A stretch of 64,000 bases of DNA from Octopus vulgaris. Taxonomy: Eukaryota. Shown piece after piece: positions 1 through 64,000 of this stretch. Position 1 is the stretch's first letter, and every line of letters starts with the position of its first letter. The DNA is taken from assembly GCA_951406725.2 (NCBI GenBank), contig OX597815.1:149358001-149422000 (forward strand). The letters run 5' to 3'. The notes beneath the pieces are model-generated. The model was not told where the DNA came from and searched no databases. It saw only the letters and a list, made by a program, of their open reading frames with translations. A program made the position numbers and the translations under genes.

Positions 1-57
1 CTTCTTCTTCTTCTTCTTCTTCTTCTTCTTCTTCTTCTTCTTCTTCTTCTTCTTCTA
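1..57. repeat. (CTT)n microsatellite, truncated by window edge
   Basis: Pure CTT repeat visible directly. Confidence 0.98.
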
Positions 58-360
58 CTTCTCCACCCCCTACCCCTTAAGTTTGTCACTAATGTTTTTT
101 AGTATAACACCTACGCTAATTCTATAAACAATCCTGAATTGAACTGAGACTGCCATACTGACCATTATACGACCATATATTCTCCCACCCCCTTTCCTCA
201 CCATACTACCCTACCAAGAATATATATGTCAGAGAAAGGCAGAATGCCACTTAAATCTGAACACTACTATAGAAATATTCTTTTAAAAAACTTTCTTCTA
301 TAAATTTATATATATGTTCACTATAAAATTATTTTAGCATTTTCTATTTTTTACTTGTTT

Positions 361-364
<4 letters not shown>

Positions 365-410
<46 letters not shown>

Positions 411-473
411 GTATGTATATATATATGTATATATATGTATATATATATATATATATATATGTGTTTGTGTGTG

Positions 474-512
<39 letters not shown>

Positions 513-556
513 GTACATATATATATATATATATGTGTGTGTGTATGTATGTATAT
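365..556. repeat. (TA)n/(TG)n compound microsatellite
   Basis: Directly visible; source of the IYIYIY ORFs. Confidence 0.97.
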
Positions 557-1104
557 TAGGTGATGTAAATTTCCACCTGAATGTGCTCAGAATTATGTAT
601 CTTCTCACGATGGGTGTTATTGATTTTTATTTGCAAAGTAATAATTTCACTACAAAAGAAAAAATACACACTTAGAAGTCCAATCGATTACTAAATATTC
701 CTTGAAAGCAATCAATAAATTATGAAAGCAAAGTTAATAATCTATTTCTTACTTTTGGAGAGTAAATTAATAGGAACAGAGGATCTGTGTTGAATACACT
801 GCAATGCGAATGACTTCACAATTATTTTACTTCAATATGTTGAGTCGAGGTCGGGGAATTGATGTAAGTTTAATTTTAACTTATACGCACGCAAACACAC
901 ACAGACACACGCGCGCGCGCACAGCACGCTGGATATATATACTTATATATCATGAATGTATTTGTGAGAGATAGTGTATGCGTGGGTGGGGTGTATGCTT
1001 ATGCGTGTGTATATATGTATAGCAGTACCTGATGATATAAACTCGCATTCCTTTCAATCCGTTTCTCTATTTCGCTTTCTCTCTATTTAACTATCAATCT
1101 CTCT

Positions 1105-1268
<164 letters not shown>

Positions 1269-1939
1269 GTAATGCTATGCATACATATGTGTGTGTACGT
1301 GTTTAAGTATATACAGAAATCTATTTAAATAATTGTTTTGCATGCAATGCCAAATCTTTGTTCCAAACATGTTGATAATTTCTCAACTAATTTCACTTTC
1401 TAGCCAATATATGCTAGAGATCTACAGAAAATTAAATCGCTAAATAGGGACTGCAATATTTTCCCTTGGAGCTATAAGATATCTTCTTATCCGTTAATGA
1501 GGAAGTTTCAATGTTCAGAAATGCTTGCTATTTGCATTTTTCGTTTCCATTAAATTTGGATTTTTCAAACCTTTCCGGAGAACATTGTTTAATGTCTCTT
1601 ATCTTAGCACTAAGCATGTTCTTCGCGGTAAGTAAGGCTTCAACTAGAATATCAAATATAATATAAAAAAGGGGAAAATTATAACTATGATTATTCTCTT
1701 ATAATATATGACTTAAATAATTCCATCTGGGATTGTGAAAAATGAAAGCGCACAAACAATATGTATGTGATACAACTCCAGCAGATTAATCAAGTGCATT
1801 GTATGTGTCTGTTTACCATATAATCCTGTAATTATTTTCAAAGTAGTGTCCATTCCATCTAATGGAATGGTCGATGACAGAAGTGAGATATTCTGAATTT
1901 AACGATTTAAAATTTATCTTCTCAAGTACTTTCCGTATA

Positions 1940-2772
1940 TACATATGATGCAAACATTCCTTAGTCATCAGTTCGCTGACCGGTGTCGTCCACTAGTATC
2001 GTACTGCCACGTGTTGCGTCCTTTGCTTTGCAGTGACACTCCATTATTCGTCGGTTTTGTGATGGCTGAAATCAAGAAACATCGTACATCCTTGTAATTT
2101 TGTTTTCTGCTTAGGAAACGGCGACGTGAACATATGCCGTACTTCAAATAGCTTACAAAGACGCTACCATGAGCAAAACAAAGTTTAAGAGTGGTTTTCC
2201 TGCTTTAGGAATGGTCACATGTTGCTTGAATTCCAACCTCGTTCAGGGTATCCGTCGACCTCCTGAACGAATGAAAACATCATGAAAATTCATGAACTGA
2301 TCTTGAAAGACCGTCACCGAACAATTCACGAAGTCGTTGATATGACTGGTGTGTCTTAGAGGTCCTACCAACGAATTTTGAGCGAGGAATGGTGAATGAA
2401 AAGAGTGGCAGCAAAATTTGTGCCTCACTTGTACAAGGAAGATCAAAAGTAACTAGGAATGAATGCATGTCGTAAACTGAAAGAAGAGTAGGAACTTGAT
2501 CCGGACCTTCTTTTCGAAAGCCATCGCTAGTGATGTAAGCTGGTGTTACAGAATTTGCAGGGGTTGAACAGGTGAAGGAAAAAACCTCAGATGTGTTGAA
2601 AGCATCACTTAGCAGAAGTCCCAGCACTGCTTCGAGCAGTAGAAAACGCGTCTGGACTGATGCATTGCTGCAAACGGAGAACATTTGGAAGGCGAAAAAA
2701 GTGTAAATGTGAAAATCTAAATGAATAAAATAATATAGCAAAATTCCGGTTTCTTTTGGGTACTGCTTTGTA
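1940..2772 (+). mobile_element. Internally deleted, decayed mariner DNA transposon
   Basis: Broken + frames from 2062 give mariner N-terminal HTH motifs (PRSGYPSTS, ENIMKIHELILKDRHRTIHEVVDMTGVS, KRVAAKFVPHL). They jump to C-terminal motifs (QHCFEQ*KTRLD*CIAANGEHLEG). The 3' end TTCCGGTTTCTTTTGGGTAC...TA resembles a mariner TIR. 5' boundary uncertain. Confidence 0.85.
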
Positions 2773-3375
2773 AATAGTTTATTTATATGGGATTAGATAA
2801 GAAAGGGCAGCTCTATTTGTTATATGTATTTCTATATTTTATCTATTGCATTTATTTCATTTATGTTCCTTCAATAGCTCTTCGTGGCTGAAAGGTTCAA
2901 TGTAAGGGCTAGTTTTCATTCCTCTGCTGCAGGAATAGGAAAGAAGCACGAAATTATCCAGTTATCATTGGGCTAAAAAAGAGGTCTTAACGTGTAGCAT
3001 GAAATGAGTACCACTAAAAGCATTTGTAAGCCAACAGTTTTATTAATATTGGCTGCGATTTAAGACTGACACTCAAACTATTAAATGGTGAACCAGACAC
3101 CGTTTTGTTTCACAGAATAATGTGTGAAAACATAAAAATTATTTTGATCTATGTTTTAGATTCGCGAGAAATATCATAACGATTTGATATTCAGGTTAGC
3201 GATATGACTTCAAATCTATATATAAAAAAGTATGTCAATTTTTTCTTTTTTATTCATAAATTTTAGTTTCCTGATAAAAGTACATTATAGAGTATATCGA
3301 TAAATCTTCACTTACAGAGCTAAGATTTGAATTAGATTATATTTATTGATTTTGAACAGATTACTTTGGAAAGGC

Positions 3376-3426
3376 GTATATATGTATATATCTATGTGTG
3401 AGTGTGTGTATTTACATATGTGGTTT

Positions 3427-3469
<43 letters not shown>

Positions 3470-3605
3470 CACACGAATTCGCATAAAAAATCTAGAATCA
3501 AAATTCGAAAGCGAAATACATATATACATACATACACACAACACACATACGCACACACACTCATATATACATATGTGTGTATATATGTACGTATATTTAT
3601 GCGTT

Positions 3606-3637
<32 letters not shown>

Positions 3638-3672
3638 TATGTGTGTATACATATATATATGTATATATACAT

Positions 3673-3703
<31 letters not shown>

Positions 3704-3759
3704 CATACATACATACATACATACATACTTACATATATATATATATATATACATATACA

Positions 3760-3799
<40 letters not shown>

Positions 3800-3810
3800 T
3801 ACGCATACAT
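3376..3810. repeat. (TG)n/(TA)n/(TACA)n low-complexity block
   Basis: Directly visible. Confidence 0.95.
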
Positions 3811-5439
3811 AATTTACACTGGTGATTGATGTTATACTAATAAGGAAATGGCGTGTGAGAAATAAATGCAGAAATGTATTTTTTCTAGCTGTCTCTTAAT
3901 ATATATGAATATATGTAGTTACATATGTACATGAATATATATGTATGCGCTTGTGTTTGCATAGGTATCATACATGTATATAACCATACATATATTTGTA
4001 AGGTTATCTTTGTATCAACACAATCATAATATAAACAAGTTTGTAGTATGTCTTTCGCTTTTCGCAGACGTGGAATTGTATCAGGAATTCCATTAATATA
4101 CGAGACCAATCTGATATCATGTAAATATAATCATAAAAATCCTTAGATGAGTGTATAATGATAAAATTGTTGTTGGTGTGAATGTAATTCATTTTCAATT
4201 TTTTATTTACCTCTAAATGCTATACTAATGTTATACTTAAATTGAGGTACATTACAGGTATATTTTCCCCGGTGTTAAACAAAAAATGTGCTTTTTAAAA
4301 TCTTTTTGGGGTGTGTGCCTTAGGGATTTTCATAAATATCTGATATTATATGAAATATCCACCTCATACGAATGATCTACTATCCGTAACTGTTTTTCTT
4401 TTATTGTGTGAATTTTTCTTGGCATTCTATCAGACTTGCAAATTTCTATTTAATATCTCTAAGGATTTTATGAAATCTGTTAAATTTATCAAGTTTATCG
4501 AAATTTCTCATTTAGAGCAGTAAAATTATAACATATTTTCAAACCATGACTATGTCGAATGGGATTTTCTTTAGTTTTGTTTTTTCTACACTCCTCATTT
4601 TTAAAATTGGTGTTTAAATTTTTTTTAAACAGATCGAAACACACATGAAAATATACACAAATCGAACAGTCTGAAGAATGTTATTCAAATATTAGATAAT
4701 ATATGTTCATTAAAAATTAGTGTCTATTTTCATATCCAGCAAAACATTTTTTGAAATATGTAATTTAACGTTAGTTTATTGCAAACTTTAAACCCACAAA
4801 ACCAACCAACGGAATATGGGAATGTATGCAAACCACAATATCACTTAGAGAAAACCTAACGGCTAATGTGACAAGACGATATATCATTACAGGCATAGAA
4901 ACTTCATGATCTATTTAATAATCTAAACAACGAAATCATAACCAGTAATGACAGTGACGAAAGAATGTAACTGAAACAGAAAGAAACACATATTATTAGT
5001 TTCAAATGTTTGCACAAGGCTGGTAATTTATATAATAAATACTTTACTAAAACCGCAGACATTTATTGATACATAGCACAGGCTATTGAAGTAACATACA
5101 AGATGACAATTAATTTAATGCGTAAAAGAATTTTTAACGAAATGTAATTTTAGTTGCAATTTTTCTTTTACAAGTTTTAAGGAAATGCATTGTATAATTA
5201 AAGGGATAATTTTTATATTATGTCCACAGAAAACAGCACCTTTTATTTCACGGGAGAAAAAATTTTCTTTTGTCCTTAAAGGATTTTACACGAAGTTATA
5301 CAATGATATTCCATTTTTTCTCAGTTGAGAAGCTTCTTCCTAGTCAAAAATAACTGAAAATTTGATGGAATTCTGCTTTACACCGTACCACGTTGTGACT
5401 TTTACGATACTTATTTATATTTAAGTATATAGTAAGCGG

Positions 5440-5720
5440 AGAAAATAAAGCACCTATAGAAATATCTTCGTACATGAGTCAGTGCAGAAGTGTTATTGGA
5501 GACAGGAACGAACATTTTCAGAATTTTGGAGACCTGGACCAAGCAAATCTATATATAACACAGAAGAACAAACTCTGTCTGGAAGGTATTAATTTGTACG
5601 CCAAATCACATGCAAGAGCTGTTCTTACTTGAATCAATCACACATTTTCAGTTTACGGACTCTCAAGCAAAATGTTTCTCAGATACAGTCACGAAAAGGT
5701 GTCCGAGTTTCTGCGCCATG
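5440..5720 (+). mobile_element. Possible highly decayed LINE reverse-transcriptase fragment
   Basis: KLCLEGI...CSYLNQSHIFSL...VSQIQSRKGVR loosely matches the RT segment preceding GVPQG. Weak match by eye only. Confidence 0.25.
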
Positions 5721-7090
5721 GGATCAGCCAAAGAATGGACATTCGAAACTATATATAGGACCTTCTAAAGTCCCTCGGTAATTAAAGTTTATAATAAGGA
5801 GAAAATTAACGAATTGAACCAGTTCACAATATTTTTGCTACTAATGCAAATTGAGAAAAATTAAATCAAAATGACTGAGCAATGTAATTAAAATTTATCG
5901 AAGTATAAAATGTGACAATTTTCAGCAATGTAAGATTATATTATACGGCTTCGATCTCTAGACATGTTTATGTCTTTCGAATGAATTTATTAATATAGTA
6001 AATCAGGCTTAAACAGACACAAAAAATATTATGCCTGTAACAGTCTTGAAACATAATATTTGGATAATAATTATTCCATTGCCATGTTGCGATCAGGTTT
6101 TTTTGACCTGCATGGAAATGCTAATATTAATTTGTGCCGCTGGATCAAATTTCGTACGTTTACATTACCTTAGGATGAAATGTATTGGTATTTTCATACT
6201 TAGCCACATGTCGCAATCATACCCTGGTGACATTTACCATGTTTCACTTATCGTTTTTGATGCCTTCGTAATCGTGAGAAGACAAACTCTCGTCAGATTT
6301 ATATGTGACCCAATGGAAGATCCAAGATATATCAGATGGAAAGAGAGAGAGAGAGACCGAGGGAGAGACACGCAGAGACAGACAGGAAAATACAGCTGTA
6401 TCAGTACTGATTGGTATTCAGTTTTTAAAGAATATATTGAAGAACGTGCAATGAAATCCCAAGCACAAGATCACTCTGCACCATGCAATCCAGGAATTGA
6501 ACACACATACATAGCTCTGACACCTACACACTAAACCACTAGGCCTCTTTTTGAGCATCGGAAAAGAATAAGAAGCATATTGTAAAAGTAACCCCTTATA
6601 ATTTGCAAAAATATATTTCAAGGGATAGTTTTTGTTTCTGTGTATATACATTCATAGTTGATTTTGATAAAATACATTGTATCAATTCCGTGTGTAACTT
6701 GTACGCTTGCTTTAGCTTGTGGTATTAAATTCAAGACTGAATATATTTTTAGCCTTTCTTTATCTTGTGACTATTTCTCGGTCCGTAGTACGAAATCAAC
6801 GAGCGGAAAACGTCGATGTATGTTTTTGTTTATATACTGAAACTTTTAAATCATATAATTCACCAACTAATTATTCTTGAGTATCGTCAAATGAAATCAA
6901 TGTATAAGCAAATATTGTTGAGTAGATAGTAAACAACTATGATCTAATATTGAAAAATAGTAATTAATATGTCATGGTATTAAACATGAAGAGATTCGAC
7001 TTTTAATATACGTCTGAGAAAGGATCCTCTACAATTGATATCTATTCATGTTTTATGTAGGGTCTTAGCTGCTATTTTCAGTGAATGTAC

Positions 7091-8340
7091 TATTAGGTTG
7101 TCGAGTATGATATTGAGGTAACGTATATGGTAAAATTTGACAGCTGCTCATGTTGCTCCATTATTATATTTTGACAATCTTTATTTTTTTATTAGAAAAC
7201 TGACACATATATTTCTTTATTCTAACTCATGTTGCGCTTTATAAAGCATTTATAAGTCGTTTTTTGTTTGATTTTTCTTGTTTAGAGATGGATAACTCGA
7301 AAATTCGTACAGTTTTGAAATATAAATACTTTCTAGGAAATACAGCATCACAGACAACTTGGAATATTAATGGAGTATTTCATTCTAATGTTATTACACA
7401 GCAGATAGTTTTCAAATTTCGTTCTGGTAACTTTGCCTTCACATATGAGCAACGTGGTCGACCAGAAATAAAGGTGGATAATGACGAACTGAAATTCACC
7501 GTCGAGTTAGATCCATCTGAAGGTACCAGTGAATTATGGGTGTTTTTTGATGTTAGCAAACAAACAATACTGACTCACCTAGTTCAAATCGGTGAAGTGA
7601 AAAAGTTGGATAGGTTGGTTCCACGTGAATTCTATGAAAATTAGGAACAGCAACGTTTGGAAGCCTGCATTTCTAGTCCCCAAAATGAATCATTTTTGAA
7701 TCGAATTATAACATGTGATGAGAAATGGATCCATTACAACAACTGTAAGTGTTCAGCACAATGGTTGGACAAAGACGATCCACCCAAATACAGTCCAAAA
7801 TTAAAATACATCAAAAGAAGCTGATGGGGTGTGTTTGGAGGTCTGGCACAGATGTGATCCATTATGATTTCATTAAACATGACTCATCAATCACGGCCCA
7901 AGTACACTGCAGCCAACTGGACTAAATGATACAGAAACGTACATACAAAAGAAGCCTAGATTTGTCAACAGATCCACTCCTATTTTGTTGCATGACAACG
8001 CCAGTCTCCACATCGCAAAAATGACATTGGCGAAATTACAGATGTTGGAGTTAGTTCTCCATCATCCACCATACTCACCTGACCTTGTCTCCACTGACTA
8101 CCACTTCTTCCAGAATTTAGATAACTTTTTTTTTTGATAGGAAAAAAATGAATTCTGACGATGCTGTAAAGTAGGGCTTCCAAGATCTTATTGACTTTAG
8201 ATTACCAGGCTTTACCGTTGAAATAACAAAAGAGTATTGACAATATTGCTGTATACTTTGATAAAGAAAACTATTCCTTGCATTTATAAAACATTAGCAA
8301 ACTTTTTTAATTTTCTACAAATTTCATACTTGACCTATTA
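7091..8340 (+). mobile_element. Near full-length decayed mariner transposon (D,D34D-type transposase pseudogene)
   Basis: ATG at 7288: MDNSKIRTVL...RGRP...KKLDRLVPRE, then past a stop FLNRIITCDEKWIHYNN, LLHDNA, HHPPYSPDLVSTDYHFF (33 residues between the last two D in this copy). Degenerate TIRs TA-TTAGGTTGTCGAGTATGATATT (7091) and AATTTCATACTTGACCTATTA (to 8340). Length about 1.25 kb. Confidence 0.95.
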
Positions 8341-9744
8341 CTATGTATTGGGACTAGCATCTAATCAAATGCATTTAGAGTATTTTAAAGTATAAGGCAA
8401 CAAGTTCTGAATGCCCTTATATCAAGGTCTCACCATGATATTTGAAGGTGTATGTTTCTTCCTTTTACGTGTATGCTTCTTCCTTTATTCCTTCTGGTTA
8501 TTTCATTGAAATGCATGTATCCATTTCATATTTCAACATATTAATACCAATTTTTCGAGCATACTATACAATTTGTACTAACCTTTTTGAACCATAGACT
8601 AAACCTAAAATACATGACCTAGGTGGTGATCTCCGTATTTCCAATATATTCATAATCAAATGCAAATGGATTATTTAATTTATCTAAAATACTATTTAGA
8701 TAAATTCTGAAAATAAAATGTCATCAATGTCACAACATTAAGATTTAGATTTATTCGATAATGTAACTAGTTTGAGTTCATTTTAGTTCAAATCGGATTT
8801 CCTTTATGAATCGACTTTCCTCATACTGTTAACTTATTCTTTACGTTATTTCTTACAATTGATTTTACCGCTTCTACTTCTCTAATCACTAATAGTTTAC
8901 TTCAATATGGACGTAAATACTATTTTATAACGAAACACATCAAAACATTTCTGCTGTGGTTCTTTGCGAAAATGTTTATATTTTCGAAATATAGTTTCAT
9001 AAAGAAAACAAGACGTACATTAAATCTAATTCATTTGAATTCTAATGCTTCACTCGAACAGACTTAACAGAAAACAGAAAGCCTGTATCAATTAAGAATG
9101 AAATCGAAGTAAAAGAAAAGAGTCTTGTTCGGGTTTCTTAGTGCAAAGTAAACAATTAGGAATTTGTTAGAGAACACAAAAATAAAAAAAAAGTCCGTTT
9201 CAAAATTTGACTCCGCCTGCTTTATTCTATGAGTTATTTTTCACAGAGAAATGTTGGACTACATTACAATGATAGGTGTGGTTTCTTGTATAATTATTTG
9301 CTTTCGCTAACAATGAAGTATAATATATGATCGTATGAATCATGCTCTTAAGTTACATTTCTATGGTCTGCATTTTATTCTGATATAAATATTTCTGAAT
9401 CAAAGCCTGCTGGATTCCGATTCCTTTTATTAGACTATCAAATAAACGATATCTGATATATAATTACATTCATTTCTCTATTTGAAAAATTCAAAGATTT
9501 GAAGAATTCATGCAAGGATTAAGTGAAAGATATATGCTAATAATTCTATTTCTTTGAATGCATAAATTGATAAAATGCAACAATTTTTCAATTGGCTACA
9601 ATGGGTCCACTTGAACAAATACAAAATTATCAATAATTGTTAGAATTTCCACTTAGACAACTATTATGTGACTGATCAGATGAATGTGAAATCGATAAAG
9701 TATCGAGGAATTTATACTGAGATTATCATTCCGTTTCGAAAATT

Positions 9745-9975
9745 ATTTTATTGTTTTATCAGTTTGCTCGTCTCAGTCATTTGACAGCAGTCATGCCGAG
9801 ACACAACCTTCTCAGTTTTAGTTGAACAAATTGCTTATTTTTCTCAAGTGTAAAAGTTATTCTATCGCCTCTTATTGCTGAATCGATAGATTGCGAAGCG
9901 CAAACAGATAAACGTCGTTCCTCAAGTGGTTTGTGAAAAAAATACAATGATATTCATGTCCTCACACATGCATAA
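9745..9975 (-). mobile_element. Decayed SINE family B, 3' half
   Basis: TCTCAGTCATTTGACAGCAGTCATGC matches the reverse complement of the family B tail GCATGGCCGCAGTCAAATGACTGAAAC. Confidence 0.55.
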
Positions 9976-9977
9976 AC

Positions 9978-10042
<65 letters not shown>

Positions 10043-10852
10043 GTGATCATAAAAAAGCACAAATATTCTTAAATACAGCTATTCACGTCTGCTGGTGAAA
10101 GTAATAATTATCTCAACATTTTTCAATTTGAGAACAAGACCGTCTGCCAGTTGTCGTTTGAGTTGATGACGTTTATATAAACAAGAGACACTGGTAAGGG
10201 AGAAGATAAGGAGTAAAACATAAGTGAGAGAGATAATCAACGTTTTAAAAATTCCACGTGAAGCAGACGTAAGCATGATGTTAATTGTTTATTAAGTGTC
10301 TGGTCATCTACTTCCAAATTCCGAAAAGATTTATTTATGAAATGCGGTCATTTGATGTCAAAACTGGCCCCTTCGTCATTACGTTTGCAGAGTAAATCTT
10401 CTCAAAAACCTTCTCAAAAACCAGGCCCTATATCAACAGATCCCAAAAATGTCCAGTATGTCCTTTTGAACATCTATATCACTTACAGGACTTCCAACAA
10501 ATGCTTATAGTTGAGGAACTAGATTTGTTCTGCCTGTCAGAAATTTTAGCCATTTTATCTGTAATCATTTCCGAGTTTCATCCTCTAGACAAGTCTTTAA
10601 GTATGCGTTTATATCTCTTTGAACATAAGACCAGTTTTGCATGTTTACCTGTTGTATCTATATTACTACTATCTATCATTATTTGATCTCCATTCCTTGC
10701 TTCGACTATTGGCTTCTTATACTAGACTTTCTCAAAGTGCACACTCAAAGATTTATTCTCTTGCATTCTATCTTATCCATTTCTTCCAGTATCTCTGCCT
10801 TTAACACATACTTTATATACTAGTACCGAAAGTATCAATGATTTCTGGAGTC

Positions 10853-11135
10853 ATGTCTGGCTCATAAGGGCCGGTTTCCCGGTTTCTTTGGCGTATAGGT
10901 TCCCCATTTGGACGGAACGCCGGTTCGTCGCAGGTGAGCTGAAAGATTCAGGAGGAAAGAGTGAGAGAAAGTTGTGGCGAAAGAGTCAGCAGAAGTTCGC
11001 AGTTACCTCCTGTCGGAGCCGCGTGGAGCTTAGGTGTTTCGCTTATAAATATACACATCGCCCGGTCCGAGATTCGAACGCGAGATCCCTCGACCGCTAG
11101 TCCGTTGCTCTAACTACTAGGCCATGTGCCTCCAC
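10853..11135 (-). mobile_element. tRNA-derived SINE family C, tail type 1
   Basis: Minus-strand head GTGGAGGCACATGGCCTAGTAGTTAGAGC...GTTCGAATC with box A/B. Body and tail (AGAAACCGGGAAACCGGCCC) are shared with the copy at 22441. Confidence 0.9.
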
Positions 11136-11571
11136 ATAAAATCAACTTACAGATTAAATAAACCCTAAGAACATGATAGAAAATCTATTATGTTATAACA
11201 GTCTATTATTTTACTATCATTTGCAAAATTTATGCATAATAGTTTGTCTTTCGTGGTCTGACGAAGACGGTTCTACAATTTCTTGCTGAAAATTCTGCAT
11301 TAATGATTTGTTTATACCGATCAAATATTCGTGCCGTACATTAGTTCACTCTCTCAATCAAATCAACATTGCCTGAACAGGTACGTGGTTCAACACACGT
11401 CAAGCAAAGAGAGATGAACTGTTTTCCTCAAGAAAGCGATGCACAACCCGGTCTCTACAATAAACTAACCACTAGGTAATGCATATTCACATACATGTAT
11501 TGTTAATGTCATACTAATAACAATTCCGGTAAAAAAAATTTTTTGTAGGTTATTTTCCCTAATACATTCTT

Positions 11572-11728
11572 TCTATTATAGGCAGAAGGCCTGGAATTTT
11601 GGGTACATTAAACCCACTGCTCAACCAGCACTTAAATCATTTGATCTCGGAAAGATAAAAGGCCAACTCGACCTCGGCGGAATTTGAACTGAGAACCAAA
11701 AGACGCGCGTACAATTCAGCCAGCTCGC
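11572..11728 (-). mobile_element. SINE family A, decayed
   Basis: Contains the family core TCGACCTCGGCGGAATTTGAACT. Confidence 0.8.
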
Positions 11729-12031
11729 AGCCTGAAGCTTCCTAATATGTAAAAGTGCATTTATTGATGCTTATATCCAGAAACAAACAACAATGCATGA
11801 ATTCGTTAACATAAAACTACTAAGGTTTAAATATTTAACTTTATTTTCTGAGTTTATTTTATGTTTGCTTTAAATCTGCTTAGGATATGGTATTCCATAC
11901 ATATAACTTAAATTGGATTTACACTACACCATACACACAAATGTATATATTCATATATTTTTACGTATAATTTCCTGTAAATTATAGTGCGTAACACTTA
12001 TATTTCTCTCATTATATATATCAAAGATGGA

Positions 12032-12240
12032 AAGGCAGCCAGCTGGCTGAAACGTTTGCACGCCGGGCGAAATGCTTAGTGGTATTTCGTCTTTCTTTAC
12101 GTTCCAAGTTCAAATTCAGCCAAGGCCGATTTTGCCTTTCGGGGTCGATAAATTAAGTACCAGTTGCCTACTGCAATCGATCTAATCGACTGGCATCCTT
12201 CGCTTAAATTTTGGGCATTGTGCCTAGAGTAGAAACAATT
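12032..12240 (+). mobile_element. tRNA-derived SINE family A (tail B)
   Basis: AAGGCAGCCAGCTGG head, GTTCAAATTC box B, TTTCGGGGTCGATAAATTAAGTACCAG core, TTGTGCCTAGAGTAGAAA tail. Confidence 0.9.
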
Positions 12241-12251
12241 ATATATCAATA

Positions 12252-12631
12252 GTAGAAGTGCAATTGTCTGGTGGCTATAACAAGGGACTCGCGGTCGTAG
12301 GATCGCAGTTTCGATCCACAGACTGAGCGTCGTGAGTGTTTATTGAGCGAAAACACCTAAAACTCTACGAGGCTCAGGTAGGGGGTGGCGGTGAACCTTG
12401 CTGTACTCTTTCACACCAACTTTCTCTCACTCTTTCTTCCTGCGTCTGCTGTACCTGTATTTCAAAGGGCCACCCTTGTCTCACTGTGATACGCTGAAGT
12501 TTCCCTAGAACTACATTAAGTGTACACGTGTCTGTGGAATACTCAGCCTCTTACACGTTAATCTTATGAGCAGACTGTTCCGTTAATCGGATCGACTGTA
12601 ACCCTCGTCATCGTAACTAACAGAGTGCCAC
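12252..12631 (+). mobile_element. tRNA-derived SINE family C, tail type 2
   Basis: GGACTCGCGGTCGTAGGATCGCAGTTTCGATCC head, GTTTATTGAGCGAAAACACC body, tail ending GAGTGCCAC. Homologous to copies at 40602 and 53549. Confidence 0.9.
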
Positions 12632-12699
12632 GAGAATATATGAATATGTTTTTCCACTCAAATTATTATATATTGTTTCAAAATTCCCAGTGAAATTTG

Positions 12700-13500
12700 C
12701 CGGAAACTGTTTACGCTTAGCAACATATTGTTTTAAAATAATAAACAATTAAAATAGTCTTTTTTGTGAAAAATACAATTTATACGTTATTTTCTCCTCT
12801 CTGCGGTTTAGAACTTTCCAATACTGTTGTCGAGAAAAATGCCGTTTGCATTGTTGATAAAGTAATCTTTCTTAATACCGTTGACACTGCGATGACTGTT
12901 TACATTTTGATTCTTTCCTTACTGTTATTAAGTTGCTCCGTATTACATTCCGTGAAGTATAATTACATATTTAATTTTAAAACCATCCAGGTAAAGTGGT
13001 TTGTTTCCAACTGTTTCCTCAGTGGCTCAACCTGATGTGGTTAAATTTTGTTTTAAACTTGCTTTTAATTAATTATTCTCCAGCTTTGTTTTCGTAACTA
13101 TAATCATAACTTTATTTAATTCTTACGTTTCCCTTGCTACATTTAAACATCGTATTCTCTATAATCTTGAAATATAATCCTAATATACCCTCTTAAATAT
13201 CAATAATCTTGTAAATAGAAAATTGTTTCATTGTAGATTTGCAGAAACTATTATTAAACACGCCTTTTGCTCCAGTATGCTAAAACATAACGATGAATAT
13301 CTTACGATATTTTCTATATTAATCCATTAGAATTTCCAAATACAGTTGTCTTCAATTTGTACTTAATATCACCATTAACAGTATCTTTTTCTAGAAAATC
13401 CATTGAGTTATAAAACGCTTTGTTGCTGCAATTGTTCTGCAATTAATTCGCTACGTTCATTTGAAAACTCTGTATCATTATTTTGAAGAGAATTTCCGGG
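12700..13500 (-). mobile_element. Possible very decayed CMC/Chapaev3-like transposase remnant
   Basis: Minus frames give FSNERSELIAEQLQQQSVL, then GILGL...MFKC, then MVLKLN. The order matches Chapaev3 motifs LSKE..ELL.SRL...NLL / LLGLQ.GYTK..CFLC / MSLKIH. Many stops; by-eye match. Confidence 0.3.
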
Positions 13501-13576
13501 GCAGGAAATCCGTCGAGATTACGATACATTTCAGACAACATACATTAATTATAGTGATCTATATTTTATCAACTCG

Positions 13577-13947
<371 letters not shown>

Positions 13948-14494
13948 TAATTATATCAATTAAATTTGCACTCATGAAACTGTCAGATTCATAACAGTCC
14001 TGGAATCAAATTAGTTTTATTTTAAATGATGCTTTTTGTTACTTTAGATCTTCAGACCATTTATAAATTGATAAGAGAATTGAGAGAATGATGAGAATTT
14101 TTCTATTTAAATTCTTAAATAGTTTCTTTTAGTCGAGGCCATTATTGTGTGAAATCCCAAGTGTGTCCGCTGCAATATCACAATTCAATTTACTCTCTCA
14201 AGAAAAGAAAAGCCATAGTTTATAACGCCGTTGTATACACAATATAGCTGACGTGCGACGTAAATATTCATCAAAGTTCAACTGAATTAGGGCTAACTAA
14301 TAGCTAAACAACAGGACAAACAATGGCGGCAAGACTGGTTGCCTAAATACAGAAAAAAACATTTTTGTGGAGAAGCAATACATTCGATCTAGTTTAAATT
14401 TTCACAGAGTTTACTCAGTGCCCAATGAATTTATATAAATAAAATAAAATATAAAAACAAAATTATATAAACAAACAAGCAACATAGTAGATAT

Positions 14495-14926
14495 TACAGT
14501 TCTGTATTTAAGAGATGAAGAATTATGTACATTATTTACATTAATTACATTTGAGGGATATCTGTCCTCATCTTGTTTGTTGTTAACACAACGTTTCGGC
14601 TAATATACACTCCAGCCTTCAAAAGTTGCCTTGGGAAAATTTGGAACCTGGGTTCTCATTCATAAGTTATTATTGTTGTTGTTATTACTATTGATGTCAA
14701 TGCCTAGAATCGAACTCGGAATCTTGGGGGTTAGTAGCCCAGCGCTGTGAACCCCTACACCATAATAATAAGAACATCGAAAAATACCTTAGGAATGAGA
14801 AGCCAGATTCGAAATTTCCCCCAAGACACGTGATAAAGGCTGGAGGGTATATCAGCCGAAACGTTGTGTTAAAAACAAAAAGATGAGGACAAATATCCGT
14901 CAAATGTACGTAATGTAAATAATGTA
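14495..14926 (-). mobile_element. Composite tRNA-head + hammerhead-arm element, copy 1, with inverted arms
   Basis: Arms 14495-14668 and 14775-14926 are reverse complements and each carries AGGCTG-loop-(C/T)AGCC-GAAAC-GTT-GTGTT. Between them lies a minus-strand tRNA-like unit (14696-14763: TGGTGTAGGGG...GGGCTACTAACCC...GAGTTCGATTC) and a short (AAT/AAC)n. Confidence 0.85.
14825..14870 (+). ncRNA. Minimal type I hammerhead ribozyme motif (PLE-type), core mutated
   Basis: GACAC-gTGATaA-A-GGCTG-loop-CAGCC-GAAAC-GT-T-GTGTT. Stem I GACAC/GTGTT, stem II GGCTG/CAGCC, palindromic stem III ACGT. Confidence 0.65.
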
Positions 14927-15004
14927 AGTAATAGTATATATTATTAGTGTTTTCGCTCAAAGACGGAGAAAAGTTATGGAGTAAATGCTACATCTTGAAA
15001 GTAA

Positions 15005-15031
15005 TACGTTTTGTACACAGTCCTTCATCAG
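15005..15031 (-). ncRNA. Degenerate hammerhead-like motif
   Basis: Minus strand CTGATGA-A-GGAC-TGT-GTAC-AAAAC-GTA. Stem II and GAAA are mutated and stem I is not evident. Confidence 0.3.
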
Positions 15032-17552
15032 AAACTAGACGAAAGTCCATTGAGAGACAAGAATGATAAGCAGTGTGATAAGAGAGTAGAAAAGAGAGCC
15101 AGGAATAAAACTCGCGTGGGTTAGCCAGAAGTGCTCAATTAACCGGAAGTGTAAGAGGAAATCTTCAGTTCCTTTTGGTATTTCTAAGATCATATCCATG
15201 TGGGAGTAGCGCGTATGCCTGCGGGTATGTATGTATTGTGTATCTGCTTACGTGTATGTGTGTTTGTTTATATTCCCTCATCTATGTGTGTGCAAGGAAA
15301 TAGGGATTTTTCCCGTGCATATAATAGTAGATATGTGTTATTTATGCACGTACAAGAAGAAATATGAAAAGAGAATGAGATGTATATATCCAGCTATGTA
15401 TGTAAACATACAAAACACAGACTGGAGATTCGCCGAAGTAAATATTTAAACCTTAAAATACAAAATGAAATCTCTTCTAAATAAAAATATACAAACAATT
15501 TTCTCTCATTTTTCAGAGAACGTTCTTTGAAAACAGAATAGCACATGGAATAATCTGGATTTAAATAAAGATCGTAAATAGGAAATATTGTCGAGGTTAG
15601 AATGAATAGAAATATTTTTTTACTCGACTACACCTGACATAGAAGTTAACATTAGTCGCAATAACAACCAATGCATTGAAAGTTATCTAACTTAACATGA
15701 GTTTTCCTGATTTAGATTGAACTGAGTCTAGTAAACAAAACCACATTTTGCAGCTCCACAAAATAAATATTTATTGATTTAGAAGTAGATATATATTCTG
15801 AGCTCAAATTTGATTGACGATATAACACCCAACTATGGATTTATCTGAATTTTAGATATTCAGTTACATGTGCGTGTACCTTTGAGATAAGTATAAATAT
15901 TTCTGTAAATCATAAGCAATAATATAATTGTATCAAATGCTTTTAAAAGGCTTCATCTGAATATTATGAACTTATGCCTGATAAAGTTAATGAAATCGAA
16001 CACCAGATGAATTTCTCCATATGTTTACAGTTGTGTAAAGCAATTTGCCCCGAACAATTCAAGACGCAGCAGACATTTTCCCCCTCACTGACAATTACTG
16101 GTTTGCTGATCAGTCATGTTGGTTTCTCCGCTCACACATATTACTGGGATACTCAATGTGTTAACTGTTGTGCTTAATCCTAGATAATGTGTATGCATTA
16201 CTGTCGAGTATTTGCAAAGATTGGTAACGCATACGCCCCGATACCACATTTTTTTCGAATTTTCTTTAAGTAAATATCACAACAAACATATCCTCAGTTA
16301 ACCTAGAATTCAGTTAGTGTAACAGGAACGAGAAGTCTCCTATACTCATGACACATTCAACCTACTAACCCTGGCTTCAATGCAGGGGATATTAACTTAT
16401 TCGATCTCGTGAATGCACTGGCAATGTTTGCCGATGGTTTCCTTGAAATATTTCTCTTAGTATAATTCTATGTATCAATAAAACCCACTGTTTCTTTTAC
16501 TTCACGATAGAACAGAATAAAACCAAGACTTTAATGCGAGCGCAACGAAGAAGTGGATTTTCCAGTGAATCTAAAGGGAATTGAAACTGCCGTAGTATAT
16601 GAGTTTAAAAGTGCACAATTTTCTCACAAACACACGAAATAGTCTCTAAATATTGGCGTGAATGTGTACGTGAAATAGCGATTATGTAAAAGTCTCAATG
16701 ACATTGTTTATATGTCGTTTCTCTTTTTTTTCTTTTTTTTTCTGTTTTTCTCTTTTTCCTCACTATCTCCATCTCTTTAGGTCTGAATCAAAATCTCAAT
16801 CTCTTATTTTTTGTTATCGTATATTTCTCTGAATCGTTTATTTTATTGTACAGTAAATATGCTATTGCGCGTCCTCGTTTTAGCAATTTGCGAAAACATT
16901 CAATAAAATGAATAAGAATAGGAAATGTTTCTGTTAACATAGTGTAACAGAGCTCTTCTTTGTCATAGAACATGATGAATATATATGAACTGTTCAGCAT
17001 GCAATAAAACATAGATCGGTAATTGATGGCTTTCATAAGATTGTAAAGGAATGTATAAAGGGAGTGAGAGAAAGAGGAAGTTAGATGACCTAGCATCATT
17101 AAACAAATGAGCTAATTCTCCATTCGTGTGGCATTACAGTGCTATTAAAAGGAAGCAGAGAGAATTATGGTCGCTTACAATTGTATGACGTTATGTTGCT
17201 ACATTTTCCCTCCTACAAATACATTTTCATTTTACTTCTTACAATTGCTTTATTACACTTCTGAAGCTTAGTTATATGGGCTGTGGCTCCCATAATCGTA
17301 TAATATTCTATTCTATCTACGTAGGAGACCAGGGTTTGTTTGAACTATGCTGATGCTTTTCTCGTTGTAAATCATTTTATTACATTCTCTCTGATATATT
17401 CCGGTTTCAAACAAGACAACATGGCTCAAAACATTTCCCGTTTCGTCACTGATTAAATCGAATCTGAATGAAGGATTCTATAATCCAGTTATAGGAGTAG
17501 CATTTATTTGTGTTACGCTTTCATGTTCATGCACAAATAAACGGATGTGAAA

Positions 17553-17566
17553 CTATATATGTACAT

Positions 17567-17623
<57 letters not shown>

Positions 17624-17685
17624 CGTCTATGTATGTATGTTTCTCTGTGTGTGTGTGCGTAAGTGCATATGACTGTGTGCGTATA

Positions 17686-17733
<48 letters not shown>

Positions 17734-17780
17734 CTCACGTACACATGCATATACAGAGAGAGAAAAAGTGAGAGAGAGAC
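17553..17780. repeat. (CA)n/(TA)n/(TG)n/(GA)n microsatellite block
   Basis: Directly visible. Confidence 0.95.
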
Positions 17781-18396
17781 CTTGTATAGATATGTAGAAA
17801 GCAGCTTACAAATACAAGAATAAATCTGTCATGTCCTTTGTAAACTTTTATATTTTTTGAAATTAAACGATATATTGAAAATTGTAAAAGTATGTTCCAA
17901 TAAACTCTTTCCTACAGACAACTTAATGAATAAAATGTTGAGCACATTAGCTGTTCTGATGGAATGATCCGGTCCAGTATTTCATTCAAATTATTCTATG
18001 TAATTCTCGACTCATCGATTGTCTTTTCTCTAACTATTCTATATGCGTTGCCTTTTAAATGTACAGCCATAGAAGCATTGTATATAATAAAATGGAACTA
18101 TACTACAACTAGTTGCATTAACTTGATTTATAATGTAAGACGGATATCCTAATATGGCCAGCAGGATGCTAAAACTGAAATACCAGTATTGTTAGGAATC
18201 ATACAATAATTCGTTCCTAGAACTGTACAAAGGAATATAAAATGGAAGTTTGTCGCCCTGCAAAGCGTGGCTCTGTTGTGGGAAGTATGAATGAAATGGG
18301 CTAATTTTGTATTTAACAGGACATGTTTAGAAAAACTCAGTGTTGCCACTAATTACAGTATTACTGCCAAGACCGATATAGCAAGCGTGTTGTAGA

Positions 18397-18660
18397 ACAT
18401 GCCTGGCCAAGGAAGCTTCGGCAAGCATCGTCTACTATAACCGAAGGCCAACCAAACTTGTATGAGTGAACCGGGTGGAAACAAAAGAAAAAAGTAGGTG
18501 TGTGTCTGTGCATGTGTGTGAATACACACACACATGTACACACACATACATGCACATATATAAGGGATGCGTGTGTGTTAATGTATATAAATGGGGGAGC
18601 ATGTGTATATATATGTGCGTGTCTTCGTGTTTGTGTCTATTCCCTACCTGTGATCTGGCA
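18397..18660 (+). mobile_element. Decayed SINE family B fragment
   Basis: GCTTCGGCAAGCATCGTCTACTATAACCGAAGGCCAACC resembles family B CTTGGGCAAGTGTCTTCTACTATAGCC, followed by a TG-rich linker. Confidence 0.55.
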
Positions 18661-18673
18661 GAATCATTACCAC

Positions 18674-19002
18674 TGCGAGCTGGCAGAATCCTTAGCACGT
18701 CAGGCGAAATGCTTAGCGGTATTTCGTCTGCCGTTACGTCGACTTTGGCTTTCATCATTTCGAGGTCGATGAATTAAGTACCAGTTATGCACTGGGGTAG
18801 ATGTAATCGACTTAATCCCTTTGTCTGACCTTCTTTGTCCCCTCTATGTTTAGCGCCTTGTGGGCAATAAAAAAAATCATTAGCGGCATTTCGTCCGTCT
18901 TTACGTTCTGAGTTCAAGTTCCGCCGAGGTCGACTTTGCCTTTCATTCTTTCGGGATAATTAAAATAAAAACTATTCGAGCACTGGGATCGATGCAATCG
19001 AC
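18674..19002 (+). mobile_element. SINE family A dimer
   Basis: GCGAGCTGGCAGAATC head, core and tail A, joined to a second copy starting TTAGCGGCATTTCGTCC. Confidence 0.9.
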
Positions 19003-19539
19003 ATACGACACTCATACAATGGGAAAATTTTACACCATAACGTTGACCTAAATTCAATCTCATATGCACAAAATTATTCATAATATGCAGGCACCAAATG
19101 TTTGTTACGTTAAAATAGATATTTTCTCTTTTGTTTGCAGTAAACAGTATTTATATTGTAGTTTTTTGAGGGAAATGTATTGCAGGCATTATCCACAAAG
19201 AAATTTATCCTTCGCACTTTCAGCTACACGATATCATGTATAACACTGTGAATAGTGATGCAATATTGATTAACAATAATCCACGGAAATAATTAAAATA
19301 ATGTGTATTTGCAGATTCTTTAATTGAAAGAAAAAATTTTTTTATGAAATTAATCTCTGTTATATCTTAAATCATAATTAAAATAAATAACAAACGAGTG
19401 TTTATATTACTCTATTATGTATTTGCTCAATCACAAAATTAGATATTTTTTGTGATTCGAATATACGTAATTGTTTAATTATAAACAGACGGGTATTTAC
19501 TGTAACAATGAAACTAGATGAAGATATTCTGTATATGAG

Positions 19540-20790
19540 GATGTAATGTTCATGGAGTATCTTCCAACTTTAGGACATGTAGACAATATCTCGTTTTACT
19601 AGCTTCCACATTTCTTACTTTCCCATTAATCCCAACCCGGAGCACTCTGCAACAATGTATGCATTGTTTAATCCCAAATTCTACATATTGACATATTATC
19701 CCCACGCTCATATTTCTCAAGTTGTTCGCTTGCAACACTTGATCTTGAGCTGCTATAAAAAAGTTCTTTCCTTTTTCAATTGTCCTTTTTCAATCAAGCC
19801 CCTGATATTGTTCCTCATTTCCAAAACTAACTATGCAAATTCTCTCACCAATCGGTTTAACATGTTCTCTAAGAGTTTCATTCTTGTCCTTTTCTATTCC
19901 ACACTTCACTACCTGTTTTTTATTGACTACCTTTAGTGATATCTCTGAGCAGTGCTGCCAAACCCTCGTAAACCGCCACGAAATTTAAGCCTCTTCCACT
20001 CAGATATCTGTTCAAGTACAACCAGTTAATATAGGCTTTTGGATGGTGGGCTCCATGCATAGTCAGCTTTCCAAGTTCCTAGTTCAAGTTTTCCTTTCAG
20101 CAAGTAATTGCTTCAATAACATTTTTAACACTCAATCTTGACTATATTTTTCGTACTCTCCTTTTATATTCCCTAATTGTAATTTGTTTCCTCTGTTCCT
20201 GTTTTATTTCATCTGGCCTCATTATTCCAAAAATACTTATAGCACTGTTCTTTCTCAACTGCTTTCATTGTTTGTCCATTTGGCATTTCAATTCCTGGTT
20301 TCTTTCAAATATTCCTTGTATCAATATCAACACAGCACACTTTTCAGTCCCGAATTCCATACTTAAACTATATGCGAAAATGAAACAGTATATACAAGAT
20401 TTACTAGCTGCTTCTCATTTTACGCATAAAGCGTTATATCACCCATATAAAAGACATGATGTAGCTGACAATAAGATTTTCCCAAATAATAAGCTCTTTT
20501 GACCCGTAATATCAATCTGAGCAGTATCATGATCAATACCAATAATAATGGAAATAAGTTATCACCTTGTCCAATGTATACATCCCATCTCTGATGTATA
20601 CATTCCCAAACATTTGTTTTATTCCAATCAATTCAGTATTTCTGTTTCATACTTTCATTAACCGTTTTCATTATATTTTCTGTTATTCCAAGCGCACTCA
20701 TTATGTTACATATTTAACTGTACGATACAATGTTACATTTTTTTTTGTAATCCAACCATGTTACATACAATCGTGTGAATCTGCTTGGAT
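19540..20790 (-). mobile_element. Decayed R4/Dong-type (restriction-like endonuclease clade) non-LTR retrotransposon
   Basis: Ordered minus-strand motifs: VTWLDYKK (RT3), GQGDNLFPLLLVLIMI (RT4), MEFGTEKCAVL, YKYFGI, KNVIEAI, LTMHGAHHPKAYINWLYLNRYLSGRGL, IAAQDQVL, ICRI...HIVAECSGL (CCHC knuckle). Frameshifts and deletions throughout. Confidence 0.88.
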
Positions 20791-20974
20791 AGAGTTGTTG
20801 TTGTTGTTGTTGTCGTTTAGTGAGAGAGCAAAGCATATCATTAATTTGAAATTGGTGTACCCGAAGCCCAATATACCAACCATGACTGCCTTTCTGATAA
20901 GGGTACACCAGGCACATGCATCACAACCATACATGCAGGACATTGTGACTTTACATCAAGATAACAGCACATGA

Positions 20975-21282
20975 CCCTGCAGGTGGTGTCCAATTAGAAT
21001 TTTCTTCCGGTCGAGTATCCCTAAATAAGTGTTGTTTAATAAGCGAAACACCCATGTTTCCAGAGGGGAATTATTCAAACCTCCATAAAATCCTCTCGAC
21101 ACAGGGCTATGATGCTTCCACACTACTCCTGCTCGGGATCAGAGACGTACATATCCTCACTCACTAAGCGACTTGCTCAGCGTGTAAAAGCCCATATTCT
21201 ATACCAAGCAAAAGATGTACATATTATCGCTCCCTATCAGCTAAGATCAGAAGCCAAGAGAGCCACTGCCTGGTACTGCATC
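20975..21282 (-). mobile_element. GC-richer interspersed repeat, probably a LINE/SINE 5' region
   Basis: Composition differs from the flanks; minus strand begins GATGCAGTACCAGGCAGTGGCTCTC. Family assignment is inference only. Confidence 0.4.
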
Positions 21283-21921
21283 TATCATGTTTAATATTGT
21301 TTTACATTTGAGCAATTAACATTTTGGAGATATAAACTATATTTATGTATTTATCTTGTATAAAAGCAGACAGATTTTTTTTGAAACCTCAACAAATATA
21401 ACAAATATGCATACATACATCCATACACACATACATACATGGTGTATATGTCTGCTTTCCTGTGTATATTTATACAGGAAAATTTATAGGAAGCGAAACT
21501 TTCAACGTCTTCCCGTCAATAATCATCGACGTCTAGGTGACGTATAGAAAAGTTATAAATACGTATATATATGTGTGCATGTGGGTGTGTGGGTGCGCGC
21601 GCGCCGCGTGTGTTTGTGTGTGTGTGTCTGGTAATGATTATATATTCGGATAGACAGCTTGTAGTATGTTGTTTAAAGCCCGTCCACATTATTCATCTAC
21701 CTGATGCCACTTGCCACTTGAATTTCTTCAGGAATTATTTTGCATCCGTAGAGTTTATATAAAATCCATTTAGTTGGGCATGTATACTATCTGTCTCCAT
21801 ACTGAATTAAAATTCTATCGCAACTCTTTAAGATTCTCTCTCTGTTCTTATAGCCAAAATGTATTGTAATAAAAATGCGAGAAATGGCAAGTGAAAAACG
21901 AAGTATTTTTTTTCAAAAAGT

Positions 21922-22022
21922 CGCCTGACGAGGTGCAGAGGGACTTATAATGCATATCAATGGATTGTACAGCATCTCACTAGTGAGGTACGGGTGCATA
22001 ATGCGTCGAAACATTTGTAGCG
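21922..22022 (+). ncRNA. Type I hammerhead ribozyme motif with intact core and long stem II insertion
   Basis: CGC-CTGACGA-GGTGCA...TGCGTC-GAAAC-ATTT-GT-A-GCG. Stem I CGC/GCG, 6-bp stem II (two G-U), stem III AC/GT, GUA cleavage triplet, internal hairpin CTCAC-TA-GTGAG. Confidence 0.65.
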
Positions 22023-22440
22023 TTTCTGAATAAGGAATCTAGTTAATTCTATGTTCCGTCTCTCTTCTTTATATACATGTATGTGCGCAGGCACGGACGT
22101 GTGTTACATACTTTCCCTAAGCTTTTCCTTATGTGTTGCCCTACCATATTTAATATATCGGTTTTTGCGAAATAATTTCATGTAGGTGAAAATTTGCAAA
22201 AAAACATTTATTTTTCTTTTTAGCATCAGGAATTATTTCGTTTTCTCGTTTTACATATATACAGCAAACCATGTTCTTTCACTTTGCACTTCATCCTGTA
22301 GTTAGTTAACAAAATATATTTCATGCTAGTGTCATTGTGTGTAAATATAGTTGTGATATTCTTTTGCTGATATAAGTAGTAGATCATTTTCCAGAGAGAG
22401 AGATTCGAATCGGAAGTACTAGAGTTAAAACTACTATTAG

Positions 22441-22751
22441 GTGGAGCAAAATTGGCCCAGTAGTTAGGGCAGCGGACTCGCGGTCGGAGGATCGCGGTTT
22501 CGATTCCCATACCTGGCGTTGTGCGTGTTTATTGAGCGAAAACACGGAAAAGCTCCATGAGTCTCCGGTAGGGGGAGGTGGCGACGCCTTTGTACTCTTT
22601 CACCACAACTTTCTCTCACTCTTTCTTCCTGTTTCTTGAGTAACGCTGCGATGGACAGGCCTCCCGTCAAGCTGGGGGTGGGGGGAACACATACGCCATA
22701 GAAACCGGAGAAACCGGGCCCATAAGCCTGGCGAGGCTTGAAAAGGGTGCA

Positions 22752-22779
<28 letters not shown>
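22441..22779 (+). mobile_element. tRNA-derived SINE family C, tail type 1, with (TAAA)n tail and TSD
   Basis: Box A TGGCCCAGTAGTTAG, box B GGTTTCGATTCC, V-domain-like CTGCGATGGACAGGCCTCCCGTC, (TAAA)n. TSD TAAAACTACT(A/G)TTAG at 22426-22440 and 22780-22794. Confidence 0.93.
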
Positions 22780-22782
<3 letters not shown>

Positions 22783-22819
22783 AACTACTGTTAGAGTCGA
22801 TAATAATATATTTAACGAT

Positions 22820-23937
22820 AATAATCCTTTCAACTACAAGCACATGGCTTAAAATTGTGGGGAAGGGTATAGTCGATAACATCGACCACATTGTTTTCCT
22901 GGTACTTAATTTCTTGACCGCGAAAGGATAAAAGACAAAGTCAACCTCGGCAGAATTTGAACTCAGAACCTGCAGACAGACGAAATGCCGCTAAGCATTT
23001 TGCCGGGCGTGTTGACGATTCTGTTAGCTCACCAACTTATACTTGATTATAATAATGATAATCTTTTCTACAAAAGGCACAAAGCCGGAAATTTTGGGGA
23101 AGGGGACTAGTCGATTATATCCAACCCAGTATTTTATTGGTAACTGATTCATTGACCACGGCAAAGTGGACCTCGGCGGAATTTGAACTCAAAACATAAT
23201 GATGGCCGAAATACCGCTAAGCATTTCGTCGAGCGCGCTAATGATTCTGCTTGCTCGCCGTCATGATAATAATAATTTACATTATTTCTACTCGAGGCTA
23301 AAGGCCTTGAAAATTTCGAGGGGGAAGAGGTTAGTCGATTATACCGCCCCCAGTGCGTAACTGGTATTTATTTCATCGACCTCGAAAGGACGAATGGTGA
23401 AGTCGACCTCGGCGGAATTTGAACTCAGAAGGTAACGCAAACGAAATACATATTTCTTTACTACTCACAAGAGGCTAAACACAGAGAGGACAAACAAGGA
23501 CAGACAAACTGATTAAGTCGATTATATCGACCCCAGTGCGTAACTGGTACTTATATAATCGACCCCGAAAGGATGAAAGGCAAAGTCGACCTGGGCGGAA
23601 TTTGAACTCAGAACGTAGCGGCAGACGAAATACTGCTAAGCATTTCGCCCGACGTGCTAACGTTTCTACCAGCTCGCCGCCTTATACTTAGTGATAATAA
23701 TGATTTCAAATTTTTGCCACATGGGATGCTTGCGGGAGGGGGATTAAATCGATTACATTGACCCCAGTGTTTCACTGGTATTTAATTTATTGACCCCAGT
23801 GTTTCACTGGTATTTAATTTATCGACCCCGAAAGGATGAAAAGCAAAGTCGATCACGGATGGGATAAGAATTCTAAACGTAGTTACGGGCGAAATACCAA
23901 TAAGCGTTGCTAACGATTCTGCCAGCTCACCGCCTTA
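22820..23937 (-). mobile_element. Head-to-tail array of about 5 SINE family A copies
   Basis: Repeated AAAGTCGACCTCGGCGGAATTTGAACTCAGAAC units on the same strand with alternating tails. Confidence 0.93.
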
Positions 23938-24066
23938 TACTTAATGATAACGATTTTATACTGAATGTGGTAATTTCAAATTGGTGCAGAGCAATACACT
24001 ATAATTTATCAATTCTATATTTTTGCACATGTATTTAAAATAACAATCGTCAGGTTGATTAATAAG

Positions 24067-24298
24067 AAGGCGAGCGGGCAGAAATGTTAGTACGCCGGGT
24101 GAAATGCTTAGCATTATTTCGTCTCCTGTTACGTTCTGAGTTCAAATTCCGCCGAGGTCGACGTTGCCTGTCATCCTTTCGGGGTCGATTAAATAAGTAT
24201 CAGTTACGCACTGGGGTCGATATAATTGACTTAATCCGTTTGTCTGTCCTTGTTTGTCCCCTCTGTGTTTAGCCCCTTGTGGATAGTAAAGAAATAAG
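24067..24298 (+). mobile_element. SINE family A (tail A), full length
   Basis: Head, GAGTTCAAATTCC box B, core, tail GTTTAGCCCCTTGTGGATAGTAAAGAAATAAG. Confidence 0.93.
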
Positions 24299-25312
24299 AT
24301 ATGTAAATAATTGTCATTTTCCTTATTACGATACATTTGTATCACCTGAATCTAAATGTGAGCAGGTAAATTCGTTTGGTAATTAACTTCAACCGTTAAT
24401 CGATATGTTTCTCTATGGAACACAAACAAATTATATATATTCGGCTTAATACATTTTTAAAAACATCTTTGTCGTATATTCTAAACAATTAATCAAATTT
24501 GTAGATCGTATCTTTAAAGCATTTAAATCCACACTCATTTTTGGTTGTTAGCTTACCGACTACAGTATTATGCAATATTTTTATTTCACCGTACGTAATC
24601 TAAGAATAGATGAAATTTAGAAAGCTTATTTCTAAAGTTAATATTAGTTCCTATTCGAAAACAACAATTTGATTTAGTCAGACAGTGTCTACATAAATTT
24701 AGTCTGTATTCGAACGAGCCGAACGTAATCTTATAAACAAATTGTCGCAGATATTTAATTATTCATTGTTTATAGGAAATATATCATATCAGAGATTATT
24801 TTAGTAGTTGTCAGACGTATGTCTCTGTTCTCTGTAATATCTACAGAAATTATTAAACTATTCAGTATTGATTCTAAAACTGCTTCATGGATATATTATT
24901 TTTAAATTTTAAACTTAATGTATATATGATGATGATGATAATGATGTCAGTCCATGTAAAATAATTATTAATACAACGTATTGTATTAGCATATACGCAC
25001 ATATATATATGTATATATACGTGTGCATCAAGGTATGTACACACCACTCTCTCTCTCTCACACACTCTCTCTCTCTCACACACTCTCTCTCTCTCACACA
25101 CTCTCTCTCTCTCACACACTCTCTCTCACTCCCTGTCTCTATTTGTATATATATAGGGGGTGTGTATGTCTGGATATATGTATGTATGTATTATAGAAAT
25201 ACACACATTCATATTTATATATAGTAAGAAAAGTTGAGTTGTAATACAAGAAAAATATACATACAATAAAAGAAAGAAAATAGAGTTTACATAGTTTCAA
25301 TATCTTTTAAAT

Positions 25313-25550
25313 CAGTGCTTCCCAAAGAGGGCGGTAATGCCCCCACCCCACCCCCAGGTAGGGCCGGGCAAAGTTCCACGGCGGCGTTGAGGAAAAGTGG
25401 GTCCATTACGTTAAAGTTTATTTGTGAAATACAGTTGCTTAGAATTTGCTTCAGAAAAAGATCTATGTTTGTGATGGTTAGCTGGGGTGGGCCCCTAAGT
25501 ATGCGGGCTGGGTGGCAGTGGGGCGGCAGCCAAAAGTTTGGAAACCACTG
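25313..25550. mobile_element. Non-autonomous hAT (Charlie-like) MITE
   Basis: TIRs CAGTGCTTCCCAAA / TTTGGAAACCACTG with a perfect 8-bp TSD TTTTAAAT (25305-25312 and 25551-25558). Confidence 0.93.
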
Positions 25551-25594
25551 TTTTAAATAAAAGATCATTGTATATATAAATATATGTATGTATG

Positions 25595-25650
<56 letters not shown>

Positions 25651-25712
25651 TATACGAGTGAGTGGACAAACGCAAAAAGGGCACTTAACCAAGTTAACGG
25701 GAGTTACATGAA

Positions 25713-25918
25713 TGGAGCAAAGCAGTTTGATTCAAATTCGTTGGTACTAACTGTTACCAATATACCCAAATCAAACTATAACGCCGCGTGACCATTCTCA
25801 AGCAATCGCAGCCCAGTTTACGGTTATAAAACCCGTTTCTATCATTCAAATTCAAAATGGCTGATGGCTAGCATCACGCTTGAAACTCAACGAATTTGAA
25901 TCAAACTCTTTTGATCCA
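25713..25918. mobile_element. Small inverted-repeat element (MITE-like) between microsatellites
   Basis: 31-bp imperfect IR (25713-25743 / 25888-25918) containing the perfect GTTTGATTCAAATTCGTTG. Related sequence at about 47077-47165. Confidence 0.65.
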
Positions 25919-25932
25919 CATACATATATATA

Positions 25933-26002
25933 TGTGTGTTTGTGTGTGTGTGTATCTATATATTTATCTATCTATCTTTCTATCTATCTATCTATCTATC
26001 TC

Positions 26003-26062
<60 letters not shown>

Positions 26063-26080
26063 CCTATCTATCTATCTATA
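25933..26080. repeat. (TG)n(TATC)n microsatellite
   Basis: Directly visible. Confidence 0.97.
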
Positions 26081-26345
26081 GCGCTATATCGTGAATTTAC
26101 AGACTACTTTCCTCCACGGACTAAGCACAACTCCAGCCTCCTATCGACTGCTTCTACACCTCCCGCAACAAGTAACTTAATTTCTTTTCTCATTTTTCAT
26201 TTTTACTTGTAATTGCGTCTTTTATATTGCATTAACTTCCTTATCTCCTTTCACCCTTAATTTTTATATTTTATTGCTTTTATATTTTTCTTTTATTATT
26301 GCTTTTATGAATTGTTGTTTTTATATATTAGTGTTTTTATTTTTA

Positions 26346-27074
26346 TATACACGCACACATACACACACATACATATCCACGAACGCACATATACCTCCCC
26401 CACACACCACACACATACAACACACATACATGCACATATACACACACATACTTCCACACACATACACACACGCATACATACACCCACACTCACATACATC
26501 CACGCGCGTACATATATATGCGCGTACACACACACGTGCACAATCGTACACACACAAGAATGCACATATACCTATCCCAAACAATCCCACGCAATCACAG
26601 ACACATCAACGTACACACAACCACATACACATATACACAAGCACACGCGCATACACGCAAAAAAATGCACACATAACCCGACACACATCTCCACGTTCAC
26701 ACACATGCACACATGCACACACGTACATATACGAACACGCACATACATACGCACGCACACGTACATACGCACACAAACACACTAGCACAGGTTCGCATAT
26801 ATACCTCCAACACCCAATACACATACACTCACACGCACACACGTGTATATAAACACGCACATACATACATACATACATACACACGTACACACAAATGAAC
26901 CCACGCATACTACCCTTACACACAGAGCACACACTCATACATACACGCACACGATAATTACATACATGTACACTCACATACAAGCACACACGCACGCATT
27001 CAGAAAGTAAAGTACAGTTACTCCCACACATACAACCCCTACGTATAGACACATACACACACACACTCGCACAT

Positions 27075-27145
<71 letters not shown>

Positions 27146-27400
27146 CACACAGCAAACAAAACACACACACTACATATATATACACGAACACACATACTTT
27201 AGACTACCAGTTCCTTGCACTAACCATTCTCCTGCGCACATGTGTAGGTAGACACACAACAGGAGCGACTCCTATTATAAATACTTCTTATGACCTTAAA
27301 CGATACTAAGGCCAACCACATACATAGAGAAACATCCACAACCACACACACACACAGACCTGCGCACACTACATACCCAGACATACACACACATACCTCC
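26346..27400. repeat. Long degenerate AC-rich low-complexity tract
   Basis: About 1 kb of imperfect (CA)/(CATA)/(CACG); source of the HTHT/CVCV ORFs. Confidence 0.9.
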
Positions 27401-27532
27401 TTCTCTTGCACTCTCCTGTCTTTGAAAGAAATTTTCTTCACCCATTCCCTTCCGGTCATTTCAATATGTGACCGCGTGGGTATCGATGGCGATTTTCTTT
27501 CTCCTTCGTCCCTTCCTTGGACCTTTCTGTTG

Positions 27533-27559
27533 CTGGCGAAGAGCTCCGCTCGAAACGTT
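27533..27559 (+). ncRNA. Degenerate minimal hammerhead motif (PLE-type)
   Basis: CTGgCGA-A-GAGC-TCC-GCTC-GAAAC-GT-T. One core mismatch, perfect stem II, palindromic stem III, poor stem I. Confidence 0.5.
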
Positions 27560-27653
27560 GAATCTTCCTTCTTTCTTTCCTTAGTGTCCAATAACACTAT
27601 ACTTGTTCCACGTTCTCGCAATGTTGCTTTCTCTTTGGTCATGTTTGGATTAA

Positions 27654-27721
<68 letters not shown>

Positions 27722-27745
27722 TATATTATATATATTGCTATTATG

Positions 27746-27801
<56 letters not shown>

Positions 27802-27803
<2 letters not shown>

Positions 27804-28219
27804 GAAAGTATGCTACAAAAAGAAAATAGAAACTACACGTGGTAATGTAAGGGGAAAGTAAGAAAAATAAACGAAAATGCACATTGTAAATCAATTCAAG
27901 TAAAGTTTTTTTTAATGAAAAGTAACGAGAAATATATAAGATTAGATGAACTGAGGTAGGAATAAAAGTAATAAATGTCATTGTGAATTGCTAAAGACAT
28001 TCAAAAGCATACCGGTTATGCTTTTGAATCTAACAATTCACAATAATGATTTTTATTACTTTTGTTCCTACCTCAGTTCATCTAATTTTATATATTTTTC
28101 GTTACTTTTCATAAAAAGCCTTTACTCTTTTTGATTTCCAATGTGCATTTTCGTTTATATTTCCTACTTCCCCCTTACATTACCACGTATAGTTTCCATT
28201 TTCTTTTTGTAACATACTC

Positions 28220-28221
<2 letters not shown>
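27802..28221. repeat. About 420-bp fold-back palindrome (MITE-like) inside (TA)n
   Basis: Arms of about 200 bp are reverse complements (e.g. ATTAGATGAACTGAGGTAGGAA / TTCCTACCTCAGTTCATCTAAT). Apex AAAAGCATA-CCGGT-TATGCTTTT near 28012. Confidence 0.92.
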
Positions 28222-28256
<35 letters not shown>

Positions 28257-28312
<56 letters not shown>

Positions 28313-28700
28313 ATATGTATGTATGCACTTGTATGTGTCTTTGTAACTGTTTGTACCCCACCATGTGGCAACCGATGAATGTGAGTTTACTTACAGGTAA
28401 CTTAACGGTTTTGCAAAAGAGGCGGATGGAATAAATACCAAGTTTAAAAAAATAAAAGTTAGGATCCATTCGTTCAACAAAACCTCTTCAAGGTGGTTCC
28501 CTCTGCATACCCACATTCGAATGACTAAAATAAATGAGGAACAATATTAGGCATGTTAAGAAACGTGCCTCCCAACCACATGGCCCCGGTTAGGGTCCTA
28601 TTGCGTGGCACCTTTGGCAAGTGAATTCTACTATAGCCCCGGAACGATTGAGGACTTGTGAGTGGATTTGGTACATATAAAAACAAGCCAGCCGACACTA
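28257..28700 (+). mobile_element. Decayed SINE family B fragments (3' half then 5' half)
   Basis: GGCAACCGATG and CTTAACGGTTTTGCAAAAGAG, then CCCAACCACATGG...GTGGCACCTTTGGCAAGTG...GTGAGTGGATTTGGTA. Confidence 0.75.
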
Positions 28701-28717
28701 AATATCACTGGTGAGTC

Positions 28718-28794
<77 letters not shown>

Positions 28795-28809
28795 CATATA
28801 TATATATAT

Positions 28810-29168
28810 AGGCGCAGGAGTGGCTGTGTGGTAAGTAGCTTGCTAACCAACCACACGGTTGCGGGTTCAGTCCCACTGCGTGGCATCTTGGGCAAGTGTC
28901 TTCTGCTATAGCCCCGGGCCGACCAATGCCTTGTGAGTGGATTTGGTAGACGGAAACTGAAAGAAGCCTGTCGTATATATGTATATATATATGTATGCGT
29001 GTGTTTGTGTGTCTGTGTTTGTCCCCCTAGCATTGCTTGACAACCGATGCTGGTGTATTTAGGTCCCCGTCACTTAGCGGTTCGGCAAAAAGAGACCGAT
29101 AGAATAAGTACTAAAAGGTGGTGCTCCAGCATGGCCTCAGTCAAATGACTGAAACAAGTAAAAGAGTA
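28810..29168 (+). mobile_element. SINE family B, full length (CORE-like, internal microsatellite)
   Basis: GGCGCAGGAGTGGCTGTGTGGTAAG head, GGTTCAGTCCC box B, CORE-like CTTGGGCAAGT, internal TA/TG tract, tail CAGTCAAATGACTGAAACAAGTAAAAGAG. Confidence 0.92.
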
Positions 29169-29194
29169 ATATATATATATATATATATACACAA

Positions 29195-29877
29195 CACTTT
29201 TTGTAATCGCTGCCACGGGAGACAGGCTCCTCTCAACGACAAGCGAGATGTAGTCATATCAGCGGTGATTTCAAATTCATCATTGAATTCATCAAACGGC
29301 AACAAATCCTTACATGTCTGAAGAACTCCTTTACCTGCAGTACCGGTTTCTTCTCATTTCATTGCCTACTGTTTTGGCGCTTGACATTTTTATAAATAAC
29401 CCAGGTGTCGATGTATGAGTTAATGACCAAATCTAAGCTTCCCTACTAGTTCACCAACAGTTACGATGAGATTTTGTTCTACCAGATTTTGCAGGACGGT
29501 CTCGTCGAGCTCTACAGGGCTTCCAGGTCGAAGCTCGTCGTCTATACTGTAGTTTCCGGTTCCAAAGTTCTGGAATCACCGTTGACATTGGCTTATGTTT
29601 ATTGTCCTATCCGCATATACTGCATTAATATTCATCGCACTTTACGTTGCGTTGTTGCCTTTATTGAACCCATACAGCAAAATACACCGCATATTCTCCT
29701 TTGCCACTTCCACTATAATTTTTTTTTAAAAACTGTTAAATTCGCACTGCATTTTTCAAAACTTGCACTAAGAATATACACATGGTAAAATTTCTACCTG
29801 GTTTTATAGTCTGTTGATGCTCCGACTTTTACTTCATGCCATTAAAAAAACCGAATTATTTATGGTATCACCCATTA
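29195..29877 (-). mobile_element. Decayed, internally deleted mariner transposon
   Basis: Minus strand EVAKENMRCILLYGFNKGNNAT*SAMNINAVY...CQR*FQNFGTGNYSIDDELRPGSPVELD...IHRHLG, then YKNVKR...KPV. TIR-like TAATGGGTGATACCATAAATAAT at 29855-29877. Confidence 0.88.
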
Positions 29878-30309
29878 CATATGTGTGTGTTTGTATGTGG
29901 GTGTGTGCGCGCGCGTATTATGTCCCACATACGTACATATATACACTCTGGTGCGCACGTTTGTGTGAGTAACGTGTATCGATTCAGGAAATGTAAGTTT
30001 TCTTAGACTATATAGAAAAAAGAAACTGTAATGAAAGTTATGCAAATCGAAATTTCTTCTGTCAAATAGTTTATTTTCATTGTTCAAACTTCAATTCAAT
30101 TTTTAACAACAAGGAAACATTTCAAATGTTCTATATACTAATTCAGTGTTGACTGAGGTCGCGTTTGTATCTTAATACTTTTAGCCACATCAGATATTTA
30201 TAAAGAAAAGGAAGAAAGAAATTTCAAAATGGACTCGAAGCTAACAGTATTAGCCGCAGCAGTGTAGAGAAATCGTAAGAAAGGGAAAGAAAGAATGAAG
30301 AATTATTTA

Positions 30310-30489
30310 TATTTCTTTATTACCCACAAGGGACTAACCATAGAGGGGATAAACAAGGGCAGACAAAGGGATTAAGTCTATTATATCGACCCCAGTGCGT
30401 AACTTATCGGCCCTGAAAGGATGAAAGGAAAAGTCGACCTCAGCGGAATTTGAACTCGGAACGTAGCGGCAGATGAAATATCGCTAAAG
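30310..30489 (-). mobile_element. SINE family A (tail A)
   Basis: Family core and tail on the minus strand. Confidence 0.88.
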
Positions 30490-31099
30490 GAGTGTAAAGA
30501 AATACACAAGCGGCACCGAGAACAAGAAGGGGGGGGGGATAGAAAGCAAGAAAGAATTTAGGGAGAGAAATATGAAGTTGTCACAATGAGAGAGTAAGAA
30601 ATCTATATAGGGGCAATAATAATAGGATTATAGGTGGTTCAAAATCAAGTTGAAAATTTAGGCGTGATTTTGAAATGATTAACGAAAAGGGAAATTAATC
30701 ATGGAACACCACTCGTCAGTCTTGTAGACTAGAATCCATTTATTCCGAGTGTGTGGCCATTGCTCACTACATAACTCAACTTCTGCTGCTTCACCCCACA
30801 GTAGTTTTTTTTTCCTTTTTTTAACTTTCTGTTATATATTTCCTAGTATTTAAGTGCTATGATTTAAAATTTAATATGTTGTATTACTAAGTGTAGAAAT
30901 GAAGCACTTTTATGAGAATCAGCATAGATTGGAAGCGTGTGAAAACTAAAGGGATCCATTTCCATGGCACATGTATTAGTGCCTGTGATTGTTAATATTT
31001 CTCAGATTATAAACCTTAGAAGGGTAAAGAATTAGAAGATAGAGGACAAGAGACATGTGCGACGAAAAACTACGTAAATACATATAACAAAATAATAAT

Positions 31100-31425
31100 T
31101 ATATGAGTGAATGTACGTGTGTAAATGTATGTGTGTATGAGTGTAAATAACCACCTACAAGCATACACAAACACACACACACACATGTAAATGCATACAT
31201 ATCTGCGTGTGTTTATGCATATAAACATAAACATACATATGTAAATGTGTGTATATAAATATACAAACACACACATGCACACATACCCCCACACATATAA
31301 ATAGATGGATGGATAAGAGCATATATATATATATATATATACATACATACACGTATATCTATCTGTATGTATGTATGTATGTATGTATGTATGTATGTAT
31401 GTATGTATGTATGCTTACCTGTATG
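31100..31425. repeat. CA/TA/TATG microsatellite block
   Basis: Directly visible. Confidence 0.9.
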
Positions 31426-32937
31426 TAATTGAGTATATGGAAACTTGTGTGAAAGATTCAATCTTCAACTCTTTTTATCCTTCGAATATATTGTCAAGAA
31501 TAAATATTTAATCTACTTCTGCAGACTAATACACCTTCTTCATGCCTAACCATGATCCATGCTTTTATTCAAAAAAAAATCTTTTCGAGTTGTTTTCATG
31601 GCAAAGACTTTAAAATATATGCCTTGATATTCAACCCAGCAGCTCGCAGAATTTTATCCGCCCGCTTTTTTTTTTCAATTGAGAATGCTTGTAGATAATG
31701 CCGTGTACATATTTTATCGTGACTTATTTGGCACTAATCTTATTTTATGTTTACAATTATTGTAGAATTTTAAATGAAAGTAAGTCTAGTATTGTTGTGA
31801 ATGGTAAAGGATTGACTATTTTATGGACAATGCGGTATGGAAAGTTAAGCGTGACTAGGCAATGCATCCTAAAGACAACAATATAATATCAAATAAGATA
31901 AACTCACGAATATTTGAAAGCAAATTCATTGAAAACACTTTCCCAAAAACTAGAAAATACATTGATTTCTCGAAGAATTAACATTATTAATGTAAAGTCT
32001 TGCAGTTATAAGATTATCGTCTAAAAGCAAAACATGACCTCGTTTCGTTATAAAATGAAGCTATTTCAAACACATTTTAATATCGATTGCGAATTTTTTT
32101 TTTTTTTTTTTTACATTACCGTGTCAGAAAAAGTTCAGTATTGACCACGGGAATTCTCAGTGTCTCTGAAACAGGAGAAATGAAAGCAGAATCTTATTTT
32201 CAGATCAGATTACTTCCCAGAGGGCTCACGGCAAGGTGTACGCCTTTCAAGGCGCCCAAGGGCCTTATTGTTATATAAAGCAGACTACAACTTCAGGTCA
32301 CAGAGACAGGTTTCTATTAGTTTCCGTCTGCGGAATCTAGTTGAGAAGATATTGAATTATTCAAGTTAACGAATTCACATACAAGACGTATTGATATCTG
32401 CTGAATAACTGTGATGGAAAGGATTTATAAACCGAATAAATGTATTCTAAATAACACGCAAGGTAAACGAGATATGAAATTATCAATGATTGTAGCCTCC
32501 AACAAAATATACACGACAATATGTGTGTGTGAGAGCGTGTGTGTGCATAGAGAGAGAGTGAGAGACAGAGAGTGAAACAGAGAAAGAGAGAAAGAGACGA
32601 CACACACACAAACACACACATATTTGTCTATCGAGCATATGAACTGATTCACGAGCGAATTTTCCCTGGCTCTCTTCTTTTTTTTACCTTTCTTCTACTT
32701 CTCGCACGAGTCTCCCGTATTTTTTCCTATTTTCTACTTTTCACTGTTTTTCTTTTATATATCCATAATGCATTTATATAGCTATTATTGAGTAGGATAA
32801 TTCATACGATACAATATCGGGCTTCCCTTATATTCAAAGCTACATTCAAATTCTAAAATCATCCCTTAACGTTTTGATGATTGAAGCATTTAAATGATTA
32901 CAATGAATTCCTCTCAAAGTAGACGCTCTATATATCT

Positions 32938-33150
32938 CTTCTACTCTAGGAACAAGGACCGAATTTGGTGGGGAGGGGACACTCGATTTCATCGACCCCG
33001 GTACGCGACTGGTATTTAATTTAAAGAAACCAAAAGGATGAAAGGCAAAGTCGACCTCGGCTGAATTTGAGCTCAGAACAAGGAGACAGATGAAATACCG
33101 CTAAGCATTTGGCCCAGCGGGCTAAAGTTTCTGCCAGCTCGCCGCCTTAA
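32938..33150 (-). mobile_element. SINE family A (tail B)
   Basis: Full head to tail. Flanked by ACGCTCTATATATC on both sides, a likely TSD. Confidence 0.92.
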
Positions 33151-33242
33151 ACGCTCTATATATCGTATAATGATAAAGAATTGAGTAGGGAGACTGTGGA
33201 AGATTTCAACTCCCAATACATCATATTTTAAGGTATATTATC

Positions 33243-33517
33243 TACATTATTTATATTATTTATATTTGACAGATATTTGTCCTCATCTTGTTGGTTGTAA
33301 ACACAACATTTCGGCTGATATACCCACCAACCTTCATTAGGTGTCTTGGGAAATTTTGAACCTTGCTTCTCATTCCTAAGGTATTTTTCCAAAAGTGCGA
33401 AAAATACCTTAGGGCATGTGGCGTAGAGGTTAAGACCACGGGCTACTAACACCAAGATTACGAGTTTGATTCCAGGCAGTGATCTGAAAAAAATACTCCT
33501 ACTACTACTACTACTAC

Positions 33518-33553
<36 letters not shown>

Positions 33554-33585
33554 CAACATCGAAACAACCTTATGAATGAGAACCA
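33243..33585 (+). mobile_element. Composite tRNA-head + hammerhead-arm element, copy 2
   Basis: Inverted HHR arm 33243-33390 (minus: GACAC-CTAATGA-AGGTTG..CAGCC-GAAAT-GTT-GTGTT). Then tRNA-like head 33413-33486 (TGGCGTAGAGG..GGGCTACTAAC..GAGTTTGATTCCAGGCAGTGA), (TAC)n(TAA)n, and the start of the sense arm truncated at about 33585. Confidence 0.85.
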
Positions 33586-33606
33586 CACACACACATACAT
33601 ACATTC

Positions 33607-33639
<33 letters not shown>

Positions 33640-33642
33640 AGC

Positions 33643-33783
33643 ATGTGTATGTGGCTGAAGTAAATCTGAACATTTTCGTTCAGGCAATAAAAGTTTAATC
33701 AAAACATTATGTATGTGTATATCTATTTATCTAACTATCTATCTAGCTAGCTAGCTATTTATCTATCTATCTGTATGTCTATA

Positions 33784-33826
<43 letters not shown>

Positions 33827-33950
33827 GGATATATGTGTGTGAGTGTTTCATATACATATAGCTACAGAATGTTCTTCAAATTAAACTTTTATTGCCTGAT
33901 AAATAATATTCAGATTTAGTCCAGCTTAATCTATAAAGTCACATACACAT
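33643..33950. repeat. Inverted duplication enclosing a (TATC)n microsatellite
   Basis: TAAATCTGAA..TCAGGCAATAAAAGTTTAAT (to 33699) mirrors ATTAAACTTTTATTGCCTGA..TTCAGATTTA (from 33880). Confidence 0.8.
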
Positions 33951-34588
33951 TTGCAACAACCCTGAAATACGTCTGGTTGGGTGGTCTTTTGCATGAATAG
34001 CTAACCATATGTGTGTGTGGGGGTGAGTATATGTGTGTGAGTTTGTATGTGTGAAGATGTCGTGATCGTGCGTCTAAAATTTACATGCCAAAAATTTTAA
34101 TATAGGGAATGAATAAATGTAAATTTAAACAAAAAACTTACTTATTCTTCATTGTCTTCACTGAAATTCCCATTTAGCTACCGGATTTATTCAATTTGGA
34201 GTCTAGACGAAATTACAGTTTCATTGATGCAATCACGCTTTAGATCTGACACGGAATTCATAAATGTATTTTAGCTTTATTTCATTTGTGTTGTGACACT
34301 TGTTTCATTTAATTAATTACTTACGAGGAAATAGCATATACATTTCGTTGACTACTCTAATTGTTAATGATAGATGTATTGTATAAGGCCTCTAAAATGT
34401 AAGTATTATTCCTTGATATACAGATATCACGATTCTGCTGCAATCATTATTTGAAGCTCTATGCGACTAATTAATTTAAATTTACAGGAACAAAACTAGT
34501 CTTCATTGATTTTCCATGAAATATATATATATATATGTCATTAATGTACTACTATATCGACTATGAACTTAAAACATATGTTATTTAA

Positions 34589-34659
<71 letters not shown>

Positions 34660-34931
34660 CTACTATATCGACTATGAATTTAAAACATGTTATTTACATG
34701 GCTTGGATTCTAGTGATTATATGTACATATAATATGTACACTAACGGTTGATTTGATTCGAAAATGCACCAACAATAAGACCTAACAATCACACGATCTA
34801 GTAATCGCAATTCCTGTACGAACCCTGCTCTTGTACACTAATAAATTGTAAGGGACGCCTCAATAAATCTGTTTTTGTCATTAGGTATTTATTTATCTTT
34901 GGCATTTGCATCTGTTGCAATGCAGTGATTA

Positions 34932-35104
34932 TACAGCTCTGTATTTAAGAGATGACGAATTATGTACATTATTTACGTTTGATGGATATTTGTTCTCATC
35001 TTGTTTATTGGTAACACAACGTTTCGGCTTATATACCCTCCACTCTTCATCAAGTGTCTTGGGGAAATTTCGAACCTGGGCTCTCATTCCTAAGGTATTG
35101 TGGA

Positions 35105-35183
<79 letters not shown>

Positions 35184-35236
35184 ATTATTATTATTATTAT
35201 TATTATTACTATTATCATTATTCAGGTCACTGCCTG

Positions 35237-35240
<4 letters not shown>
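34932..35240 (-). mobile_element. Composite tRNA-head + hammerhead-arm element, copy 3 (5'-truncated)
   Basis: Minus strand: ATTCCAGGCAGTGACCTGAA (3' end of head), (AAT)n at 35105-35222, then a full arm with GACAC-TTGATGA-..-GCC-GAAAC-GTT-GTGTT ending CTCTTAAATACAGAGCTGTA. Confidence 0.85.
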
Positions 35241-35275
<35 letters not shown>

Positions 35276-37124
35276 CTATAATAACATATTGTAGAGTTTG
35301 GTGCCCTGGTATCACGCCCGTACAATATATATAAGTTGTTCTGTCCAAGAAGTTTATTTTGATTCTGTCTGAAGAATATTTTATATGACTTTTTACAAAA
35401 GTATTTTATGGACTTTTCTTATTTGCATGTGTGCACCTTCTCTAAAATATTTACTTTCAAACATTTCAATGCTACAGACACGCGAAAATTAATTTATTCA
35501 CTTCCTAGCGTATAGCGACACCGCTTTCTAATTTCACGACTGTACGTTATCAGCGTCAATTCGGTCTAGAGACATTGTCGTATCACGGCTGTCTAGTAAG
35601 CATTATACTGGGACTCATTACATATACAGGATGGCCAGAGTTCAATTCCTTTCTCTCTCATGTGAAGTGTATATTCATTTCTCTATATAATATTCTTAGT
35701 TTCGTTATGGCGGTGGATCGGTAGAATGTCGGGAAAATTGCCTTGCAACATTTGTGTGTGTTCTTTACATTCTTACTTCAAATTTCAACAAGATTTCCGT
35801 CTTTCCGTTATCGATTTAATCCGTGTCTGATTTAATCGGCTGATACTTCCACTCTAAAATTGTGTTGTTTTGCCTTAATCAAAAATCTGTATGGTTTCAT
35901 TTGCATTTAAGCAGCTTCTATGATTACTTTTGCCTCAACTATCCTGGGCTCGCGTGTTTCCCACTTCTGAATCCCCCTTCCACCTCCTCTATTCACATGA
36001 GTAGCATGCATCGCACCAGTCTTTCCATAGTAAGGTAGTAGCATTTTTGAATTTTCTCCCTCCTTATATCTTTACAGCAAGTGTTGAAGTTTCTAGTGGA
36101 ACATTAATGACATTAATCCCACAAGTCTAGACATTCCTACTCCATCAGATAAAGCAAGTAAAATATTTGTGTTTGTGTTTGCGCAGGTATGAGAGTAGAA
36201 GCGTCATTTAAAGAATAGTTTTACCTGTGTATCCTCGTTTTTATGTTAGGACTCCACTGAGGGACAATTGAATACTTCAAGAACAAAGTTTGCGTTCGAA
36301 CTGGATTTGATAAGTCAGTCTGTGTGCACTTTAAAAGATCGCATTTCTTGTTGCACTTATCTTAACATGCTTGGGTTGTCAAATATGCATTTAACTGGAA
36401 AACAGTTAACTCATGTTCAGAAAATTTGAAGTGTTGCAGTAACGGCTAGTCAATTACTTATAATACTTGAATGGTAATTCAATTTTGCGAACCCGAAAGG
36501 ATGTAAGCAAAATTGCCCCACATAGAGATTTGTACTTACACAACGAGTGAAGTACCCCCAAACCATTGTCTTTCATGCTCTAATGATTCTGTAATTCAAC
36601 ACCCTCCGTGGACATTAAACAAAATCTTCAACATTGAAATACATTATTCAGACTCATTGATATATTTTTTTTATATCCCCTTAAGAAATGTATTTGCTTG
36701 ACGCTCAGTGAATGGAAAGTATTTGACGTTTAGAGCATAGCTTTTCGTCGGAAAGAAGACAGGGACCAGCCCCCAAAGTTAGAGAAGAAATCGCCAACGT
36801 CACACGTGTAGCTACGACACACGTGTAGCTGTGTATATGTGTAAATATATGAGTTGGTGTATGTGTATGCGTACATATTTGAGAGTGAGTGTTGGTACTA
36901 TTGTGAAAGATGTGTAGATGTGATTGCATCAGTTTTACATCAGTTTTAAAATGTCGAGCAATCTTCAACCACATACAGATTTTTTAAATTAAACGGACAA
37001 TGCACATTCTTATACTTATTTCATTTGCCAACATTACAAAGAGGGTAGATATATGACAGAGAGGTTAACTTCATCATTAAGAACATGGTGGTAGTATATC
37101 CTTCTCCGTCTGTAGATTTTGTCC

Positions 37125-37141
37125 ATATATATCCATATATG

Positions 37142-37187
<46 letters not shown>

Positions 37188-37195
37188 TGTATGCA

Positions 37196-37226
<31 letters not shown>

Positions 37227-37420
37227 TTGTATGTTTGTGTTTGTCCCCCAACCATTGCTTGGCAACCGATGGTGGCGTGTCTACGTTCGTGTAACAACTT
37301 AGCTGTTCGGCAAACAGACCGATAGTACTAGGCTTACAAAGAATAAGGCTTGGAGAGGATATATTCGACTAAAGGCTCTGCTCCAGCATGATCGCAGTCA
37401 GATGACTGAAACAAATAAAA
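37125..37420 (+). mobile_element. SINE family B 3' half with microsatellite
   Basis: GTTTGTCCCCC..GGCAACCGATGGTGG..CTCCAGCATGATCGCAGTCAGATGACTGAAACAAAT. Confidence 0.85.
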
Positions 37421-38088
37421 AAATTAAAGAAGTCTGTTTAGCTCAAGGGATAAAAGCCGTGGAAATACAGACCTTATTACCTACGTACATCCATCTGTAA
37501 CCTTGGCCGACTTTTGTCAGGTCTTTATGTATATTAGTATAAATTATTGAAGAGATTAAAGCATTGCTTAGTCCCACGAGTCTAACAAAATAAAACAACA
37601 TCTGATTTATAGTTGATATCATGAGATTCCCTCCACACTATTCTAATATTAGGAGGCTTTCGTGTGATGAACACTTTTCAATTTATTATATTTATATATG
37701 TATCAGATGCAAATCACTGCAACTTAGAAAGCTCTGCAGATTTATAACAAAATCGAAGTCTGAGTTATTGATGATAGAATTATAGTAATCCATATGTTCT
37801 AATTATATTTATGGCACTAATTACTCTGACAATATTGTGTTTGTTACATTGCAAATAATTCCAAGAAACCTGGAGCCATCTTGCCCTCTTGATAATTCTA
37901 TAAGAAATGTTTAATTACTTTAGAGATTCTTTTCTCCTAAATGTCAGGTTATATTTACATTGAATATTGACAGAAACTTTACACTTCTCGCTCTAAGTTT
38001 TCTAGGTTAGCATAGTCGTGAACTAAATGCAGTAGTTTAATTACTGTTATTATGGAATGGCAGTCGAATATTGGTAAGATATACACGC

Positions 38089-38321
38089 CAGGCGAGCTGG
38101 CAAAAACGTTAGCACGCCAGGCGAAATGCTCAGCGGTATTTCGTCTGCCGTTACGTTCTGAGTTCAAATTCCGCCAAAGTCGACTTTACCTTTCATCCTT
38201 TCGGTTTCGATTTTATAAGTACCAGTTATGCAGTGGAGTCGATGTAATCGACTTAATCTCTTTGTCTGCCCTTCGTTGTCCCCTCTATGTTTAGCCCCCT
38301 GTGGGCAGTGAAGAAATTAAG
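38089..38321 (+). mobile_element. SINE family A (tail A)
   Basis: Full head, core and tail. AAGA(T/C)ATACAC flanks both sides as a possible TSD. Confidence 0.92.
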
Positions 38322-39886
38322 ACATACACACTAAAAGATTGTTTTGGAAAATGTAAGATAATATTTGTACCTTATTTCTTGAAAATGTAATTTTAAGAAA
38401 AATGTTTACGGGTTCAATTTGGGTCAGAGTCGATCTTGCATTATATCTTTTTTCTAGATTACATACATATTATTACAAATACACACACATACATGGTTGT
38501 GAGGTTAAGACTCTTGAAATCGGGCAAAAGGTGCCCAATCTAGAACCCCAAGTGACCCCAAAAATCAATAAAATCCCCATTTTCAAACCAAAGCAACCTC
38601 TGTAATACTCCAAAACGTATCCCAATCAATTTCTCACCTCAAGTTACCTCCTCTTGTAAATTTTAATCCTTTTCCAGCCCCATTTAGATCCCTTTTTACA
38701 CAAAAATCCATTTTGTATCAACGTTCGCATTCTTCATTTTATAGATTAGATTTGGAATTAACTACTAAATGTATTATCAATATGACCAAAATTGTGGATA
38801 ACAGAGACGTTGAACTAGTAATGTACAGTATTATAGTGTTCATCCTCAATGGACATACACGAGGTTTCTGTTATTGCAGCTGGTTAGTTGCAACATTAAT
38901 AACCTTATATTAATTCTAAATAACATTGGTCGTGTTTGAAGTAGTTACGAAAATCTAATCATTGGACTCGTTTGCTATATATCCTTAGGTATTCAGTTTA
39001 AGAAAATTGTTTCAGCTAACTTAAGATATATATTATTACCAATGGAATTCTTGTCAACATAAAGCAACTCTAATTCAGAATATACACTAACATATTCCTG
39101 AATACAAGATTAATTAAATATTTCCAATTTAGGTTCGTGAACAGTAGTTTCAGGGAGGTGGAATTCTTTCACTGTTGCCTTATTTGTGTCGATAGCGGAT
39201 TTATGAAAAGCAAAGTTTGCCACGATGACATTATAACTTGGAACATAAAGAACCGAGACAAATATCGAAAACATATTATTCTAACGATTTTTTCAGACGA
39301 AGGAAATGATAACACACTTAATAAGTTGAAAATTAATGAAAGTTTCAAATTAATTTCCCAGCGTTACATTTAATCTGTATAATATTTCAAACATTAAAAT
39401 TGAAAGCTTTTCTCTATTAATATGATCCGTAACACTAGCATATAATTGGTTCTGTGTAGGCAATCGCTAAGCCAGGACATTGTCTCATGTGGATTAATAA
39501 CGGAGCGTATATTGTTGCTGTTATTTTCTGTAACAGATCTAATTTTATAGTAAACCAAAATTAGAAAAAAGAAATAATAATTTGTTTCAAACATAAAGAT
39601 TTTCTGTCGTCGCAGTCTTCCAATATCTCTTGTATACTTGTTGGGGTGATTGCTTAAATCGATGTATCATCAACATAATACATCACAATGAAGACATTTC
39701 TAACAAACAATTTAGCAATGTATAATCTTGTCTTTGAGTTATGCGCCATACCCAACTGAGTAGTTATTAATATATCAGTAACTTTATATTTGCCTAAATT
39801 CTGCATTTATATTTTCCCCAAACTTATAATTCTGGAAAGTTTTGCTGATGCCATCAAAATATCTCAAACAATATCACGTCTAGTTT

Positions 39887-40053
39887 AAGGCGGTGAGCTG
39901 GCAGAATCGTTAGCACGCCGGGCGCACTTCCTATCTGTATGTCGTCTGCCGTTACATTCTGAGTTCAAATTCCACTTTCGGGGTCGATGTACTCGAATTA
40001 ATCCTTTTCTCTGTCCCGTCTATGTTTAGCCTCCTGTGGGCAATAAAGAAATA
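39887..40053 (+). mobile_element. SINE family A, internally deleted
   Basis: AAGGCGGTGAGCTGGCAGAATCGTTAGCACGCC head plus tail A. Confidence 0.88.
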
Positions 40054-40601
40054 AATAATATGGCTACTTTAAACAGGCTTCTTTTTTTTATAAGTTTAGT
40101 CATGAATGCATTCCTCGGTAATATTTTTTGTAGTTTTGTATATTCCTCACCATTATTTCTTAAGGTTCATTTTATTAAATGCTCTTTATTAGTGTCTTAT
40201 GGTGTTTAGGTGGGAGACTTGAAATTTTAAATGAATATGGTGTAATCTGAAATCAAATATTGTAGGATCTTTGGCTATATTTCCGAAGATTCATCATTTT
40301 TACCCCATCCGTTTGTCTTACTTGAATTAATATGATTTCTGTCTGGAATAAACGAAAATACGCAGTGATAATACGAAAAACATGTTCTTTGCTATATGAT
40401 ACGCAAGAAATCAGTTACATTTGTAGAACACACATCAAAACATTTATGCGGTGGGGCACCCTTCCTGAAACAACAACACAACCACTATTAAAAAATTCAT
40501 GTTGTAGTACATGAAATCTGAAAACAGATATGAGTCGAACTTATGTCCATTCGATTGGTGTTGAACTTTGGTTGCACAATACAATAATACTATCAATAAC
40601 A

Positions 40602-40968
40602 CGTGGCACTCCGCCGGTTGCGACAACGTGCGTACCCGTTGATCCGATCAACGGAACAGCCTGCTCGTGAAATTAGAGTGCATGTGGTTGAGCACTTCAC
40701 AGACACGTGTACCCTTAATGTAATTCTTGGGGAGATTGAGTGTGACAAGGCTGGCCCTTTGAAATACAGATATAGCAGAAACAGGAGGAAAGAGTGAGAT
40801 AAAGTTGTGGTGAAAGAGAACAGCACGATTGGTCCCCACTGTCTTCCGGAGTCTCGTGGAGCTTTAAATGTTTTCAGTCAATAAACACTCACAACAGTCT
40901 GGGAATCGAAACCGTGATCCTACGACCGCGAGTCCACTGTCCTAACATCTGGGCCATTGCGCCTCCAC
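40602..40968 (-). mobile_element. SINE family C, tail type 2, with TSD
   Basis: Minus-strand GTGGAGGCGCAATGGCCCAG head. TSD TATCAATAACA at 40591-40601 and 40969-40979. Confidence 0.93.
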
Positions 40969-41137
40969 TATCAATAACAACACTGACATTATAATGAAAT
41001 AAATATTTCGAGCTGCTTATGAAATAAATTTGATACTATTAATGTGCAACCATTTTGACCTATAGCATTATGGTTTCATTTATATTTCCCACGCATTTTA
41101 ATTTCCAGATCTCGAGTCTCTTTCCTTGCAAATAACA

Positions 41138-41307
41138 TAATCCTTTCTGCTATAGGCACAAGGCCTGAATTTAGGTGGTGGCGGCTAGTCGATTACATCG
41201 ACACCACTACGTATCTGGTACTTAATTTATGGCACCCGAAATTATGAAAAGTCGACCTAGGTGACATTTGAACTCAGAACGCAGCGACCGGCGAAATGCT
41301 GCTTAGC
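41138..41307 (-). mobile_element. SINE family A (tail B), head truncated
   Basis: Core and tail present; breaks at about 41307 into unrelated sequence. Confidence 0.85.
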
Positions 41308-41954
41308 CACAAGAGGAGCCCGAGAGCCGGAATGAAACTGCAACTCCACCGCCAGCGGAAACCAGTATTACCACCGAGAATGATGGTGAAAGCAAAGAAA
41401 GAAATGGATGATAAACAGCAGGAAAAAGCAGAAAATAGAGAAGCACATTCCTTAAATGTTGGCTCCCATCACACACCCACTCGACTCCCACCCAAATCTA
41501 CTCAGTCCCACCATTCCCCTACAGACACCAACCCTATTGCTGCCTCAACTGACACTGAAAAGATGAGCACAATCACACAGGAGCCCCCAAACTTCCCAAC
41601 CCCCACCCTATGAGGAAAAATATATTGTATTATATGATGAATCCACTGTTAAGCTTGTTAAAAAGATAAGACACTTGGGACATGCTAATAAGGTCGAACG
41701 CTGCAAAATGCGCTGGGACACCCTTGCACTTTAATTGTGACGTGGTGGACCCAAAATACATATCGAGACTGAAAGATTACGAGGATTATGTTCAGTACTG
41801 GGTCAAGGAAATTGACACTAGTAGGATACCAAGGCTGGTAAGCTACTACGAACTTTTGTATAACTTTCAAATAGATCCGTTTACCAAATCCAATTACAAG
41901 GATTTCGTCAGCTCGAGGTAATATTCGAAGACATTTGCTGAAGGTGTCACGCAC
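41308..41954 (+). pseudogene. Frameshifted coding-like fragment of unknown product, possibly a retroelement ORF1 C-terminus
   Basis: GC-richer island. ORFs 41296-41613 and 41682-41921 can be bridged by a third frame (YEEKYIVLYDESTVKLVKKIRHLGHANKV). No motif recognised. Confidence 0.35.
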
Positions 41955-42218
41955 CCAGAACCATGTGACTGGGAAGCAAGCTTCCTAACCAATAGCCAAG
42001 CCTGCCGTGAAATAATATAAGAAATTTAATCAAATTCCATTCAGAATATTCCGAATCAAGTTCCCACGTGTCAACATTTTATATAACTATTTCCTATGTA
42101 TATGCTCATGACACCCATAAAATCTTGTTCAGTGAAAATTACACGTATCACATCGCTATCTAAAATTCATTTGTTTCGGTAATCCATATCAGTACTGTCA
42201 AACACACATACTTTGATA

Positions 42219-42850
42219 TATGAAGTGGTATCAAAAATTCCCTTACTAGTTCTGTAGCACGCCAACAGATGTCAGCACACTTTTGCATGTGAGCTGAGAG
42301 CTAGCAGTTACATACATGAGACAGGGTGCCGAGGGACATCGCTGTGTTTACTTTGCAAGTTGTGAAATTTACATTTTTGTGGTCAGATATAAGATCTGAT
42401 AGACATGAACATAGAGCCAACGTGAAATTTTGCGTTAAACTTGGGACGTCTGCTACAGAGACACCAACCATGTTTTGGCAAGTTTACATCGATGAAAGAA
42501 TGGATCGTACGCAATATTTCAAAAGAAATTGCTTGGATGGCGATTAGCAATCTGGAAGAACTGCCACGAGTGTGATTCTCGGAAATGTGGTATTGTACAT
42601 CGAAAATTTGTCCCTCAGAGCCAGACCGTCAATCACGAGTTCTTTTACGATGTTTGGAAGCGTTTGAGGGAGAACATTCGGGGGAGAGCGAAGCATTGCA
42701 TTGTTCGCCACGACAATGCGCCCCTCATCGAGCTCTCCTCATTCCTTAGTTTTTCGCCAAAAACAACATCGCTTCCCCATCCATTCTGTTCGCCAGATTT
42801 AACACATGCAAGCTTCACTGAGATGAAAATGCAGCTAAAAGGTCATTCTT
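42219..42850 (+). mobile_element. Decayed, internally deleted mariner transposon
   Basis: TIR-like TATGAAGTGGTATCAAAAATTCC. Protein motifs EHRANVKFCVKLGTSATET, GIVHRKFVPQSQTVN..RLRENIR, HDNAP, PHPFCSPDL, MKMQLKG. Confidence 0.92.
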
Positions 42851-42924
42851 TGTTTTTCTTTTACATTAAACAAGACTACACTGGGAACATTTTGATAGCA
42901 CCTCGTAGTTATTTAGAAATATTC

Positions 42925-43318
42925 ATTTCTACTCTAGGCGCAAGGCCTGCATTTTGCGGGAGGGGGCCACTCGATTAGAGCGACCCTAGTACGCAACCGG
43001 TACTAAATTTATCGAAGCCGAAACGATGAAAAGCTAAGTCGACCTCGGAAGAATTTCAACTCAGAACGTAACAGCAGGCAAATACCCATTTCTTTACTAC
43101 CCACAAGGGGCTAAACACAGAGGGGACAAACAAGGACAGACAAACGGATCAAGTCGATTATATCGACCCCAGTGCGTAAATGGTACTTATTTAATCGAAC
43201 ACGAAAGGATGGAAGGCAAAGTCGACCTCGGCGGAATTTGAACTCAGAATGTAACGGCAGACAAAATACTGCTAGGCATTTCGCCTGGCGTGCTAACGAT
43301 TCTGCCAGCTCGCCGCTT
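42925..43318 (-). mobile_element. SINE family A dimer (tail A copy joined to head-truncated tail B copy)
   Basis: Two cores; junction GGCAAATACCCATTTCTTTACTACCC at about 43085. Confidence 0.93.
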
Positions 43319-43824
43319 TGAATATAAATATATTACGCAAATATCCAATGCAGTAGTATGCACGAGAGCTGCATTTGAGTTTTCATTAACATTTTAATTT
43401 TACATTGACAAATATTTCTTCTGGACTTATTATTTATGGCGATGCATTTTAATAACTTTCGATGAAATCAATCAAACTGATTATGAAAGTGACCCGGCTT
43501 AATCATCCTGTTTTATTTTCAAACATAGCTAGCAGTACATAATCTAACAATTTTTTCCCCTTTGTTACATAGGTGCTTATAGACAATCGATGAGATATTT
43601 ATCAAATATCTCTATGAGGTCTAGTGTTTCTGCTGAATCTATCTTATTAGAAGTTGTAGTGGCCTGTCCAAGCATTCACCAAATGACATTCTCGGTAAAA
43701 TAAATAATATTTTCCATGGAAAATGAATACAAGGTTTGGCAACGATCGTTTCTCGTGGTCTAATAATTGACTGAGAAAAACAAAGACATTCACACACTAA
43801 CACACATATAAGCCATATATATTA

Positions 43825-44134
43825 TTTTATTCTATTAATTGTTGCACTCATTTGACTGCAGCCATGGTAGAGTGCCGCCTTAAGGTTTGTTTTTTTTTGT
43901 TTTATTTTGTTTTATTTTGTTTCATTTCTTTTTTTACTGGAAGAAAACGACACCTGTACTTTATTATTACGGCTAGTACTTATTCTATCAATCTCTTATG
44001 CCGAAAAGCTACGCTACAAGGACGTAAATTTGCCAAATATCGGGATTTTGAAATTTACGTCACGGCGACGTAAACACCTCAGCATCGGTTGTCAAGAAAT
44101 GTTGGCGGAGACTGACACACGAACACATACACAT

Positions 44135-44171
<37 letters not shown>

Positions 44172-44335
44172 CGACGGGCTTCTTTCAGTTTCCGTCTACC
44201 AAATCAACTCACAAGGCTTTGGTCACTCGGAGGCTACAGTAGAAGACACTTGCTCAAGTTACCACGCAATGGGACTGACCCCGGAACCATGTGGTTGGTA
44301 AATAAGCTACATACCACACAGTTACTCTTGCGCCT
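43825..44335 (-). mobile_element. SINE family B, full length
   Basis: Reverse complement of the family B head, CORE-like segment, internal microsatellite and tail. Confidence 0.9.
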
Positions 44336-45096
44336 ATTTTTCTAAAGTTCTTTAGAATAAAGAAAAGTAGTGGAGGAGGGAAGACAGGAGATATAGTTTA
44401 GTTGGATACTGACTTTAGGGGGGGGGGTTAGGTGGGGTCATTTTACTTTGTGTACCGTAAACCGATACTTGGTTGCACCCATGCGTAAATATTTATATAC
44501 AAAAGAATTTAAAAGAGATGAGAAAGAAAAGGAAGCGGGTAAAATTTAGGAGTGGTAATTGGGTGGAATAATTAAGAAAAATGAGGACGAATGAGAGAAG
44601 AGGAAGATAGGATTCGAAGATTGCATTCTAGTGGGTGCGGGGACATAGCAGTTCTAGTTAAATGTGGTCGCGTACTACATCATATTAAATATACAAACAT
44701 ATACGCGTAACGCCGCGCTCATGCGTACATTTACTGCGTGCCCAAAAGATTTGCATACGTTTACAGACGAACGTACATACATGCACATCACATTTCTGTA
44801 GGCAAAAAAAGGAAGATAATAAAGAGATCACATTGTTAATGAAATATATAAAGATATCACGAAATGTATGTTATAAATACATTGAAGAAATGCAAAATGG
44901 AAGGTCTAAACAGATCACAGGGTTAAGAAAATATATAACGATAGCTTAAACAAGTATCAGTTATAAATACATTAAAAACATTCAAGTGGGGCTGGGAATG
45001 TAATAAGAATAACTAGGTAAATTATTGGGGGAAATATTATTTATACGCGAGTTGGTAGGGATTCCTTAACGACAACGTAACTTTCATATAAGTATC

Positions 45097-45309
45097 TATT
45101 TCTTTACTACTCACAAGGTGCTAAACACAGAGATGGTAAACAAGGACATACAAACGGATTAAGTCGATTATATCGACTCCAGTGCGTAACTGGTACTTAA
45201 TTTATCGACCTCGAAAGGATGAAAGTAAAGTCGACCTCGGCGGAATTTGAACTCAGAACGTAACGGCGGTCGAAATACGGCTACGCATTTCGCCTGGCGT
45301 GCTAACGTC
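45097..45309 (-). mobile_element. SINE family A (tail A)
   Basis: Core and tail A on the minus strand. Confidence 0.92.
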
Positions 45310-45629
45310 CTCTTATAAGGAAAGTATCTTCAGCCACATGAGCAACTAGCTGACTAATTGCTACATCAGAGGGTTGCTAACTAGGAAGCATGTGTAGAGT
45401 GAACTTTACCTGGTCAAATCCCCCAGTTTGGATTTATATTCCCATTCATAGCGACCCAAGTTGCTAACCGTGTATTATATGAAAACATATTTTCCAGCTT
45501 ATCGATATAAATAAAGCCTACAACCCTCACCAATGGATTATTGTTGTTAATGAACGTTGTTTTTTTATTTTTTTATACCAAGCGTGGACTGTTCGAAGCT
45601 TACTTACGTACTATACTTACCTTATACTT

Positions 45630-45815
45630 AAACGTCGACCTTCGAAATGCGGAGTAGATGAAACAGAGGCGGCTGAAGAAGGGGAATGTTCTTTGTGTTG
45701 TATGTCTTGTACTCTATTTTTTCGTTGTTTAACAAAAATGTCCATTTCCTTGGTTTTGTGTTTATGTTTTCGTTTCTCATCGTGTTCGACGTTTCTTTTT
45801 GGTGTCCTGTACCCA
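45630..45815 (+). repeat. Short interspersed repeat with hammerhead-core words
   Basis: CGAAATGCGGAGTA..CTGAAGAAGGG..GTTCTTTGTGTT..TCCTGTACCCA, homologous to the minus strand of 50845-51000. Confidence 0.6.
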
Positions 45816-45897
45816 TATATGCATGTATATATACATATAGATGTAGGTACGTACATATATGTATGTATATATGCATATGTTTTATTTATTATTTTGT

Positions 45898-45942
<45 letters not shown>

Positions 45943-46379
45943 AACACACACACATACATAAACTTTTAAGACATTTAGCAAAACAAGAGTAATGATACGG
46001 TAAATTAGTTGATATGTTTAATCGCTGTTTAGGTGGGTGACTTGAAATTTTAAATGATTATGGTATAATATCTAGCATTCAACTTAGTAAATATTTGTAA
46101 ATGTCAAATGATTTGGATTGTAGGTTGACCATATGTGGACTGTTTACAGGTCACTCTAATTGCGTACTACTTCACCAAAATAGTTAAATACATTTGAGAA
46201 TGTAGTCGACTACCCACAACGCCACCAAATAGTTAAGCTGTTTTGAGAAAATAGTTGATTATAACCTTGTTTACAACATAACATCTAAGCGGTAATATTT
46301 ATCTTATGTTATCTTTTAAAAAGTTATATATTTAGCCTTAATCGTTACACTGTTTTTTAAAAAAGTAATTATTAATTAT

Positions 46380-46900
46380 AGGTATGCTTTTTTAGTTCCT
46401 GATTTAATAAGAATATTTAGTATTATCTATTAAATTACAGGTACAAGTTTAACTTTAGAGCATGTGAGGATAACGCAGATTTAGTATGTATGGAATGTTT
46501 CTATTCTTGACTTTGGGTTGTGAAATAGCGCAATTCACTTAGAATTAGTTATGTTCTCTGTTAAGTTGAATCGAGTTTGTTTTGTTTTTGAAAAATAGAA
46601 TATAAATGCTTTCAACTTTATATTGATAACTATGTAAGACCAGTGGAACTAGTATCTATATGGACTTCAAGGGCTGGGCTGCTATTTAGTTAGATAACTT
46701 AAGAGTTAGTTATAGGTTTACTTACAAAATTATTAATGTACCGAAATGGTTTTTGTACATAGGGTAAATGTGGTTTCTTTGTTGTAGTTTAATTATTAAT
46801 GTTAGTGTTTAATCCTTCCTAGAATTGAGATTGAAGGAATGTGGTGATACATAAGGTATGTTTGTTCGCAAACAACACTTATTTTGGTGTTATTGGCACC
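46380..46900 (-). mobile_element. Possible very decayed Penelope-like element GIY-YIG endonuclease region
   Basis: Minus-strand fragments VHIDTSSTGL, KNKTNSIQL, KNRNIPYIL, CNL occur in the order expected of the PLE motifs YIG.TST / KNK.NST.L / K.KNIPY.LKW / CNLC..EK. By-eye match with many stops. Confidence 0.35.
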
Positions 46901-47166
46901 ACCGGATTGAATGATACTGTCCGGATATCGAAAACGTAGTGATATCCGTGGGGCAGCTGATGATCGAGGGATGTTGGATTGTTATTACGGCTGTTATTGT
47001 ATGTGCGGAATAGTTTAATAAGACATTCATTTGATATATACATATACGAAAGAAGGGCACACAACCAATTTATTAGGAGTTACATGTATGGGGAGTCACC
47101 AGTCATTTGACTGGCAAATAGAATCAGATTTGAAAGTCAAGAGTACCAACGAATTTGAATCATTCT

Positions 47167-47730
<564 letters not shown>

Positions 47731-49390
47731 GAGTCCTTGTTCAATCGTGTGTAGAGAGTTTAGTTATTGCTTAAGTGTTTGACGAGCCCATCGAAATTAG
47801 ACCTGGCCTCAGTTCAATATGAAAGAACTATGTCCTGGTTAATAAATCCCTCCAAAATATATATTAATAATAACGATGTTTGATCAGAAATCCCATTGAC
47901 CACATGATCTGCACTGACCGGCTCACTTATAGCAATTCTTTTTGAAAGGGAAAACTCATTAATTAATTGCTCTAAGGTTCAACTGATTTCGGATTCCCCA
48001 CTTTGTAGCAATGTAGGAAAGTGAAATCTGAGATTTTGTGAGATGTGTCGTGTCTGAGTTCCGAAAAAACAAAAACAAACATATAAATATTTGTGCGCTT
48101 ATTGCAAGAATTATATTGCATGGTCATCAAATATTTTGTCTTTATGAGCAATAGCTGTAAATAGTAAGTCATGTATTCGACGCTATGTAGTGGATTCGTT
48201 TTAATATTTTATTGATCTGGATAGTCATTCGGCCTAGACAATGTGGTTATATACTTCGAGAGGTAAAATAAGTACAAATGTCAATGCAATGCAATGCGTT
48301 TGCGTTTATCGGCATATCTTATTTGCAATCTAATATAGTCATCATAACATTTTCGGCTATGTTTCGATGGATTTTATTACATCACATATTAAAATTTGGA
48401 TACGATGAAGGTAAATTTTGTGTTATATACTTAGCATGAAGTGTGACGGATGATTATGCATTTGACAAACCCTTGAAATTATTATTTAATATTCACATAG
48501 GAGTGTCCATTGCACGAGATCCATGTATATGAAGAGGGATTAATATGTATACGAAAGCACACAGATCCAAAAAGCATAGTAAGATTACACATTAATATTT
48601 CCGGTGCAAACTGTTTAATAAACACAGATTCAATATATTCAATTAATTTTTGCAATTTACATTTTTCTACCTCTACATGTTATTATCGAGGTTAAACCAG
48701 TCAAAAGGAATTTGCCTTATTGTCAAAGAGTTACTCATCTTAAGTTGACAGCTTTGATTAAATTTGAATAATAAACAGCATAACGTTCAATAAATTTTAT
48801 TTCTTCCAACAGCTATGTTCACCAATGAGAAATTAAGCGAAAATGAAAATAAAATATAAAAATTGTAATTATCAAATTTTCTCTCATTTCAAAACATTAA
48901 TGATCATCCAGCGATTTTTATTCTTTCCTTTTCTGCTTTCAGTTTTATATTTTTTCTTCGCAATCATGTAGTTCTTGGTATTGGGTGCATCTATAATATG
49001 CAACATAGCAGAATAATCATTCTAAATAAGTTGAAAAAAAATAGGAACTATTAAAATCATGCATACTTCTTGACATGTTTTGTTTTGGTAATTATGTCAT
49101 TCTTTTGTTGTAAGATAAAGCAAACGAGGAATTGATAGTATGTTATTTAATGTTGAAATGATTAAGAGAATACTTGTCAAGGTAACATGTATTATTTTCC
49201 AACCAAGCTATTTCTCAGAAATCTTGTCAATATGAATATCCGTTAAAATAAGTGTGTATGCTTTCTTTTCAAGTACTGGACTTAGTTACATAAACATAAT
49301 GTGATTCAGCCGCTAAAGTGACCGTTTTATTATGAATGAATGAAGGATAAATGAAAATATACGTATATATTATGTAAATATATATATATA

Positions 49391-49423
<33 letters not shown>

Positions 49424-50112
49424 GAATGGATGCATGTGTGTATCTGTATGCTTGCGCGTGTAAGACATATTATTTAATTTCATAGGCGTAACATGCAATA
49501 AAGGTATGATTTATTCTAATGAAAATTTTTATTTGAAATTGCAGTAACAATAATTAGTTTATCTCCAAAGTAATAGAAAAGTTATTTGTATTTCTATAGA
49601 AGCAACAGTACAAGTAATACAAAACAAATAAATTAATTCATACGATTTAAAACAATGTGGAATCCGAAGTGTAAACAAATAATCTACGCTCTCAGCAGGT
49701 TTTGATAAAAAAAATAACTCTATTTGTTATTTTACAATATTGCTATACTCATTAATGAATTTATAAATTATGATATTAAATACATAAGAGCACAGGGAGG
49801 TACAATGCATATGTGTGATTTTGTGTAGTTGTTCGTACTTTAAGTTCAAATCCGCTGCAGCTGAGTAATACGCTCTTGATTGCAATAAGTATTCTATTAT
49901 GAACTAGCCGATATCATGTAGTAGATTGCTGAATCAAATTTGTAAACAAATCCCATTCACTGTGCTACATTAGTAGCTTAGAATGAATTTTAGGCCAGAG
50001 ATACTTGTTCTTCATTTATGTTCGTACAAATTGGCTTTCAGTAACGTTAGTAATCAGCTTATCAATATATCCACCAATCTTTATAGGGTTGCTGTTACTT
50101 ATTCCGTGGGTT

Positions 50113-50115
50113 ATA

Positions 50116-50178
<63 letters not shown>

Positions 50179-50446
50179 ATATACACCTAGACACAGATAC
50201 ACACAAACACACACACACAGACATATATACATATATATATATATATGAAGTATATATATGTGTGTGTGCAAATATATACATGTGCATGTATATATGCTTA
50301 TACATATGTATATATATGCATATATATATGCTTGCATATATATATATACATATATATGTATATGTATATATGTATATATATATATATGTATATGTATATA
50401 TATATATGTACATATATATTTATAGATATATGTATATATATATATT

Positions 50447-50477
<31 letters not shown>

Positions 50478-50514
50478 GTACACACACACACATATATATA
50501 TATGAATATATATG

Positions 50515-50562
<48 letters not shown>

Positions 50563-50771
50563 CATATATCTTCATATATATGTATTTATATATATATCTA
50601 TCTATATATATACGTACATACATATATGTATATATATATATATAGTACATATGTATGTATATATACATTTACACATGCATATATATATAGATATAGATAG
50701 GTATCTCTATCTATCTATCTCTCTCCCTTTCTCTCTCTCTATATATATATATAGAGAGAGAGATAGATAGT

Positions 50772-50844
<73 letters not shown>
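50113..50844. repeat. TA-rich block ending in (TATC)(TC)(TA)(GA)(TAGA) mirror microsatellite
   Basis: Directly visible. Confidence 0.95.
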
Positions 50845-51000
50845 GGGTGCAGGACGTCACCAACAGTAAACAACATGAAATACGAAGACAGATGGTGTCA
50901 ATACGCAAACAACGAGGGAAACAAATGGTAAACAGGACAGGTAACATAAAGAACGACCCTTCATAAGTTGTTTTCTGTCTATTTACTCCTCATTTCGTCC
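50845..51000 (-). repeat. Second copy of the 45630 repeat family
   Basis: Minus strand CGAAATGAGGAGTAAATAGACAG..CTTATGAAGGGTCGTTCTTTATGTT..TCCTGCACCCA, followed by a microsatellite. Confidence 0.6.
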
Positions 51001-51199
51001 ACTGAACTACAATAATTTTCTTCGAAGACAGTTGCTCCCATATATACCAAATTAAAGAAAGCCCAAAGAAAAAAAATATGTCGGGTCGGTAGACCAGATC
51101 GAGTGTACGATAGCGAACGCTGGAGCGATATTTTCTTTGACAAGAGAAAAGATAGAAGATAAATATAGGATACATGCTGTATGGCCATCCTCTTCAAAC

Positions 51200-52388
51200 T
51201 ATTGGTCTTGCGACTAAACTACAAACCATTATGATATAGTTATTTCTTTATTATCCACAGGGGGGTAAACAAAGAAGCGACAACCAAGGATAGACAAAGG
51301 GATTAAATCGATTACATTGACCCCATTGCGTAACTGGTACTTATTTAATCGATCCTGAAAGGATAAAGGGCAAAGTCGACCTCGGCAGAATTTTGTACTT
51401 AGAACGTAAAGACAGACGAAGTACCGCTAAGCCCGCGGCGTGCTAACGTTTCTATTAACTCGTCGCCTTTGCCTCTCTATTCTAATCTAGGCACAAGACA
51501 CAAAATTCTTGAGGAGGGGAACAGTCGATTAGAGGCATCCCCGTACGCAACTGGTACTTAATATATCGACCCCGAAATGATGAAAGACAATGTTGACCTC
51601 GGCGGAATTTGAACTAAGAACCTAACGGCAGATGAAATACTGCTAAACATTTCGCCCAGCGTGCTAACAAATCTGCCACCTCGCCTCTCTACCATTATTT
51701 CTTTTCTACACTAGACACAAAGCCCGACATTTTGGGGGAGGGGGCCAGTAATTAGATCGATCCCAGTGTGTAACTGGTTCTTAATTTATCGACCCTGAAA
51801 GGATGAAAGACTAACTCGACCTCAGCAGAACTTGAACTCAGAACGTAACGACAGACGAAATACCGCTAGCATTTCGCCCGGCGTGCTAACGTTTCTTATT
51901 TCTTTATTGCCCACAAGGGGCTAAACTTAGAGGAGACAAACAAGAACAGACAAATCACATCAACTCCAGTGCGTAACTGGTACTTATTTAATCGACCCCG
52001 AAAGAATGAAAGGCAAAGTCAGCTTCGGCGGAATTTGAACTCAGAACTTAACGGCAGACGAAATACCTATTTCTTTACTACCCACAAGGGGCTAAACACA
52101 GAGAGGACAAGCAAGGACAGACAAACGGATTAAGTCGATAATATCGACCCTAGTGCGTAACTAGTACTTATTAATCGACCCCGAAAAGATGCAAGGCAAA
52201 TTCGACATCGGCGGAATTTGAACTCAGAACGTAGCGACAGACGAAATGCCTATTTCTTTACTATCCACAAGGGGCTAAACACAGACAGGAAAAAATAAGG
52301 CGGAACTTGAACTCAGAGCGTAACGGCTGACGTAATACGGCTACGCATTTCGGCCGGCCTGCTAATGTTTCTGCCAGTTCACCGCCTT
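51200..52388 (-). mobile_element. Head-to-tail array of about 6 SINE family A copies
   Basis: Repeated core GAA(T/C)TTGAACTCAGAAC units with tails A and B. Confidence 0.93.
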
Positions 52389-53216
52389 CGCCGCTCTACC
52401 ATTGTGATCTATTTATTCATTGTTATGAACCACCTTATTTTTCGCCTTTGAAATTGGCCTTCTCAGTTTACCTTATATGTCCACTTTCTTTTAATAACCT
52501 CGTCTGTAATACTTTCATCTGTATAAATATCACGTACCACTTTCTATCTCTTACTGATCTCGCAATCCTAATTCATTTGCTAACGTTCTGCATTCTTGTT
52601 TGTATAAATCCCCAATTCGGTTTCTAAAATAATCTTCTTAGATTCATAACTTATAATAGCACACACCACTTATTGTCTGACCCACATTCAACAATTTACA
52701 TAGCGATTCCCTAATCAAGTATTAACCCTATCAACTGTTTTCTATTATCCTCAATACTTAGAGTTACGTTGCATTTTATAAAACATCCGTCTTAATAATC
52801 TTTTTTCAATTCTGAGCCTACAAATTTCGTGTATATTTATTTTTTAAGGCAATATTTCATTTATGAGTCCGTAGTTTATTACAATGCAACATATCTTCTT
52901 TTTCTATCCCTATCGCAGCGCCAGATTCAAACCTAATGGCCCTCTTCTCCACCCCATAAACGATTCATAAAATAATTCTTCTATTTCCTATGCAATTTTT
53001 CGCCCATGTATAATATATTTTGAATAAAATATATACGTTTCAAACAGACATTAAATAAAATGAGAATGGTTGTATACTGTCAATCTAGCAAGAACGTGAC
53101 AGTAGGGGGTACACCACCGCTGTATAGCCCTAGGAAGCATCGAACGCCTCCTGATAGCTTTGACACATTTTTTCCCTGTGTCCTTATATAGATATACGAA
53201 GGGGAGACAAACACCC

Positions 53217-53302
53217 CCGGCTGCCGGAACTGCATCTAGGGACACCGTGTTTCAGGATCATTGTCCTTCATCGGCCTAGAGTAGCAGACACCGGTCAGCT
53301 GG
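53217..53302 (-). ncRNA. Type I hammerhead ribozyme with long stem I (one core substitution)
   Basis: Minus strand TCTAGG-CcGATGA-AGGA-CAATGA-TCCT-GAAAC-ACGGT-GT-C-CCTAGA. Stem I extends through CTGC/GCAG, CCGG/CCGG and CCAGCTG/CAGCCGG (one mismatch). GUC cleavage triplet. Confidence 0.8.
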
Positions 53303-53548
53303 TGATATTTGCCTCGACTTCGTAATTCTATATATCTATATTTAGTGAAGTTTATTCACTGATTATCAAAATAAGAAATATTGAATTTCTAATGATATTC
53401 ATTTAAATTCCCCACTACTGAGAACTTTCTTTTAATGTTGAACAGCCGCCACTATAATTATGTGTGTAGTTCTATTTCTATATGTGTTTTTATTTGCGTC
53501 AGTCCGTATGCATACACACAGACACACATATATATACTTACGCATATA

Positions 53549-53930
53549 GTTGTGGCGCAATGACCCAGTGGGCAGGACAGCGGAATCCCGGTCGTACGAT
53601 CGCGGTTTCGATTCCCAGACTGGACGTTGCGAGTGTTTATTGAGCGAAAACACCCAAAGCTCCACGAATCTCCGGTAGCGGGTGGTGGCGAACCCTGCTG
53701 TACTTTTTCGCCCCAACTTTCTCTCATTCGGTGTTCCTGTTTCTCTTGTACTTGTATTTCAAAGGGCCACCCTTGTCACGCATTGTGTCACGTTGAAACT
53801 CACAGAAAACTACGTTAAGGGTGCACGTGTCTGTGGAGTGCTCAGCCACTTGCACGTTAATTTCACAAACAGGCTGTACCGTTGGTTGGATCAACTGGAA
53901 CCATCGTCGTCGCAACCGAAGGAGTTCCAC
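53549..53930 (+). mobile_element. SINE family C, tail type 2
   Basis: GGCGCAATGACCCAGTGG head, GGTTTCGATTCCC box B, shared body and tail. Confidence 0.9.
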
Positions 53931-53980
53931 TTATGTACATATAAAGAATATATATAATAACGTATGAGTGCATACATATA

Positions 53981-54392
53981 TTCTTTTATTATTTTACTTG
54001 TTTCACTCATTTGATTGCTGCTATGCTAGAGTACCGTCTGTAGTCGAACAAATGGACCCCAGAACGAAGTCTATGTAAGCCTAGTACTTATTCTATCGGT
54101 CTCTTTTGCTGAACCGCTAAGTTTCGGTGACTTAAACATAATAACATCATTCGTTAAGTGATGGTCGGGAGTCAAACACAGGCACACAAATACACACACA
54201 CACATACACGCACACACACACACATATACGACGGGCTTCTTTCAGATTCCGAGAACCAAATCTACTCATAAGTCTTTGGTCGGCCTGAGGCTATAGTAGA
54301 AAGCACATTCCCAATGTGACACGCAGTAGGACTGCACCCGGAACCATGTGGTTGGGAACCAAGCTTCTTACCACATAGCCATTCATGCACCT
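53981..54392 (-). mobile_element. SINE family B, full length
   Basis: Reverse complement of family B with internal (CA)n. Confidence 0.9.
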
Positions 54393-54456
54393 ATATATAT
54401 ATCCGTAAAATAAGTACACTGTGATGCATAGAGCAGTACTGTATTTATAAGCAATC

Positions 54457-54767
54457 GAATTTATGTTCGGTCATGGAGTGCCCAATAGTTTCGCATCTAC
54501 AAAGCCCTTGCCCCATGAACGTCAGGTCATTCAGGCTCTGAAGCCGAAGACAAATGCAAATATTCACCTCTGGGTGGCCTGAATCCGTTAGGGTCATTTG
54601 GTCAGTTAGTTCCCAAGGAATAAATCGTCTGGGGTCACTGAGGATACGTTGTCCCCGTTAGATCAGTGTTCTTATTTCATGGGGAAAAAGGGCTGCGTTT
54701 GGATCGTACGAACTTTTCCGGGTCCATTCGGCGAACCATTGGTCACCATATGACTGAACATAGACTC
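54457..54767. other. Highly self-complementary, rod/branched structured element
   Basis: Nested imperfect stems 54457-54474/54750-54767, 54478-54494/54731-54746, 54503-54519/54676-54694 and 54529-54536/54577-54584. Confidence 0.75.
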
Positions 54768-54771
54768 AACT

Positions 54772-54822
<51 letters not shown>

Positions 54823-54840
54823 AGCAAAATGTCGTAGACT

Positions 54841-54881
54841 CTTCTGATGAGAATCCTATAAGTTTCGAAAAGCGATTAAGG
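54841..54881 (+). ncRNA. Minimal hammerhead-like motif
   Basis: CTT-CTGATGA-GAA..TTC-GAAA-A-GCGA-T-T-A-AGG. Intact core words but short, weak stems. Confidence 0.45.
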
Positions 54882-54887
54882 TTGATC

Positions 54888-55041
54888 GTTTTCCCCGTAA
54901 CTTAGCGGTTCGGCAAAAAAGACCGATAGAATAAGTGCCATGCTTACAAAGAATAAGTCCTGGGGTTGATTTCCTTGACTACAGGCGGTGCTCCAGCATG
55001 GCCACAATCAATCACATGACTGAAACGAGTAAAAGAGTAAA

Positions 55042-55042
<1 letters not shown>
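54888..55042 (+). mobile_element. SINE family B 3' half
   Basis: CCCCGTAACTTAGCGGTTCGGCAAAA..GGCGGTGCTCCAGCATGGCC..ATGACTGAAACGAGTAAAAGAG. Confidence 0.9.
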
Positions 55043-55680
<638 letters not shown>

Positions 55681-57409
55681 CTATATCACTTTCGTTGTTT
55701 CGTATCGAGGACAGTAATATTGTTGATCTAATCAGTGCAGTACAACCGGATAAATGACGTTAGAAATTATTCTCTCATCTTTATTTCTCGATAATAGATA
55801 ACTTGTTCCCAGATTTTATATTTTGTACAATTAGAAAACATATCCGTCTGATTACTGTGAAAGCCACTAACATCTTGGAGCAGTAAGAAAACAAGTGTTT
55901 ATATATCTGGATTTGCGATAATGTAACTTCAAAGGTGAATTTGAGTTAATTTTGCTGAAGGCTTTTAAGCGTGTCCATTATGCTTAATGTATAATATTGA
56001 TTATGTGTCCATCGGGATCAAGCAAGAGAACTCTTCTAAATGTTTACATGGCCAGATAATTGATAATTGTAACGAGAAATCGTTACAAAATTTAACCCTT
56101 TGAACTCAATGTCCATAAAGATATTTGTCTTTGTCTATTACATCTGCGACTTGTAATCTCATTCTCCAAAGACAGGTATTCCCTTTAATCAATACTGAAA
56201 GTGATGACTAGAAGATATTCATTAATTAATATTCATCATTATTACAAGTTAATCCTTTAAGATAATCGTATTTCCGCTATTAGTTCTGTACAACTGTAAA
56301 TACATTCCTACATATAAGATGTGCTATTCCGACTACATTAATCCGCTTTCCTTCTATCGACTTAGACAGTATTACAATTGAGGAAATTCCTTAGTTATAA
56401 TCTAGTAAGACTTACCAGGATTTGGTGAAAATTTTTCGAGACGTTCATACACTGTATCCTTTCGTGACATTCACATGGCAGTTTCTACTTATTCCTTGCA
56501 AATTTATGAACAAGTGTTAAAGCACTGCTACCTAATATCGTTTTCTACTCAAAGCCGGATTAATATCTTTCAAACCAAAATCTTCCACACCTACTTTGTT
56601 ATTTAATAACGCAATGTGATTCTTCACAAGTATTCATAGAATACTTGATTTAGCTCTGGCAAAAAAGAAATGTTCTATAATTTACGAGCATTGATAGCTG
56701 GTAAATTCTACCAAGGGAAATGGAAGCACTCAGACATAGCCATGTACATATATGCAAGCGCATGCGCACAAAAGCGTAGGGTGTGTCTGTGTGTCTGTGT
56801 GTCTGTGTGGTACAACTTGTGTATACAAATGGATTTGCGACTGCTAATCTTCAGATAGGGCTTTATGTAGATTAACATCAACTAGTTTGCTTCCAGTGTA
56901 GACTTTTATGTACTATTATAACTGTTAGCAAAAATAGTCATGACATGCATTTTGTCTGATGTTATACAGTTTCTGACAATCCACTGATTTACATACATGC
57001 AAACATACATATATGGTTGTTTACAATTATACACACACACACCCATACACACACACCCACACACAAACACACACACGTGTGTGTAAGCATAATGAATATT
57101 TGTGTGACTTTTTATAATATGGTATTACGAAATTGCGATAAATGCAAGTTTGTATTATTTGTTCCTAAGTATTTTTCAGAATAGAATTCTGCACTGGATG
57201 TCCCAAATGAAACTGGATGCTTAACCACAACCGATTTCTAGGGGAACGAACTTCGCTCTCTGTAACATAATGCAATAAAGTGTTGTCTTGAACATCCATC
57301 ACACTGAAGCATCCATTTGTACTAGGAAATTGCAATGCGGTGTTTCAACCACAATGGTGACACGTACGTAGGAACAAATGATATAAACTTCTGCTTAACG
57401 AAACTTCTG

Positions 57410-57491
57410 TGTGTACATATATATACATATATATTGAGAGAGAGAGATACATACATACATACATACATACATACATAAATACATACATACA

Positions 57492-57525
<34 letters not shown>

Positions 57526-57535
57526 CATACACACA
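57410..57535. repeat. (TACA)n microsatellite block
   Basis: Directly visible. Confidence 0.95.
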
Positions 57536-59030
57536 TAGACAGTTACGCACGTGTGCACACAAAAACACATCATTGTTTCTAATGTAGGCAGAATACGGAA
57601 AATAAAACACCAGCCACCCAAGTATTTCACTATTACTTCGTTATATCTATTGCGGAAGCAGGAAAGTCGGAAGTGACGTCAATAGATTTTAAATTCTGAG
57701 CGTCACGAAACGAAACAAACACTGCACATCATTTTGTCCGATGCTCTAAAGATTTTGTGAACCACTTAACATAAATGCCTGCATACATACGCACATACGT
57801 GTATAGTATATAAATGTGTGTGTTTGTGCGCGTATGCGAGCGTGCGTGTATGTGCGCGTGTGAATAATGAATGTTTGTGTGACATTTTATAGAATGATAG
57901 TGAATATATGAATGTGCAATCCATTTGTTTACAATTATTTTTATTATTATTCACGCTAAATTAAAGAAAAACTTCAGCCTAAACGTTTTAACACATACAA
58001 ATAGCAAATCACTGGACGTTAGATTTATTTCGTATCAATTCAGGATAAATCTGACTGTTTATATATTTTACCTCTTCTGTCAACAATTAGCGTGACTCTT
58101 ATTTCTATTTTGTGTCTAAAATTAGAAGCAGCCTGTCTTTGTTTAAAACTGTCTACGATATTGCTAAGCTTACAACATTAAAATATTTCGTATGCGGAAA
58201 AATAGATAAATATTATCTAAAGTTCAAAAGATGAGAGTTCTTAGTAATGGCTTCTTTGGTATTATTTGCCATTTCTGCAGATGATAGAAATTAGTGGGCC
58301 ATCTTGAAACGACGTGCAAACTTGAAATCTCTTTGTCGTACGTATGACAAAAGATCAAACGTCATGTGTGTGGAATCGCATACGATGCTCCTATTTATTC
58401 CAAAGTTACTTCAGCTTTCATTCATTACAAATCTTTTATCAATTCTTATAACTTATATATTGGTGCATGTGGGCTCAGAAGTGCTACTAACGACTTCATA
58501 CAATGAAAATATTTTATCTTGGAATACATTTCACAACTGATCGGAATAATAGTTTTCGCTAGAAATAGTATTATTATCATTTCAATGGTTAGAAGTTTCG
58601 TCTGAGCCGAACACTTTGTATGTTATATAAATGAATAAAATATATGCATTCTATGCTTTCTCAATCAGAATATATAGAATGTTCGATCGTTATATTTTCA
58701 AAAGACGGGGATATTTCTAGAGGTAGGTTTAATGCGTAACGACCGGCTTTTGTGAATAGATTGATATGATTTACATCTGTGTTATCTTTTACAGTGACCC
58801 TTCTGCTCCTACGACTAAATGGCGTGGAATTCAGTTTACGCGAAGGCATTTCTCGATAACTGAGGTTGCGCCTTTTCCGTGCCCTCAGTTATAAAAATAT
58901 AACACCCAAAGTATCGCATGCCCTCCTTCGGTCCGTATCCATTTCACTTCACATGTATGGGAAGATTGCTTCAATTTTAGTAAAGTATATATAAGCCTAC
59001 GCACACACGAACACAGACACATGCACACAC

Positions 59031-59073
<43 letters not shown>

Positions 59074-59143
59074 ATATATATATATATACGTGTGTGTTTG
59101 TGTGTGTGTGTGTGTGTGTGTATGTGCCTGTATATACACAGAC

Positions 59144-59972
59144 ATACAGGAAGTAAAGAGACACCTTTATTTTTCAAAATCTTTTATTTAATACGCAAAG
59201 CGAACAATTGAAATGTAATCGATAGGTAGGACTACATGCTTTAGTATTTAGTTGACAGTTTTTAATGCAGAAACTCTTTTTGGCATTGAACTAATGAGCT
59301 TTGTAATTGTCTCTTGTGGAATTTCTGCCCACTTTTCACGCAACAATCGAAACAATTCATCTTTAGATGTAGTTTTCTGTCGAGGTTTTCGTATTGCTCT
59401 ATCTATTATGCTCCAAAAATGTTCAATTCGGTTCATGTCAGGAGATTGACTCGGCCAAGGAAGCTTTTTGATCCCATTTTCAGCCAGCCAGTGTTGATTT
59501 CTTTTTGCTGTGCGGCATGGAGCCCCATCTTCCATGAATAAAAACTCATTTTTTGTTAGGTGTTCGTGTGAATACATCGGAAGTAGTCGATCCTTAAGAA
59601 TTTCAATGTACTTTTCAGAGTTTATAGCTCCAACTTATTCGATCAGCTCAGAACGACAATTGTTGGTGATAGCTCCCCATACCATTACAGAGATACCGCC
59701 ATGTTTCTTAGTTGGCTGGAGGCGTTTCAAATCAAATTCTTCATTGGGAAGCCTCCACACATAAACACGTCCACTGTCTGAAAATATTGCAAACCTGGAT
59801 TCATCTGAGAAAATCACTCTATCCCAAAATGAAATGGATTTTTCTGACATCTCCTTAGCCGATTTCTTTCTTTTAATGATATTATTTACTTAAAGGAGAG
59901 GTTTTCTTCTATCTGCTCGTCCATAATACCTAAGCTTATGCAGATATGTAACACTAGGTTTTGGACTACCTT
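59144..59972 (-). mobile_element. Tc1-family transposon, 3' part (DD34E transposase pseudogene)
   Basis: [64 protein letters not shown]. Exactly 34 residues between the second D and E. Frameshift near 59635. Terminal remnant TACAG..AAGTAAAGAGACACC. Confidence 0.95.
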
Positions 59973-60077
59973 CTAGCGGTTTTGCAATGTCAGAAACGTT
60001 CGAACGGGATTCGTTAACCTAAAAATTAGTTGTGGAAGTCGAAACAAGACAAAAAGTAAAAAGGGGAATATGAGATT

Positions 60078-60117
<40 letters not shown>

Positions 60118-60119
<2 letters not shown>

Positions 60120-60290
60120 GCGCAGGATTGGTTGTATGGTAAGAAGGTTGCTTCCTAACCACATGGTTCCAGGTTCAGTTCCCCTATTTGGCATCTTGGG
60201 CGAGTATCTTTTACTATAGCCTCGGGCCAACCATACCATTGTTAGTGGATTTGTTTGAGGGAAACTGAAAGCCCATCGTATATAAAGCTT

Positions 60291-60358
<68 letters not shown>

Positions 60359-60571
60359 TGTATTTGTGTGTCTGTGGTTGTCCCCCAACATCGTTTGGCA
60401 ACCAATGTTGGTGTCTTTACACCCCTGTACCTTAGCGGCTCGGCAAAACAAACCCATGGAATAAGTACTAGGCTTACAAAGAATAAGTCCTGGGGTCGAT
60501 TTGTTCGACAACAGGCGGTGCTCCAGCATAGCCGCAGTCAAATGACTGAAACAAGTAAAAGAATAAAAGAA
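60118..60571 (+). mobile_element. SINE family B, full length
   Basis: AGGCGCAGGATTGGTTGTATGGTAAG head, internal (TA)n(TG)n, tail GACTGAAACAAGTAAAAGAATAAAAGA. Confidence 0.93.
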
Positions 60572-60583
60572 TGGAAGAATATG

Positions 60584-60617
<34 letters not shown>

Positions 60618-60933
60618 AACACACTCACATACACGCACACACACACACGCACAGAAATAATCACACATACACAGGTGCGTACACACGCACAAACATACTG
60701 ATCATCTTTTATTTGCATCTACAGCTATTCACCCACGTAAAACTTGTTACAAAGTGACTCTGAGGACGTGGGTGTAAATACAAATATACATTTACGTCAT
60801 AACGAGACGTAATTCAATATATATTGTGAGAAATATTTTCCTGTTTTGTACTACAGAGTATAACTAGAAACATGAAAACAAATGAGTGAACAAACAAATA
60901 TGAAGACGAAATTTGCGTCTGTAATCATATTAT

Positions 60934-61210
60934 AGGTAGCGTGGTTTAGTGGTTAGGATATTCGACTCAGGACCATAAGGTCATGAGTTCGATTCCCGGC
61001 GCTGCGTTGTCCTTGAGCAACACACTTTATTCCTCATAACTCCAGTCCGATCGGCTGATTAAAATGTGATATACTAACAATTCAAAGGGGCCAGCCTTAT
61101 CGCACTTTGTATCACACTAAATCTCCCTGAGATATACGTTAACTTCACGAGTAGGCTATTCTGTTGATTGGACCAAGTTGCACACTCATCGTTGTAACCG
61201 ACGGAGAACC
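60934..61210 (+). mobile_element. tRNA-derived SINE related to family C tail type 2
   Basis: GTGGTTTAGTGGTTAGG box A, GAGTTCGATTCC box B, CCTTGAGCAA, tail TTCAAAGGGGCCAGCCTT..GTAACCGACGGAG. Confidence 0.85.
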
Positions 61211-61298
61211 ATTTCTTTTCTTTTTTCTTTAAAGAATAGGAAGGCTACTTTGAGGAGGAGTGAACGCCACATTTCCAACCAAATTGTAGTCATGACAT

Positions 61299-61510
61299 TA
61301 TAATCCTTTTTCCATAGGTACAAGACCTGAAATGTGTGGGGAATGGACAAGTCGATTACATCGAACCTAGTGCCTAACGGGTACTTAATTTATGGACCCA
61401 AAAGGATGAAAGGCAAAGTCGACCTCGGCGGAATTTGAACTCAGAATGTTGCGACGAACGAAATACCCCTTTGCATTTCGTCCAGCCTGCTAACAGTTCT
61501 GCCAGCTCGC
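61299..61510 (-). mobile_element. SINE family A (tail B)
   Basis: Full core and head on the minus strand. Confidence 0.9.
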
Positions 61511-61519
61511 TGTATTTGG

Positions 61520-63000
61520 TCCATGAATGTTTTTTGCTGAAGGAAAATATGGAGTGCTGAAGTTCACGTGGGATTTTATCATTCAGATATCTATAGATCA
61601 CCAGCGAATTCTTTACCAACAGCGTTTTCTTTTTGCGTGTTTACCTTGTACTTGATCATTAATTTGCCTCTAGCAAACATTAACGGCATGGCTATCTTGC
61701 AAAACATCAGGATATTTTTTTATCCATCATCAATTTTAGCTTCAACGTCAATCGTAGAATACGTTGTACTGGGATTATTAAGAGAAGAACACTCCTTGGT
61801 TTCTAACAATTTTATTTATTGTCCGTTTGCAATGTAGAGGGTGAGACATTTCTTGCCGATCGTATGCTTGAAGTTGCTTGTGCCCGAAGATCTACCCCCG
61901 CTGCATGTTTTAACTATCTGCAATATTGTACTTACTCTGGTTATTGATATGATCAAATAGGTACGACGAATGACGATGTATCTCGTGGAGATAGGCACTG
62001 ACAAAGACACCGCTCTGCAGGTTTTCCGAAACGACTCGAGCAAAAACTGAGACGTGTGGTTATAGTGATGTGTTGCAACGGTGCATGTTCCCTACGTAGC
62101 GCAACCGGGCTATTGGATAGAATGCCTTAAAATTATTCTGACTAGTAGGTTTTTCTGAGTTATAATAATAATGTCTTAGCATCCGCCATGAGATACATTT
62201 CAGTTTGTGAACTTTGAGAATCTTCTGAATATGGAGTGCATGAAATTTATCTTTAATGGTTGAATTTACGGTTCGCCATCTTCACACATTGTTCCAAGAA
62301 TCAGATGGGGTAAAAGATGTTTCTTTGCTTCATATCACGTGAAAGCTTGTGGCTTTTTAGTTCAGTTTGCCGCCAACCAAAATCCTCACCTTTTAACATT
62401 ACTCTCCTTTGCCATTTTTGCAATGTAACTCTGCTAATATTCTTCAAGGTTCCGGTTACCATTATGAAGTTTATGCATATATTGCTGCTCCCAAACTTTA
62501 TGTCATTCCACGCCTAATTCGCTCTGAACAACCTCCCGCTTTGAAGAGTACCAAAACTTCGTTGCTAATAAAATTGTCTGTATATATTTCTGTACTCGAC
62601 GTCACTGCTAATTCCACCATTTCATTACCAGATATGTCTCCGCAAATTTTCCTTTCACCTGTGCAGGTGATATTGCACGATACATTGACCATAGCACTTT
62701 CTAAGACTTCTTTTGAAAGTATCACCTCTTATCGATAATGCATCTGTAGATGACATTTTATTTCTGTTGTTTTCAAATTTAAAAATAAAAAGCCAGCAAA
62801 TATGAACTTTCGTATAATTATGGTCAGTTGATTTCGGATCAGAATGTATTTTGTAATTTGGATTATTGATTCTTTGTTGTGATAATATTCGTAAACAGTG
62901 CACAATATCTGTATCTCTTGTTATTCTTGTTAGCGGTAGTGTTCGCTTTATTTTTGTGAATTCTTGCGTTAACATTACTGTTTAGTATCAAGAAGCCATC
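61520..63000 (-). mobile_element. Decayed coding-like region, possibly a MULE/Mutator-like transposase remnant
   Basis: Microsatellite-free with several short minus-strand ORFs. IYTDNFISNEVLVLFKA then AWND/KVWEQ loosely follow MULE FMSDD...NAW / LC.WHV.KAW. Weak match by eye. Confidence 0.3.
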
Positions 63001-63748
63001 ACAATAGTTTTCTCCTTGTTTAATGTTTACTTCCTAGAGAGTGATTGATATTGTTTTTTCTTTTCATTGCAGTCGGATGTGATTGCAATCGTTCGAAAAT
63101 ATTGTGGTACATTTACATAAATTATCGCTACCACCAGTGTGGGGAGCGAATTTTTTCCTAAAAATAATACTTCCAAAAAAGAAAATAAAAACATTTCGAA
63201 TAATTCTCATTTTCCTGACTGAAGGCTTAGGAAATTGTGTGAGTTTCCTGAACGGTTTGTGATGGAAATAAGATAGTTGCTAACTATATCATTTCCATCT
63301 CAAAATTATCGGAATAGGCATACAGAATTACTTAAGCATTCTTTAGAGAAAACAACTCAAATAATTTTTTGTATGAATTTAAATGTAGTGATGCACCAAT
63401 TTAAACTTGTGTAAAGAAGATGCATTAGTTATAATTACAAAGATGAGATTGTGTTAATAGTTAGGAACTCGTAGGGGAGCTGAATAGAAGAAAACACTCT
63501 CACACAACTACTTACACTGTAAGGGGTCCGCTCTGTATCCAAGTTAAGATTCCCGGCTGCCCTCCTGATGACTCGTGTTAGCAACTTGGATATTGGAGAC
63601 GGGCGCTTTTAAAACGTTTGGAAATTTCATCTGGTTGTTACTCCTATCTGTTGGCTCAGCTTTCACACTTATACTTAAAGAAGAAATAATGTTGGTGTTA
63701 TAATGATAATGCCAACAAGTACCTATAAAGAATAATGTGCTGCTGTGA

Positions 63749-63963
63749 AAGAAGAAGAAGAAGGAGAAAAAGAAGAAGAATGAGGAGGAGGAGGAGGAGA
63801 AGAAGAAGAAGAAGAAGAAGAAGAAGAAGAAGAAGAAGGAGGAGGAGGAGGAGGAGGAGAAGAAGAAGAAGAAGAAGAAGAAGAAGAAGAAGAAGAAGAA
63901 GAAGAAGAAGAAGAAGAAGAAGAAGAAGAAGAAGAAGAAGAAGAAGAAGAAGAAGAAGAAGAA
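63749..63963. repeat. (GAA)n/(GAG)n purine microsatellite
   Basis: Directly visible; source of the poly-R and poly-F ORFs. Confidence 0.98.
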
Positions 63964-64000
63964 TTCGAAATAAAATATAAAATGGCTGTGTTGCAACCTT

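Follow-up and report, generated by a model that had tools for sequence, protein, structure and literature searches.

The window (the whole 64,000-nt stretch of Octopus vulgaris DNA analysed here) holds three loci (locus 1, 14495-14926; locus 2, 33237-33585; locus 3, 34932-35240) assembled from a tRNA-like head with A and B boxes, a spacer of the (AAT)n type, and an arm that carries a minimal type I hammerhead ribozyme motif (Table 1). A sequence-only reading of the window had ascribed this architecture to all three loci. It is complete at locus 1; locus 2 has the head and an inverted arm, but its sense arm is only a stub of ~27 nt, and locus 3 has a full arm, but its head is reduced to the last ~20 nt, without A or B box. 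The boxes were found at locus 1 (minus strand) and locus 2 (plus strand), and the four arms, 82-87% mutually alike, have the four differently mutated hammerhead cores that were quoted for them, none being intact. The short piece of arm start at the junction of locus 2 likely reflects a template switch. No gene-like open frame of at least 170 aa occurs in the window (1-64000), where the long frames are mostly microsatellite runs, and no reverse transcriptase (RT) or endonuclease (EN) sequence was found there with the protein P0003 as query. The arm of locus 1 (14599-14489) is 53% identical to the N-terminus of P0003.

Table 1. Positions of the component parts of the three window loci, and of the cassette of a related locus (L445, own coordinates)
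Feature	Locus	Position	Strand	Remarks
Target-site duplication beside tailed arm	1	14484..14496	-	13 nt, 1 mismatch
PLE "tail", ~27 nt	1	14495..14521	-	on one arm per pair only; encodes part of ORF N-terminus
Sense arm	1	14495..14671	-	first ~52 codons of Poseidon-type ORF; ATG 14657-14659
Minimal type I hammerhead of sense arm	1	14585..14628	-	core mutated
(AAT/AAC)n spacer	1	14672..14689	-	
tRNA-like head	1	14690..14764	-	A box 14752-14762, B box 14707-14715
Inverted tailless arm	1	14779..14926	+	5'-truncated partner copy; hammerhead 14825-14870, core mutated
Target-site duplication beside tailless arm	1	14931..14943	-	
Tailless arm, inverted relative to head	2	33237..33389	-	hammerhead 33300-33345, core mutated
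Piece of arm start at junction	2	33398..33413	+	16 nt
tRNA-like head	2	33412..33491	+	A box 33419-33429, B box 33464-33472
(TAC)n(AAT)n spacer	2	33492..33558	+	
Sense-arm stub	2	33559..33585	+	ATG 33576-33578; cut off by CA repeat
Sense arm and tail	3	34932..35105	-	tail about 34932-34958; hammerhead 35013-35058, core mutated
(AAT)n spacer	3	35106..35220	-	
Last ~20 nt of head	3	35221..35240	-	5'-truncated, without A or B box
tRNA-like A/B-box cassette	L445	4816-4899		upstream repeat near 2025-2110

In the genome searched (2.8 Gb, 227 contigs), sixty 10-kb stretches, sampled at even spacing along the eleven largest contigs, hold 11 loci with an arm, giving a genome-wide estimate of ~51,000 (95% range 26,000-92,000). 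Head and arm are linked as had been supposed, an arm being present at 21 of 29 loci selected by the head. At least 0.6 of the unit's sampled words are present in sequencing runs under six organism labels; the head motif is absent from the viral contigs searched, and a metagenome scan with a single protein gave no match.

The head can be aligned over its whole length with host tRNA genes; among about six isotypes sampled, tRNA-Arg is best (z 6-7), with Cys and Thr close. The most frequent forms of its A and B boxes agree with the consensus, and most variation in them is CpG decay. The alignment and the boxes together support the tRNA-like character that the sequence-only reading had proposed. 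ARAGORN calls no tRNA at the heads, the predicted fold of the head is not a cloverleaf, and Infernal with Rfam, suggested earlier as a check, finds neither tRNA nor hammerhead in a well-preserved copy; nor is either among the 150 of 303 Rfam matches to the window that were listed.

The hammerhead has every part of the minimal type I form known from Penelope-like elements (PLEs): CUGANGA-H, a G-C closing pair in stem II, GAAA, a palindromic stem III and a short stem I. Its assignment to the PLE type is supported by this fit to the published consensus, in which, by the accessible text of PMC4209133, a base ahead of stem II is unpaired and stem III is palindromic. The intact form that had been deduced from the mutated arms exists, as 887 exact copies of a 45-nt motif genome-wide versus 0 for the reversed control, and of 199 arms that had been chosen without regard to the core, 95 keep it intact; the stem covariation looked for as a further sign of a ribozyme is absent from the family. 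Among these 199 arms there is neither covariation nor extra conservation, and no stem column has a common alternative, as is expected of copies decaying after insertion. The sole common non-CpG core variant lies at the free N7 position (39 of 199), and core columns depart by 6.4%, versus 5.3% in the 5' part of the arm, so that core and arm decay alike. The predicted fold contains stems I and II, its z of -1.4 being unexceptional. A second, commoner minimal hammerhead family accounts for five of six descriptor matches in 600 kb of evenly spaced sequence (L073-L132), versus none in five shuffles.

The genome contains a protein-coding element of the Penelope/Poseidon type whose terminal repeat (pLTR) is the head-(AAT)n-arm unit, its parts being in the order head-(AAT)n-ATG/hammerhead/tail-RT-GIY-YIG-stop-~30 nt-head-(AAT)n-arm. 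The partner RT was found beside six arm-selected loci when PLE proteins were searched against them. The RT + GIY-YIG frame stops ~30 nt upstream of the head, and the end of the ORF runs directly into the head at 17 of 30 RT-selected loci (one of the 17 being the query locus itself); only 19 of the 30 include the end of the ORF. At the other end, an arm lies directly upstream of the ORF and in frame with it in 13 of 30 loci selected by the N-terminal part of the frame, the reading frame being continuous at these loci from an ATG near the arm start through the hammerhead and the tail into the ORF. The peptide encoded by the arm is 48% identical over ~100 aa to the N-terminus of P0003, a distant relative of 847 aa (E 4e-32). 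Locus L406 has a head-arm unit on both sides of the ORF (head-arm-ORF-head), L395 begins at the head and enters the ORF, and these are the only two copies seen with a 5' head joined to the ORF; L401, L403 and L405 have the ORF, then the head, then the arm. A coding PLE that shares the arm, such as was to be sought, is present in the genome, and mobilisation by a Penelope-like RT, as first proposed, is supported by the occurrence of the same unit in an element that encodes RT and GIY-YIG domains.

This element is an EN+ PLE, with RT followed by a C-terminal GIY-YIG domain in a single frame. Its protein has an RVT_1 match, and its EN region aligns with homologues carrying PF01541, the Y, G, R and E residues being invariant; the Pfam GIY-YIG profile gives no match on the element's own protein, and no CxxC linker of the Neptune/Nematis zinc-finger type is seen before the EN. 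In trees drawn without a named Poseidon reference, the protein groups with RT/GIY-YIG proteins, apart from the Neptune-like pair of the genome. It is on account of the RT match, the aligned GIY-YIG residues and this placement that the element is called Poseidon-type. Every coding copy seen is broken (the longest open frame in a fetched locus is 569 aa), and the departure per column is ~7.5% across aligned copies. A recent-looking Neptune-like family with open 781-aa frames was rejected as the partner, as were the other GIY-YIG families and a Hydra-like family, all having nothing in common with the arm. Among the PLEs of this genome, the Neptune-like family (L061-L072) has many open RT + GIY-YIG frames of that length, overlapped from upstream by a further frame (up to 479 aa), and its 3' end carries a degenerate motif resembling a hammerhead; the Hydra-like family (L183-L212) is abundant, its open frames reach 1,091 aa, and a hammerhead is absent within 1.5 kb of the frame end.

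About nine in ten heads have no ORF sequence upstream. No alignment column separates these short copies from the ORF-linked arms, and their divergence is alike. The short copies are therefore not a separate SINE lineage: a tRNA-SINE would be distinct from its partner and share only the tail, whereas the short unit here is the pLTR of a coding element without diagnostic columns, and the free non-autonomous lineage envisaged by the sequence-only reading gives way to a PLE that works like a SINE source. At six loci (L216, L226, L230, L234, L239, L240) the head and (AAT)n are followed by unique sequence without an arm; either these have lost the arm, or they represent a simple SINE of head and (AAT)n, such as the donor is presumed to have been. 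Where head and arm lie far apart, the long spacer is due to later insertions. A repeat of ~570 nt, likely an (AAT)n-targeting element, lies inside the (AAT)n spacer at seven loci (L022, L029, L152, L160, L283, L304, L330), in a single orientation relative to the microsatellite. The (AAT)n spacer also contains 3' fragments resembling a LINE with a restriction-like endonuclease, of the R4/Dong type (L023:987-1500, L028:1659-2266).

The copies are usually head-to-head pairs that are dispersed rather than arranged in tandem arrays. Exactly one tail of ~30 nt is present in 89 of 92 pairs with outward-facing arms, none in three and two in no pair; in the sets not selected on the tail, the figure is 70 of 73. 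The tailless ends break off among 9-nt repeats, whose number varies. Flanking direct repeats of 10-15 bp are present at 22 of 36 pairs and, in a second set, at 38 of 57 (60 of 93 together), versus 18 of 1,260 and 6 of 684 mismatched pairings (24 of 1,944 together). An inverted, truncated partner together with a tail of 30-40 bp at one end is a signature of PLEs in the available part of PMC8557442, and it is this arrangement that the 89 pairs display; neither head-to-tail tandem monomers released by cleavage, as in retrozymes or Sm-alpha, nor the equal terminal inverted repeats and fixed-length duplications of a MITE are found. Paired arms also have 29 non-CpG variants in common, versus 8.7 +/- 2.8 (at most 18) in 1,000 shuffles of 73 pairs, although fold-back copying or gene conversion could also be the source of this sharing.

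Among loci not picked by the head, 95 of 145 have their 5' end between -10 and +10 of the tRNA-like start, and 16 of 145 extend more than 30 nt upstream of the head into the coding element. The stop rate per nt is 0.025-0.09 at the head start versus 0.0007-0.003 at -300 to -31 and at +21 to +55. The element also lacks an ancestral run of four T (T4) in its 2.5 kb, no four consecutive columns of 2,480 having a T majority; the copies (88.8 kb) have 38 T4 runs at scattered positions, each being present in at most 4 of 46 copies. Of 21 related PLE frames from metagenome records, 20 have 2.3-8.5 T4 per kb, and the density is about 1-4.6 per kb in the other PLE frames and in the LINE frames of the genome; at the LINE rate (~1 per kb), the chance of zero T4 in 2.5 kb is ~8%, and single broken frames have no significant deficit versus synonymous shuffles (P 0.13-0.62), so that the lack of T4 is suggestive as evidence of Pol III. 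Together, the position of the 5' ends and the absence of an ancestral T4 run make initiation by Pol III at the head likely on sequence grounds. RNA reads, which are unstranded and carry a related organism label, give no direct sign of Pol III transcription: since 74-77% of them run on into unlike sequence, and no pile-up of starts or ends occurs on the unit, they fit read-through. It also counts against Pol III that the translation of an uncapped transcript would be left unexplained.

In the reading that we consider probable, the unit is the terminal repeat of the coding PLE, its head is likely a captured Pol III promoter, and the transcripts are likely copied by the element's own RT from an internal start into mostly short, SINE-like copies. 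Capture of such a promoter would explain tens of thousands of short copies beginning at the head. A short tRNA-SINE with an (AAT)n tail would have inserted between the stop and start codons of a tandem ancestor and would have taken over transcription initiation, with Pol III starting ~0-10 nt before the tRNA-like +1. At a new site, the PLE protein would nick both target strands ~12 bp apart, and two cDNAs, primed on the same uncut RNA at the tail end and within the 9-nt repeats respectively, would join head to head. RT starting in the first pLTR would yield a solo head-arm copy, and starting in the second an ORF-bearing copy (about 1 in 10); because internal initiation would copy whichever pLTR the protein engages, most products would be solo units. 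Tailed solo copies with intact boxes might then be retranscribed and behave as SINEs.

A possible second case is locus L445, a tandem PLE identical to P0119 with an apparently intact tandem unit, in which an A/B-box cassette between the stop codon and the hammerhead is followed by a short AAT-rich stretch. Its cassette resembles tRNA genes (z about 5) more than it does the head of the main element (z 1.8), to which L445 is distantly related, on a separate branch of the tree. L445 is the one related frame without T4 in the RT-EN part; its whole frame has 2 T4 runs versus 4.1 +/- 1.6 expected, which is not significant. The case is a single example noticed after the fact, being one of 16 related loci with enough downstream sequence, and such a box pair arises in 4 of 5,000 shuffles. 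The 5' part of the frame also has a perfect hairpin (L445:2261-2276) that is similar to the histone 3' stem-loop, though below the Rfam threshold (E 2.1). That a coding retroelement switched to a tRNA-derived Pol III promoter for its whole 2.8-kb RNA, purged terminators from its frame and sheds its own terminal repeat as a SINE by internal RT initiation, with an independent capture of the same kind in one or more further Penelope-type lineages (L445), is a broader proposal that we advance only tentatively.

The 5' pile-up is 20 nt wide and lies on a short self-complementary stretch at the edge of the head, where stalling or fold-back of the cDNA could also be its cause. On this basis the head might be a passive relic, only long Pol II transcripts serving as templates and the RT stalling or folding back at the hairpin to produce both the pile-up and the inverted partner. 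We regard this as rather unlikely, although the hairpin sits exactly at the pile-up, many junctions are near-perfect palindromes centred on it, the variants common to paired arms and the read-through character of the RNA reads would be accommodated, and an internal promoter of the Pol II type is reported for Drosophila Penelope in the available text of PMC2377424. Some nine in ten cDNAs would have to stop within ~40 nt at a hairpin of 4-5 bp; a tailed partner cannot arise by fold-back of a tailless cDNA; the hairpin loop is found in both orientations relative to the tail, in a small and partly query-biased set; and the intact boxes, the lack of T4 runs and the second PLE with boxes in the same place would go unexplained.

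The remaining part of the original proposal, processing by a dimeric hammerhead, finds no support. In a set of arms picked by their 3' part, 67 of 93 span the cut site to the arm start, and truncations within ~4 nt of the site (4 of 26 versus 2.6 expected) are near the number expected. In a mixed set, truncations near the site are mildly in excess (10 of 37 fall at arm positions 84-103), but 5' ends defined by cleavage were rejected as its cause, the excess being absent from the set picked by the 3' part. RNA read depth rises by ~15% across the cut site, a step to which junction reads from truncated copies can give rise, and read ends do not pile up there. Since most copies extend across the cut site, at which no RNA read ends accumulate, hammerhead processing is unsupported, and the hammerhead is likely uncut in the RNA that is copied. 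These observations bear on a further explanation, that of an independent non-autonomous tRNA-SINE with a borrowed PLE terminus, freed by a dimeric hammerhead in the manner of Schistosoma Sm-alpha, in which a Pol III promoter and a hammerhead are joined (PMC6765202, accessible text). The lack of ORF sequence upstream of most heads, the core kept in nearly half of the unselected arms, and the truncation excess of the mixed set and the depth step would suit it; yet the head belongs to a coding element from whose arms the short arms are inseparable by any column or by divergence, the copies are dispersed pairs without tandem arrays, the set picked by the 3' part shows few truncations at the site, and cleavage would sever the head from the template, yet most arms of that set span the site. 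It is improbable. Terminal inverted repeats of a DNA transposon (MITE), which outward-facing arms flanked by duplications resemble at first sight, and chance nesting of head and arm are refuted, as the sequence-only reading had anticipated for the DNA transposon, by unequal ends with one tail per pair, duplications of 10-15 bp rather than a fixed length, variably truncated interiors, an arm that encodes the N-terminus of an RT protein, and a head that follows directly on the end of the ORF at 17 of 19 loci, and we give them practically no credence.

Repeat libraries would class these copies as SINE or MITE. Octopus tRNA-derived retroposons, the families OK, OR1 and OR2, were reportedly described by Ohshima and Okada in 1994, and that work, Repbase or Dfam may already contain the head or the short form, under a SINE or Penelope name. 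The literature searched yielded no PLE with a tRNA-like head, and words of the head or the hammerhead were not found in the searchable supplements of PMC8557442, PMC4209133 and PMC10886601.

The animal non-LTR retrozymes, as described in the accessible parts of bioRxiv 10.64898/2026.07.22.740005 and PMC7229834, are, like the short copies here, non-coding hammerhead repeats derived from the pLTRs of PLEs, but they are head-to-tail tandems that self-cleave to circles; the terms tRNA and Pol III are absent from the available text of the preprint. Sm-alpha and Sj-alpha of Schistosoma similarly have a Pol III-type promoter followed by a type I hammerhead, but are tandem and freed by ribozyme cleavage, with no coding parent described in the available text of PMC6765202, whereas the element here is dispersed and uncut, with the minimal PLE ribozyme in the pLTR of a coding element. 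The TRIMp3 elements Cassandra, Helenus and Ajax have in common with it a Pol III cassette derived from a small RNA in the terminal repeat (a tRNA cassette in Helenus), for which a SINE insertion was proposed; they are non-autonomous LTR elements, whose autonomous partners are argued to need Pol II (PMC10886601, accessible text). That text describes terminal repeats with Pol III cassettes only from non-coding elements, whereas here the cassette lies in the terminal repeat of a coding element, of the PLE class. If Pol III drives the element, a PLE shedding its own pLTR would be a new route of SINE birth, and its transcript a rare Pol III-made RNA with a long reading frame.

The closest parallel is Poseidon of Anolis carolinensis (PAc; PMC11167929, available portion), which likewise has a single frame of RT and C-terminal GIY-YIG, a pLTR with the ORF start and a minimal hammerhead, a tail between two 3' ends and an uncut RNA template. 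It differs in that the pLTR of the element here begins with an A/B-box head and (AAT)n, that most copies start there, that the ORF is without T4 runs, and that the ATG is ~35 nt before the hammerhead core rather than at stem II; the words tRNA and polymerase III are absent from the main text of the PAc paper. According to the same portion of that work, the anole RT starts internally, 111-118 nt into the ORF, a pair of starts brackets the tail, both strands are cut, and insertion is normal in ribozyme mutants, hammerhead cleavage not being needed. The tens of thousands of short, easily read insertions in the octopus genome constitute an in vivo test of the PLE insertion mechanism, and their one tail per pair, ~12-bp duplications, single-source arms and uncut hammerhead match this in vitro result.
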